The position numbers and the translations under genes were made by a program. A stretch of 56,258 bases of DNA, taken from assembly GCF_001194135.2 (NCBI RefSeq), contig NC_069004.1, positions 10,918,104 to 10,974,361 of the forward strand, read 5' to 3'. Within the stretch, counting starts at the first letter, position 1, and each line of letters begins with the position of its first letter. Of this stretch, positions 1 through 56,258 are shown piece after piece. The notes below the pieces were generated by a model. The model was not told the origin of the DNA and made no database searches. It saw nothing but the letters and a program-made list of their open reading frames with translations. The DNA is from Octopus bimaculoides (taxonomy: Eukaryota).

Positions 1-333
1 ATATATATATATATATATATATAAATGAAACATTCAAACACTGAGATCTGAAGTTAGATGTTACTACTGTTCATATCATCGGTGGATAAATTATAAATTT
101 GATGATATCACCAGTAGTGACATGGGTGGAACGCAGTCATAATAGCTTTAAATAGCTATGAATTACAAATTTGCACGAAGCGTAATGATGCTTAAGAAGC
201 ATCTACCTGCTAGAAATAAGAGTTAAGTCTTAAATTAATCCACCGTAGCACACCAATATAACAGAGAAAAACAGTGTGCGATGAAAACAGAGAGAATTAA
301 AACATTTAACAGCACAAATAAAAATATGCAATT

Positions 334-377
<44 letters not shown>

Positions 378-397
378 ACACACACACACACACACAG

Positions 398-905
398 TAT
401 TGAGTACAAGTAATAAATGACGATGATTGCTGTGTTGAAGTTACTCATAGAATAAGGCGAGAGAAAATTACATGGGTGAAAAAGACCTTCACTTCAGAAG
501 ACATAACGCTGCACCTAAAATTGAGGCTAATTAGTCCTCTACGAGGCTGAATCTCGGGTAGCGTATAGAACTATGGAGAATATAGAAGCTGTTGGCATGT
601 GAATGTTTTGCAGATTGGACAGGACAAGTTGCAAAGATAGGTTATCAAACGCTGCAGTATTAGAAAAGATGAAGGTCTATAGGTGCTCACTGTTGAAAAT
701 TCAGTCCATAAAGCCATCATGCTTTAGACATACAATCCTGCTACGAGCCACTTCGCAAGACCATCCTGACAGGAAGTGTTGAGAGGAAGATACCGTAAAA
801 GACTATTGTAGAAAGGAGTCGAATCAGGAGCCTGGCTGATTGTATGCATGCCGTACAACAAGAGGGAACTGGAGAACCTTGGCAAACCGAGCCCTAAACA
901 AAGAA
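398..905 (+). mobile_element. RTE-clade LINE remnant (C-terminal RT region, disrupted)
   Basis: Manual translation across frameshifts and stops gives QVINDDDCCVEVTHRIRREKITWVKKTFTSEDITLHLKLRLI / VLYEAESR...ENIEAVGM*MFCRLDRTSCKDRLSNAAVLEKM / KTILTGSVERK. This is collinear with the RTE consensus YLGS.I..DG....EI..RI...K.AF......L.....L..K.RL...VL.YG.E.W....IEAFEMW..RR...ISW.DR..N..VL...IL.G.VEG.R. Confidence 0.7.
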
Positions 906-1237
906 AGGGCAACTGGCTGATTTTATATATATATTTTTAACAGAGTGTGGGCTGCCTTAATCAATCGTTTGATGCATTCAATGTATTGAAGATAACTGGC
1001 GGTAATCAACGCTAACGGTGGTCACACGAGATATTGAGTTCATCTCTTTGGATCCAAGACACTCCGTTATCACGTGTCACCAAGTGACGTCAAACATGTT
1101 TCAGGAAATGACGGTTATCATTAGAAAAGAACGGTTTCTTAATTAGCACTCTTCAATTAATGATATGACAGTCTGTTAATAAACCGGTTTGTATTTAGTA
1201 TGTGTGCGACGTTTCTTTTGTGGTTCAGTTTATATAT

Positions 1238-1621
1238 GTTGTTGGCACTCCGTCGCTTACGACGTCGAGGGTTCCAGTTGATCCTATCAACGGAACAACC
1301 TGCTCGTGAAATTAACGTGCAAGTGGCTGAGCACTCCACAGACACGTGTACCCTTAACGTGGTTCTCGGGGATATTCAGCGTGACACAGAGTGACAAGGC
1401 CGGCCCTTTGAAATACAGGCACAACAGAAACGGGTAGTAAGAGTGAGAGAAAGTTGTGGTGAAAGAGTACAGCAGGATTCGCCACCATCCCCTGCCGGAG
1501 CCTCGTGGAGCTTTAGGTGTTTTCGCTCAATAAACACTCACAACGCCCGGTCTGGGAATCGAAATCGCGCGATCCTATGACCGCGAGTCCGCTGCCCTAA
1601 CCACTGGGCCATTGCACCTCC
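1238..1621 (-). mobile_element. tRNA-derived SINE, family A, full length
   Basis: The minus strand begins GGAGGTGCAATGGCCCAGTGGTTAGGG (A box) and has a TTTCGATTCCC B box. The body is near-identical to copies at 7981, 16547 and 21994, and the 3' end is ...GTAAGCGACGGAGTGCCAACAA. Confidence 0.9.
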
Positions 1622-2897
1622 ACTCAGTTTATATATAAAGACGCATATAAATCAAACGGTTCCAAAAGCCAAAAACAAAGAACATGATGCTTGAAAACAT
1701 AAACAAAGAAACAATAATAAAGCATCTGTGAAGTTTTCATGTAAATAATTGACAATGTTTATGTCCACAGAACACAGCTGTTGGGGAGAGGCAAAGGCGG
1801 GGGTAGAGATAAAAATAGGTTGGGTGAGGTTGGGGGGGGGCGTAGTGAAATCAGCCATAATTTGTTCACCTAACATTGACCTTTGCAATACAAAGATAAC
1901 ATTTAACTCTCCAGACATGCCCCGCCTCTTCCCATCTCCCACTATTTATATCTATCTAGCTATCTAGACAGACAGATAGACAGACAAACAGATAGATAGA
2001 TAGATAGATAGATAGATATTTTACATAGACTCGCGGACATAGGCACATATTGTGACTTAGACATATAATGAAAAAACACATACATCGAGTGACACACATA
2101 TATAAACCTTTAACTGTGAGGTGTTTATACTTAAAAGTTTGTGTGTTTTTTTACCACGTACACATACGAGTCTCTCAATATTAGGCGACCATTGTTCGCA
2201 GGCGTTCAGAAACGAGAAATCACGACATTCAGTCATGATTAAGTTTACACTCCACAGTCGTATATATATAGAGAGAGGGAGAGGGGGAGAGAGAGAGAGA
2301 GAGAGCTTTGTGGGTGACTGTGTGCATGCGTGCATGTAACAAATGGCACTTTGATAACATTCACAAGCTTCTGAGCATGATCAGAGTTTAAGTATTTGAA
2401 GTTTGAAACTATAAAATTTTATAAACAGCTAAAATAAATTAATAAATAATAAAGAAAAAATCTACCAAAACAAAAACAAAAAAACATCCGACAGGGCAGA
2501 GAAAACAAAGGTTATTTATCTGGACAAGATTAAGATATGTAAAGCTGTCAGAAGGAGTAAAAAGTAGGAAATATAAACATGAAACATAACTTTCTTTTTT
2601 ATTCTTTGATAAATTCCACTTGAGATAATATCACCCCAAGATTCGAACTAACACACAGAGGGACATTGATACATGTATACATGTGTGTGGACCGGTTTAT
2701 GCATGTACTTATTTATCACTATTTATCCACGTCTTTCTGGGTAGTATTCAAACACTCAACTATGCGTTGCATCTTTTAGCAAAAGTTGTTGTGAGGTAAT
2801 GACGTTCATAGCAAACTTGTTTATTTGTTTGTCAACTCAATTTCTTATCACTCTACTCGGCTGACGCTTCGTTCTAAAGCATATACAATTTCTTGTA

Positions 2898-3790
2898 GAC
2901 TTATGACTGAGCTCCCTTCCGAATGACAGGTCGTAAGTCGATTTGGTCGAATAATTTTCGGAAATTATCTTACTGTTGTCGATTTGGTCCAACAGTTTTC
3001 GGAAATCATCTCGCTGTTGTCGATTTGGTCCAACAATTTTCGGAAACCATCTCGCTGTTGTTTCTGCGTAGAAAGGTGGTATTCAAGAAATACGAGAATG
3101 GTAGAGCGGACATCACCAGGCACTTCATTGCTACCAGTTTGACAAAAGTGGTCGAGAACAAGGCAAAATGGAAAGGCAGTGAAACAGTAATGTACCACGA
3201 AGATAAAAAAATTATGATGATTTGCAACAGTGGCAAAAGTAGAGGAATTTATTGTTAAAATAAACGACGAAAGAAATAATTTCACACATTTCTGAAATAA
3301 TTCTCTTACAAACTATTTACCCTGAACATAAATTCCAACGATGCCAGAATACCAAAATGCAACAGCACCCCACCCACTCTAGACCAGCATCAATTTGAAG
3401 AAAAACGCTAGACTCTAAAGAAAATCAGTAGAACTTTATTTACTGGTCGCCCACAAACTCCAACGACAGAATTCTGTCCGAAATGTTGAGAATTATTTTT
3501 TCTTCAATACTCAAAATATCACATCGCCCACTATATTTACGGAGGAAGAGGCGATTGCAAAATTATTTATTATTTTGCTTTTATTACTCTCTACAACACT
3601 TTTTAATTTCGTTGCAATAATTCAGTTCACAGTAGAGCATAAAAGATGGCTGCCTACACGTTGGAACTAACAACACCGTTTCAGTAGACAAGAAAGAAGC
3701 TTCCAGACAATTGTGCCAAAGTATAAACTGTTGTAATTACTGGGAATCTGCCAACGGCACTTTGGTGTATTTCCTATTGCTTCCACCAAC
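2898..3790 (+). mobile_element. Possible highly degenerate DNA transposon (Mutator-like) remnant
   Basis: Protein-like composition follows the subterminal-like tandem array. Near 3745-3790 a frameshifted NGTF-GVFPIA-F-HQL resembles the MULE DGTF...P..F.QL motif. Weak evidence. Confidence 0.25.
2937..3059. repeat. 41-bp tandem repeat, 3 copies
   Basis: Units start at 2937, 2978 and 3019. Consensus GTCGATTTGGTCCAACAATTTTCGGAAATCATCTCGCTGTT. Confidence 0.95.
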
Positions 3791-3799
3791 TGCGCATTT

Positions 3800-3831
<32 letters not shown>

Positions 3832-3890
3832 CACACACACACACATACACACGTGTGTCCGTGCATATATATATATATACACACACACAT

Positions 3891-3949
<59 letters not shown>

Positions 3950-4820
3950 NNNNNNNNNNNNNNNNNNNNNNNNNNNNNNNNNNNNNNNNNNNNNNNNNNN
4001 NNNNNNNNNNNNNNNNNNNNNNNNNNNNNNNNNNNNNNNNNNNNNNNNNNNNNNNNNNNNNNNNNNNNNNNNNNNNNNNNNNNNNNNNNNNNNNNNNNNN
4101 NNNNNNNNNNNNNNNNNNNNNNNNNNNNNNNNNNNNNNNNNNNNNNNNNNNNNNNNNNNNNNNNNNNNNNNNNNNNNNNNNNNNNNNNNNNNNNNNNNNN
4201 NNNNNNNNNNNNNNNNNNNNNNNNNNNNNNNNNNNNNNNNNNNNNNNNNNNNNNNNNNNNNNNNNNNNNNNNNNNNNNNNNNNNNNNNNNNNNNNNNNNN
4301 NNNNNNNNNNNNNNNNNNNNNNNNNNNNNNNNNNNNNNNNNNNNNNNNNNNNNNNNNNNNNNNNNNNNNNNNNNNNNNNNNNNNNNNNNNNNNNNNNNNN
4401 NNNNNNNNNNNNNNNNNNNNNNNNNNNNNNNNNNNNNNNNNNNNNNNNNNNNNNNNNNNNNNNNNNNNNNNNNNNNNNNNNNNNNNNNNNNNNNNNNNNN
4501 NNNNNNNNNNNNNNNNNNNNNNNNNNNNNNNNNNNNNNNNNNNNNNNNNNNNNNNNNNNNNNNNNNNNNNNNNNNNNNNNNNNNNNNNNNNNNNNNNNNN
4601 NNNNNNNNNNNNNNNNNNNNNNNNNNNNNNNNNNNNNNNNNNNNNNNNNNNNNNNNNNNNNNNNNNNNNNNNNNNNNNNNNNNNNNNNNNNNNNNNNNNN
4701 NNNNNNNNNNNNNNNNNNNNNNNNNNNNNNNNNNNNNNNNNNNNNNNNNNNNNNNNNNNNNNNNNNNNNNNNNNNNNNNNNNNNNNNNNNNNNNNNNNNN
4801 NNNNNNNNNNNNNNNNNNNA
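3950..4820. other. Assembly gap (first of 13)
   Basis: N-runs at 3950-4820, 8917-9687, 11983-12160, 14081-14768, 18940-19204, 22885-23423, 24389-24442, 32805-33081, 38626-38635, 42433-42645, 49721-49949, 51513-51522 and 54491-54609. Most abut microsatellites or SINEs. Confidence 0.99.
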
Positions 4821-5100
4821 AAGTTCATTCCTTTCATCCTTTGTTGAAATTTCAAGTGTTAAACACTTATTTGTATAAGAATTGGTATATTTTTTTCTTA
4901 ATGTATAGAAGACCTCGGCAAAACTCATCCTGCTATTAGACGTGTTGGTAATCCTATAAATCCGATCCAAGTTTGAAAATTCATCCACCGCGAATATTTC
5001 AACATTAAATTTTAAATTTGGTTAGACCTCAGAATATTGCAAATAAATAGTTTTTGTTAGAAGATTCCATTTCAAATTCAATTTCAATTAAATTAAAAAA
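4821..5100 (+). mobile_element. Possible Penelope-like RT thumb remnant
   Basis: Frameshifted pieces HSFHPLLKF, LLDVLVI and TLNF are in the order expected for PLE RT (NSFHP.LKF...FLDV...YLNF.S.HP). Degenerate. Confidence 0.35.
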
Positions 5101-5337
5101 ATTTTTTTTTTTTTTTTATGAAGTAATATATTGGAATCTGAGTTCAAATTCTTAAGCATTTATTTTTAATTAATTAATTGTAAATTGATATCATTAGACT
5201 TCCCTTATTAAGTCTCTATGTTTAACATGCATATATATCTAATATTTACCCCTATATATATGTATATATATAGGTATATATACCCAAATATGTGCGCTTT
5301 TTATATAGATATGTTCATAAGAATACACACGTGTTTT

Positions 5338-5769
5338 TTATTTTACCTTATTTTTGGATTTATTATAATATTTGAAGGTTTTATAATACCTGTGTTTACA
5401 TGATGTTATCGCATCTAATCTATTATTTATTAAGTTATCTAGTTTATATAGTAATATATTCAGCGATTCTAATGTGCATAAACGGCAATTATTTGATTTA
5501 TGTGTGTATGGTGTGGCAGAATCTATTATTGACCAGTTTAGATTATAATTTATTTTATTTTTATTAAGTTTTTGTATATATGTAGCTAATGAGGTTGTAT
5601 TATTATTTGTATTTGGTTTAAAGGAATGTATATGTGCCAGGTATCTTTGTTTAGAATTAATAGAGCTCCCTATGTATACCATTTTATGTGAGTTATTAGT
5701 TATTGTTACTATGCATTTATATATTATATTTAATCTTTTGCAATTTATTTGCTCAAAATAATTGAGCAC
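5338..5769 (-). mobile_element. GIY-YIG endonuclease ORF of a Penelope-like element (143 aa, stop-free, 5' truncated)
   Basis: IIYKCIVT...VYIGSSINSKQRYLAHIHSF...TSLATYI...YNLNWSIIDSATPY...CRLCTLESLNIL...LINNRLD.ITSCKHR matches the PLE GIY-YIG type with the C-terminal C.LC..E...N.R....CRH extension. Confidence 0.85.
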
Positions 5770-5817
5770 TCAACATAAGTTCAGTTATATATTCTTTTAG
5801 AATATTACTTATAAAAG

Positions 5818-5858
<41 letters not shown>

Positions 5859-7980
5859 ACCTGCATACAAGTACGCGCATAACAAACGAACACACAAATG
5901 AGGCAAACTGGTAGAGTCGTTGACCCATCGAACAAAAATGCTTAGCTTTTTTTCCGGCCCTTTACGTTGTGATTTCAAATGTCGCTGATATCGATAAAAT
6001 TACATTGAAACCATTCAAGCACTGATTTAATCAACTTCCTCTCCCCCGAAAAATTGCTGGTCTTGTATCAAAATTTGAATTATACGAACATACACACTTA
6101 CCTACATGCATTCATACACACACACACAACACTCTTTCGCACACGTTTACATCATATGCACATTCACAGGTGTGAGCTTATGCTAATACTATATGGCTCA
6201 GTAATAGCTTGACCTGCAAGAAAAAGTGTCGACACACCCTGAAATATCACCCTATCGTTTTATAAATAGAGGGACACGCTAGAAAATGCCATTCTGAATA
6301 CCCAGTGCTAGGGAGAACAGGAAGATTATGGTTGCAATGCCTCTGAGAAAAGATAATACACCTCAAAGGTTAATCTGGGATTAACCACCAACATTTTAGT
6401 CAATCTGTTACAGCCAGCACTCACTATTATAAGCCGAAGAGCATTTCCAAAGATATATTAAATCCAATGGCACATTCTGAAGTGGGTAACGTGTAATTTG
6501 AGGGAAATTCAGCTGTTATTTGTAGCAGGTCGTGTCACTGCATAAAGGTACCACGTTGATTTGTATGTCCTCAAACACACACACACACAGATATGATGCA
6601 AATGTTGGCATAATATCTTTATTATTAAGTGGCATAGGTTGTTCAAATTGTGTATGTTACTAGAGTCATTCCTCCTCTATACAGAGTACAACTCCAAATG
6701 AATAAGAAATACAACAGGTGCGTAACTGAAAGATCGCACATTCCTTTTAGATGTAAGAACCTCACTGCACTATTTAATTCCAGATCCAAAATTTTCTGCA
6801 AATGCAAGCACAAGTAAAAACTTTTCTTGGCGAACTGGAAGACACCACCCTTTCCAGATTGAGCAGCTATCTCGCAGACTTTGGACTCCTCTCCGTTGAA
6901 CTCTTCGACAGCAAGTTTAAATGCGTCTTCTACGGTCAAATGAGACGTAATTCTAATTTCTTTCCTTCGCGTTTTCCATTTTTATTCACCCTTCTAATTT
7001 TCGCATCACCCTACTCATCTTTTTTCGTTGTGATTTCTCATGTACAGGCGTCCTGGTTTTCAAATAGAACAAACAATATGCTTAGACACTTAAGGCTGCT
7101 TTGAGAGACAAAGGTGTGTTATAAAAGCATGTCTAGACACGTGTCTTCACAGCAAGAATCTATTAGCTCTTATCTTACTACTGTGTACAATAAATGACAA
7201 TTGTCTCTCTCACTGGATACAGTACTTTTTTGTTGGTCTTACCTTAACGGAACAGTAAACCATGTATGTGTGTGTGTGTGTGTCTGGGTGTACGTGCAGA
7301 TATAAACGTGTGTAGATTCTGCTTGAAAAAAAAAGTGACTAATTGTTACATCACAATTATAATGATAAGGAATAAATAAGTAAAAAGGCGACACAGAAAT
7401 TCTTGACCGCGAAGCCTTCTCTTTTAAACTGTTGCTTTACAAAACACGACATGCTATGAACGAAAGTGATATGTTGTTTATGAATAGAACAACATGCGAG
7501 TGTGTGTGTGTGTGTGTATGTATGTATATTCATGTAATAACTGGGTGTACACGACTGCGTGCGTGCGTGTGGTGTATGTGTGTTTGCATAATCAGGTTAA
7601 TTACACAATGTTTTGGCTTCTTTTCCACTGGACAATTTTTGTCATTTTTTTTGTTTGTGTTTTGTTTTCGTTGTGGTGGTTAGAGGGAGGAAATGACGGG
7701 GCAGGAGGGGTTAGAGGTGAGGTGAGGGGAATTACTTTTTGTGTGAGTTATATTTAATCTTTTGTTTGTTTGTTTGATATTCTATATTATCAGCCCAGTT
7801 AATTATCAGACATTTTATTTAAAGTATCACCTTTTGTTTTTATTGTGTTATTCTTGTATGTATTGCGGCAGACAAGCAGACGGAGTGAGACACAGACGGG
7901 CGGGCGGGCGGACAGATAGGATGACTGAGACAGACAAGCATGCAGAAAGAGAGACAGACAGACACACGTGTGCGGGTGTG

Positions 7981-8361
7981 TGGAAGTGCAATGGCCCAGA
8001 GGTTGGGGCTGCTGACGCGCGGTCGTAGGACCGCAGTTTCGATTCTCAGACCATACGTTGTGAGTGTTTATAAAGCGAAAATACCTAAAGCTCCACGAGG
8101 CTGCGGCAGAGGGTGGTGGCAAACCCTGCGGTACTCTTTTACCACAACTTTCTATCACTCTTTCTTCTTGTTTCTGTTGTACCTGTATTTCAAAGGGCCA
8201 GCCTTGTGATACACTGTGTCACGCTAACTCTCCCCGAGAAGTATATTAAGAGTACACGTGTCTGTGGAGTGCTCAGCCACTTGCACGTTAATTTCACGAG
8301 CAGGTTGTTCCGTTGATCGGATCAACTGGAGCCCTCGTCGTCGTAACCGACAGAGTTCCAC
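7981..8361 (+). mobile_element. tRNA-derived SINE, family A
   Basis: Head TGGAAGTGCAATGGCCCAGAGG. The body is the reverse complement of the 1238-1621 copy. Confidence 0.9.
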
Positions 8362-8386
8362 GATATATATATATATATATATACAC

Positions 8387-8441
<55 letters not shown>

Positions 8442-9687
8442 CACAAAGTACTCTTAATGTTTATGCATATATGCGCGTGTGTGTAATCACACAATGTGAA
8501 TAAAAACAGGCATAGCGTGTGCATACACACATATAATTGTGTGTGTGTGTGTGTGTGTCTGCGTGTATTCGCGCGCGCATACAATATTACTGTATATAGT
8601 TAATTAAGCTAATTAATTAGCTCTGTGGTATTTGGTAGACTATATTTATTGGGAGCTGTTGTTTGGAGATGACTTTGGCAACATCTACATCACAGCGTCA
8701 TCACCAACATCATCACGAACAACACCAAAAAATAAAAAAAAACAGAAGTAAAAAAACCAACGTCAGACTGACCAATAAAGGGACGACCACAATAAGCATC
8801 TTTTTCCGTTCCAGGAATTCATTGTTTATATATGTATCTGGCATTAGCTGGTGGTGGTCGTGGTGGGGTTTCAATATTATACATCTCCCTCATATATATA
8901 TATATATATATATATANNNNNNNNNNNNNNNNNNNNNNNNNNNNNNNNNNNNNNNNNNNNNNNNNNNNNNNNNNNNNNNNNNNNNNNNNNNNNNNNNNNN
9001 NNNNNNNNNNNNNNNNNNNNNNNNNNNNNNNNNNNNNNNNNNNNNNNNNNNNNNNNNNNNNNNNNNNNNNNNNNNNNNNNNNNNNNNNNNNNNNNNNNNN
9101 NNNNNNNNNNNNNNNNNNNNNNNNNNNNNNNNNNNNNNNNNNNNNNNNNNNNNNNNNNNNNNNNNNNNNNNNNNNNNNNNNNNNNNNNNNNNNNNNNNNN
9201 NNNNNNNNNNNNNNNNNNNNNNNNNNNNNNNNNNNNNNNNNNNNNNNNNNNNNNNNNNNNNNNNNNNNNNNNNNNNNNNNNNNNNNNNNNNNNNNNNNNN
9301 NNNNNNNNNNNNNNNNNNNNNNNNNNNNNNNNNNNNNNNNNNNNNNNNNNNNNNNNNNNNNNNNNNNNNNNNNNNNNNNNNNNNNNNNNNNNNNNNNNNN
9401 NNNNNNNNNNNNNNNNNNNNNNNNNNNNNNNNNNNNNNNNNNNNNNNNNNNNNNNNNNNNNNNNNNNNNNNNNNNNNNNNNNNNNNNNNNNNNNNNNNNN
9501 NNNNNNNNNNNNNNNNNNNNNNNNNNNNNNNNNNNNNNNNNNNNNNNNNNNNNNNNNNNNNNNNNNNNNNNNNNNNNNNNNNNNNNNNNNNNNNNNNNNN
9601 NNNNNNNNNNNNNNNNNNNNNNNNNNNNNNNNNNNNNNNNNNNNNNNNNNNNNNNNNNNNNNNNNNNNNNNNNNNNNNNNNNNNNNN

Positions 9688-9806
9688 CCGATATTGATGG
9701 AGTAGGTGCTAGACCTACAAAGAAAGTCGATTTGGGGTCGATCTGTTCGACTTAAAGGCCGTGCTCCAGCATGGCCGCAGTCAAATGACTGAAACAAGTA
9801 AAAAAA
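9688..9806 (+). mobile_element. SINE family B, 3' end
   Basis: GGGGTCGATCTGTTCGACTTAAAGGCCGTGCTCCAGCATGGCCGCAGTCAAATGACTGAAACAAGTAAAA matches the 3' end of the 28554-28958 copy. Confidence 0.85.
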
Positions 9807-9883
9807 AATACACACATGCACACGGTCACGTAATTACACAACGATGTTTCTCCATACATAGCCTACAAGAAATATGCACGTAC

Positions 9884-9954
<71 letters not shown>

Positions 9955-11699
9955 CGCACATACACACAGACACGTATTTATCCCTCTACGTTCATCTACG
10001 CACGAAAACACGATCGCCCTCTCGCTCGCTCTCTCTCACACACACACACACACGCGTACATGTTTATTACGTCAAAGGAAACAACAGAAGCAAAAGGCAG
10101 TCACGTGATCAATCATCAAAGCTGACAGCAACCACACCATCAGACTGTCACCTTGTTTCATTATAAAATCGCCAACAACATCCACGTCACTGAGTCAACG
10201 AAGGTGAGTGTCTGAATGGTTGGCCGACTAGCTTGTAATTCCCGTCAAACCTCCTTCAAGTCACACTCCATCTTTATAAAGTGGGAAGGAGACATTAAAT
10301 AATGATCTGAAATTTTGACAGAAGGCCAACAAGTTCATTGTAGGTAGGCAAGTAGATTACATCAACTGATATTTATTTTATCGACCACGTTCCCAAAGGA
10401 TGAAGGGCCTGCCAGTTCGCCGCCTTCAGACTGAATAATGAGGGCCCGAGCAAAAGACAGTATAGACATGGCTAGAATACTTTTGGTCACATGTTTTACT
10501 CAATTTAGTCTGACCTAGGGTTAAATAACAACATTACAATAGTAAAAAGAATCACTATTAAGATGGACTAGCGAGTGCAGCTCCACCATTATATATCATT
10601 TACTCCTTCCTTACCGTCTAAAGCCATGTGACAACACCAAAGCGTAAGATAAATCACTGGCCGAGTATTCTTCCTTTGGATTATTACTCCAGGACCTAAA
10701 CTGTGGAGTGGATGACAAATGGATGACAGACAAATACCCACCTCACTGAACTTGGCGTTAATCTATCATAGATATATTTTCACCAAATTATCTGTTACTT
10801 GTATTTTAGAGCTAAATCTTGCAGTTAACGAGTTCAAAACCGTGAGCTTTTGCACAAATGCTTTATAATTTCAGCTCAACAAGTAACTACAATTCCTAAC
10901 ATTAGTGCAAGTGATGACGTAGGTAAATCTTGTCGCCCTAAGAATTCAGCTACGAATTACGTCAATAATGTTCAAGCTTGTTCTAAAGACCAATTTATTG
11001 GGGAAATGGTTGGTATTATTAACCTGTTACTGTCACCGCGGTAAACAGTCGCACGGTTTGGTGTTTACTAAGTGGTGACATAATGCTTGATCTTCGGCAA
11101 TATTCTTTCAGTCAGGAAATGGTTTGTGCTAGTGATAAATAGACATATGTTTGTTGATTTTAAGAACTGTGTTGTGATATTAGCAACATTTCAAGCACGA
11201 ATAGTTTAGTTTTGAAGAAAATTAAACATACGATGAATGTATTGTTTATTAATATTTTCCTATCAAATTAATTTTTATGTTGTATGATGTGCTGTGTTGC
11301 GATAGTGGATGGTGAACTGGTTGGAAAGGGACGTAAATGTAACAATTGAAGTCGTGAACTTTACAACATCTAATTACATCTTTACAACTTGTAACTGGTT
11401 ATTAGTCCAAAAAGAGATCAGTTTGTGATGAAAGACAAGAAAGTCATGACTGGAACACCTATGGTTATAAGTAATCTGAGAATATTTCTTCCGACTCTTT
11501 ACAGTGTGGTTGTAAAGCCTTCTGAGAAAATCTTTGCATATTATTTCTCCGGGGTAGATAAAGGGCCAGAGAAGTACTTGCGTCGATACGACCGACTAAA
11601 CCCCTTTCCCTCAAAACTGCTATTTATCTAAATCAGAGACCATTATAATTAAAACGAATTTATTATAAAATAAAAGAAATCATTATAATTCTTCTTACA

Positions 11700-11895
11700 T
11701 ACGTCGGGAAAATTGCTTAACGTCACTTCTTCCGGATTTTTACATTCTGAGTTCAAATTCCGCCGAGGTCGGCTTTGCCTTTCATCCTTTCGGGGTCGAT
11801 AGATTAAGTACCAGTTGCATACTGAGGTCGATCTAATCGACTGCCCCCCCCCCTCTCGAAAAATTTCGGGCCTTGTGCCTAGAGTAGAAAAGATG
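11700..11895 (+). mobile_element. SINE family C (left copy of a gap-flanking duplication)
   Basis: GAGTTCAAATTCCGCCGAGGTCGGCTTTGCCTTTCATCCTTTCGGGGTCGATAGATTAAGTACC. Confidence 0.85.
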
Positions 11896-12160
11896 TGCAT
11901 CTTTGATAGTGAGCAGGAGTAGTGGGGAAGCATCATAGCCATATGTTGAGAGGGATTCTTTGGGGTTTGAATAAATGTAACCNNNNNNNNNNNNNNNNNN
12001 NNNNNNNNNNNNNNNNNNNNNNNNNNNNNNNNNNNNNNNNNNNNNNNNNNNNNNNNNNNNNNNNNNNNNNNNNNNNNNNNNNNNNNNNNNNNNNNNNNNN
12101 NNNNNNNNNNNNNNNNNNNNNNNNNNNNNNNNNNNNNNNNNNNNNNNNNNNNNNNNNNNN

Positions 12161-12372
12161 GCCAGCTGGCAGAATCGTTAGCAAGCCGAGCGAAATGCTT
12201 AGTGGCATTTCGTCTGTCTTTACGTTCTGGGTTCAAATTCCGCCGAGGTCGGCTTTGCCTTTCATCCTTTCGGGGTCGATAGATTAAGTACCAGTTGCAT
12301 ACTGAGGTCGATCTAATCGACTGCCCCCCCCCCTCTCGAAAAATTTCGGGCCTTGTGCCTAGAGTAGAAAAG
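12161..12372 (+). mobile_element. SINE family C, full length
   Basis: Head GCTGGCAGAATCGTTAGC, GGTTCAAATTCC B box, and a central domain shared with 13755, 18643, 38168 and 46690. Confidence 0.9.
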
Positions 12373-12939
12373 ATGTGCATCTTTGATAGTGAGCAGGAGT
12401 AGTGGGGAAGCATCATAGCCATATGTTGAGAGGGATTCTTTGGGGTTTGAATAAATGTAACCAAAGCAAAGTTTGAAGGAAGTAGTAACCATTCTTCATA
12501 CTTTCTAGGGGTAAGTAAACAAGAAATAACAGTTGCTACCCGAAGACAAAAGTCGTGTTACACAGTATTATTGGTGGTGATAGTAGTAGTAGTAGTAGTA
12601 GTAATCGTTTTTTTTTTTGTTTGTTTTCTTGTAAAGTGCCTGTCACTGTTGCTGACATATCAGTCGTCAGTAACCTTGCATCGCCATCATCTGCTGCCAT
12701 TGCAATTCACAGATCGATATCTATAACAAACGATGCATCAAATCACTCACTCCTGCTGAGAAATCTAGTTTTTGGTTTTTTAATTGATTACTGTTTTGCT
12801 TGATATTTATTTATTTATTTTATTTATTTTACTTATTATCAACAAGAATTTCGCGATTGATCATAGCATGGAAGGCTTAAAATATGTATATGTCATACAT
12901 AAATATGTACGACATATAAAGTGTATTTCTGTGTGTGAT

Positions 12940-13085
12940 GATGCGTGACCTTGTCGTTAGAGTGTTGCACTCTCAATTGCGAGATCGGGATTTCGATTCC
13001 CAGACCCCACCACGCATTTGTGTCTTTGAGCAAAACACTTCATTTCACGTCGCTCCACTCCATTCTGCTTTAAAATGGTTAACCT
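12940..13085 (+). mobile_element. SINE family D, 5' part (tRNA head plus CORE-like segment)
   Basis: TTTCGATTCCCAGACC B box followed by GTGTCTTTGAGCAAAACACTTCATTTCACGTCGCTCCA, shared with 32409 and 35765. Confidence 0.65.
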
Positions 13086-13644
13086 AACTCGCAAAGTGGC
13101 ATCATTCGAGAGCTAAAAAAAAAATGTGAGACGCATTGTAACTAGCAATATTTAACTACATCCGATATTTTAGTCGATACCGTTATAAGTACAGTATGGG
13201 CCAAAAGCCACGCACCAAAATATTTGACGTTTATATTACGTTATTATTATCATTATTATTATTACTATTATTATTAGTGGAACCTGTGAATATTTCACTG
13301 AATTGATGGTAAACTTATCTGAAAACTTTATCTAAAGAACCTGAAAGCGTAACTCGTGTCGTGTCTGTATCAAAAGATAGTCGCTCATCTGATAATCATT
13401 GAAAAGTGAAGTAAATTGGAATAGGATGATTATTTTATACACTTTATATACACTTTAGGCACAATTTTATAGACTTAATAATGTGGTACCTCTTTCAGTC
13501 CTGTTTGCGTTCTAACAACACTGTATCCTCCCTAATGTGGCCTTGTGTCATTACTCGGGTAACATCGATGTCACTATGAGGGGAGACTTATATGGGTAAC
13601 TGCTAGCCTTTCACTAATATACCATGCCCAAAATTGCGCATGCA

Positions 13645-14040
13645 TATATGACGGGCTTCTACACAGTTTTCGTCTATCAAATTCACTCATAAGACAGTGA
13701 TCGGTCCGAGCTATGGTAGAAGCACTTACTCAATGAGTAAGTGCTTCTGCCAAAGCAGAAACGTTAGCTCGCCGGGCGAAATGCTTAGCGGTATTTCGTC
13801 TACCGTTACGTTCTGAGTTCAAATTCCGCCGAGGTCGACTTTGCCTTTCATCCTTTCGGGGTCGATAAATTAAGTACCAGTTACGCACTGGGGTCGATGT
13901 AATCGACTTAATCCCTTTGTCTGTCCTTGTTTGTTTCCTCTATGTTTAGCCCCTTGTCGGCAATAAAGAAATAAGAAGCACTTACTCAAAGAGAAGCGCA
14001 ATGGGACTGAAATCGAAACTCCGTAGTTGCAAAGGATGTT
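13645..14040 (-). mobile_element. Older SINE family B interrupted by a family C insertion
   Basis: GACGGGCTTCTACACAGTTTTCGTCTATCAAATTCACTCATAAG lies left of the insertion and the head part GCGCAATGGGACTGAAATCGAAAC lies right of it. Confidence 0.7.
13755..13973 (+). mobile_element. SINE family C with 16-bp target-site duplication
   Basis: TSD AGAAGCACTTACTCAA at 13718-13733 and 13974-13989. Confidence 0.92.
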
Positions 14041-15785
14041 TCTCAACCTTACATCCATGCCTGTATTCGGTTTTGGTCCGNNNNNNNNNNNNNNNNNNNN
14101 NNNNNNNNNNNNNNNNNNNNNNNNNNNNNNNNNNNNNNNNNNNNNNNNNNNNNNNNNNNNNNNNNNNNNNNNNNNNNNNNNNNNNNNNNNNNNNNNNNNN
14201 NNNNNNNNNNNNNNNNNNNNNNNNNNNNNNNNNNNNNNNNNNNNNNNNNNNNNNNNNNNNNNNNNNNNNNNNNNNNNNNNNNNNNNNNNNNNNNNNNNNN
14301 NNNNNNNNNNNNNNNNNNNNNNNNNNNNNNNNNNNNNNNNNNNNNNNNNNNNNNNNNNNNNNNNNNNNNNNNNNNNNNNNNNNNNNNNNNNNNNNNNNNN
14401 NNNNNNNNNNNNNNNNNNNNNNNNNNNNNNNNNNNNNNNNNNNNNNNNNNNNNNNNNNNNNNNNNNNNNNNNNNNNNNNNNNNNNNNNNNNNNNNNNNNN
14501 NNNNNNNNNNNNNNNNNNNNNNNNNNNNNNNNNNNNNNNNNNNNNNNNNNNNNNNNNNNNNNNNNNNNNNNNNNNNNNNNNNNNNNNNNNNNNNNNNNNN
14601 NNNNNNNNNNNNNNNNNNNNNNNNNNNNNNNNNNNNNNNNNNNNNNNNNNNNNNNNNNNNNNNNNNNNNNNNNNNNNNNNNNNNNNNNNNNNNNNNNNNN
14701 NNNNNNNNNNNNNNNNNNNNNNNNNNNNNNNNNNNNNNNNNNNNNNNNNNNNNNNNNNNNNNNNNNNNAGACAATATTTTACATGAAATAAATTCGAATA
14801 CAAAAATATTTTTCTATTCTATAACACAAAATAGATAAGTATACGAAGTTTGAAAGTCTTTCGGTACCAAAAACACTACGTAAAACATTAATGAAAAATG
14901 TGGCCCCCGTTTTAAAAAAGATCCGCATCCTCTCTAAGAGGTTTGCTTTCTTATCGAGAGTTTATCTTCCCACTTGTGTTTGTTATAAATGTTGTGGTAA
15001 TGGATTTGTATTGCTTGTGCACGAGAAGCCAACGAAGCGCAGTATTTGTCCACTGTCGTACTCATATTTACACAAATCGCAGATTTTATGTTTACACTTG
15101 AATTAACGTATTTCTTTACTTCCATGAACTCAGTTTAATCTAACACTTGAAAGCTTCTACTTTGTGGTTGACAAGGAGATGATTTTGTATGGCAGGATTT
15201 GATTGCTTATATATACATACATATATTCTGTATCAATCAGTTGTTTGTTTTTTGGCAGTGCATTTATTATCGCCAACGGTTGAACGTGTTTTGTTTATAT
15301 ATTATGCTCTCTGTTTACTGGGCGTTTTGTGTCTGATTACAATAAATTTATAATTGCATTATATATTTAACGCTATATTGTATAAGTTAGCTTACTAATT
15401 CATTTGACTAAACGATATTAATAAATATTTATTTGATCCTATTAATTCCTTTATGTGACACGCTGCGTTTATTGGGCGTGGGAAATCTGAAATGCTGTTC
15501 TATGGTAGGGGGTTTTCTAGTTAAGATAACGTATAAAAACCTGTCTTTTTAATGAAGACTGAAGAGGAAATAAATAGGTGTGACGAACAAACATGGTGTG
15601 AGGAAATGAAGTATGGGTGAGCGGTTCGTGGATGATAAAAGAGGCGAAGTATTAGTATTTGGTATACGGAATGAGACATCGCAGTGTGGGGTTTCGAGCG
15701 AGGTGGTAAAGTGAATGAAGAGTATTACGCATGGTGTTGAGTGTTTCTGGATGTGTGTATTTGGCAGCTAAAGTGCAGTTAAATA

Positions 15786-15958
15786 GGTGTGGCTGTGTTT
15801 TAAGATGTATACTCCCCAACCACATGGTTTCGGGTTCAGTCCCACTGCGTGACACCTTTGGCTAGTCTCTTCTACTATAGGCTGGGGCTGACCAAAGCCT
15901 TGTGAGTGGATGTAGTAGATGGAAACTGAAAGAAACCTGTCGTATCTATCTATCTCTC

Positions 15959-15998
<40 letters not shown>

Positions 15999-16062
15999 CT
16001 CCCACCATCGCTTGACAACCGGTATTGTGTTTATGTCTCCGTAACGTAGCGGTTCGGCAAAA
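15786..16062 (+). mobile_element. SINE family B (3' truncated)
   Basis: GGTGTGGCTGTG head, GGGTTCAGTCCC B box, GCCTTGTGAGTGGAT...GGAAACTGAAAGAA domain and an internal TA/TG microsatellite. Confidence 0.88.
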
Positions 16063-16139
16063 AATATGACAAAGTCTGTGTGCGAATGCATGAGTGTATA
16101 AGTCCTGTAAGGTATGACATTAGAAGGGATATGGACGAG

Positions 16140-17075
16140 GTGTCTTAAGGGAAAGCAAGTTAGTTGTTAAGGCCAGCTAAAAAATTAGGTGAAAGATCAG
16201 TTGTTGTTCTCGACGAAGCCAAGAAATAGGGTACCGTGGTTTTGTTTAATCCTTACAGCAATGAAATGGAAATGAGAGCGAGCTGGGGAACTGAAGTGCC
16301 TAGCCACAAGGCTGACTCCTCTGGTGTTATTAACGTTGAATGTCCAGACAGTGTTTCCTGAAATAATCAAGCAAACGGTGACTAGTTGTCTCCTAAAGTT
16401 CAGAAAGTTACACGGTTGGCGTATAAAGCAGTAAACGATAATTTCTGAGTTGAAAATGTAATGTTCAAGGACGTGAAAGGATCACCCGAGTGTGCCTAAG
16501 GTGGTGTTGCACTGGAGAAAAGGAAAGATTTGTAACGGGAGTAGGTGGTTGGTTGGCACTCCGTCGGTTACGACGACGAGGGTTCCAGTTGATCCAATCA
16601 ACGGAACAGCCTGCTCGTGAAATTAACGTGCAAGTGGCTGAGCAATCCACAGACACGTGTACCCTTAACGTAGTTCTCGGGGATATTCAGCGTGACACAG
16701 TGTGACAAGGCTGACCCTTTGAATTACAGGCACAACAGAAACAGGAAGTAAGAGTGAGAGAAAGTTGTGGTGAAAGAGTACAGGAGGGTTCGCCACCATC
16801 TCCTGCCAGAGCCTCGTGGAGCTTTAGGTGTTTTCGCTCAATAAACACTCACAACGCCCGGCCTGGGAATCGAAACCGCGAACCTACTGGCCTAACCACT
16901 GGGCCATTGCGCTCCAACGGGAGTAGGTAAAAGACACAGGTTGGATGAGACGGTGTGGACCGTTAAGGGAAAGGATTAGGATTGGTGATGGATAGGGTAC
17001 GTGGCTAGAGAGCAGAAATACAGTTAATGGCAAGATCTCAGGGGTGAGCAGTACTGATGGCAGATATGGTGTTAA
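16140..17075 (-). mobile_element. Degenerate Penelope-like GIY-YIG remnant, interrupted by a SINE
   Basis: Frameshifted minus-strand pieces IVYCFIRQPC / ETTSHRLLDYFRKHCLDI / VARHFSSP..SH / RREQQLIFHL follow the PLE consensus VVYCI.C..C...YIGET.RRL.DRF.EH....PVA.HF....H....R...EQ.LIF.L. Confidence 0.65.
16547..16915 (-). mobile_element. SINE family A with 13-bp target-site duplication
   Basis: TSD AACGGGAGTAGGT at 16534-16546 and 16916-16928. The tRNA head has a short deletion. Confidence 0.93.
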
Positions 17076-17099
17076 TCTCGTTATAGAATGTGTGCGTGA

Positions 17100-17480
17100 G
17101 TTTTGCAGTTTGTAAATGAAAGGAGACTTAACACAGGAAAAGGACTTAATATATAGAATATATACATTCATAAAACTACGTAAGGAAGAGTTTAGCTAGT
17201 ACAGGTCTTTCCACATCTCTGATCTGAAATGCTTTAATGCTGATTTTTCTTTGTCATCTGCTTGGTTCACCTTTTCTTTATTATTCCTAAGACATGTGAC
17301 ACCATGTGTGTGTGTGTGTTTATGTGTAGTTTGTAAATGAAAGGAACTTAATTAACATGAAAAAGACTTAATATACAGTATAGAATTTATATGCAAAAAA
17401 TTAGCTAAAGAGGTATGTAGTACAGTTCTTTCCACATCTTCCCTGTTCTTATGACATGTGGCACCATGTATTGTGTGTGT
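17100..17480. repeat. Diverged local tandem duplication (about 225-bp period)
   Basis: AGTTTGTAAATGAAAGGA, GACTTAATATA, AGTACAG.TCTTTCCACATCT and GACATGTG.CACCATGT each occur twice in the same order. Confidence 0.75.
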
Positions 17481-17998
17481 GTTGTCACATGTATGCACGT
17501 GTCAGATCCTATACCCTGTATCCTCATAGATAAACTTCCAGAGGTAAAATAGTAATTTGTTTGCAAACACAAAGCAATGTGCTTGCAATTGACTTGAACC
17601 TAAAACCCACGAGAAAACAAGTCAAAATCAATCTAGTGTTTTCGTGGAGCATTTTATGACAATATCTTTCATATTTCAGTTAAGTGGTTCAAGTAGTCAC
17701 ATAAAAAGTTATTAAAAAAAACTTCATATTTTAGTTAATAAATAACCATAAAAACCTTAATATGTCTTGTTCTCCACCCTCTCTCAACTTATCTTCCTTC
17801 AAACACACACACACACGCATGCATATGTTGCTCGTAAATCAAATATATCATCCACTTTTTGGTGCACGTACACAAACTGTCTCTCTTATGTGTGTGTGTG
17901 TGTGTGTTTGGACAATACATCAATAAACTGTAGAGAGGATACGAGAGGGCTTGAAATATAAATTTATAACACACAAATATTACATTTGAATGCACAAG

Positions 17999-18050
<52 letters not shown>

Positions 18051-18642
18051 ATCAGGTTTAGCAGTGTACCACGTGTGTGTTAAGGTCAGTCAGATTATGC
18101 GTAACTGCTCACAGTATCATGTACCATATAAATGTAAGATTGTTCTGCCGATGCAAAAGATGATTTACCTTTATATATATATATATATATATATATACAT
18201 ACACCAGTAGCAGCGCCAAGCAGCTTTTAAGCATAAGCGAATTATAGGCTAGTTAAAATATGTGTGACGTATTTCAATTCCTAAAGGCAAATTCACTGCA
18301 GTTACCTTAACAGAAGATACTCTCCCTTATGGTAAAAGGTATAAAAACACCATATCTGCTTAGTGTTACCCTCTATCGGATCCTCAGACGCAACGTTTCT
18401 ACTTCTTTAGCCGTTATCAATGGGAAATACTGAAGAGAGGTAACTCGGGGAAAATTTAAAACTGTAGGTTTGACTAAATAACAATCAACACCTTTGACTG
18501 CCATATAAGGAGAAATTTACTAGTATCAACACCTGTAGGTTAGTTAAAACATGTTTGTGTCATATTTGGACATGTTTGTGTCAAATTCATTGCAGTTATC
18601 GTAGAGAAAAAAAATTGTCTCTTATGGTGCCCTGAGGGCGTT

Positions 18643-18820
18643 GAGCTGGCAGAATCGTTAGCACGCCCAGCAAAATGCTTAGTGGTATTTCGTCTGTCTT
18701 TACGTTCTGAGTTCAAATTCTGCCGAGGTCGGCTTAAGCCTTTCATCCTTCGTAGTCAATAAAGTGAGTACCGGTTGAGCACTCCCGAAATTGCTGGCCT
18801 TGTGCCAAAATTTGAAACCA
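18643..18820 (+). mobile_element. SINE family C (internally deleted)
   Basis: GAGCTGGCAGAATCGTTAGCACGCCC head, central domain, and tail CCCGAAATTGCTGGCCTTGTGCCAAAATTTGAAACC. A second partial head follows at about 18843-18900. Confidence 0.85.
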
Positions 18821-18900
18821 AAGCTACTACTATTAGAGCGATCTGGCAGAAATGTTAGCACGCCAGAAAAATTGCTCAACGTCATTTCGTCTGTTTTTAC

Positions 18901-19204
18901 ACCTTGGGGGTGTGCCTTATATCATAGGCCCCTGGCCTGNNNNNNNNNNNNNNNNNNNNNNNNNNNNNNNNNNNNNNNNNNNNNNNNNNNNNNNNNNNNN
19001 NNNNNNNNNNNNNNNNNNNNNNNNNNNNNNNNNNNNNNNNNNNNNNNNNNNNNNNNNNNNNNNNNNNNNNNNNNNNNNNNNNNNNNNNNNNNNNNNNNNN
19101 NNNNNNNNNNNNNNNNNNNNNNNNNNNNNNNNNNNNNNNNNNNNNNNNNNNNNNNNNNNNNNNNNNNNNNNNNNNNNNNNNNNNNNNNNNNNNNNNNNNN
19201 NNNN

Positions 19205-19257
<53 letters not shown>

Positions 19258-19436
19258 GCCAGTTTTTCTCCCCTTCGCCACGACTTGACAACGGTTATTG
19301 GTTAATTTAGGTCACCATGATCTAGTAGTTCAGCAAAAGAGAACCGATAGAATAAGTACTTGGGGCGATCTGTTCGATAAAAACCATTCAAGGAGGTGCC
19401 CCAGTCTGGTCGCAGTCCAATGACTGAATCAAGTAG
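18901..19436 (+). mobile_element. Degenerate SINE family B split by a gap at its internal microsatellite
   Basis: A CCTTGGG...ATAGGCC piece precedes the gap. After the gap come (TG)n and GACCGATAGAATAAGTAC...ATGACTGAATCAAGTA. Confidence 0.7.
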
Positions 19437-20132
19437 ACACACACACACACACACACACGGTATAACGTTGTACACATGCTAAATTTTAATGATGTCATAC
19501 GAAATATACTGAATGACGTCATCAGAATAATATAAGGCTGTTAATAATCTATGCTGTTTCACCTATAAAACAGCAATATATACTGTGAGAAGCGTCTTCA
19601 CTCATCCTTCCACTCTCTCTCTCTCTCTCTCGTCATCACTAACCTACACTGTCTCCAGTGCAGTCTCGTAGAATATCAGTCTTATTGCTTTTATTCCAAA
19701 CTGAAACCTACTAGAAATAGCAACCACATTCCCTCACATTACATCTCATCGTCATAAATAAATACATACGTTATGCAGTTCCTGATTATATAAGACAAGG
19801 TGGTCATAGCGGGTATGTCTGCTCAAACGGGACTGGCTTGTGTACTAAACAACCAAAAGCACAAACATACAACCTGCTAAAAATAGCAGCCATCAGATCA
19901 CTGCGTATCAAAGCGGGAAGGCCATTTGAATAACAATGACCTGTTATATAAAAGGTTGTAACGCTTTTTGTTTTTCTTTCTGCTCTGAGCTGACCAAGAG
20001 ATACAGCAGACCAACGCGTATAAATACGTACCGTTACTTAATTATAGTACATACGTAGATTATTATAGTTACCTATCTACGTATCTGTTTTCTTCCTTTG
20101 TCACTGTGTGTGTGTGTATGTATACACACACA

Positions 20133-20345
20133 CACACATGCTCAATGTATGTGCCTCCGTTGTTCGCCTGTAGGCTGCGGCGTAGCGCGGTGGGGATGCC
20201 TCCGTCAAAGCGACGGGTGTTAAGATACCTTAGACATCTTAAGACACCTTAAGACACCTTAAGACACCTTTGAGGGAAGCAACCCTACGACGCTATTTTG
20301 CAGCTTGTCGGTGAACAATCGGGTTACATTTGTTGAGTATGTGTG
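20133..20345 (+). ncRNA. Long imperfect fold-back (78-nt arms, 57-nt repetitive loop); candidate hairpin RNA
   Basis: 20133-20210 aligns without gaps to the reverse complement of 20268-20345: 54 Watson-Crick pairs, 14 G.U pairs in the + RNA and 10 mismatches. The inverted repeat is certain; its function is unknown. Confidence 0.5.
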
Positions 20346-21574
20346 GTCCATAATGTTTACAACGCTAGCACTGCTTCTAATTCATAATTGAATCAGTCAT
20401 CGGACTGCAGTCATGATGGGGTACCGCCTTGAAAGGGTTATTAGTTGAAGAATTCGACTCCAATTCTTTTTTTTAGTTTGGTACTTATATAACTAATTTA
20501 TTTATCTAAATTATCCTAACACTAGCTTAAGGATAATTAAGTTGTTTTACTAAATTCTTTGCTCTATTTAAAAGTAATTGAAAGAAACACAGAACATCTC
20601 AAAATACATACGGTAACGAAGGGGAATGCTTTAGAAAAGAAAAAGACTTTCACTTCAGTGAGAATTTCTTGTGTAGGTTAATCAATACATTACCACTCCC
20701 CTGAATTATCAAAATTCATAGAACCAGCGAAGTGTCTCAAATGGGACTTTAAACATGCTAAGAATAGCAGCCAAATCTCCATATCACATCCACCGTTTTA
20801 GAAGACGTTACGCTAAGTAATAGTCACGGTTTTCATACAGAGGAAACAAGACGAGATGTTCTCGACTGGAATGCGTTTGATAATTTCTTCTCTATTATAT
20901 AGAATTCCGTGTTCAGTATACACAGTGCCATGATAAAGCCTTCGTGCAATTTTAATAACACAAAGAAAATTTGTACACCAGCTTTGTAACGAATCTCTCT
21001 CTCTCACACACATACACACTCTCTCTCACACACTCAGACACACACAGACTGAATAGACTTGGTTATGTTCCAAAGTGAATATACCGTCTTTAGTCTGTTT
21101 TAAATTTCTTGGTGGAATTGTGAGATTGTGCTCCTAGATTGGGGCTGGCGTGATTTGAGAGAAAATATTTTGCTGAAGTAAAGCTTAATTGGCAGAAATT
21201 CAATGAAAGAAAATCGCTTTTTTATGTAATGAATGTTTAAAAAAATCTTTGTAATATAATTGTAGCAACAAAACGGTAAATGTCAACTTGCTCCGTTGTA
21301 GGACTCAACTTTTGTGGAGCTTTGTTATGTGAGTAATAATGCGATAGACAGAAGCTTTCAATCCGTTAAATTGTTGCCTAAATACACGACAGAAGAAATA
21401 AATTAAAAACACACAAACACCCTAATACACTACGTATGTGTTTGTGTATGCATATCTCAAAACAAGAGATTAGAAAAACTATTTTGGTGCAATTTATTCA
21501 CCATTACATGTGTTTCGTTTGCTAATAGGAGTTACAAGAGTATACACGTAGAAGAAAGATTGAAGATATTTCCT

Positions 21575-21900
21575 TATTAAAAATTCTTCAGACAGAAAAT
21601 CAAATAATAGAAAATTTACATTTCGATGAAGCTTTCATGAAACCTTCATCTAAATATAAATTTTTGGATGAAAGCTTCATCCAAAGGTAAATTTTCTATT
21701 ATTTGATTCTCTGCTTGAAGAATTTTTAATAGCAGATACCTTACCTGATTTTTCTTTGTGTATGCTCTTGTAACTCCTATTAACAAATAAATAGGAGTTT
21801 TATTTATGGGTGAATAAAAACCTACTTTATTTATACTTGGGTTGTGGGTAATATCAATAAATCGATATGTAAAAGAGTACAAGGCTACATAAAACAACGA
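21575..21900 (-). mobile_element. AT-rich Penelope-like RT thumb remnant with terminal inverted duplication
   Basis: FIDIT...GFYSPINKTPIYL...KKNQVRYLL...FIQKFIFR resembles PLE FLDI...Y.KP....YL...GQ..RY...F...L..RGY. A 64-bp inverted repeat lies at 21575-21638 / 21668-21731. Confidence 0.5.
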
Positions 21901-21993
21901 ACCAACGGGCGGAACATACTTACAAGCAACTACATGAATATCACAAAACCAATTTTATATAAATAAACACGTATGTGCATACACACGCACTTG

Positions 21994-22372
21994 TGTTGGC
22001 ACTCGGTCGCTTACGACGTCGAGGGTTCCAGTTGATCCGATCAACGGAACAGCCTGCTCGTGAAATTAACGTGCAAGTGGCTGAAGACTCCACAAACACG
22101 TGTACCCTTAACGTAGTTCTCGGGGATATTCAGCGTGACACAGTGTGACAAGGCTGACCCTTTGAAATACAGGCACAACAGAAGCAGGAAGTGAGAGTGA
22201 GAGAAAGTTATGGTGAAAGAGTACAGCAGGGTTCGGCCACCATCCCCTGCCGGAGCCTCGTGGAGCTTTAAGTGTTTTTGCTCAATAAACACTCACAACG
22301 CCCGGTCTGGGAATCGAAATCGCGATCCTATGACCGCGAGCCCACTGCCCTAACCACTGGGCCATTGCGCCT

Positions 22373-22374
<2 letters not shown>
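21994..22374 (-). mobile_element. SINE family A, full length
   Basis: GGAGGCGCAATGGCCCAGTGGTTAGGG head; high identity to 1238-1621. Confidence 0.92.
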
Positions 22375-22415
<41 letters not shown>

Positions 22416-22518
22416 TATAAGTCCGTCAAACAAATGTATACACTCTACAGGAAAGGAAAAGTCTGTATATATATTTAAATCGTTTAAGTACCTCTATAAA
22501 TATAGATACGTCTTTCGA

Positions 22519-22745
22519 TACATTATTTACGTTTGACGGATATTTGTCCTCATCTTGTTTGTTGTTAACACAACGTTTCGGCTGATATACCTTCCAACCT
22601 TCATCAGGTAGTACCTTGAGGAAATTTCGAACCTCGGTTCTCATTCCCAAGGTATTTTTCGATTTTATTATTATTCAGGTCACTGCCTGGAATCGAACTC
22701 GGAATCTTGGGGTTAGTAGCCCGCGCTCTTAACCACTACGCCATG
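22519..22745 (-). mobile_element. tRNA-headed, hammerhead-containing repeat (PLE terminal-repeat derivative)
   Basis: A box TGGCGTAGTGG (22733-22743), B box GTTCGATTC (22690-22698), then a hammerhead core. Homologous to 26516-26775. Confidence 0.85.
22566..22613 (-). ncRNA. Minimal type I hammerhead ribozyme (PLE type)
   Basis: UACUAC-CUGAUGA-A-GGUUG(GAAGGUAUAU)CAGCC-GAAA-CGUU-GUGUUA: intact core, 5-bp stem II, palindromic ACGU stem III (dimer type) and a short imperfect stem I. Confidence 0.7.
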
Positions 22746-25700
22746 TTTTATCAAATTGCGATAACACCGAATAAAAAATATATTCATACAGATGTTTCCT
22801 TTCTTGACCTGTGTATACATCTTTTTTTACGGATTCTGTATATTGTATATACACATTACACTTACATATATACAAAGATACACANNNNNNNNNNNNNNNN
22901 NNNNNNNNNNNNNNNNNNNNNNNNNNNNNNNNNNNNNNNNNNNNNNNNNNNNNNNNNNNNNNNNNNNNNNNNNNNNNNNNNNNNNNNNNNNNNNNNNNNN
23001 NNNNNNNNNNNNNNNNNNNNNNNNNNNNNNNNNNNNNNNNNNNNNNNNNNNNNNNNNNNNNNNNNNNNNNNNNNNNNNNNNNNNNNNNNNNNNNNNNNNN
23101 NNNNNNNNNNNNNNNNNNNNNNNNNNNNNNNNNNNNNNNNNNNNNNNNNNNNNNNNNNNNNNNNNNNNNNNNNNNNNNNNNNNNNNNNNNNNNNNNNNNN
23201 NNNNNNNNNNNNNNNNNNNNNNNNNNNNNNNNNNNNNNNNNNNNNNNNNNNNNNNNNNNNNNNNNNNNNNNNNNNNNNNNNNNNNNNNNNNNNNNNNNNN
23301 NNNNNNNNNNNNNNNNNNNNNNNNNNNNNNNNNNNNNNNNNNNNNNNNNNNNNNNNNNNNNNNNNNNNNNNNNNNNNNNNNNNNNNNNNNNNNNNNNNNN
23401 NNNNNNNNNNNNNNNNNNNNNNNTCTTATCAACATCACCTATTCCTATGGAAGGTATAATTTGTAATCTTCGAAACATATGTTGGAAATAAAAGTATTCA
23501 GTTAACATATGCGTTTTACTCCATTTACTAAATTTATATATATATATATATATATATATAGGTTTGATAAACTTTCGGTCCTCGAGTCACCTAGTAATTT
23601 CTGCCGATTAAAAATAATGTTTGTGTGTATGTTTGCATCATGCACACCGCCACCACCACCCCAGACATGCATATGTCTAAATCTCTACACCCGTGTGTCT
23701 GTTGGTGTGTGTGCATTATGTAGGTAAGTATCAGCGTTTTAAACGTGTGTAGTCATTGATACGAGAGCTTACTGTAACATTTGGCACGGATCCCACGTTC
23801 ACGATATCGCTTCCAACGAATGACCTTGGAAAACGTGTCAATGCTTTCAGTCTCTTTCCCCCACCCGCTTCTCTTTTGCTTCTCCATCTCTATTCTTTCC
23901 TGTCTGTGTCATTATGAATCATTACTTTAATCTGTTAAGCGATCGGTCTAGATCAGTAATGGAGGAACTATCGGAAGTTACAGGGTTTTATTTGATGCAA
24001 CAGACTTAGAAATATAATTGATCTAAAGTTAAAATATACCTAAGGACAATCCAATAACAGGATTATCAAAGAAATTCAAATTTTGACACGTCCGGCTACA
24101 AAAGTTCGCAGTCACTGGTCTAACAGTTTTGTGAGAGAAACTGTACAACCGTCACAGATGTGCGCAGTTGTCCGTTAATGTGGGTTTTACTAACCCGATA
24201 AAGAGATTAGTCTCGACTTCAGTAGGCAATCGACATGTGTCAGATAACATACCCAGATGATTTTATAGCGATATTTCACACGATTTATATACATATATTT
24301 ATTATTGAGAACAGTTTGGTGTAATTCCTACTAAATGTGTTGAGTGCCTTTTCTTTTGTTTGTGTACATTATATATATATATATATATNNNNNNNNNNNN
24401 NNNNNNNNNNNNNNNNNNNNNNNNNNNNNNNNNNNNNNNNNNATACATACATACATACATACATACATACATACACACATATATATATACGGAGAGGAAA
24501 GAGAATTAAGTGCACTGCAACAAATTCACGTAAAACTAGATGAACTGGAATTGAACTTGTTACTTTTTGGTTGGCGCTGATTACTGTACCCACAGCTACT
24601 CAGTATCCAAAACAATTGCAAAGAATATGGAGACTGGTACATCTTTGTATTTTTTCTTTTAATCTTATTTAAACAGTTAATTGTAGAGCATAATTGGTTT
24701 ATACGACCGACATGTGTCTGTTGCAATACTCTAATATAGAACTAAAGTGACGCAATTTATGATGCATCATAAAATAAATGACTAAATATACGTGTTAAAC
24801 TCTCAGGTTTTAAGCCTATGTATCTATGTACAGAATAATATGCACAAGCTGCATGCTTATAGCAGAAAGTATGTTTCTTGTCTGAATGTTGCAATCTCTG
24901 TTGCTCACCGTAATTATAACAAGAGACCGTCTACGTCGTCGCTAATAGCATAAAACAATATATGGAAAATATTGTGAATTCATTTCCTCCCTTTGATGTT
25001 ACTGAGATAGTAATCAGAACACGGTCGCGTCCGGGATAAAGTGAAATTTTAATTCTCATCTGAATATTTCTACGTGTATATTGCGTATGTATCCATGGAT
25101 GTATATCAAGTTATTTTAGCAAAACGTTGAGGTACGAAGGATCCTTCCTATGACCGTAACACATACATAAGTGTGTGTATATATGTATAATACGCAATAT
25201 ATTGTTTACAGTAACAAGAAAAGTTGCAGAAACATGAGATATCTGAAAATGGTACTCACTCGTTTGCCAATCCTACGCTTATTTCATAAACTGTTTTAAA
25301 ATTCTTTACATTTCCAAATTGCTTTTACAGCTGGACTGGAATATTTTCCTGCAAACAGAATAAAATCAATTCTTTTACTGTATGCTTTTAATTACATCAG
25401 AACACAATTATTTTTGTTTCCCCCCACCACCACCACCACATCTCGGTTTTATCAAATTGTTCTTTTAAGCGATGTTAATTGATATTTCTCAATGCAATAT
25501 CCGTAATTAAGTTTAAATTTATTTAAAATATTATTATTTTATTATTTTCAAGAGAGAAAGGATAATAATTCAATCAAATGTTTATAGCTGTATAAAAACA
25601 AAACAAAGGAAACTGTAGTTTTCTTTCCTGTCGCCATTTTCTTTCCTGTCGCCATTTTCTTTCAGAAGGTTTTCAAAGCAGACATGTTTGAAGAAAATTT

Positions 25701-25903
25701 TTTAAAATTATTTAAGTTGGTATTTGCCTAAGTTAACTGAAGTTGATTAATATTGACGTCTGCTTATTCCCGTGTTACCAATACACATGCACTCACATTC
25801 ATGTGTGTGCTGTATGTATGTATGTATATATGTATGTATATGTGTGTGTGTGACATTTGTAATTCCCTTTTTTTTGGTGAAACATTGCAAACTGCTGTTT
25901 ATA

Positions 25904-25958
<55 letters not shown>

Positions 25959-26314
25959 AACACACATACACACGTATGTGTGTGCTTTATATATATATAT
26001 ATATATATATATACATACACACAAACACATATACACACGTGTGTATGCTTCATATATATATACATACATATACAAACACATACACACGCGTGTGTGCTTT
26101 ATATATATATATATATGATTGGTAAACATTTGTGCTTTACAAAGGGGATAATTTTTTTTAGAGAAAGAGGGGGTGAGACAGAGGTAATATATAATCCAAT
26201 CTGTGTGTATACTTCATTAGAATCTAAAGCTTTCTCACTTGTAAATCTGACTTTCCTCTCCGATCCTATTGTTGGACCACTTTACATAAAAGTGGTGTGT
26301 ATGTGTGTGCGTTA

Positions 26315-27125
26315 GTATCTGGCGAATTTTCTCCCGTTCATGGTTGAGACAAGAGGAACTCAACCAGACAAGTTGACGATGAAATCGATCCAGTGAAACA
26401 CGTTCGGCCATTCGTGTCCTTTATTTGGCCATCCGTGTTCTACAACTGTCCTCTACAAATTATGTAGAACTAAATAAACAAGTACTATTCTATATTTTTG
26501 AGGAGAGGAATTATGTACATTATTTACAATGGACAGATGGGTGTCCTCACCTTGTTTGTTGTTACCACAACGCTTCGGCTGATGTACTCTCCAGCCTTCA
26601 TCAGGTGTTCTGGTGGAATTTCGAACCCAACCCTTTATTTGACTAATGGAGTACACTGTTCTCAATTCCTAAGTTATGTTGCAGATGTTATTTTTCTATT
26701 GATATTATTTTTCAAGTGCCTGCGAATCCGAGGGTCAGTAGCCCGCGCTTTTATCCACTACGCTATATGCCCGTGGGCAATTCTAGAGTAAATTTTAGGG
26801 CTTATAAACCTAGTATTCTATCTTAATACTGGTTCCCATATTACATTTATATCTGCACTTGGAGGTTATTGTGTCCTAGCCTATGTGCAACTACTTTTAA
26901 TTTTTCTATTATCCAGTGGTGTTCTCTGTCGATTATTTTAACTTCATCCCACAGCGGGAGGTGGTCTCTCTTTTTCTATCCATGATTGGCTATACCCGAT
27001 TTTTGCACCCGTAGAAGGGAATATGACCAAAAACTGCGTGTGCTCTATCCCATGCAGTTGTGGCAGGCTATACAAAGGCGAAACATGCCACCTCGTTAAA
27101 GTAAAGGTAGAGGAACATCGTAAAG
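26315..27125 (-). mobile_element. Penelope-like element, 5'-inverted and truncated, with tRNA-like head and hammerhead in its terminal repeat
   Basis: Plus strand 27006-27125 reads NMTKNCVCSIPCSCGRLYKGETCHLVKVKVEEHRK (GIY-YIG N-half). Minus strand 26996 to about 26800 reads GIANH...HLPLWDEVKIIDREHHWIIEKLK (C-half). These are followed on the minus strand by a tRNA A box (26755-26765), a hammerhead (26564-26609) and a short ATG-started stub MNGRKFARY (26341-26315). Confidence 0.85.
26564..26609 (-). ncRNA. Hammerhead ribozyme motif, probably inactivated
   Basis: AACAC-CUGAUGA-A-GGCUG(GAGAGUACAU)CAGCC-GAAG-CGUU-GUGG. The GAAA of the core is changed to GAAG. Confidence 0.6.
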
Positions 27126-27129
27126 GACA

Positions 27130-27480
27130 TCAGGTACTGGATTTTTCAACATCCTGTCGGAGCTCGTTTGAATTGTCAAAGGACAAGCAATTCACACCAA
27201 CACCACCACCACCAAGAGAAAAGCACCACCACTGCTTCTTTATCAAGAGAACCAGCTGCACAACTGTCCTTCCACAGTATTTTCGCTTTCCCATCATTAA
27301 CATAACAGCCGTTACAAATATTACAACCACTGTGGCAACACTCGCAAACATTTGGACCACTAACATCACCATTAATGCCACCACCATTACCACCACCTCT
27401 ACAAGTATCATCAGCACCACCAACGCCACAAGTAACACTATTCCCACCGCTACTGCCACTTTTATTGCTTCTTATTAATG
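27130..27480. repeat. CAC/ACC/ACT triplet low-complexity tract (similar tracts at 43240-43400, 44260-44530, 48340-48800, 49075-49260, 53610-53890)
   Basis: Degenerate trinucleotide repeats are directly visible. Confidence 0.85.
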
Positions 27481-27993
27481 TTCTAGTCATCATTTTATAT
27501 CTGGATATTACTCTAAGTCTCTACAATTTCCCCTTCTTTTTCTTTTTTACATAAAACTCTGATAATAACCACAACAATCATAACATCAGCAACAATACAT
27601 ATATTTTATGAGCGATATTGTTCTGTCCAACTAAACTGCGGATCACTGAAGCCGTATTATATACTAAGTCAATAAACGATGTTAGCGATAAAGAAAACAG
27701 CAATCGACATTAAGTATTTTTGGCTTCAACTAAACGAGCTAAGGACGGCTCTAGCAACAATAATTAATTATTTAAATGTATGAAAGGCATATCATTTCAA
27801 ATCTCCATTCATCAAAATAATAATGCTTGGCATAGACATTTCATATTGGAAAAAAAAGATTTATAAACGTTTCATATTCACAGTGAATGAGAACGATACA
27901 GTGTCATCGGTACGAAAGTGAATCTCTCGGGGAGAGATATGTAAAAGAGAATATGAAGATAAATAAATATTCGTGTGTGTGTGTGTGTGTGTG

Positions 27994-28172
27994 TTTTAAC
28001 TTGTTTCAGTCATTGTTCTACAGTCACCTTGAAAGATTTTATCCGAGCAAATTAACTCCACTGCTTAGTTTGGTGTTTATTCTATCGATTTCTTCCGCTG
28101 AAATGCTAAATTTCAGGGATGTAAACAAACCAACACGGGATGTTAAGCGGTGTTGGTAGAGATACAAACATA
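27994..28172 (-). mobile_element. SINE family B, 3' half
   Basis: TTTTAACTTGTTTCAGTCATT...GGGATGTAAACAAACCAACAC is the reverse complement of the family B tail. Confidence 0.75.
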
Positions 28173-28176
28173 GGTG

Positions 28177-28228
<52 letters not shown>

Positions 28229-28553
28229 AATTGAAAAAATTAGAGTCAACAAGGAGTACAATTGGACATATATTTTCCAATCACTACAATTGTTTCTACG
28301 CAACGTAGTTCACCACTCATACACAACGTTGAATAAAGCTTATAAAAATACCTACATGCATACATATATTTTAACTGCTTAGTCTTAGTGTGGAAGAAGA
28401 GACAAAGCCCATGATGCCTGTGGGCTCTCCAAAATCCACGAGGTTGATGTCATTAAGGTTCAATTTAAAACAGAGTCTCCCAGTTTAATTTCCTTTAGGT
28501 CCCACTATAACTTTCCAGAAAAATGCATGTTCCACCCATGGTTGAAAGAAAAC

Positions 28554-28958
28554 TGGCTGTGTGGTAAGTAGGTTGCTTACCAACCACATGGTTCCGGGTT
28601 CAGTCCCACTGCGTGGCACCTTGGGCAAGTGTCTTCTACTATAGCATCGGGCCAACCAATGCCTTGTGAGTGGATTTGGTAGACGGAAACTGAAAGAAGC
28701 CCGTCGTATATATGTATATGTATATATATGTATGTGTGTGTATATGTTTGTGTGTCTGCGTTTGTCCCCCCAACATCGCTTGACAACCGATGCTGGTGTG
28801 TTTACGTCCCCGTAACTTAGCGGTTCGGCAAAAGAGACCGATAGGATAAGTACTAGGTTTACAAAGAATAAGTCCTGGGGTCGATTTGCTCGACTAAAGG
28901 CGGTGCCCCAGCATGGCCGCAGTCAAATGACTGAAACATGAAAAAAAAAAAAAAAAAG
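28554..28958 (+). mobile_element. SINE family B, full length, young
   Basis: TGGCTGTGTGGTAAG head, GGGTTCAGTCCC B box, CORE-like CCTTGGGCAAGTGTCTT, internal (TA/TG)n, tail ATGACTGAAAC and an A-rich end. Confidence 0.95.
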
Positions 28959-29084
28959 AGAATGATTTAATACAAAGAATCTATCTACCGGTAACTCCTT
29001 TTGTTAAGTACCGAGTACATGAGAGTACATTACTGACTAAGAAAAAAAGATATCTCACTAAAAAATTAATAGTCTTGAATCCCA

Positions 29085-29146
29085 GCCCCACCACAATTTT
29101 CGCAGGCTCCACCGGTGGGGTGTATGGCCCACGTTGGGCATCACTG
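29085..29146. mobile_element. hAT-like MITE terminal fragment
   Basis: Ends in GTTGGGCATCACTG, the reverse complement of CAGTGATGCCCAAC, a typical hAT/Charlie-style TIR. No partner end was found. Confidence 0.35.
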
Positions 29147-29243
29147 CTCTTAAGTGTTTAAGTCAAAAACAAATACATCTATAGTCGCATATATAGACAC
29201 AACTATAGACATACATACATTACGTATACATGTGTGTGTGTGT

Positions 29244-29284
<41 letters not shown>

Positions 29285-30279
29285 AAAGTAGCGCTAAGTA
29301 GAAGCCAACCTTTATGGCTGACAACAGGACCAAACACGACAACACGAAAAACAAAAAGCAGAAAGTTAACAATCACAACAGCAATAACTGAACGAAGGTA
29401 CTAAAAACAACCAGTTATAATGTAAACCATTAGTAAACAGTAGACTGTATTCAATAATAATAGCAACGCACTAAAAATAACTGAGTCGCCGTCAATAGGA
29501 AGAATTACACAGGCAAATCTATTAATAAACATCTCCACTGTATCAAAGAAGCCTGTATTTTGTGCTGGGGTAAAAAAATAAATAAAAAAGACACGACAAC
29601 GCTGTTGAAGGTGAGGAAAAGCAAATATCATTTGATGACAGATTTCTTAATATGCAAATTGTGTGAGGGAGGTCTATTTATGTGTACGTGTGTATATAAA
29701 GCCTCACGCGTGCGTGCGTGCGTAATTCTTTTCCAAAATAAACTGCGCTTCATATTCGAGGCTTCTAAGAGGTTATAAGGTGTTACCTCAAGCACTTAAT
29801 CATTAGTCCACTGCATCTTATAGCAGAAACAGCTGTAAGGTAATGAAGTTCATAAGATAATCGTCTAAGAGGTTCGCTTCACCAACTCGTGATTCCGGCC
29901 TTGCTTCTGCAAATCCATATCGCGAATTGTTTCGTCAGCCAGCTTCGATAAACAAGACACTAATCATTACAAAATATTATAGCGTAAGCACAAGGGGGTA
30001 TTTTTGGTTATTTTCTCTATATATTCTGCAATGAAATTATTTTTACACTTTTAAAATAATACTGAGATATTTCAATACTTGCAAAGTATTATGTTACAAA
30101 TAATAAACCAAACATAAACGTTACAGAATTATGTACTAACTCAAATATTAATCGATCACATTGGCTCCAGTACTTATTTTATTCTTGTATTTATTTTACC
30201 GATTCTTTTTGTCGAACATTATTATTATTATTATAACAGCATTTGTATTTATGTGGTGTGAAGCTAAACAGAGACGCAA

Positions 30280-30442
30280 ACACACATACGACTGACTTCC
30301 GCAGTTTCTCTCAACCCAATTTCACTCATGTTGTGTTGGGTATCTCAAGTCGTTAGTAAAAGACGTGTTCAACACGCTTCGCAGTGAGACTGAACTAGAA
30401 ACCGTTTCGTTCTAAAGCAAACGTCTTAACCACACAGCCACG
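30280..30442 (-). mobile_element. Degenerate SINE family B, 5' half
   Basis: CTTAACCACACAGCCACG head and GCAGTGAGACTGAAC B-box region. Confidence 0.6.
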
Positions 30443-31599
30443 AATGAGTATGTATGTATGTATATACTTATGCACATTGATACATACAATTACATCCTCA
30501 AGTATACTCATATACGTATGCATGCGCACACAAAGGAAGTAGTTGTCGAAGCTGCTTCATTTAGGACGGATTTTCTTAGAGATTATCAATATGGTGAATG
30601 AATAAAGAGAGAGGAATGGATTAAACGTGGGTAATGATTGACAGAACAGTGTCACAATGTGTGTGTCTGTGTGTACGGGGTGTCTTTGTAAGAATAAGAA
30701 AAACTGTTTAATTAGTGATTTAATTGGTTCAATTCACAGGCTTGGAATTGTTCCATAAGCAATCGTTAGTTTAGTGGCGGTTCTTTTCTTTTAGGTTTGC
30801 ATTGTTGGTGATCAATTAAATAGAGCTCTTGATAATGCTCTTCTAATTGTTAATATCTCTTTATTGTTGTTGCTGTTGTTGTTAGTAGTAGTAATTAGTT
30901 GTAGGGCGGTGGATTTTTCAATTTCTTTCGTTCCTTTTGTCACACGTTCTTACGTCAATAGTAATTCAGCCAATCATGAGATTTTTTTGCACAAGCATGC
31001 ACACAAAGAAATAAACAGTGTGTGTGTGTGTGTGTGTGCGCGCGTTATGACTACTTCGCCATAACGATTCTTATTACTAGTTATCAAAGCGCAATAAACT
31101 TATATTCTACTATAAACAGTAGAAGGTCAAAACAGCATAATACCAATAAACGAGTGTGTGTGTGTGTGTAATATTAAGGGCGCTGCTATAAATAACTGAA
31201 TCGAATATATTGAATTTTTTTTTAAAATAACACTGCATCGAATAACGGTCGAAGGCAGCTTGCGAAACGAACCCACGAATTCTGTTCCCCGTCAGTTCCA
31301 CAAGTCTTTGCTGTTCAGAACAACAATCACATGAACTCTAAAGACCAAAGATAAAATCTAATACTTGCAACGAAAATAATTTACACGTGGCATCTTGTTT
31401 CACAAGAAGGTCATCCTTTAATTTCTATCTTTTCTAAATTTGTTACTTTTTATCTGAATTTTATCAAATTTTTTGTAGATATTTTCTTTTTAAATTTTAC
31501 ATTTTATCAGTTCTATTTTTAACCGAGCTCTTATTACCATTTATGAAGTATATTTCAACCTTTGTTACTGAACAATCAACAACAGATCATATATATAAA

Positions 31600-32078
31600 C
31601 ACAGACATGATAGAAGTAAATTGACACCCTATAAAACATTGTTTTATGTGTATTTTTAACTTGAAAAGGTATATATACTTTTCATTATTTTACATTTTTA
31701 TTTTTCAGATTTTATACGTGACTGTTTAATCATGCCACGTAGAATAGAAGCCTTAGAAGTGTCCGAATTTCAAAGTAAATGTATTGTGGGTCAATCTGAA
31801 GGTGGACTTAGCGTAAAATCGCAGAAAACCTTGGGATCCCACATTCTCCAGTTAATAGAGCGATTATGCAATTCACCAGAGCGGGTAAAGAGTTCACATC
31901 ACTTCTGCCCTCTGACAGAACCCTTTGCTATGTTAAGACAAGTGTGGAGGATCATCTTTATTCCATAGCAGAACAAGTTGATTTCAGTCCCAGAACAGCT
32001 GTCAGGTATCTCCACAAACTTGGCTATATTGACAGAGCAGCAAGAAGCAAGCCACCTCTTCGACTAGCCAATATCAAG
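31600..32078 (+). mobile_element. Tc1-family transposon, left end plus N-terminal transposase pseudogene
   Basis: TIR-like CACAGACATGATAGAAGTAAATTGACACC at 31600. From ATG 31732: MPRR..LEVSEFQSKCIVGQSEGGLS / RKIAENLGIPHSPVNRAIMQFTRAGKE...SDRTL...SPRTAVRYLHKLGY..RAARSKPPLRLANIK (paired-like and homeo-like HTH region). Truncated by a SINE. Confidence 0.85.
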
Positions 32079-32079
32079 C

Positions 32080-32395
32080 CTGATACTTATTCTACCGGTC
32101 TCTTTTGCCGAGCCGCTAAGTTACGGAGACGTAAACTCACCAACACCCGTTGCCAAGCGGTACCGTGGGTGGGGAACAAACACAGAGACAGACACACACA
32201 CACACACATAGACACGCACATATTTATATATACGACGGGCTGCTGTCAGTTCCCGTCTACCAAATCCACTTACAAGGCTTCGGTCGGTGCGAGGCTATTG
32301 TAGAACGCATTTACCAAATGTGCCACGCTGTGAGACTGAACCCGAAAGCGTAGAGTTGGGAAGCAAGTTTCTTACCACACAGCCACATCTGCACC
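32080..32395 (-). mobile_element. SINE family B
   Basis: Reverse complement of the 28554 copy, including the internal microsatellite. Confidence 0.88.
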
Positions 32396-32408
32396 GATAT
32401 ATATGTAT

Positions 32409-32711
32409 GAAGGCGCGTGGCTTAGTGGTTAGGGTATTTCTGATCGTACGATTTCCGATCGTACGCTCAATTCCAAGCGGCGTATTGAGTCTTTGAATAA
32501 GGCGCTTTATTTCACGTTACGCTAGTCCTTTTCACTGGCAAAAATGACGTGTAGCTGTATTTCAAAGGGCCAAACTTGTTACATTGTGTGTCACGCTGAA
32601 TCTCCGTGAGAACTGCGTTAAGGGCCTGCGTGTCTGCTGTGATTTCACAGGCAGGCTCTTCCGTTGATCGGATCGACTGGAACACTCGTCGTCGTAACCG
32701 ATAGAGTGCCA
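32409..32711 (+). mobile_element. SINE family D (CORE-like middle plus family A tail)
   Basis: GGCGCGTGGCTTAGTGGTTAGGG head and TTTATTTCACGTT, then the TGTATTTCAAAGGGCC...GTCGTAACCGATAGAGTGCC tail shared with family A. Confidence 0.85.
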
Positions 32712-32712
32712 G

Positions 32713-32757
<45 letters not shown>

Positions 32758-33081
32758 GTATGTACGAAATTATCTAAAAAAGGCGCCTCTCACCAATTCT
32801 ACACNNNNNNNNNNNNNNNNNNNNNNNNNNNNNNNNNNNNNNNNNNNNNNNNNNNNNNNNNNNNNNNNNNNNNNNNNNNNNNNNNNNNNNNNNNNNNNNN
32901 NNNNNNNNNNNNNNNNNNNNNNNNNNNNNNNNNNNNNNNNNNNNNNNNNNNNNNNNNNNNNNNNNNNNNNNNNNNNNNNNNNNNNNNNNNNNNNNNNNNN
33001 NNNNNNNNNNNNNNNNNNNNNNNNNNNNNNNNNNNNNNNNNNNNNNNNNNNNNNNNNNNNNNNNNNNNNNNNNNNNNNNNN

Positions 33082-33113
<32 letters not shown>

Positions 33114-33517
33114 ACACAATTTTTCTGAACCTTCAGATTTTTCAATATGCTAGGCCACTGGTTTTGAATTGATATTAATCAAATCAATATTCAATTTTTC
33201 ACCCTTATTATTTAAATTTATATATATATATATATATGTATAAAAGATGGATTCTGTCTGTTTGTCCCACAAAGTGAACCTAAAACCAGACTCCTCTCTA
33301 TGATTTTCTTTGGGTATCTCCTCTATTCTCTCTCACCCTTTATATTCTCTGTCTGTCTGATTGTCTGTCTCTTTGCCATGCTACTTCAAAGAGATTCTGT
33401 CTCTGATTGTCCCACAAAGTAGAACTAAAACCAGACAATCTCTCTGATTTTCTTTCTTCTCTATCTGTCTATTTCCCTCTTTCTCTCTCTTTCCCTCACT
33501 AAAAGAACACACACATC

Positions 33518-34190
33518 TTTCCTAATCTTCATAATTACAACAATACAGATTGGATCTATGAGCGAGCTATCCTGGCTTCAAAATATGTTGCAGTACATAG
33601 CATTAATAATATGTTATTGAATAAGCTTCCAGGAGAAATATTCACTTATAACTCAATTGACAGTGTTGTTGATGATCAGGATAGTGTTAACTACCCCCAT
33701 CGAATTTTTGAACTCACTGGAACCACCAGGAACAGCTCCTCGTGGAAAAAGGGACTCCTATTAAGCTATTGCGCAATTTGTCTCCACCAAAATTATGCAA
33801 TGGAACAAGATTAATTGTGTACAATCTTCTGAAGAACTGTATTGAGGCAAATATTCTCACTGGTTGTGGTAAAGGTGACACCGTCTTCATTCCTTGCATA
33901 CCAGTTGTACTATTTAATGTCTCATTCCAATTTAAACGGTTACAGTTTCCTATCCGAGTTTTTTTCTTTTAATTTAAAAAATTTTTTTTTTTTTTTAATT
34001 GCCATGAACATTAATAAAAGTCAGAGCCAATCACTAAAAGTTACTGGACTGCAACTTCAAGAACAATGCTTTTCACATGGTCACCTTTACGTCGGTGCAT
34101 CGCGTGTGGGAGCAAATGCAAATCTTTTTGCTTATGCACACCGAAATAAAACAACAACAAAAACATTGTTTATAAAGAAATATTCACTCT
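33518..34190 (+). mobile_element. Helitron RepHel C-terminal PIF1-type helicase pseudogene
   Basis: FPNLHNYNNTDWIYERAILA...YNSIDSV...NYP / IEFLNSLEPPG / KGTPIKLLRNLSPPKLCNGTRLIV...QFKRLQFPIRV / AMNINKSQSQSL...FSHGHLYVGASRV...KNIVYKEI are canonical PIF1/Helitron motifs, with frameshifts. Confidence 0.92.
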
Positions 34191-34437
34191 TAATGCAACA
34201 TGAATACTTCAATAACTTAATTTCCCATTACTATCATTACATACAAGAATGACGAAATTACCTATTTCAACGAACTGTATTATATAATTGCCATTACTGT
34301 ATTGATAAATATAATAGAAAAATAAAATTCACTACTGTCATATAATAAACAAACAGAAGTTCATGTATGGAGTTCATCTCCTTTCTACTTCATTTATTAT
34401 ACGAAATCGACGCTTTCAAGAGATTAATCAGCTGAAC

Positions 34438-34775
34438 TATTTGCAAAGTAGCTTTTGAAACTCGGTGAACGGAGAGTTCCAATTGATGAAGAATAGTTTC
34501 TTACACTCAATGCAAATATATAATTCAACTGATTCCGTCGATGATTTGATTATGAAACCTTTCCTAATCTTCTTCATAATTACAACAATACAGATTACAT
34601 CGCTGACAGAGCTGTCCTGGCTCCAAATATGTTCCTTTACATACCATTAATAACATGCTATTGAATAAGTCTTCACTTATAACTCAATTGACGGTGTTGT
34701 TGATGATCGGGATAATGTCAACTACCCCATCGAATTCTTTCACTCACTACAACCACCAGGGGATGAGTAGCTAGT
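34438..34775 (+). mobile_element. Second Helitron helicase fragment ending in a CTAG-T terminus-like sequence
   Basis: FAK*LLKLGE...FPNLLHNYNNTDYIADRAVLAP...[14 protein letters not shown] is followed directly by GATGAGTAGCTAGT. Confidence 0.8.
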
Positions 34776-34879
34776 GGAGTACCCCTCGTTGCCTAATTAT
34801 TGCTTCCGAGGATCTGCTAACTAGGAATCATATGTAGCCTGGATTTTACCTGCTCCAATCCCTCAATTTGGATATATAA

Positions 34880-35025
34880 CAGGCTTCCACACAATTTTTG
34901 TCTATCAAATTCGCTTACAAGGCATTTGTCAACTCGAAAGATATAGTAGAAGACACTTGCCCAAAATACTGCGCACTGGAGCTGATCCTTGAACTATTTA
35001 GTTCCAAAATGAACTTGCTGACCAC
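34880..35025 (-). mobile_element. Degenerate SINE family B, 5' half
   Basis: TTTGTCTATCAAATTCGCTTACAAGGC...ATAGTAGAAGACACTTGCCCAA. Confidence 0.7.
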
Positions 35026-35044
35026 CTCTCTCTCTCGCTCTCTG

Positions 35045-35147
<103 letters not shown>

Positions 35148-35764
35148 AGACACATAAATAGAACGGCAGACAGGTAGATATGTAATCATAAAACGTCAAC
35201 CAAGTCACGATACATTCTAATACAAACGTAATATTATGTAAAAGAGAAAGCGTACAATATTGAAAACAATAGGATTACATATGTATTAATCTTTGAAACT
35301 ATGCTGAAGTCATGTATGTAGATTGAGAAACGAATATTGACACCAAATATGTGTGAGTGTGTTGAATACGTTTTCGTTGTTCATTCTTTTCGATTGTAGT
35401 GTTGGAATGACTATAGAGGTTTAGCGTTTTCGCCGTGGTGGTCAGATTGTGTGGGTCGCACAGCGTTTCAGCTGTTCAGAGACCAATGTAAGAGAAGGAA
35501 ACGGGAAAGTTATCAGCAAAAACTTAACGAAAGAGTTGGAGTTCAATGTCCAAAGTTTTGTGTTATTCTATACGCTTTATTTCTTCCTCGGAAAACAACC
35601 TAAGAGACGAGGAATAAAAAAAAATATTGCAAAGACCTGGAATTAACGTGCGATTTCGTAACAGGCTGTATCGGTCCTTTCAACATTTATGGATTACTTA
35701 TATTCAGTAAATATTTATAAGTTTATGAATCGTCACACCAAGTTTATGGATTATTTCTGACTAA

Positions 35765-35990
35765 GCAGCACCGAGTGGTTAGGATACTGCACTTTCGATC
35801 GCAAAATCGTGGTTTCGATTTCCGGGCCAGGTAGCGCGTTGTGTTCCTGAGTAAACCTCTTCATTTCACGTTGCTCCAGTCCACTCAACTGCAAATGAGT
35901 AACTCTGTGACGGACTGGAATCCCGATCGAATACAATATTGTGATTTCGGTCAGTTATACGCCATAGAAAGCGGGTAACAGACCCTAAAA
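35765..35990 (+). mobile_element. SINE family D head and core with a different tail
   Basis: GAGTGGTTAGG and TTTCGATTTCC boxes, CATTTCACGTTGCTCCAGTCCACTC, then GTGACGGACTGGAATCCCG...TACGCCATAGAAAGCGGG. Confidence 0.7.
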
Positions 35991-36016
35991 CTCGAGACAG
36001 TAATGTCAATATATGT

Positions 36017-36113
36017 AAAAGAGACCGATAGAATAAGTCCTGGGGTTGATTTGTTCGATTAAAAAGTGGTGCTCTAGCAGGGCCGCAGTTAAATGACTGA
36101 AATAAGTAAAAGA
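36017..36113 (+). mobile_element. SINE family B, 3' tail
   Basis: AAAAGAGACCGATAGAATAAGTCCTGGGG...AAATGACTGAAATAAGTAAAAGA. Confidence 0.85.
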
Positions 36114-36337
36114 ATATATATGCAGAGAGAATCACTATTATACATAATTCATAATTGTATAACCAGAAAAGGTACCCAGGTGCAATTTCAGAGAATATAT
36201 ATTCTCAACATATCTCAATGCAAGCGTTAGAGCATGTAGGGGTGAGAGAAAGTAATGCATTTATTGGAAATGTGTAGCAAATTCAAGAAACATACGTAGA
36301 AGGGGAAGATTTAAGCCCATATCTTATTTCTTTTGTG

Positions 36338-36718
36338 TTTTATTTGCTGCAGTCTGGATTGTAGCCATGCTGGAGTGCCACCTTGAAGAGATTCAATCGA
36401 ACAAATCCAAATCCTACCTAGTAATTATTTTAAAGTTTGGTACTTATTCTATAGATCTCTTGTCGAACCGCTAGTTACAGGGATGTAAACAAGCCAACAC
36501 CGGTTGTCAAGCTGTGGTAGTGGTGGGAGTACAAGCAGACACACGCAACACACCAGCACACGCCCTTGTACAAAGGACTTCAACAGCTTCCGTTTACGAA
36601 AGTCACTCACAAAACATTGGTCGTCCTCCGGAGTAGTAGAAAACACCGAAAGTGCCGTGCAGTGGGATTGAACACGAATCCACATGATTGCAAAGCGAAC
36701 TTCTTAACCACCTGCGCC
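36338..36718 (-). mobile_element. SINE family B, diverged full length
   Basis: Tail, middle and head (CTTCTTAACCAC) are all recognisable in reverse complement. Confidence 0.8.
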
Positions 36719-37116
36719 TACATGCTCACAATTACTACATAATTCCATAACGATATGTTTGAGCGTGTGCAAATTAAAACGAACGTCATTTGATCGCTAG
36801 GTGTATATTTTTGTATCGATTTTATTCACATCAGCTTGTCTAAGTTTCCGGATCTCAATTATCAGCGACATTCACATAAATCTTGACTTTCTGGATTATA
36901 CATATACGCATGCGTTTATATCGGAGCGGGACGGGGTTGGAGTGGGACAACTACGCCGTAATCGCATTTGCGTATGAGGGGCTCGCTGTGTATGAGGGTG
37001 GATTTGTTTTATATATGTATATACACACACATACATGCGCATGCACATATATTGTTACATGTATACAAGCATACATATATACACGCACACATACATGCAC
37101 ATATATACACGAGCAC

Positions 37117-37156
<40 letters not shown>

Positions 37157-37764
37157 GCATACATAGATACATGCAGATATATTTATATATATATACACAC
37201 ACACAGTTGCACATGTACACACACACGCGCACACACATATACACACACGTATACACAAAATGCGCGCACACACAGATATATATACACATATATATATATA
37301 CACACACACACATATATATACATCCACACATATACACAATTGACGTGGCTTGCATGTATTCTACGACATTTGTAATCTATGGCCATTGGAATTCTATATA
37401 TGGCTGCTCTCAAAGCTCCAAAACATCTCGTTATTGGCACTGAGACAGATGTCCGTTGTGGTTCAATATGGAAATAAATAACACCTTATACGCACATACA
37501 TGTGCACAAATGCGTGCACACAAACATTTGCAAAACAAAATTTATTTATCTATTTTTGATAATTTGATGTTTCTTTAACATATTTCTACAAGAAAAAAAA
37601 ATATTAAAATTATCAAAGATTAAAATTATCGAGAAATCGCCCCACCTCCATAAATACCTCACAAAGGAAACAATGAAAAAGAAAAAAGGGTGAATTGTAT
37701 AGCAAAAGATAGGTGGGGGAGGGGGTAAAGGGCTGTACATCCCAGAACAAATGGCGTCTTTCGC

Positions 37765-37870
37765 CGTGCCTATCAAACATGATTGCAAAGGCCTCACCGC
37801 GGAGAATGGCCAGTGACACTCGTTGCAACAACCACCTCCCCACACCGCGGGGCTCATTTAGAGGTTTCAA
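37765..37870 (-). mobile_element. CRE-like (RLE-type) non-LTR retrotransposon C-terminal remnant
   Basis: NEPRGVGRWLLQRVSLAILRGEAFAI resembles the EPR...FL.QR.S.A.QRGNA...I C-terminal motif of CRE-clade elements. Confidence 0.5.
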
Positions 37871-38004
37871 AGATTTCGAACCTCCGTTTTGCTCCTCTTC
37901 ATCACATTATAATTTACTTAGATTCGTTTGTTTTGCTATATATTGTCTTATTACTTGAAAGGTTTTTTTTTTTTTTTTAGGTGAAAACCGACATCACGGC
38001 TTAT

Positions 38005-38316
38005 TTCTTAAGCCCGTTAAGTTACGGGAACGTAAACACACCACCAGCGGTTGTTAAATGGTCATGGAGGGGGAGGGAAACACAAACACAGAAACACAAA
38101 CACAGGAACGCACACACTGATATATATATACACGACGGGATTCTCTCAGTTTCCGTCAACCAAATCAACACCAGTACGCAACCGGTACTTAATTTATCGA
38201 CCCCGAAAGGATGAAAGGCAAAGTCGACCTCGGCGGAATTTGAACTCAGGGCATAAAGACAGACGAAATACCGCTAAGCATCTCGCCTGGCGTGCTAACG
38301 ACTCTGCCAGCTCGCT
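38005..38316 (-). mobile_element. SINE family B fragment (38005-38165) joined to a family C copy (38168-38316)
   Basis: GTTAAGTTACGGGAACGTAAACAC...GACGGGATTCTCTCAGTTTCCGTC, then GGTACTTAATTTATCGACCCCGAAAGGATGAAAGGC...TAACGACTCTGCCAGCTC. Confidence 0.85.
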
Positions 38317-38472
38317 GACCTAATATATTTAACAAAATATCGTCCGAAGGTTGTTTTATGACTGAAATAAAAACGATTTGACAATAAGTGTAATTATAAC
38401 AACGCATTAATCTATATAATGGCCACAATGTGTGTATAATAATTATATATTTACATATATATATACAATATA

Positions 38473-38572
38473 CTGCGTGACACCTTGGGCAAGTGTCTTC
38501 TACTATAGCCTCGGACCGACCAAAGCCTTGTGAGTGGATTTGGTAGACGGAAACTGAAAGAAGCCCGTCGTG

Positions 38573-38625
<53 letters not shown>

Positions 38626-38780
38626 NNNNNNNNNNATGCTGGTGTGTTTACGTCCCCGTAACTTAGCGGTTCGGCAAAAGAGACTAGCCTTCCAAAGAAT
38701 AAGTCCTGGGGTCGATTTGCTCGACTAAAGGCGGTGCTCCAGCATGGCCACAGCCAAATGACTGAAACAAGTAAAAGAGT
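38473..38780 (+). mobile_element. SINE family B (5' truncated), gap in its internal (TG)n
   Basis: High identity to the 28554 copy from CTGCGTGACACCTTGGGCAAG to ATGACTGAAACAAGTAAAAGA. Confidence 0.92.
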
Positions 38781-39830
38781 AATACACACAATATACACAC
38801 ACAATCACATATACATAAGCTGTGTACATTTATATTTATCGCGGACGCGTACACTTTGAATGTACAATGATGTTCGCTACATTGACTGCCTCGGAAGAGA
38901 AATTTTACATATAGGCAATGCCTGTGATAACACACTGAGCTGATTATAAAATATAGGGGGGGGTGTACACACACGAAGGGCCTCAGTACAGTATGTCTAT
39001 AAAATTTCACTCAGGAGATATTAGTCCAAAATAGAATAAACTTGGAATAAATACTAATACCACGTTGTTCCCAATTCAACATTGCTATTCATGCGCCCAG
39101 CTATACAATGTTCGTACATAAAACATCTTTAAATAATCATTCGATACGTAGTGTACAGTGATTCCCTGTTGTCTAAAATAAAACAAAGTGTTTTCACGTA
39201 AAAGATTTCTATGTATATTATAAACGCATGAACTACACCGATGTATCTACGTTTTATCGTTGTGCGCTTAGTTTATCTCTTTCTCTTTGTCTCTTTATAT
39301 TGAATATTTTGGGCTGTGTCTCTACATAGGAGCTACGAAAATTGCACACATTTACTCCATATATATATATATATATATATATATACTACCAAATGTCACA
39401 GTCAAAATGAAATACTTACAAACACACCGGCACACATGTAGCGGTTAGGGCACAAGCGTGCACACACAGAGATACAGGCGCATAAACGCACGCTCAGATA
39501 TGCTGATGTGCATCGAAGCCTACCAAGCTAGAGAGGATGCAGCTGCGAAATATGTAACATTGTGCGCTGCCGGATTAACAATGTAACGGAATTGAATAAA
39601 CGATCAGGAATAGGAAAAAGTATTTGTTTGTTCTCTGGAGTGATATAATGACAGAGGATGAAAGTGAATAAACGATCGGGAATAACAATGGGACGGAAAT
39701 GGAACAGAGGAATGACAATGACCTACTTTAGCCTTAAGGAAGGCTTTAAATAGAAACCGATGGATTGACAGGTTTACCAATCAAATGTATCAATACAGCT
39801 CCTTCTCTCTCCTCTCCTCTTCTCATTTAT

Positions 39831-40203
39831 TCTTTTATTCCGTTATTCTTTCAGTCATTCGACTGCGCCGATGCTGGAGCACCGCTTTGAAGGGTTTTAG
39901 TCGAACAATCTAAACCTAGTACTTTATCATTTTCTTTTGCCGAACCACTAAGTTACGTCGACGTAAACACAAGAACGTCTAGCGGTAATGGAGGACAAAC
40001 AGACACAAAGACACACACATGTCTATTTATTTATTACACGATGGGCTTCTTTCAGTTTCCGTCTACCAGATCAACTCATTAGGCTTTGGTCGGCCCGAGG
40101 CTATAATATAAGACACTTGCCCTAGGTGCCACACTGTGAGACTGAACCCAGAACCATGTAGTTGGGAAGCAAACTTCGTACCACACAGCCACGACCACGC
40201 CTG
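39831..40203 (-). mobile_element. SINE family B, full length
   Basis: Reverse complement with head GCAGGCGTGGTCGTGGCTGTGTGG. Confidence 0.9.
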
Positions 40204-40289
40204 CGCGCGCGCGCGCACAGAGAGACAGAGGATACAAAATACATTTTTGATTTATTGAAATTATCTCCGTTCCCAGGGATGGTAAAACC

Positions 40290-41100
40290 ACCACTTGAAG
40301 CAGGAACGTATACAGGAAGTTCTCACGTCTTCTCTAGGCAGTCTCTGCCTCAATGACCTGTTAATTTCTGATATCTCTTGATTCTTGAAACTGATTGTCT
40401 TCACTTGAAGTTGGTCCTTATCGCCAAGAGATTATTCCACCAACTCTGGGAGTCCCGGAAGCGGAAATAATTTCATTGATTTCTGGTATGAACAACAAAA
40501 TCAAATAGACATATTTGATTTTGTTGTTCATGCATGACTGCTGCAACAGTTTGCAACAATCTCGTTGTAACAACATCCTTAACCATTTTAACCTCCCTTA
40601 AAGAAAGAAAAGAATAAATACATTGAGAATTATCTACAATATCATTAGCGTTACAGGTTTCAAAATTACTGGAATGTACACCAACAAGCGCAGTGGAACA
40701 TATCTGTAGTAACCTGACTGAGGTTAACTTATCCACTCCTGTTATGGCCATCACCAGAAACTACGAGTGTACAAAGAAACAATGAGAGTGCGTGCATTAT
40801 ATCGATATTGCCAGACAGTGTCCCTCTTACACGATTCGTCACTGCATGTCGATTTGTACAGTATATCTTCAGTTAAGGGCCAAGACATGGGGTAGATGGG
40901 ATCTGTAGAGATCAGGTCTCGTCATTCGGCCAACAAACTACGTGCTATAGGACGTGCTATAGGACTGTCGTTAATACGACAACAAAAGCTACTACGTCTT
41001 TCTCTCCAATTCATCAAAACTGTTTACAAAATATGTAAAGCCATTGTTCTGACAGAGTTAGGTAAACGCAAAAGGTCATGACATCGTCTTGAAGCAGACA
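40290..41100 (-). mobile_element. Very degenerate CR1-like LINE remnant
   Basis: Minus-strand pieces LQDDV...SEQWL.IF, E*RDL, LYT, PGLPEL and RSLRQRLPRED...FK are in the order of the CR1 RT C-terminus (LQ.DL...W..WL..F, EERDLG, LY, IPGL..L, L.SL..RR.R.D...FK). Confidence 0.4.
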
Positions 41101-41642
41101 AAGTACGGAGTTGTTTATATTTCTCAACATTATCTTTAATCATTACTCTTTAGGCTGACATGTTTTGACAGTTTTATTGTCATTGGCTGACGTTTGTACT
41201 CCCCTCCGCTCCTACCTCCTCTCCTTTCCTCCCCGTACGTTTTATAATATTCATTTCCATTCTCTGACTGTCTCCTTCGTATTCATATTCTACCAATTAG
41301 ATTAATGTCCATATAATAAAAACGACAGTTATCGATCAGACTGTCAACTTGTCTCTCTTTCTATGTACGTAAGTATCCGCAGCGTGGCTAGGCTGCGGTG
41401 GAAGGTGCAGGAGGCGAGGTCGCTTTGATCAACGCTTTACGTGGGTGGTACTATTGGGTTTACTGTATAAGCCTGTAAAGCCGGGACACAGGGTGTTACA
41501 GTTAAGGGCCGCCCCGAATGGTGCACGCATGTACATACACATACACGAGCTATATACCACTGGTGATTTTCTAGGTATGTGTATTTATGTCGAAAATTGC
41601 AGTCAAACTCCCAAAATTCATTCCTTAAATATTGTGTTAAAC

Positions 41643-42139
41643 TAGGTGTTTTCAACCAGGGTCCAAATGGCCCCCAAGGAGCCATATAAGATTTGCGGTG
41701 GGGAGGGGGGGGTCCTGCAACAAAATAGTAATTAGGAATCCACAATAGTATTTTAAATGCTCCTGAAAAAATTTTGTTTTAGATGTACCGTATTTTAATG
41801 AGTATAAGGAATACCCTAATTTTGAGGGCTTAAAATTTGGAAAAAAGGTTTTGTAAGGGATTATAATACTATCCATGTAAAGAAAACTCCCATATTTTTC
41901 AAACCTAATTTTTGACAAAAGAGGGCTCCTTAAAATATTGCAAGAAACAGATAGGTATTTTTCTCTAACATTTTCCATAATTCAACCTACACAAGTTAAT
42001 GTGTGAAAAACAAAAACAGGAATTTTGAAAGAAGTTTCTATAAGACTAGTTTTTAAACATCGAATGACTATGGAGGGGTTCCACTAGAATAAAATAATAA
42101 TCTAAGGGGTCCAGAGATGAAAAATGGTTGAGAACAATC
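41643..42139. mobile_element. hAT/Charlie-style MITE (about 500 bp)
   Basis: Left end TAGGTGTTTTCAACC and right end GGTTGAGAACAATCC (10 of 11 inner bases inverted-identical), with subterminal GGGGTCC motifs. Confidence 0.65.
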
Positions 42140-42260
42140 CTCAATATTCAAATGACAGGAGTTTTAATAGTTGAGCGTCTTTCAACGTTGTTTTAATATA
42201 TTTTTCGGCTAGCCGAAAGGATGGTGTTTCGAAACCAGCCAGGGACGTTGGAATTTTATA

Positions 42261-42396
42261 GGCGCTGGTGTGGCTGTGTAGTAAGAAGCTTGCTTCCTAA
42301 CGACATTGTTTCCGGGACGGACATTTTGGGCAATTGTCTTCCACTATAGCCTCGTGTTGACCATATATATATATATGGTCAACAAAGACACATACA

Positions 42397-42432
<36 letters not shown>

Positions 42433-42739
42433 NNNNNNNNNNNNNNNNNNNNNNNNNNNNNNNNNNNNNNNNNNNNNNNNNNNNNNNNNNNNNNNNNNNN
42501 NNNNNNNNNNNNNNNNNNNNNNNNNNNNNNNNNNNNNNNNNNNNNNNNNNNNNNNNNNNNNNNNNNNNNNNNNNNNNNNNNNNNNNNNNNNNNNNNNNNN
42601 NNNNNNNNNNNNNNNNNNNNNNNNNNNNNNNNNNNNNNNNNNNNNAAAAAGCAAGTACTGGGGTCGATTCGTTCGACTAGAAAAAAAAAATTCAAGGCGA
42701 TGCCCCAGCATGGCCGCATTCTGACTGAAACAAGTAAAA
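42261..42739 (+). mobile_element. SINE family B split by a gap at its internal (TA)n
   Basis: Head GGTGTGGCTGTGTAGTAAG and CORE-like TTGGGCAATTGTCTT; the tail CCCCAGCATGGCCGC...GACTGAAACAAGTAAAA follows the gap. Confidence 0.85.
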
Positions 42740-43629
42740 CATCAACAACAACAACAACAACAAAAACGATCTAGCTCAGATCTGACATCGAGTCCTCGGA
42801 GCAATTACAGAAAAAACAAACTCGCCGATGCGTGAGATTTTCTCTGAATTTTTATGGCCTCCTCTTCAGCTGATTCGAGAAAAATTCTTTCACCGAGGCC
42901 AGAAGTCGTTCTAATGACTTCACTGCTGGATATCAGTGAGGGTGGCAAACCTTGTAAATTGATGGTGCATTGCAGATACGCAGAAATGTATATATTGAGA
43001 TGGGTAATAGGGTGAGGAGGCAAAGAAGCGATCGGTTGTGATGGTGATGGTGGGTGGTGGTAGTGGAGGCATTGTAGATCAATCAATACCACGCTTGATT
43101 TATTTCGCCATTAAGCTTATTCCCCAACCTTTCTTTCTCTCTCTCTCACCGCATCTTTCTCTCCCAGTGTATCTGTCTCCCTGTACTCCACTCGACATGT
43201 TTGACTGAACAACAGCCTGTCTTTCGCTGTAGAGGTTCTCGTTGTTATTGACGATGATGATGATGATGATAAAGAGGAGGAGGAGGAGGAGGCCGAGCAT
43301 CATCAACGTTGTCACGTGGTGGTTATGGGGATGATAGTGCGTCATGGTGCTACTGTTGAATGATTAATGGTGTTGTTGATAGTGATGATGATGATGGGGG
43401 GGGGGCGTTAAGAGTGAACGGAGCATAAGGTTAAGAATGGATATCAAATCTGTTGATGATTTTAGCGAAGATTGTCTATCCCTCTATCCCTCTATCCCTC
43501 TATCTATCTATTTATCCATCCATCCATCAATCTTGCTTTGTTATCCGTCTACCTATCTATCGTTCCATCCATCCACCATCTATTATTTATCCAGATTATT
43601 TATTCAGAAATGTAGCCAAATATGTGGAA

Positions 43630-43716
<87 letters not shown>

Positions 43717-44016
43717 AAGGGAGAGAGAGAGAAACGGATATGTTGAGCAGTCGGCATATTGCATCACGTGACCAAATAGAAAGACGTGCCATGTGACCTG
43801 AAAATGGAAACGCCATTTTGTTTTGATTTATCAGTCGCGTATTCTATCGTCTGCCATGGTTGCCATTTCGTTGATATTTATCAAAGTGAATCACAATGTT
43901 GGAGGAGGGAAAGAAAATGGCGTCGGTACATTGTAGACGGGGCGAGGGACGCAGGGGACATCATAAATCTAAACTATTAAATTGCCTGTGTTTGTGTACG
44001 TGAATATTTCCTATAC

Positions 44017-44120
<104 letters not shown>

Positions 44121-44676
44121 TGAATGAAGCGATATCACTATGGACGTATTGGATATCCATCAACTTCCAGCTGGCAAAGTCCATCCCAGTGTCAGGAACA
44201 AGGGTCAGTTGGCAGATGTATCAATCATCAGAATGTCAGCTTCCAAAGTACTGGAAAGATGAAGACGAGGAGAAGAGGAAAGAGGGTGACGACGGTGATG
44301 TTAGCAATGACGGTGATGTTGGTGATGACAGCAATGACGGTGATAAAAGATGAAGCTGAAGATGAGGAGGAGAATAAAGACAACAGTGGTGGTGATGGTG
44401 ATGATGAGAATGGTGGTGGTGACAGTAAATATCCGTAGGCGGAGGACGCGATGATAATGGATGAGGATGAGAACGAGGCGGATGACAATGACGACAACGA
44501 TGGTGGTGATGACGCCGATTAACGTCATCGTCATATTTGGAATTTTCCTTCAACTTGTTTTTATAGCAAATCCTCTTCACGTTTTCGTTCAAATCTACGC
44601 CGAACTCTATTCTACTTTATCTTTCCGAAGTCGTTTCGAATTTGTTTGCTTCTAATTTTGTCATTAGCGTCATATG

Positions 44677-44715
<39 letters not shown>

Positions 44716-44893
44716 CTTACTGCTCCACATTGAAGTTCTGTGAACGTATGACGCATCGACCTCATCAGATGTTCGAATGACGAAGACATGTCCTATATGT
44801 CCACGAAACTTTAAGTGATGTAGTATAGGGTTAAACTATTAATGGGCTGAGTGCTACTATCGTTTTTACATTCACTCGTGAGATGTGTGTGCA

Positions 44894-45468
44894 TTTATTA
44901 TTATTATTATTATCATTATTGAGTGAGAGAGCAGTGCATGCCATCAAAGTGACACTGGGGTAAAATATATGAAGCCCATTATACCCATCATGACTACTCG
45001 TCTGAGAAGGGTACACCAGGCACATGCATCACAACCATGTGTGCATGACATGGTGATCTCATATCAAGATAAACAGCGCATGACCTTGCAGGTGGGGCCC
45101 AGTTAGAATTTTCTTCAGGTTGAGTAGCCCATCCCGCTCAAAAGGTCCCTCAATATGGGTTGTTTAAGGATGTTGAACGAAACACCCATGTTTCCAAAGG
45201 TGTATTATCCGAACCCCAAAGAATTCCTCTCAACATATGTCTATGATGCTCCTCCACCACTTCTGCTCGTGATCAGAGATGCACATATCGTCAGCCTCTA
45301 AGGGACATGTTCAATTGGTTAAGATCAAACAACTGACAAGCAAATCTGTGGTATTAAGCAGAATATTTGCTGTAGCCTATCTTTTGCACCAAGACAGAAC
45401 ATGTTGAAGATAACACTTCCAATCAGTTAAGATGAGAAGCCATGAGAACCACTGCCTGGTACTACATC
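44894..45468 (-). mobile_element. Non-coding retroelement 3' segment with (TAA)n tail, probably from an R4/Dong-like LINE
   Basis: The minus strand ends ...GGCATGCACTGCTCTCTCACTCAATAATGATAATAATAATAA. The family assignment comes from my recollection of octopus repeats and is unverified. Confidence 0.5.
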
Positions 45469-45939
45469 GAGTTCAGATAAAGTTTCAGATAGAGTTCATT
45501 GAAAGTTTCATGCTAGGAATATCATTGTGAGAAAATATACGAAATGAAATAATTTGCGAACAGAGCCGAGTGAACGATGTGATTGCAGAATACAAAGGTG
45601 TAAATTCCTCTGGGCGGACATATCACAAATTTCATAGATAACAGGCGAGCTCTTGCAGTTGCCGAGTGGTAACCAAGAAATCAAAAAGAGTCACTCGGGT
45701 TTAGTTAAAAGATTTGAGCCAAGATTGAAAACGATGACGAAATCAAGAAAGAATTGGAAGCACATTGTGACCACCGATATATAGCAACAGCCAATAGTCC
45801 CTCTGATACAGTGACGCACAGACACACACATTATTTCAAATTGAACGATCCTGCTACATCGTAAATAGATGAATATCTAGCAGTGGGATATCCCTAGTGT
45901 GGTAAACAGAATGAAAACATTCTCCCCTTTGTGACCCAA

Positions 45940-46465
45940 AAGGGTTCGGCTTGAAATTTCGATGGCATTGCCGAATAGAAAAGACATCTGAAGGAGGCAG
46001 AAGAGAAAAACCGCTGAAATAACATGACCATAACAAGATAATTACACAAGTCCTAGGAATATATTGGAATATAATAAAGTAATTCGTCTTTATGTATACT
46101 GTTTATATTAGTCGGACTGCTAGAGTCATTGTCTTGGTTGCTGTTTTCCCTATGTTTCGGTTGTTATACGCACCAGCCTTTTTCAGATGGTTTGAACTAA
46201 TTGATAGAGATCACCACTGGAAAATTAGAAAACTTAAGGAAGCAGTGTATATGCCAGGACATACAACCCTCAAAGCAGATCAAGTGCAGAGATGAATACA
46301 ATATGGGGACCAATAATTAAGAAATAAAAGGGCAGATTGCCACAATAGTAATAATAGACTACACAGACTCTTGAAGTGAACTCGTGCGTTGAAATAGTTT
46401 TGACCTGAAACTGACCTGGAGAAACGAAGACATAATTGAAGAGGTCGCGAATGGCAACGAAATTA
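45940..46465 (+). mobile_element. Penelope-like fragment cluster: inverted terminal-repeat pieces plus GIY-YIG C-terminus
   Basis: 46200-46325 on + reads IDRDHHWKIRKLKEAVYM...AEMNTIWGPIIKK*, homologous to the 26.9 kb fragment. Degenerate hammerhead cores lie at 45988-46019 (+), 46154-46186 (-) and 46436-46462 (+). Confidence 0.7.
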
Positions 46466-46689
46466 CCTTGACGAACAGAACTGATGGATTGATTCTTGAA
46501 CCAAGTGATTGTTCAAACAATCGATTAGATAGATGCTTAAAAAGTTAACCAATAAACGAATATTAAAGAAGTAAGATCGAACCAGTGCGTGTGTTTATTA
46601 TTAACATAGAGATCTTCTCGAGATACAGCAAAATAATATTGTTTTTGATTTACGTAGAAGGCCAACAGTTTTGTCAGTAGGGTGGGGTG

Positions 46690-46865
46690 GAGGTGTTAAT
46701 CGATATCATCGACCCGAGCTCTCCATAGATACTTCATTTCATCGAACCCCAAAAGTTGAGAGGCAACGTTGACCTCGGGGTTGGGATGGGGGAGTTGAAC
46801 CCTAAATGTGAAAGAGCCGGAAGAAATATCGCAAGGCATTTTTGTCCGGCATTCTAATGACAGTA
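46690..46865 (-). mobile_element. Degenerate SINE family C
   Basis: TTCATCGAACCCCAAAAGTTGAGAGGCAACGTTGACCTCGG...GAAATATCGCAAGGCATTTT. Confidence 0.65.
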
Positions 46866-47687
46866 CTAATGATCTTGAGGAGAAAGAAGTGAACACAGGG
46901 GTTAGGGAGGAGTCTGCAGGCAAGGATAGACACAATATGCCCAACGATTGAAGAGACGAGTAAACCGGAACCGGAACCGAAAATGTCCGACTGCAGCTGA
47001 CATCTAATACCACCAGCAATTCCAATAATCAGACATTGTACTGTGCTAGTGACTGTATATTAATGCGTTGATCTGTCTCTTTTCAGGTAGAGTTTATGAT
47101 GTTTGTGTATAGCCACAGAACCAACCAAAGGCGAGGGGAATTTCACTCCAGTGTGAGTCTCATCTGAGTTTTCTAGAGGGTTAGTGGTTGCGAGAATGGA
47201 GGGAACAGAATTAGTATTTAGTTGTGTATCACCGGCACCTCTATACCACGATACGTAAAAATTAATTAGGAAATTGCTTTAACTGCTCGCTCGTCAATAG
47301 CATAACGTGAGTTTGGCCCCTACGTTCCCTGTGCAGTAACCAAATTGGATCCTCCCTTCCTTAAGCCTAAGATACCTTCAACTACAGCAAACACCCATAT
47401 ATGACGTGGCCATCCTGTGCGGTCCGTACGCCTCACATTGCGCCACTCTAGTTCGTCTTTCTAGAAATAACAGCTATTTTCACTCAAACCACCTCTTAAT
47501 GTCCTATAAAAAGAACACTTTGGATATGGTTGTAACTTATTAATGACTTGTAGGGACACTATTTCGTTATGCAACCATGATAGAAAAATATATTTTGTAG
47601 TATATTAGTATAAGTCAATACCGCGTTCTACTGTGTTAGCAGTGCTATTAAAGAAAATCGGTAGAGATTATCTTAAGCTGTAACTTA

Positions 47688-47800
47688 CATTGTCGAGAAG
47701 CAAACTTGGCATGGTTATGGTAGGAAAGTCTCTATAAATCTGCCATTGTCGAGAAGCAGAGTCGACACGGTCATGGTAGAAAGGTCTCTAACGTCTGCCA
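47688..47800. repeat. 56-bp tandem repeat, 2 copies
   Basis: CATTGTCGAGAAGCA...ATGGTAG.AA.GTCTCTA..TCTGCCA at 47688 and 47744. Confidence 0.85.
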
Positions 47801-47941
47801 GGTAGGACTGACTCAGAACAACTATGCCTCGGCCATCCTCCTCATTATTAATACCGCTGCAACAGCAGCTGCTGTTCCATCAGAGCTGGCCTGGAGCTAC
47901 ACCACTACATCCCAACTACACCATTATGACACTATACCACC

Positions 47942-48121
<180 letters not shown>

Positions 48122-48138
48122 CAATAACCACCACTAAC

Positions 48139-48327
48139 TACGAGGGGCTGCTGAAAAGTTCCTTGCCTTGGCACAGGAAGATCAGTTAATTACGATTTTA
48201 TTCAACGTGTTTCCCTCTCAGATTCACACATCGTCGCAGTCCTTCAGTTTTTCCTTTGAAGGTTGGGCCTCCAGCCAGGCCTTTCGCGACACCCTTAAAG
48301 CCAGGAAGTTTTCAGCATCCCTTCCTA
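48139..48327. mobile_element. Mariner-type MITE with TA target duplication
   Basis: Left end TA-CGAGGGGCTGCTGAAAAGTTCCT; right end AGGAAGTTTTCAGCATCCCTTCC-TA (inverted, with several mismatches). Confidence 0.8.
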
Positions 48328-48730
48328 CATGCACCAGCACGGTAGCACCTCCGCCACCCTTATTATCCTAGTATATATTCATCCCCACCACTTCCACTAC
48401 ACTTATACCACTCATTACCATGAACACCGGAACTACCATCCCTACCACCATCAGCTCTACTACTACTACCGTTACATTAGCATCGTTATCACCGTAACTA
48501 CCACTACTACTACCGCCATCACAGCCATTATCAACGTCATCGCCACTACCACTACCACCACAACCTATACTACTACAACCATCACAACTACGAGTATCAT
48601 TATCATCACCATCGTAACTAGCACACGCACCACCACCATTGCCACTACAGCCTTTGACTACTACAACCACCACCACAACCACAACCACCATTACCACTGC
48701 AACCATAACCAACAACAACACCATCGTAAT

Positions 48731-48766
<36 letters not shown>

Positions 48767-49468
48767 CAGCATCGCCACCACCGCCACCATTATTAAGCAT
48801 ATTCCAATCAATGATAAGCCAGGTAATAATCTGTCATGCCAGGCATTGTGCGGTATTGATGATAATTTTTATCGATTGGTTACGTCACATGAACTGCAGC
48901 AGTCATTACTACTGCAGTTCATGCTGCTGTTGCTGCCACTGTTACTGCTGCAGTTGCTGCTACCTCTGTTACTGCAGCAGTTGTTGCCGCTGCAGTCACG
49001 AGATGGTCACTGTTGGAAGGCTGTTGATCAAAAGTTTTATAGGTCCGGATTTGACCTAGGGCTGAACAAAAGACATGAACCACCACCACCACCACCTCAT
49101 CGATAACAGCAACAAAGCCAACATCATTGAAGCAAAAACAACAACACAAACAACAGAAAAAAAACCATGAATAATGTCAGTCACCACCACCACCACCGTT
49201 ATCAACAATAACAACGTCACTACAAACAACATCAATGCCACTACTGACCACCACCACCGATAGGTGTGTCTAAATGTAATTTCAAGAGATCTTCTGTCTC
49301 CTCCGGGCAATACCTTTACACTAGACGTTGTTGTTATTACATGCATTCCATTAATCACCCTCTCTCTATCCCTCTTAATACTGTGTCTATATTTTTCCTC
49401 AATAAACATCAATCATTTGTCTACCATTCGAGTTAGATCTATCTATCCATCCATCTATCGGATGTGCT

Positions 49469-49526
<58 letters not shown>

Positions 49527-49949
49527 TAGATATGATGCAAACAGGAAAAGTAGAACTCAATTTAAGTAAATGTATATTTTTATTAATATTATTAATATTT
49601 TGCCAACGCACGAAATTCTCGGACCTTGAATCACTCTTACTTCTGATTACACACACACACACACTTAGCTATTCATTTATTATTTTGCTTGTTTCAGTTA
49701 TTGGACTGCGGCCATACCCGNNNNNNNNNNNNNNNNNNNNNNNNNNNNNNNNNNNNNNNNNNNNNNNNNNNNNNNNNNNNNNNNNNNNNNNNNNNNNNNN
49801 NNNNNNNNNNNNNNNNNNNNNNNNNNNNNNNNNNNNNNNNNNNNNNNNNNNNNNNNNNNNNNNNNNNNNNNNNNNNNNNNNNNNNNNNNNNNNNNNNNNN
49901 NNNNNNNNNNNNNNNNNNNNNNNNNNNNNNNNNNNNNNNNNNNNNNNNN

Positions 49950-49991
<42 letters not shown>

Positions 49992-50880
49992 CATATCGCA
50001 GTATATTTGTATCAGTCTGTGAACTACGCTCCCCTCCCATTATGAAAATGTTTTTTGCATGTGTGTGTGTGCGTTTCTTTGTTTGCATACACACATATTA
50101 TATTGATATATGTAATCTAATAATATAGAATTTATGTGTATATATGTATTTGCAATCTCTCGCTCATACTTGTCTAACTCTCCATCGTAGTCATTTTCTA
50201 ATATTCCACTTCCTAAGATATATATATATATGATAATTATTATTTTTAATTCTATATTCAATAGTATATGTGTGTGTGTGTGTGTGTGTAGCACAATAAC
50301 TATCGATTATGTTTAATAACTCACTCTAACACGTATAAACACCTGCTCTTTAGCTCTCTCAATACATACACACATCTATTCTTCAGTGCATCGATGCCAC
50401 CCTGAATCAACATCCACTCCACCCCGTTATGTAATGAAGTTAGACTGTCGGACATTTCTGTCATCGACCGCTGACTGGTGAATATAACATCATCTACGGA
50501 CCCGGTGCAACCTTCATCCATCAACACATCGCCTTCATAACCAACCAGCCTCAAAATATATTTCACTGAGACACAAACAACACGATTTTCTTTGTTTTTT
50601 TTTTTAGCTCTAATCCATCTCTGTTGTCCGATCTAACATTGTATTCTAACTTTGACTGCACGCATATTGGAGATATCTTCACTATCCGAGACCCAGTCCT
50701 CTCTCTTTCTCTCTTTTAGTTGGACGTTACCAATAACGACCAAGGCTACTAACTACACTAGTACAAAATTTCTTTTTCCCAAATCCTTTAAATTCATTGA
50801 CCGACTTCACCGATCTCCGAACTTCTCCAGCCAGGTGAAATTATCCAAGTACCTTTCTCAAGTCGTCATCCTTCGCGATT

Positions 50881-50926
<46 letters not shown>

Positions 50927-51259
50927 CGTGCGTGCGTGCGTGCGTGCGTGTGTGTGTATTTTCATAATTATAGAGAGTACACGAAGCACCAACTTGCTAG
51001 AAAGATTAAGTAAAATCCCCCAACTTAACCACCAATCTCACTGAAAATACGCAACGGACCAACAGAAATCTGGCAAACGAGCGGAATTTAATATACCATC
51101 TCAGCCAAAAAGCCGTCGAGTGAGGTAGCAGATATACCTGGATCATGATTTCGAATTTTGGCTAGTACCTCATTTCTTCTCAGCAGGTCTTGCTGTACCT
51201 AAAATAAAAAAATCCATCTCGCCTCCTTGTAATCCGTTACGCTTTGAATAGTCTCGCGC

Positions 51260-51770
51260 CAAATTCAAAATTTCAGTGAGCGACAAAGTGCAGACGACTG
51301 GCTGGATGGATTCTGAGAACATTCAGAACCAGAGATAAGAAAACCATGATGGTCCTCTGAAGGACATTCGTCCTCAGCCGCCTGGATTACTGCTCCCAGC
51401 TATGGTTACTCAACAGTGTAAAATTAACAGCGGACCTTGAAGCAATCCAGAGAAGATTCACAAAGAAGATTGTCTCTTTGCAACTGCTCAGCTACTGGGA
51501 AAGGCTGAAACANNNNNNNNNNGAAGATTGTCTCTTTGCAACTGCTCAGCTACTGGGAAAGGCTGAAACAGCTAAGACTCTACTCCCTGGAGAGAAGGTG
51601 GGAGAGGTATGCAGTAATATACTCAGGAAGATCCTGGAAGGAATTGTGCTAAGCTACACCAATGCCAGAACGGGTCGACACTGCATAGTGCCAAAGATCC
51701 CAGCAACGCCATCGCGCTTCAGGACCAGTTACTGCAACAGCCTGGGTTTCAGGGGTCCACAGCTTTTTAA
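51260..51770 (+). mobile_element. CR1-type LINE RT C-terminal pseudogene
   Basis: LAGWILRTFRTRDKKTMMVL*RTFVLSRLDYCSQLW...LEAIQRRFTKKI...LSYWERLKQLRLYSLERRWERY...NSLGFRGPQLFN. Confidence 0.9.
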
Positions 51771-51797
51771 TAATAATAATGATAAAAATAATCTGAC

Positions 51798-52675
51798 ATA
51801 GAAAGGTTATATATACAACGAATGGAAGTTGGCAGAGGCCTTATACAGCTAGAAAACTATTACAAAATAACCACCATAGGACTACAAAAATACCTACTTC
51901 AGAAGCAAGGAAAACTAATACAAATAGCCACAAAACACGAGCAAAACCTGAAGTCATGGTACTTAAGAACAATGAAGAAAACGAAGAAACAACAAAAGCT
52001 GTAAAACAACTGAAATCCAAATAAAAACTGGAACAGTAACGGATCATGATAAAATGATGGCAAGAAAATCCCCTTTATGCTAAACTCTAGGTTAAACTAA
52101 ACACAAAAGAAATAGACAAAGCAAAATCCCAACAATGGCTGAGAAGCTCAGGACTCAAATCAGAAACTGAAAGATTTTTAATTGCAGCACAAAACCAGAG
52201 TCTCCCCACCAGAAATTATTAAAAACATTTAACGGAAAGAAACATAACAAGTAACTGCAGAATATGTGGAGATGGAGAAGAAACAATAACTCATATTATC
52301 TCTGGCTGCCCAGTCCTGGATAAGAAGGAATATATTCACTGACACGACAGAGTTGGGATCTATATACACTGGAAGCTATGCCAACACTATGGAATAATAA
52401 CAGAAAAAAGATGGTACAGGCACACCCCAGAAAAAGTCACAGAAAATGAGAAAGCAACCATATTATGGGATACGCCAATACACACAGATATAGAAATTAA
52501 GGCCAATAGGCCGGATATAGTTGTCAGAGATCACCAAGAAAAGAAATGCCTTCTAATCGATATCTCAATACCAACAGATGACAACGTTTCTCTAAAAGAA
52601 ATGGAGAAACTTTAAAATACAAAGACCTGGAAACAGAGGTAACTCGAACGTGGAGTCTATAGACAGAAACAACAA
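51798..52675 (+). mobile_element. R4/Dong-clade non-LTR retrotransposon, 3' coding part (CCHC zinc knuckle plus restriction-like endonuclease)
   Basis: ERLYIQR..VGRGLIQLE...WLRSSGLKSETERFLIAAQNQSLPTRNY...CRICGDGEETITHIISGCP...HDRV..YIHWKLC...WDTPIHTD.EIKANRPDIVV...LIDISIP...KE.EKL*KYKDL, with several stops and frameshifts. Confidence 0.92.
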
Positions 52676-52694
52676 CTACCATAGAGAGATGATT

Positions 52695-52815
52695 TCTTTT
52701 ATTTTTACTCGTTTCAGTCATTGGATTGCGGCCATGTTGGGACACCGCACTCAAGGTTTTAACAAACAAACTGACCCCCAGGACTTATTTTTAATTCTGG
52801 TACTTATTCTATTCG
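52695..52815 (-). mobile_element. SINE family B, 3' tail
   Basis: TTTTACTCGTTTCAGTCATTGGATTGCGGCCATGTTGGG...GGTACTTATTCTATT. Confidence 0.85.
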
Positions 52816-54182
52816 AAAGTAGCATTAATTTTCAAGGTCGTTCAATTTTTCTCAACCGATCAAAAAAAAAAAAAAAGCAATTCTTTTCACCTATTTAACA
52901 ATCTGCCAACCAATGAAAGCATGCTTCAGTGGATTATATTATACTGATGAGGTCAATAATATCGAAAAACGACAACCATTGTCTCCCTTGCCTGCAATTT
53001 AACCCCGAAGTTCTTGAAATTATTTCCCCTTTTTAGAGTCGTTAACAATCACCACCAAGCCTTTGTTTCCTTTCTCCCACATTTCAATTAATTATGCCAT
53101 TTGTATGTGAGCTATTCAGTACATTACACCTGAACTCACGACATTCGATACCCAACAGACACGAAATCTGTTCTGACCGCGTTTTATAATAACGTTACTC
53201 AAATGTAAAAACGTCAAATTTTGAGAAGCAATGGAGTGTGACATATCAGCTTCGAATGAACAAAAGTTACTACAGGACTCTGGTACTCATTTTATCCGGT
53301 TTGTACATCAAAATATATCTAGCAGTTATCTCATCCCGTTTGTACACCGAAACATATCTAAGATTTTACAGCTCCGTCGTACAATCCCTAGCTATATCCA
53401 CCCCCTATCGTAGACACATGAAAGCAGAGAACCTAAAACTCGGAGTAACGACGAAGTAAATGAATAATTATTTTCCTGTTATGTCAGTGTCACCTCTTGT
53501 GTCCAGTCTGCTGCTTCGCTAGACGATCACATCATTTTTACTTTCATTATCGATCTGCCTTCCTCAAAAATCAATCGACGCAACGTGCGAAAATGGCGAC
53601 AATGCTGATCGCTAGCAATAGCAGCAACAGCAGCAGCAGTAGTAGTAGTAATAGTAGTGATAGTACAGGTGATACTGACGGTGGATGTATTAGCAAGTGC
53701 TTACAGTAGCGGTGGAGGTGGTCGTATTAACAACAGCATTAACATCCGTCTTTCTTAAAATCATTATGTGTAGCAGTAGTAGTAGTAGGAGGAGGAGGCG
53801 GAAGAGGAGTAGTGGTCGTGGTCGTACTAGAAGTTGCGCTCATCGCAGTTGTGGTAATAGAGGCTACAATACTAGCTGCAGTTGTGTTTCACTAATATAA
53901 AGGCTACGGCATACATATAAACAAGTGTGCGTGCGTGCGTGCGTGCGTGCGTGTGTGTGTGTACGTACTCTTAACATGTTGCTGGTTTAAGTCACTGGAT
54001 AGCGGTCACTCTAAAGTACCACCATTAAAGTTTTTTTCCACCCCACTTATAGAATATATATATAATAATAATAATACAAAGAATATATATGCATGTATAT
54101 ACACATATATATACATGCTTACATCTACATGTGTATATAGATGTATATCAGGGTACAGAACGTTAGAACAATGAACTACAGA

Positions 54183-54229
<47 letters not shown>

Positions 54230-54451
54230 CATATCGTTACTTGTTTCTATCTACAACCTGCACTATAGATTTTTTTTTTATCAAAATCAATTGATTACTG
54301 ATTTCGGCATTACGACATAAAGGGACGCAACTCGATATATCGGTTTGCACCGGAAAACATTAACACACAAATGGACACACGTGTGCACGCACATGCATAG
54401 AACGTATATATGTGAACATACAAACACGCATACAAACACAGAAATATACAA

Positions 54452-54490
<39 letters not shown>

Positions 54491-55354
54491 NNNNNNNNNN
54501 NNNNNNNNNNNNNNNNNNNNNNNNNNNNNNNNNNNNNNNNNNNNNNNNNNNNNNNNNNNNNNNNNNNNNNNNNNNNNNNNNNNNNNNNNNNNNNNNNNNN
54601 NNNNNNNNNACATGCCTGCGTGTACGAGGGGGACGGAGGGATTGGAACGGGTGTGACATCTTGAGGAGAAAAAATAAACATGAAGAAAGAAAGAAACCTC
54701 AACGTTTTCACTTCTGCTTCCGACTGCGCCTTCCACTCTCACAGTTCTGTTATTTGTTGTTCGTCCTCACGAGATCAACCCTGATTGAGTTAACCTTTGT
54801 CAAAGGCGTTCCAACTACGACCGTCCTGTATGTTTTCCAAACAGTGCATAGAGAACCACATGTCAAATATTTTTTTGAGGGAGACTTGGTGGCTAATACT
54901 AACAGATCGATCGATCAATCACGTTGACGTCTGCCTCGTTGGCTCACTATACAGTGATGCGAGTGGTTTTCCAATAGGGGCCTGCTGTCGTATGTTTGAG
55001 GTTCTTTCCCGAATGATTATTCGGGAAAGGACTTTCTTTGCCGGCGAAACCACCTTTGATTATGCGGGATCTGGGAGTCGTGGAGTCCGTCTCTTTCTTT
55101 AACCACCTCCCTTCCTTTAGTAGGTTCTGTTGTCTTATGGAAGGTCATAATGTTTGACCTTCCACCTTTGACCCCGGTATAGATGGAAAATAGTAGTTAA
55201 GATAGGGTTGGCGATTAGGAAACAGACCCAATTAAGATGGACGGTGAAGATGGTGATGATGAAGGAAGAAGTAGAGAGAAACGAGAAAGAGGTAAAGGGA
55301 ACAACAGATAAAGTTTAGGAGGTAGCAGTGAGGGGGAGAGAGGAAGAATGTGAA

Positions 55355-55389
<35 letters not shown>

Positions 55390-56088
55390 AAGAGAGAAGG
55401 AGATAAGAGAAGGAGATAAGGAAGGGGGTAAAAAAAGAGGAGAGGTGGAAAAAGCGATTTGCAAACAACTTGGAGAAAATTGGAGCGGAATGAGAGGATA
55501 TACAGGAAGAAGGGAAGGAGAAGAAATGTGAAGAGGAGGTAGAAGAAGGTGTGAAAAAGATTAAGAAGAGAAGGAAAAGGTAAAGAACATCAAGGAAGCT
55601 GGGAAGCAAACATAAATAGTGAGAGAGGATTTGGAAATAACAAGCGATAAAGGACAAAATGGAAGGACATAAAGACCGAAGAGCTTATGCTGCCGATGCT
55701 GTTTAATCTCAGAACATACCTATGACCAAAAGTGTTAGAACCAAGACCATTCTATATTGTTTATACCAAGAAAAAACATTGTCTAATATGTTCTTCAAAC
55801 TGATAAGGTGTGCTTTAAGAGATATTTGGCTGCTATTTCTAACCGGTCAAACAACAGAAAATGGATACATGAACTGAAATGTATACGAAGGTAGACGGTA
55901 AAGAAACCAGCGGAGAGTGGAGGGAGAAGTTCGAGGAGAAAGAGATTAAGATAAATGTGGATGTAGCAGACGATAATTGTGAATGCGTGTTTGTGTGTAC
56001 ACAGTCGAAATTTTACTTATCGGTAAGAACGCCAATAAACCGGTGCGTCAGTAAAAAATGCTATCTTTATTTTATCCGTGTTGCACAG

Positions 56089-56130
56089 CCATTCCCGTGT
56101 TGCTTTTGCCATAAAATGCCGCGAAAACCA
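56089..56130 (+). CDS. Candidate 42-nt internal exon of an unidentified gene
   Basis: Acceptor CTATCTTTATTTTATCCGTGTTGCACAG and donor GTAAGT at 56131. The length is divisible by 3 and two phases are open (PFPCCFCHKMPRKP or HSRVAFAIKCREN). No homology is recognised. Confidence 0.35.
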
Positions 56131-56207
56131 GTAAGTAATTGGTCTGCAAGAAGGAAACTAACGACATTAATGTTCACAAGTAAGAGGAGAGGAAACGATG
56201 GAAGAGA

Positions 56208-56258
<51 letters not shown>

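What the first reader, a model, noticed from the sequence alone, without database searches (positions are those of the whole stretch)
20133..20345. GC-rich 78-bp fold-back with strand-biased G.U pairing: candidate hairpin-RNA locus or ADAR-hyperedited retrocopy
Seen in sequence: the arms 20133-20210 and 20268-20345 align without gaps, with 54 Watson-Crick pairs and 24 differences, of which 16 are transitions. Fourteen of these (11 G.U, 3 U.G) still pair in the + strand RNA and only 2 would pair in the - strand RNA (68/78 versus 56/78 paired). A hand-calculated two-sided binomial test gives P of about 0.004 if both classes are equally likely. Only 3 of the 11 right-arm T positions lie in a CpG context, so methyl-CpG decay does not explain the bias. 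The 57-nt loop holds about five copies of AAGACACCTT around palindromic CTTAAG and can extend the stem. Inference: either selection keeps a long + strand RNA duplex (as in Drosophila hpRNA/endo-siRNA loci or an unusual miRNA precursor), or all 14 changes are A-to-G on one strand from ADAR hyperediting of a hairpin that was then retro-inserted. The second is plausible because coleoids are known for extensive A-to-I editing.
Basis: partly seen in the sequence, partly recalled or inferred. Interest (0 to 1): 0.8.

Follow-up and report, generated by a model that had tools for sequence, protein, structure and literature searches.

The report
Decaying DNA palindrome with wobble bias
A 213-base inverted repeat is really there and would fold better as + strand RNA, but the strand bias rests on about a dozen bases, weakens when the alignment is changed, and nothing available shows transcription, editing, conservation or other copies, so it is most likely an old, decaying palindrome.

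Summary
The arms 20133-20210 and 20268-20345 give 54 Watson-Crick pairs, 14 G.U-type and 2 A.C-type transitions, and 8 other mismatches. Binomial P is 0.0042. The + strand RNA folds at -106.3 kcal/mol and the - strand at -90.3. The loop holds 5.2 copies of a 10-mer.

The inverted repeat is far beyond chance. The strand bias is not secure:
- P is 0.013 with one compensated gap pair.
- P is 0.06-0.14 when the palindrome is followed into the "loop", where it continues.
- P is about 0.04 after correcting for the ten inverted repeats in the window.

Nine other inverted-repeat pairs sum to 62:62, so regional strand-asymmetric mutation is excluded.

No signature of either proposed mechanism appears. 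There is no poly(A) and no target-site duplication. The 3' neighbours do not fit the invertebrate ADAR motif. No Rfam family matches, and there is no second copy in 52 kb. A published survey reports no endo-siRNA pathway in molluscs.

No cephalopod genome, RNA-seq or small-RNA data could be reached, so the decisive tests remain undone.

Best reading (about 50%): a spacer-less palindrome about 0.2 substitutions per site per arm old, with its centre expanded by slippage and no demonstrated function. Interest is low to moderate.

The parts
20133..20210 (.). Left arm of the inverted repeat (78 bp, 60% G+C, about 10 CpG)
   Evidence: It aligns without gaps to the reverse complement of 20268-20345 with 54/78 identities. 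BLAST gives E=5e-8 and nhmmer gives 3.8e-22 and 3.7e-21 for the two arms.
20211..20267 (.). It is really the inner continuation of the palindrome: GGTGTTAAG on the left pairs with CTTAAGACACC on the right after a 4-nt indel.
   Evidence: The global alignment and the gapped 218-nt self-hit. The MFE structures place small helices here.
20220..20270 (+). Tandem array of 5.2 copies of TTAAGACACC. Each junction forms CTTAAG. Most likely a slippage expansion of the right half of the palindrome centre.
   Evidence: TRF gives period 10, 88% matches and score 81. See also family D2.
20268..20345 (.). Right arm of the inverted repeat (78 bp, 46% G+C). It carries 11 of the 14 T residues that lie opposite G.
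20105..20138 (.). Palindromic microsatellite (TG)7-TATGTATA-(CA)8 abutting the left arm and overlapping its first 6 bases. The arm ends CACACA/TGTGTG are microsatellite-like.
   Evidence: Inverted repeats I3, I4 and I11. It gives only weak hits to mir-297/mir-466 models (33 bits against gathering scores of 85-90).
20374..20480 (-). Flanking context: a 5'-truncated copy of an abundant SINE-like repeat. Its 3' end points at the fold-back, 28 bp from the right arm. With the + strand copy at 19265-19440 it forms an inverted pair around the locus.
   Evidence: Alignment A1 with eight other window copies.

Best explanation
The locus is an old DNA palindrome that is decaying neutrally. A roughly 95+95 bp inverted duplication arose with little or no spacer, centred on CTTAAG. 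It formed either by fold-back or template-switch replication at a break, or as a palindromic non-autonomous transposon copy. Replication slippage later expanded its right-central 10-mer to about five copies. The two arms have since drifted apart by about 0.2 substitutions per site each.

On this reading the excess of G.T over A.C differences is a sampling fluctuation in about 14-19 transitions, partly inflated by one multi-base event and by the choice of boundaries. It is not the trace of an RNA function.

Shown: the palindrome, its extension into the loop, the tandem array, the divergence, and the fragility of the bias. Inferred: the mode of origin, neutrality, and the absence of function.
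For: - The inverted repeat is real.
- The palindrome continues into the 'loop' towards a CTTAAG centre, and the 10-mer array lies on one side of that centre.
- Arm-to-arm Jukes-Cantor distance is 0.396. This is the same age class as the older repeats around it, whose pairs are 69-80% identical.
- The transition/transversion ratio is 2.0, within the 1.1-2.2 seen for repeats in the window.
- About 13% of positions are unpaired, and there are blocks of up to four consecutive non-Watson-Crick positions. This is not what a maintained duplex looks like.
- The bias drops from P=0.004 to 0.013-0.14 under equally defensible alignments.
- There is no Rfam family and no tRNA.
- There is no retroposition hallmark.
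- The setting is repeat-rich, between a microsatellite and a truncated SINE.
Against:
- It differs from the 62:62 of nine control inverted-repeat pairs in the same window (Fisher P=0.006).
- There are no indels in 78 bp at 31% divergence, against about 1.7 gap columns expected from the controls. This is a weak point.
- The left arm keeps an unusually high G+C (60%) and CpG density in a 33-40% G+C neighbourhood.
- No second copy was seen, so the transposon version of the origin is unsupported.
Confidence: 0.5

Rival explanations
1. A DNA-level, locus-specific strand-asymmetric mutation process. Cytosines of the + strand were deaminated (C to T) while the palindrome was exposed as single-stranded DNA, for example as the non-template strand of a transcribed region or as a stalled lagging-strand template at the hairpin. 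This would give 11 changes in the right arm and 3 in the left. The ancestor would then have been a palindrome of about 60-64% G+C, like the present left arm.
For: - All 14 sites fit C to T on one strand.
- The left arm looks like the less decayed copy, with 60% G+C and many CpGs.
- At four sites the left arm has CpG where the right arm has TpG, which is the common direction of decay.
- The two variant units of the central tandem array differ from the three identical units by T in place of C on the + strand.
Against: - Nine other inverted-repeat pairs in the window show no + strand excess (62:62), so the process would have to be confined to this 213 bp.
- No deaminase-like neighbour preference appears: the 5' neighbours are A3 C4 G4 T3.
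- The left arm is barely G-skewed, which argues against an R-loop.
- An 11 against 3 split between the arms is not predicted.
Confidence: 0.15
2. An imprint of ADAR editing. The + strand is transcribed, the hairpin is hyper-edited, and 14 A-to-G changes became genomic. This could happen by preferential fixation of G at edited sites ('hardwiring'), or, by reverse transcription and re-insertion of an edited RNA.
For: - All 14 sites fit A to G on the + strand inside a duplex.
- G is rare at the 5' neighbour (1/14), as expected for ADAR (PMC5625713).
- Hyper-editing of inverted-repeat dsRNA is exceptionally abundant in Octopus bimaculoides (PMC5625713).
- In human and Drosophila, G is reported as virtually the only alternative allele at edited sites (PMC7186786).
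- The inferred ancestor (42-46% G+C) would be closer to the local background.
Against: - The 5' G depletion is not significant against unedited A sites (4/25).
- The 3' neighbour is A at only 1/14 sites against 8/25, opposite to the invertebrate motif.
- Editing would be 50% in one arm and 18% in the other.
- There is no poly(A), no target-site duplication and no parent copy.
- The GGCG/TTTT block needs an extra transversion in the middle of three 'edits'.
- The organism was not verified as a coleoid.
Confidence: 0.12
3. Selection on a + strand structured RNA: a long hairpin non-coding RNA, an atypical miRNA or shRNA-like precursor, or an ADAR or dsRNA-sensor substrate. The duplex would be kept by tolerating only G.U-preserving transitions.
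For: - 68/78 positions pair in + strand RNA against 56/78 in - strand RNA.
- MFE is -106.3 against -90.3 kcal/mol.
- There are no indels in the arms.
- G.U asymmetry is an accepted indicator of the transcribed strand of structured RNAs (general knowledge, as used by RNAstrand; recalled, not tested here).
Against: - This is a single sequence, so no covariation test is possible.
- Ten unpaired positions and tandem or quadruple non-Watson-Crick blocks weaken the stem.
- The bias fades when the inner palindrome is included.
- No Rfam family matches.
- A 78-bp stem with a 57-nt loop is not Drosha-type geometry.
- Molluscs are reported to lack a dedicated endo-siRNA pathway (PMC12479628).
- A TTTT run inside the right arm (20296-20299) would terminate a Pol III transcript.
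Confidence: 0.1

Closest known systems
Spacer-less or short-spacer genomic palindromes formed by fold-back or template-switch inverted duplication
   Same: Two arms in inverted orientation meet at a short palindromic centre (CTTAAG). The locus is single-copy as far as can be seen, lies next to microsatellites, and has a slippage-prone centre.
   Different: The arms are 31% diverged, so the founding event cannot be reconstructed. No junction microhomology or partner breakpoint can be identified.
MITEs and Foldback-type transposons, including mollusc MITE-like elements with internal tandem repeats (recalled from the bivalve literature, not tested here)
   Same: The element is short (213 bp) and non-coding, with long terminal inverted repeats and a central tandem array.
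   Different: There is no target-site duplication and no second copy in 52 kb, even with a profile search. The arms are far more diverged from each other than is usual for a recognisable MITE copy.
Drosophila hpRNA / endo-siRNA loci
   Same: An inverted repeat that could be transcribed as one long hairpin, with one strand pairing better than the other.
   Different: The stem is 78 bp at 69% Watson-Crick, against hundreds of near-perfect base pairs (recalled). No target-gene homology is known. siRNA-type Dicer and Argonaute proteins and endo-siRNAs were not found in molluscs (PMC12479628).
ADAR hyper-edited inverted-repeat dsRNAs, and retroelement copies that carry editing clusters in the genome
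   Same: One-strand A/G differences are clustered within a dsRNA-forming inverted repeat, and G is depleted at the 5' neighbour.
   Different: Known cases are called from RNA against the genome, or from a copy against its parent or consensus. Here there is neither RNA nor a parent. The 3' neighbour pattern does not fit, and there is no poly(A) or target-site duplication.
Animal pre-miRNA hairpins
   Same: An imperfect hairpin with G.U pairs and a strongly negative folding z-score.
   Different: The stem is about twice the canonical length and the loop is 57 nt. No Rfam miRNA model matches the arms; the only hits are to the neighbouring TG/CA microsatellite, far below threshold.

Membership tests
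hpRNA / endo-siRNA locus | Long inverted repeat able to form an intramolecular dsRNA | tested here: met
   78-bp arms. The + strand RNA MFE is -106.3 kcal/mol with z=-9.5.
hpRNA / endo-siRNA locus | Near-perfect duplex of well over 100 bp | tested here: not met
   54/78 Watson-Crick pairs (69%), or 68/78 with G.U. The stem reaches about 95 bp at most when extended.
hpRNA / endo-siRNA locus | About 21-nt small RNAs that depend on Dicer-2 and AGO2, in a host that has the siRNA pathway | not testable with these tools
   No small-RNA data are available. The literature reports no siAgo, no siDicer and no endo-siRNAs in 32 molluscs (PMC12479628). The organism of the window was not verified.
hpRNA / endo-siRNA locus | Arms homologous to a target gene | tested here: inconclusive
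   There is no similar sequence elsewhere in the window. Peptides encoded by the arms have no candidate in the 5.8-billion-protein collection. The genome itself could not be searched.
Canonical animal miRNA precursor | Hairpin of about 60-80 nt with a stem of about 33-35 bp and a small terminal loop, matching a known family | tested here: not met
   213 nt in total, with a 78-bp stem and a 57-nt centre. No Rfam hit on the arms at E up to 10.
MITE / Foldback transposon | Terminal inverted repeats | tested here: met
   The arms run to both ends of the element.
MITE / Foldback transposon | Target-site duplication flanking the element | tested here: not met
   The only flank k-mer of 6 or more bases shared between the two sides is microsatellite TGTGTG.
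MITE / Foldback transposon | Multiple copies in the genome | tested here: inconclusive
   No second copy in 52 kb of non-N sequence by BLAST or nhmmer. No match in the metagenome or prokaryote collections. The source genome is not available.
Retro-inserted ADAR-hyperedited RNA | Cluster of A-to-G differences on one strand relative to an unedited parent | not testable with these tools
   No parent or consensus is available. Using the other arm as a proxy, 14 sites are compatible, but the direction of change is unknown.
Retro-inserted ADAR-hyperedited RNA | ADAR neighbour motif: 5' G depleted, and 3' A enriched in invertebrates | tested here: inconclusive
   5' G is at 1/14 sites against 4/25 controls (not significant). 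3' A is at 1/14 against 8/25, the wrong direction (motif from PMC5625713).
Retro-inserted ADAR-hyperedited RNA | Retroposition hallmarks: 3' A-rich tail and target-site duplication | tested here: not met
   There is no run of 5 or more A residues after the right arm. The nearest homopolymer is T8 at 20467, inside the flanking SINE. No target-site duplication was found.
Fold-back / template-switch palindrome | Arms converge on a short central palindrome with little or no spacer | tested here: met
   The alignment continues through the 'loop' (GGTGT-TAAG against GGTGTCTTAAG) after a 4-nt indel. The spacer is explained by a 10-mer tandem expansion.

The most novel reading that the evidence does not exclude
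The + strand of this palindrome is transcribed as a long hairpin. Either its duplex is kept by selection through G.U-preserving changes, or its edited adenosines have been progressively fixed as genomic G. In the first case it would be a cephalopod long-hairpin RNA in a phylum reported to lack endo-siRNAs. In the second it would be a genomic fossil of ADAR hyper-editing in non-coding dsRNA. The evidence here does not exclude either, because no expression, orthologue or copy-number data could be reached.
Probability: 0.2. Interest if true: 0.6.

Novelty: new member of a known kind. Interest (0 to 1): 0.2.

Why it matters
If the strand bias were real and RNA-driven, a single genomic sequence would reveal the transcribed strand of a long hairpin. 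It would also give a test case for two open questions. First, do heavily editing animals convert edited A to genomic G in non-coding dsRNA? Second, do molluscs, reported to lack endo-siRNAs, still keep long hairpin RNAs?

As it stands, the locus mainly shows how fragile a G.U-asymmetry argument is when it rests on one sequence and about 16 transitions. The useful product is the control: G.U+ against G.U- counts over all inverted repeats in the region. This could be applied genome-wide to ask whether such biased fold-backs are over-represented.

Tried and rejected
- **Regional strand-asymmetric mutation** (transcription or replication direction). Rejected, because nine other inverted-repeat pairs sum to 62:62.
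- **Methyl-CpG decay.** Rejected, because it is strand-symmetric and only 4/14 sites are in CpG context.
- **Membership of the window's repeat families.** Rejected. The arms show no significant similarity to the 390-bp SINE-like family or to the 3'-conserved SINE family that flanks the locus.
- **A flanking direct duplication or LTR-like repeats around the locus.** Nothing significant was found.
- **Known RNA families and tRNA-derived origin.** None found.
- **APOBEC-like signature.** Reading the changes as G-to-A in the element's orientation, the 3' neighbours are GC4, GT4, GG3 and GA0, with no GG/GA preference.
- **Finding relatives elsewhere.** A degenerate 28-mer covering both arms gave no match in the metagenome or prokaryote genome collections. 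Seven exact look-ups of window ORFs, four of them across the fold-back, found nothing on record. A profile of the two arm-encoded peptides had no candidate among 5.8 billion proteins.
- **Verifying the organism.** A transposon ORF (52343-52612) has relatives only in unnamed ENA metagenome assemblies, so the coleoid origin stays unverified.
- **A third large protein search with a flanking ORF.**

Full report
**1. Observation**

The sequence at 20133-20345 is as described. A script that paired 20133+i with 20345-i gave 54 Watson-Crick pairs, 11 G(left).T(right), 3 T(left).G(right), 2 A.C-type and 8 transversion-type oppositions. That makes 68/78 positions pairable in + strand RNA and 56/78 in - strand RNA. 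The left arm is 60% G+C and the right arm 46%, in a window of about 38% G+C whose immediate flanks are 33-40%.

ViennaRNA folds the + strand RNA at -106.3 kcal/mol (z=-9.5 against dinucleotide shuffles). It folds the - strand at -90.3 (z=-8.1), and + strand DNA at -48.5. One arm finds the other in the window with BLAST E=5e-8, and nothing else with E below 0.1.

Tandem Repeats Finder reports 5.2 copies of TTAAGACACC at 20220-20270. Three of the 11 right-arm T positions, and 4 of all 14 sites, are in CpG context. The exact binomial P for 14:2 is 0.0042.

**2. How solid is the strand bias?**

The bias is sensitive to choices that the sequence does not dictate.
- Three of four scoring schemes prefer a compensated pair of 1-nt gaps near 20154-20160. 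This removes two G.U sites and gives 12:2 (P=0.013).
- The palindrome does not stop at 20210/20268. After a 4-nt indel the alignment continues (GGTGT-TAAG against GGTGTCTTAAG) towards a CTTAAG centre. Including that part adds three A.C-type differences and gives 14:5 or 12:5 (P=0.06-0.14).
- Three G.U sites lie in one block, GGCG opposite TTTT with a transversion in the middle. This may be one complex event.
- The window holds nine other inverted-repeat pairs with aligned lengths of 48-299 nt, so a corrected P for the best case is about 0.04.

On the other side, those nine pairs make a clean control. Any regional + strand C-to-T or A-to-G excess would produce G.U+ excess in them too. They sum to 62 G.U+ against 62 G.U-. 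Fisher's test against 14:2 gives P=0.006.

I conclude that the bias is a real property of this alignment and is not a regional mutational asymmetry. Statistically it is marginal.

**3. Anatomy and surroundings**

The window is a draft scaffold with 13 N gaps totalling 4,223 N. It is dense in microsatellites and interspersed repeats.

Immediately left of the fold-back lies a perfect palindromic microsatellite, (TG)7-TATGTATA-(CA)8, at 20105-20138. Its CA half runs into the left arm.

Twenty-eight bases right of the right arm begins a 5'-truncated, - strand copy of a SINE-like family. The family's conserved 3' end is ...AAGGCGGTGCCCCAGCATGGCCGCAGTCnAATGACTGAAACAAGTAAAA, and it occurs at least nine times in the window. 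A + strand copy at 19265-19440 makes an inverted SINE pair around the locus.

The fold-back itself is unrelated to either repeat family. It has no second copy in the window, even with an nhmmer profile built from both arms. There is no target-site duplication, and no A-run follows the right arm. No flanking direct duplication was found.

There is no Rfam family at gathering score in the whole window. No hit falls on the arms at E up to 10, apart from one chance-level mir-642 match (E=0.39, 21 bits against a gathering score of 90). The mir-297/mir-466 hits (33 bits or less, against 85-90) fall on the TG/CA microsatellite. No tRNA gene was found.

**4. Age and neutrality**

Arm-to-arm divergence is 24/78, a Jukes-Cantor distance of 0.396 or about 0.2 per arm. 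That is the divergence class of the older repeat pairs in the window (69-80% identity).

If the window is from an octopus, this corresponds to the JC 0.2 peak that a recent O. vulgaris repeat study dates to about 56 My (PMC13282606). That comparison is conditional, because the organism is unverified.

The transition/transversion ratio of 2.0 lies within the 1.1-2.2 of window repeats. Zero indels in 78 bp compares with about 1.7 gap columns expected from the controls, which is not significant.

Ten positions are unpaired even in + strand RNA. The non-Watson-Crick positions cluster into blocks of two to four. This looks like decay rather than a maintained helix.

**5. Tests of the proposed mechanisms**

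*ADAR.* I treated the 14 G-opposite-T sites as edited and the 25 A-opposite-T sites as unedited.
- The 5' neighbour is G at 1/14 against 4/25, the right direction but not significant.
- The 3' neighbour is A at 1/14 against 8/25.
- Porath et al. report upstream G depletion in all Metazoa. [quoted passage not shown]
- So the 3' pattern does not fit. The implied editing is also lopsided, 11/22 in the left arm against 3/17 in the right.
- The retro-insertion version lacks a poly(A), a target-site duplication and a parent.
- A milder version needs no retro-insertion. It is suggested by Popitsch et al., who found that G is almost the only alternative allele at edited sites in human and fly (PMC7186786). 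It cannot be tested here.

*Deaminase acting on DNA.* Treating the 14 T-opposite-G sites as mutated C gives no neighbour preference.

*hpRNA.* The duplex is much shorter and poorer than the Drosophila type (recalled). A 2025 survey found no siRNA-type Argonaute or Dicer and no endo-siRNAs in 32 molluscs, including O. bimaculoides (PMC12479628).

*miRNA.* The geometry and the Rfam results are negative.

**6. Attempts to bring in related sequence**

No eukaryotic genome or RNA-seq resource is reachable with these tools.
- A degenerate 28-mer matching both arms found nothing in the metagenome or prokaryote genome collections.
- Exact look-ups of four ORFs across the fold-back and three elsewhere in the window found nothing.
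- A profile of the two arm-encoded peptides had no candidate in the protein collection.
- A transposon ORF at 52343-52612 has relatives (up to 85% amino-acid identity) only on contigs of unnamed ENA metagenome assemblies.

I therefore could not confirm that the window is coleoid. Copy number, conservation and transcription remain untested.

**7. Verdict**

The most economical account is a spacer-less palindrome whose centre expanded by slippage and whose arms have decayed for a long time. On this account the G.U excess is a fluctuation (confidence about 0.5).

The remaining probability is split between:
- a locus-specific + strand C-to-T process (0.15);
- an ADAR-related A-to-G imprint (0.12);
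- selection on a + strand hairpin RNA (0.10);
- and other explanations.

It is a new instance of a known kind of feature. Its interest is low to moderate unless the decisive data overturn the neutral reading: genome copy search, outgroup polarisation of the 14 sites, stranded RNA-seq and small-RNA-seq.

Noticed in passing
window 20105-20138: Perfect palindromic compound microsatellite (TG)7-TATGTATA-(CA)8, directly abutting the fold-back. It gives sub-threshold hits to the mir-297/mir-466 models (33 bits or less, against gathering scores of 85-90), which are microsatellite-like hairpins.
   Followed up: partly
window 19265-19440 (+), 20374-20480 (-); also 9733-9816, 28865-28950, 36030-36120, 38696-38790, 39832-39967 (-), 42647-42736, 52701-52807 (-): An abundant SINE-like family with a conserved 3' end (...GGTGCCCCAGCATGGCCGCAGTCnAATGACTGAAACAAGTAAAA), often followed by a CA microsatellite. 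Two copies form an inverted pair (55 nt, 76% complementary, 950 bp apart) around the fold-back. This is the classic arrangement for dsRNA formation if the region is transcribed.
   Followed up: partly
window 1231-1626, 7968-8371 (-), 16548-16886, 21994-22376: Four copies of a G+C-rich repeat of about 390 bp, 85-94% identical to each other. Each contains a doubled CAGCGTGACA-like 10-mer. Presumably a younger SINE family.
   Followed up: no
window 33712-33969 (+): An ORF fragment matches the Pif1 helicase 2B domain (PF21530, E=3e-7), suggesting a Helitron or Pif1-like transposon remnant. A weak Tc3-type transposase HTH match lies at 31812-32300 (E=0.0045, below the Pfam cut-off).
   Followed up: partly
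window 52343-52612 (+); loci L001-L004: This transposon-derived ORF has its only relatives (46-85% amino-acid identity) on contigs of ENA metagenome assemblies: ERZ23326556, ERZ4903303, and ERZ25067538 with a 1-Mb contig at 234x. These look like host-derived eukaryotic contigs inside metagenome assemblies. L001 is 78% identical in DNA to window 52287-52672.
   Followed up: partly
window about 47900-48130: A very long CAA/CAG-type trinucleotide run. It translates as more than 60 consecutive Q in one frame and poly-N or poly-V in others. It is followed by ACC/ATC-rich low-complexity sequence up to about 49100.
   Followed up: no
window 2937-3061 and 26003-26115: Minisatellites: a 41-bp unit in 3.0 copies (90% matches) and a 49-bp unit in 2.3 copies (85% matches).
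   Followed up: no
window, 13 runs of N (for example 3950-4819, 8917-9687, 18940-19204): 4,223 N in 13 gaps, so the window is a gapped draft scaffold. One gap ends only 930 bp left of the fold-back, which limits what can be said about its upstream context.
   Followed up: no
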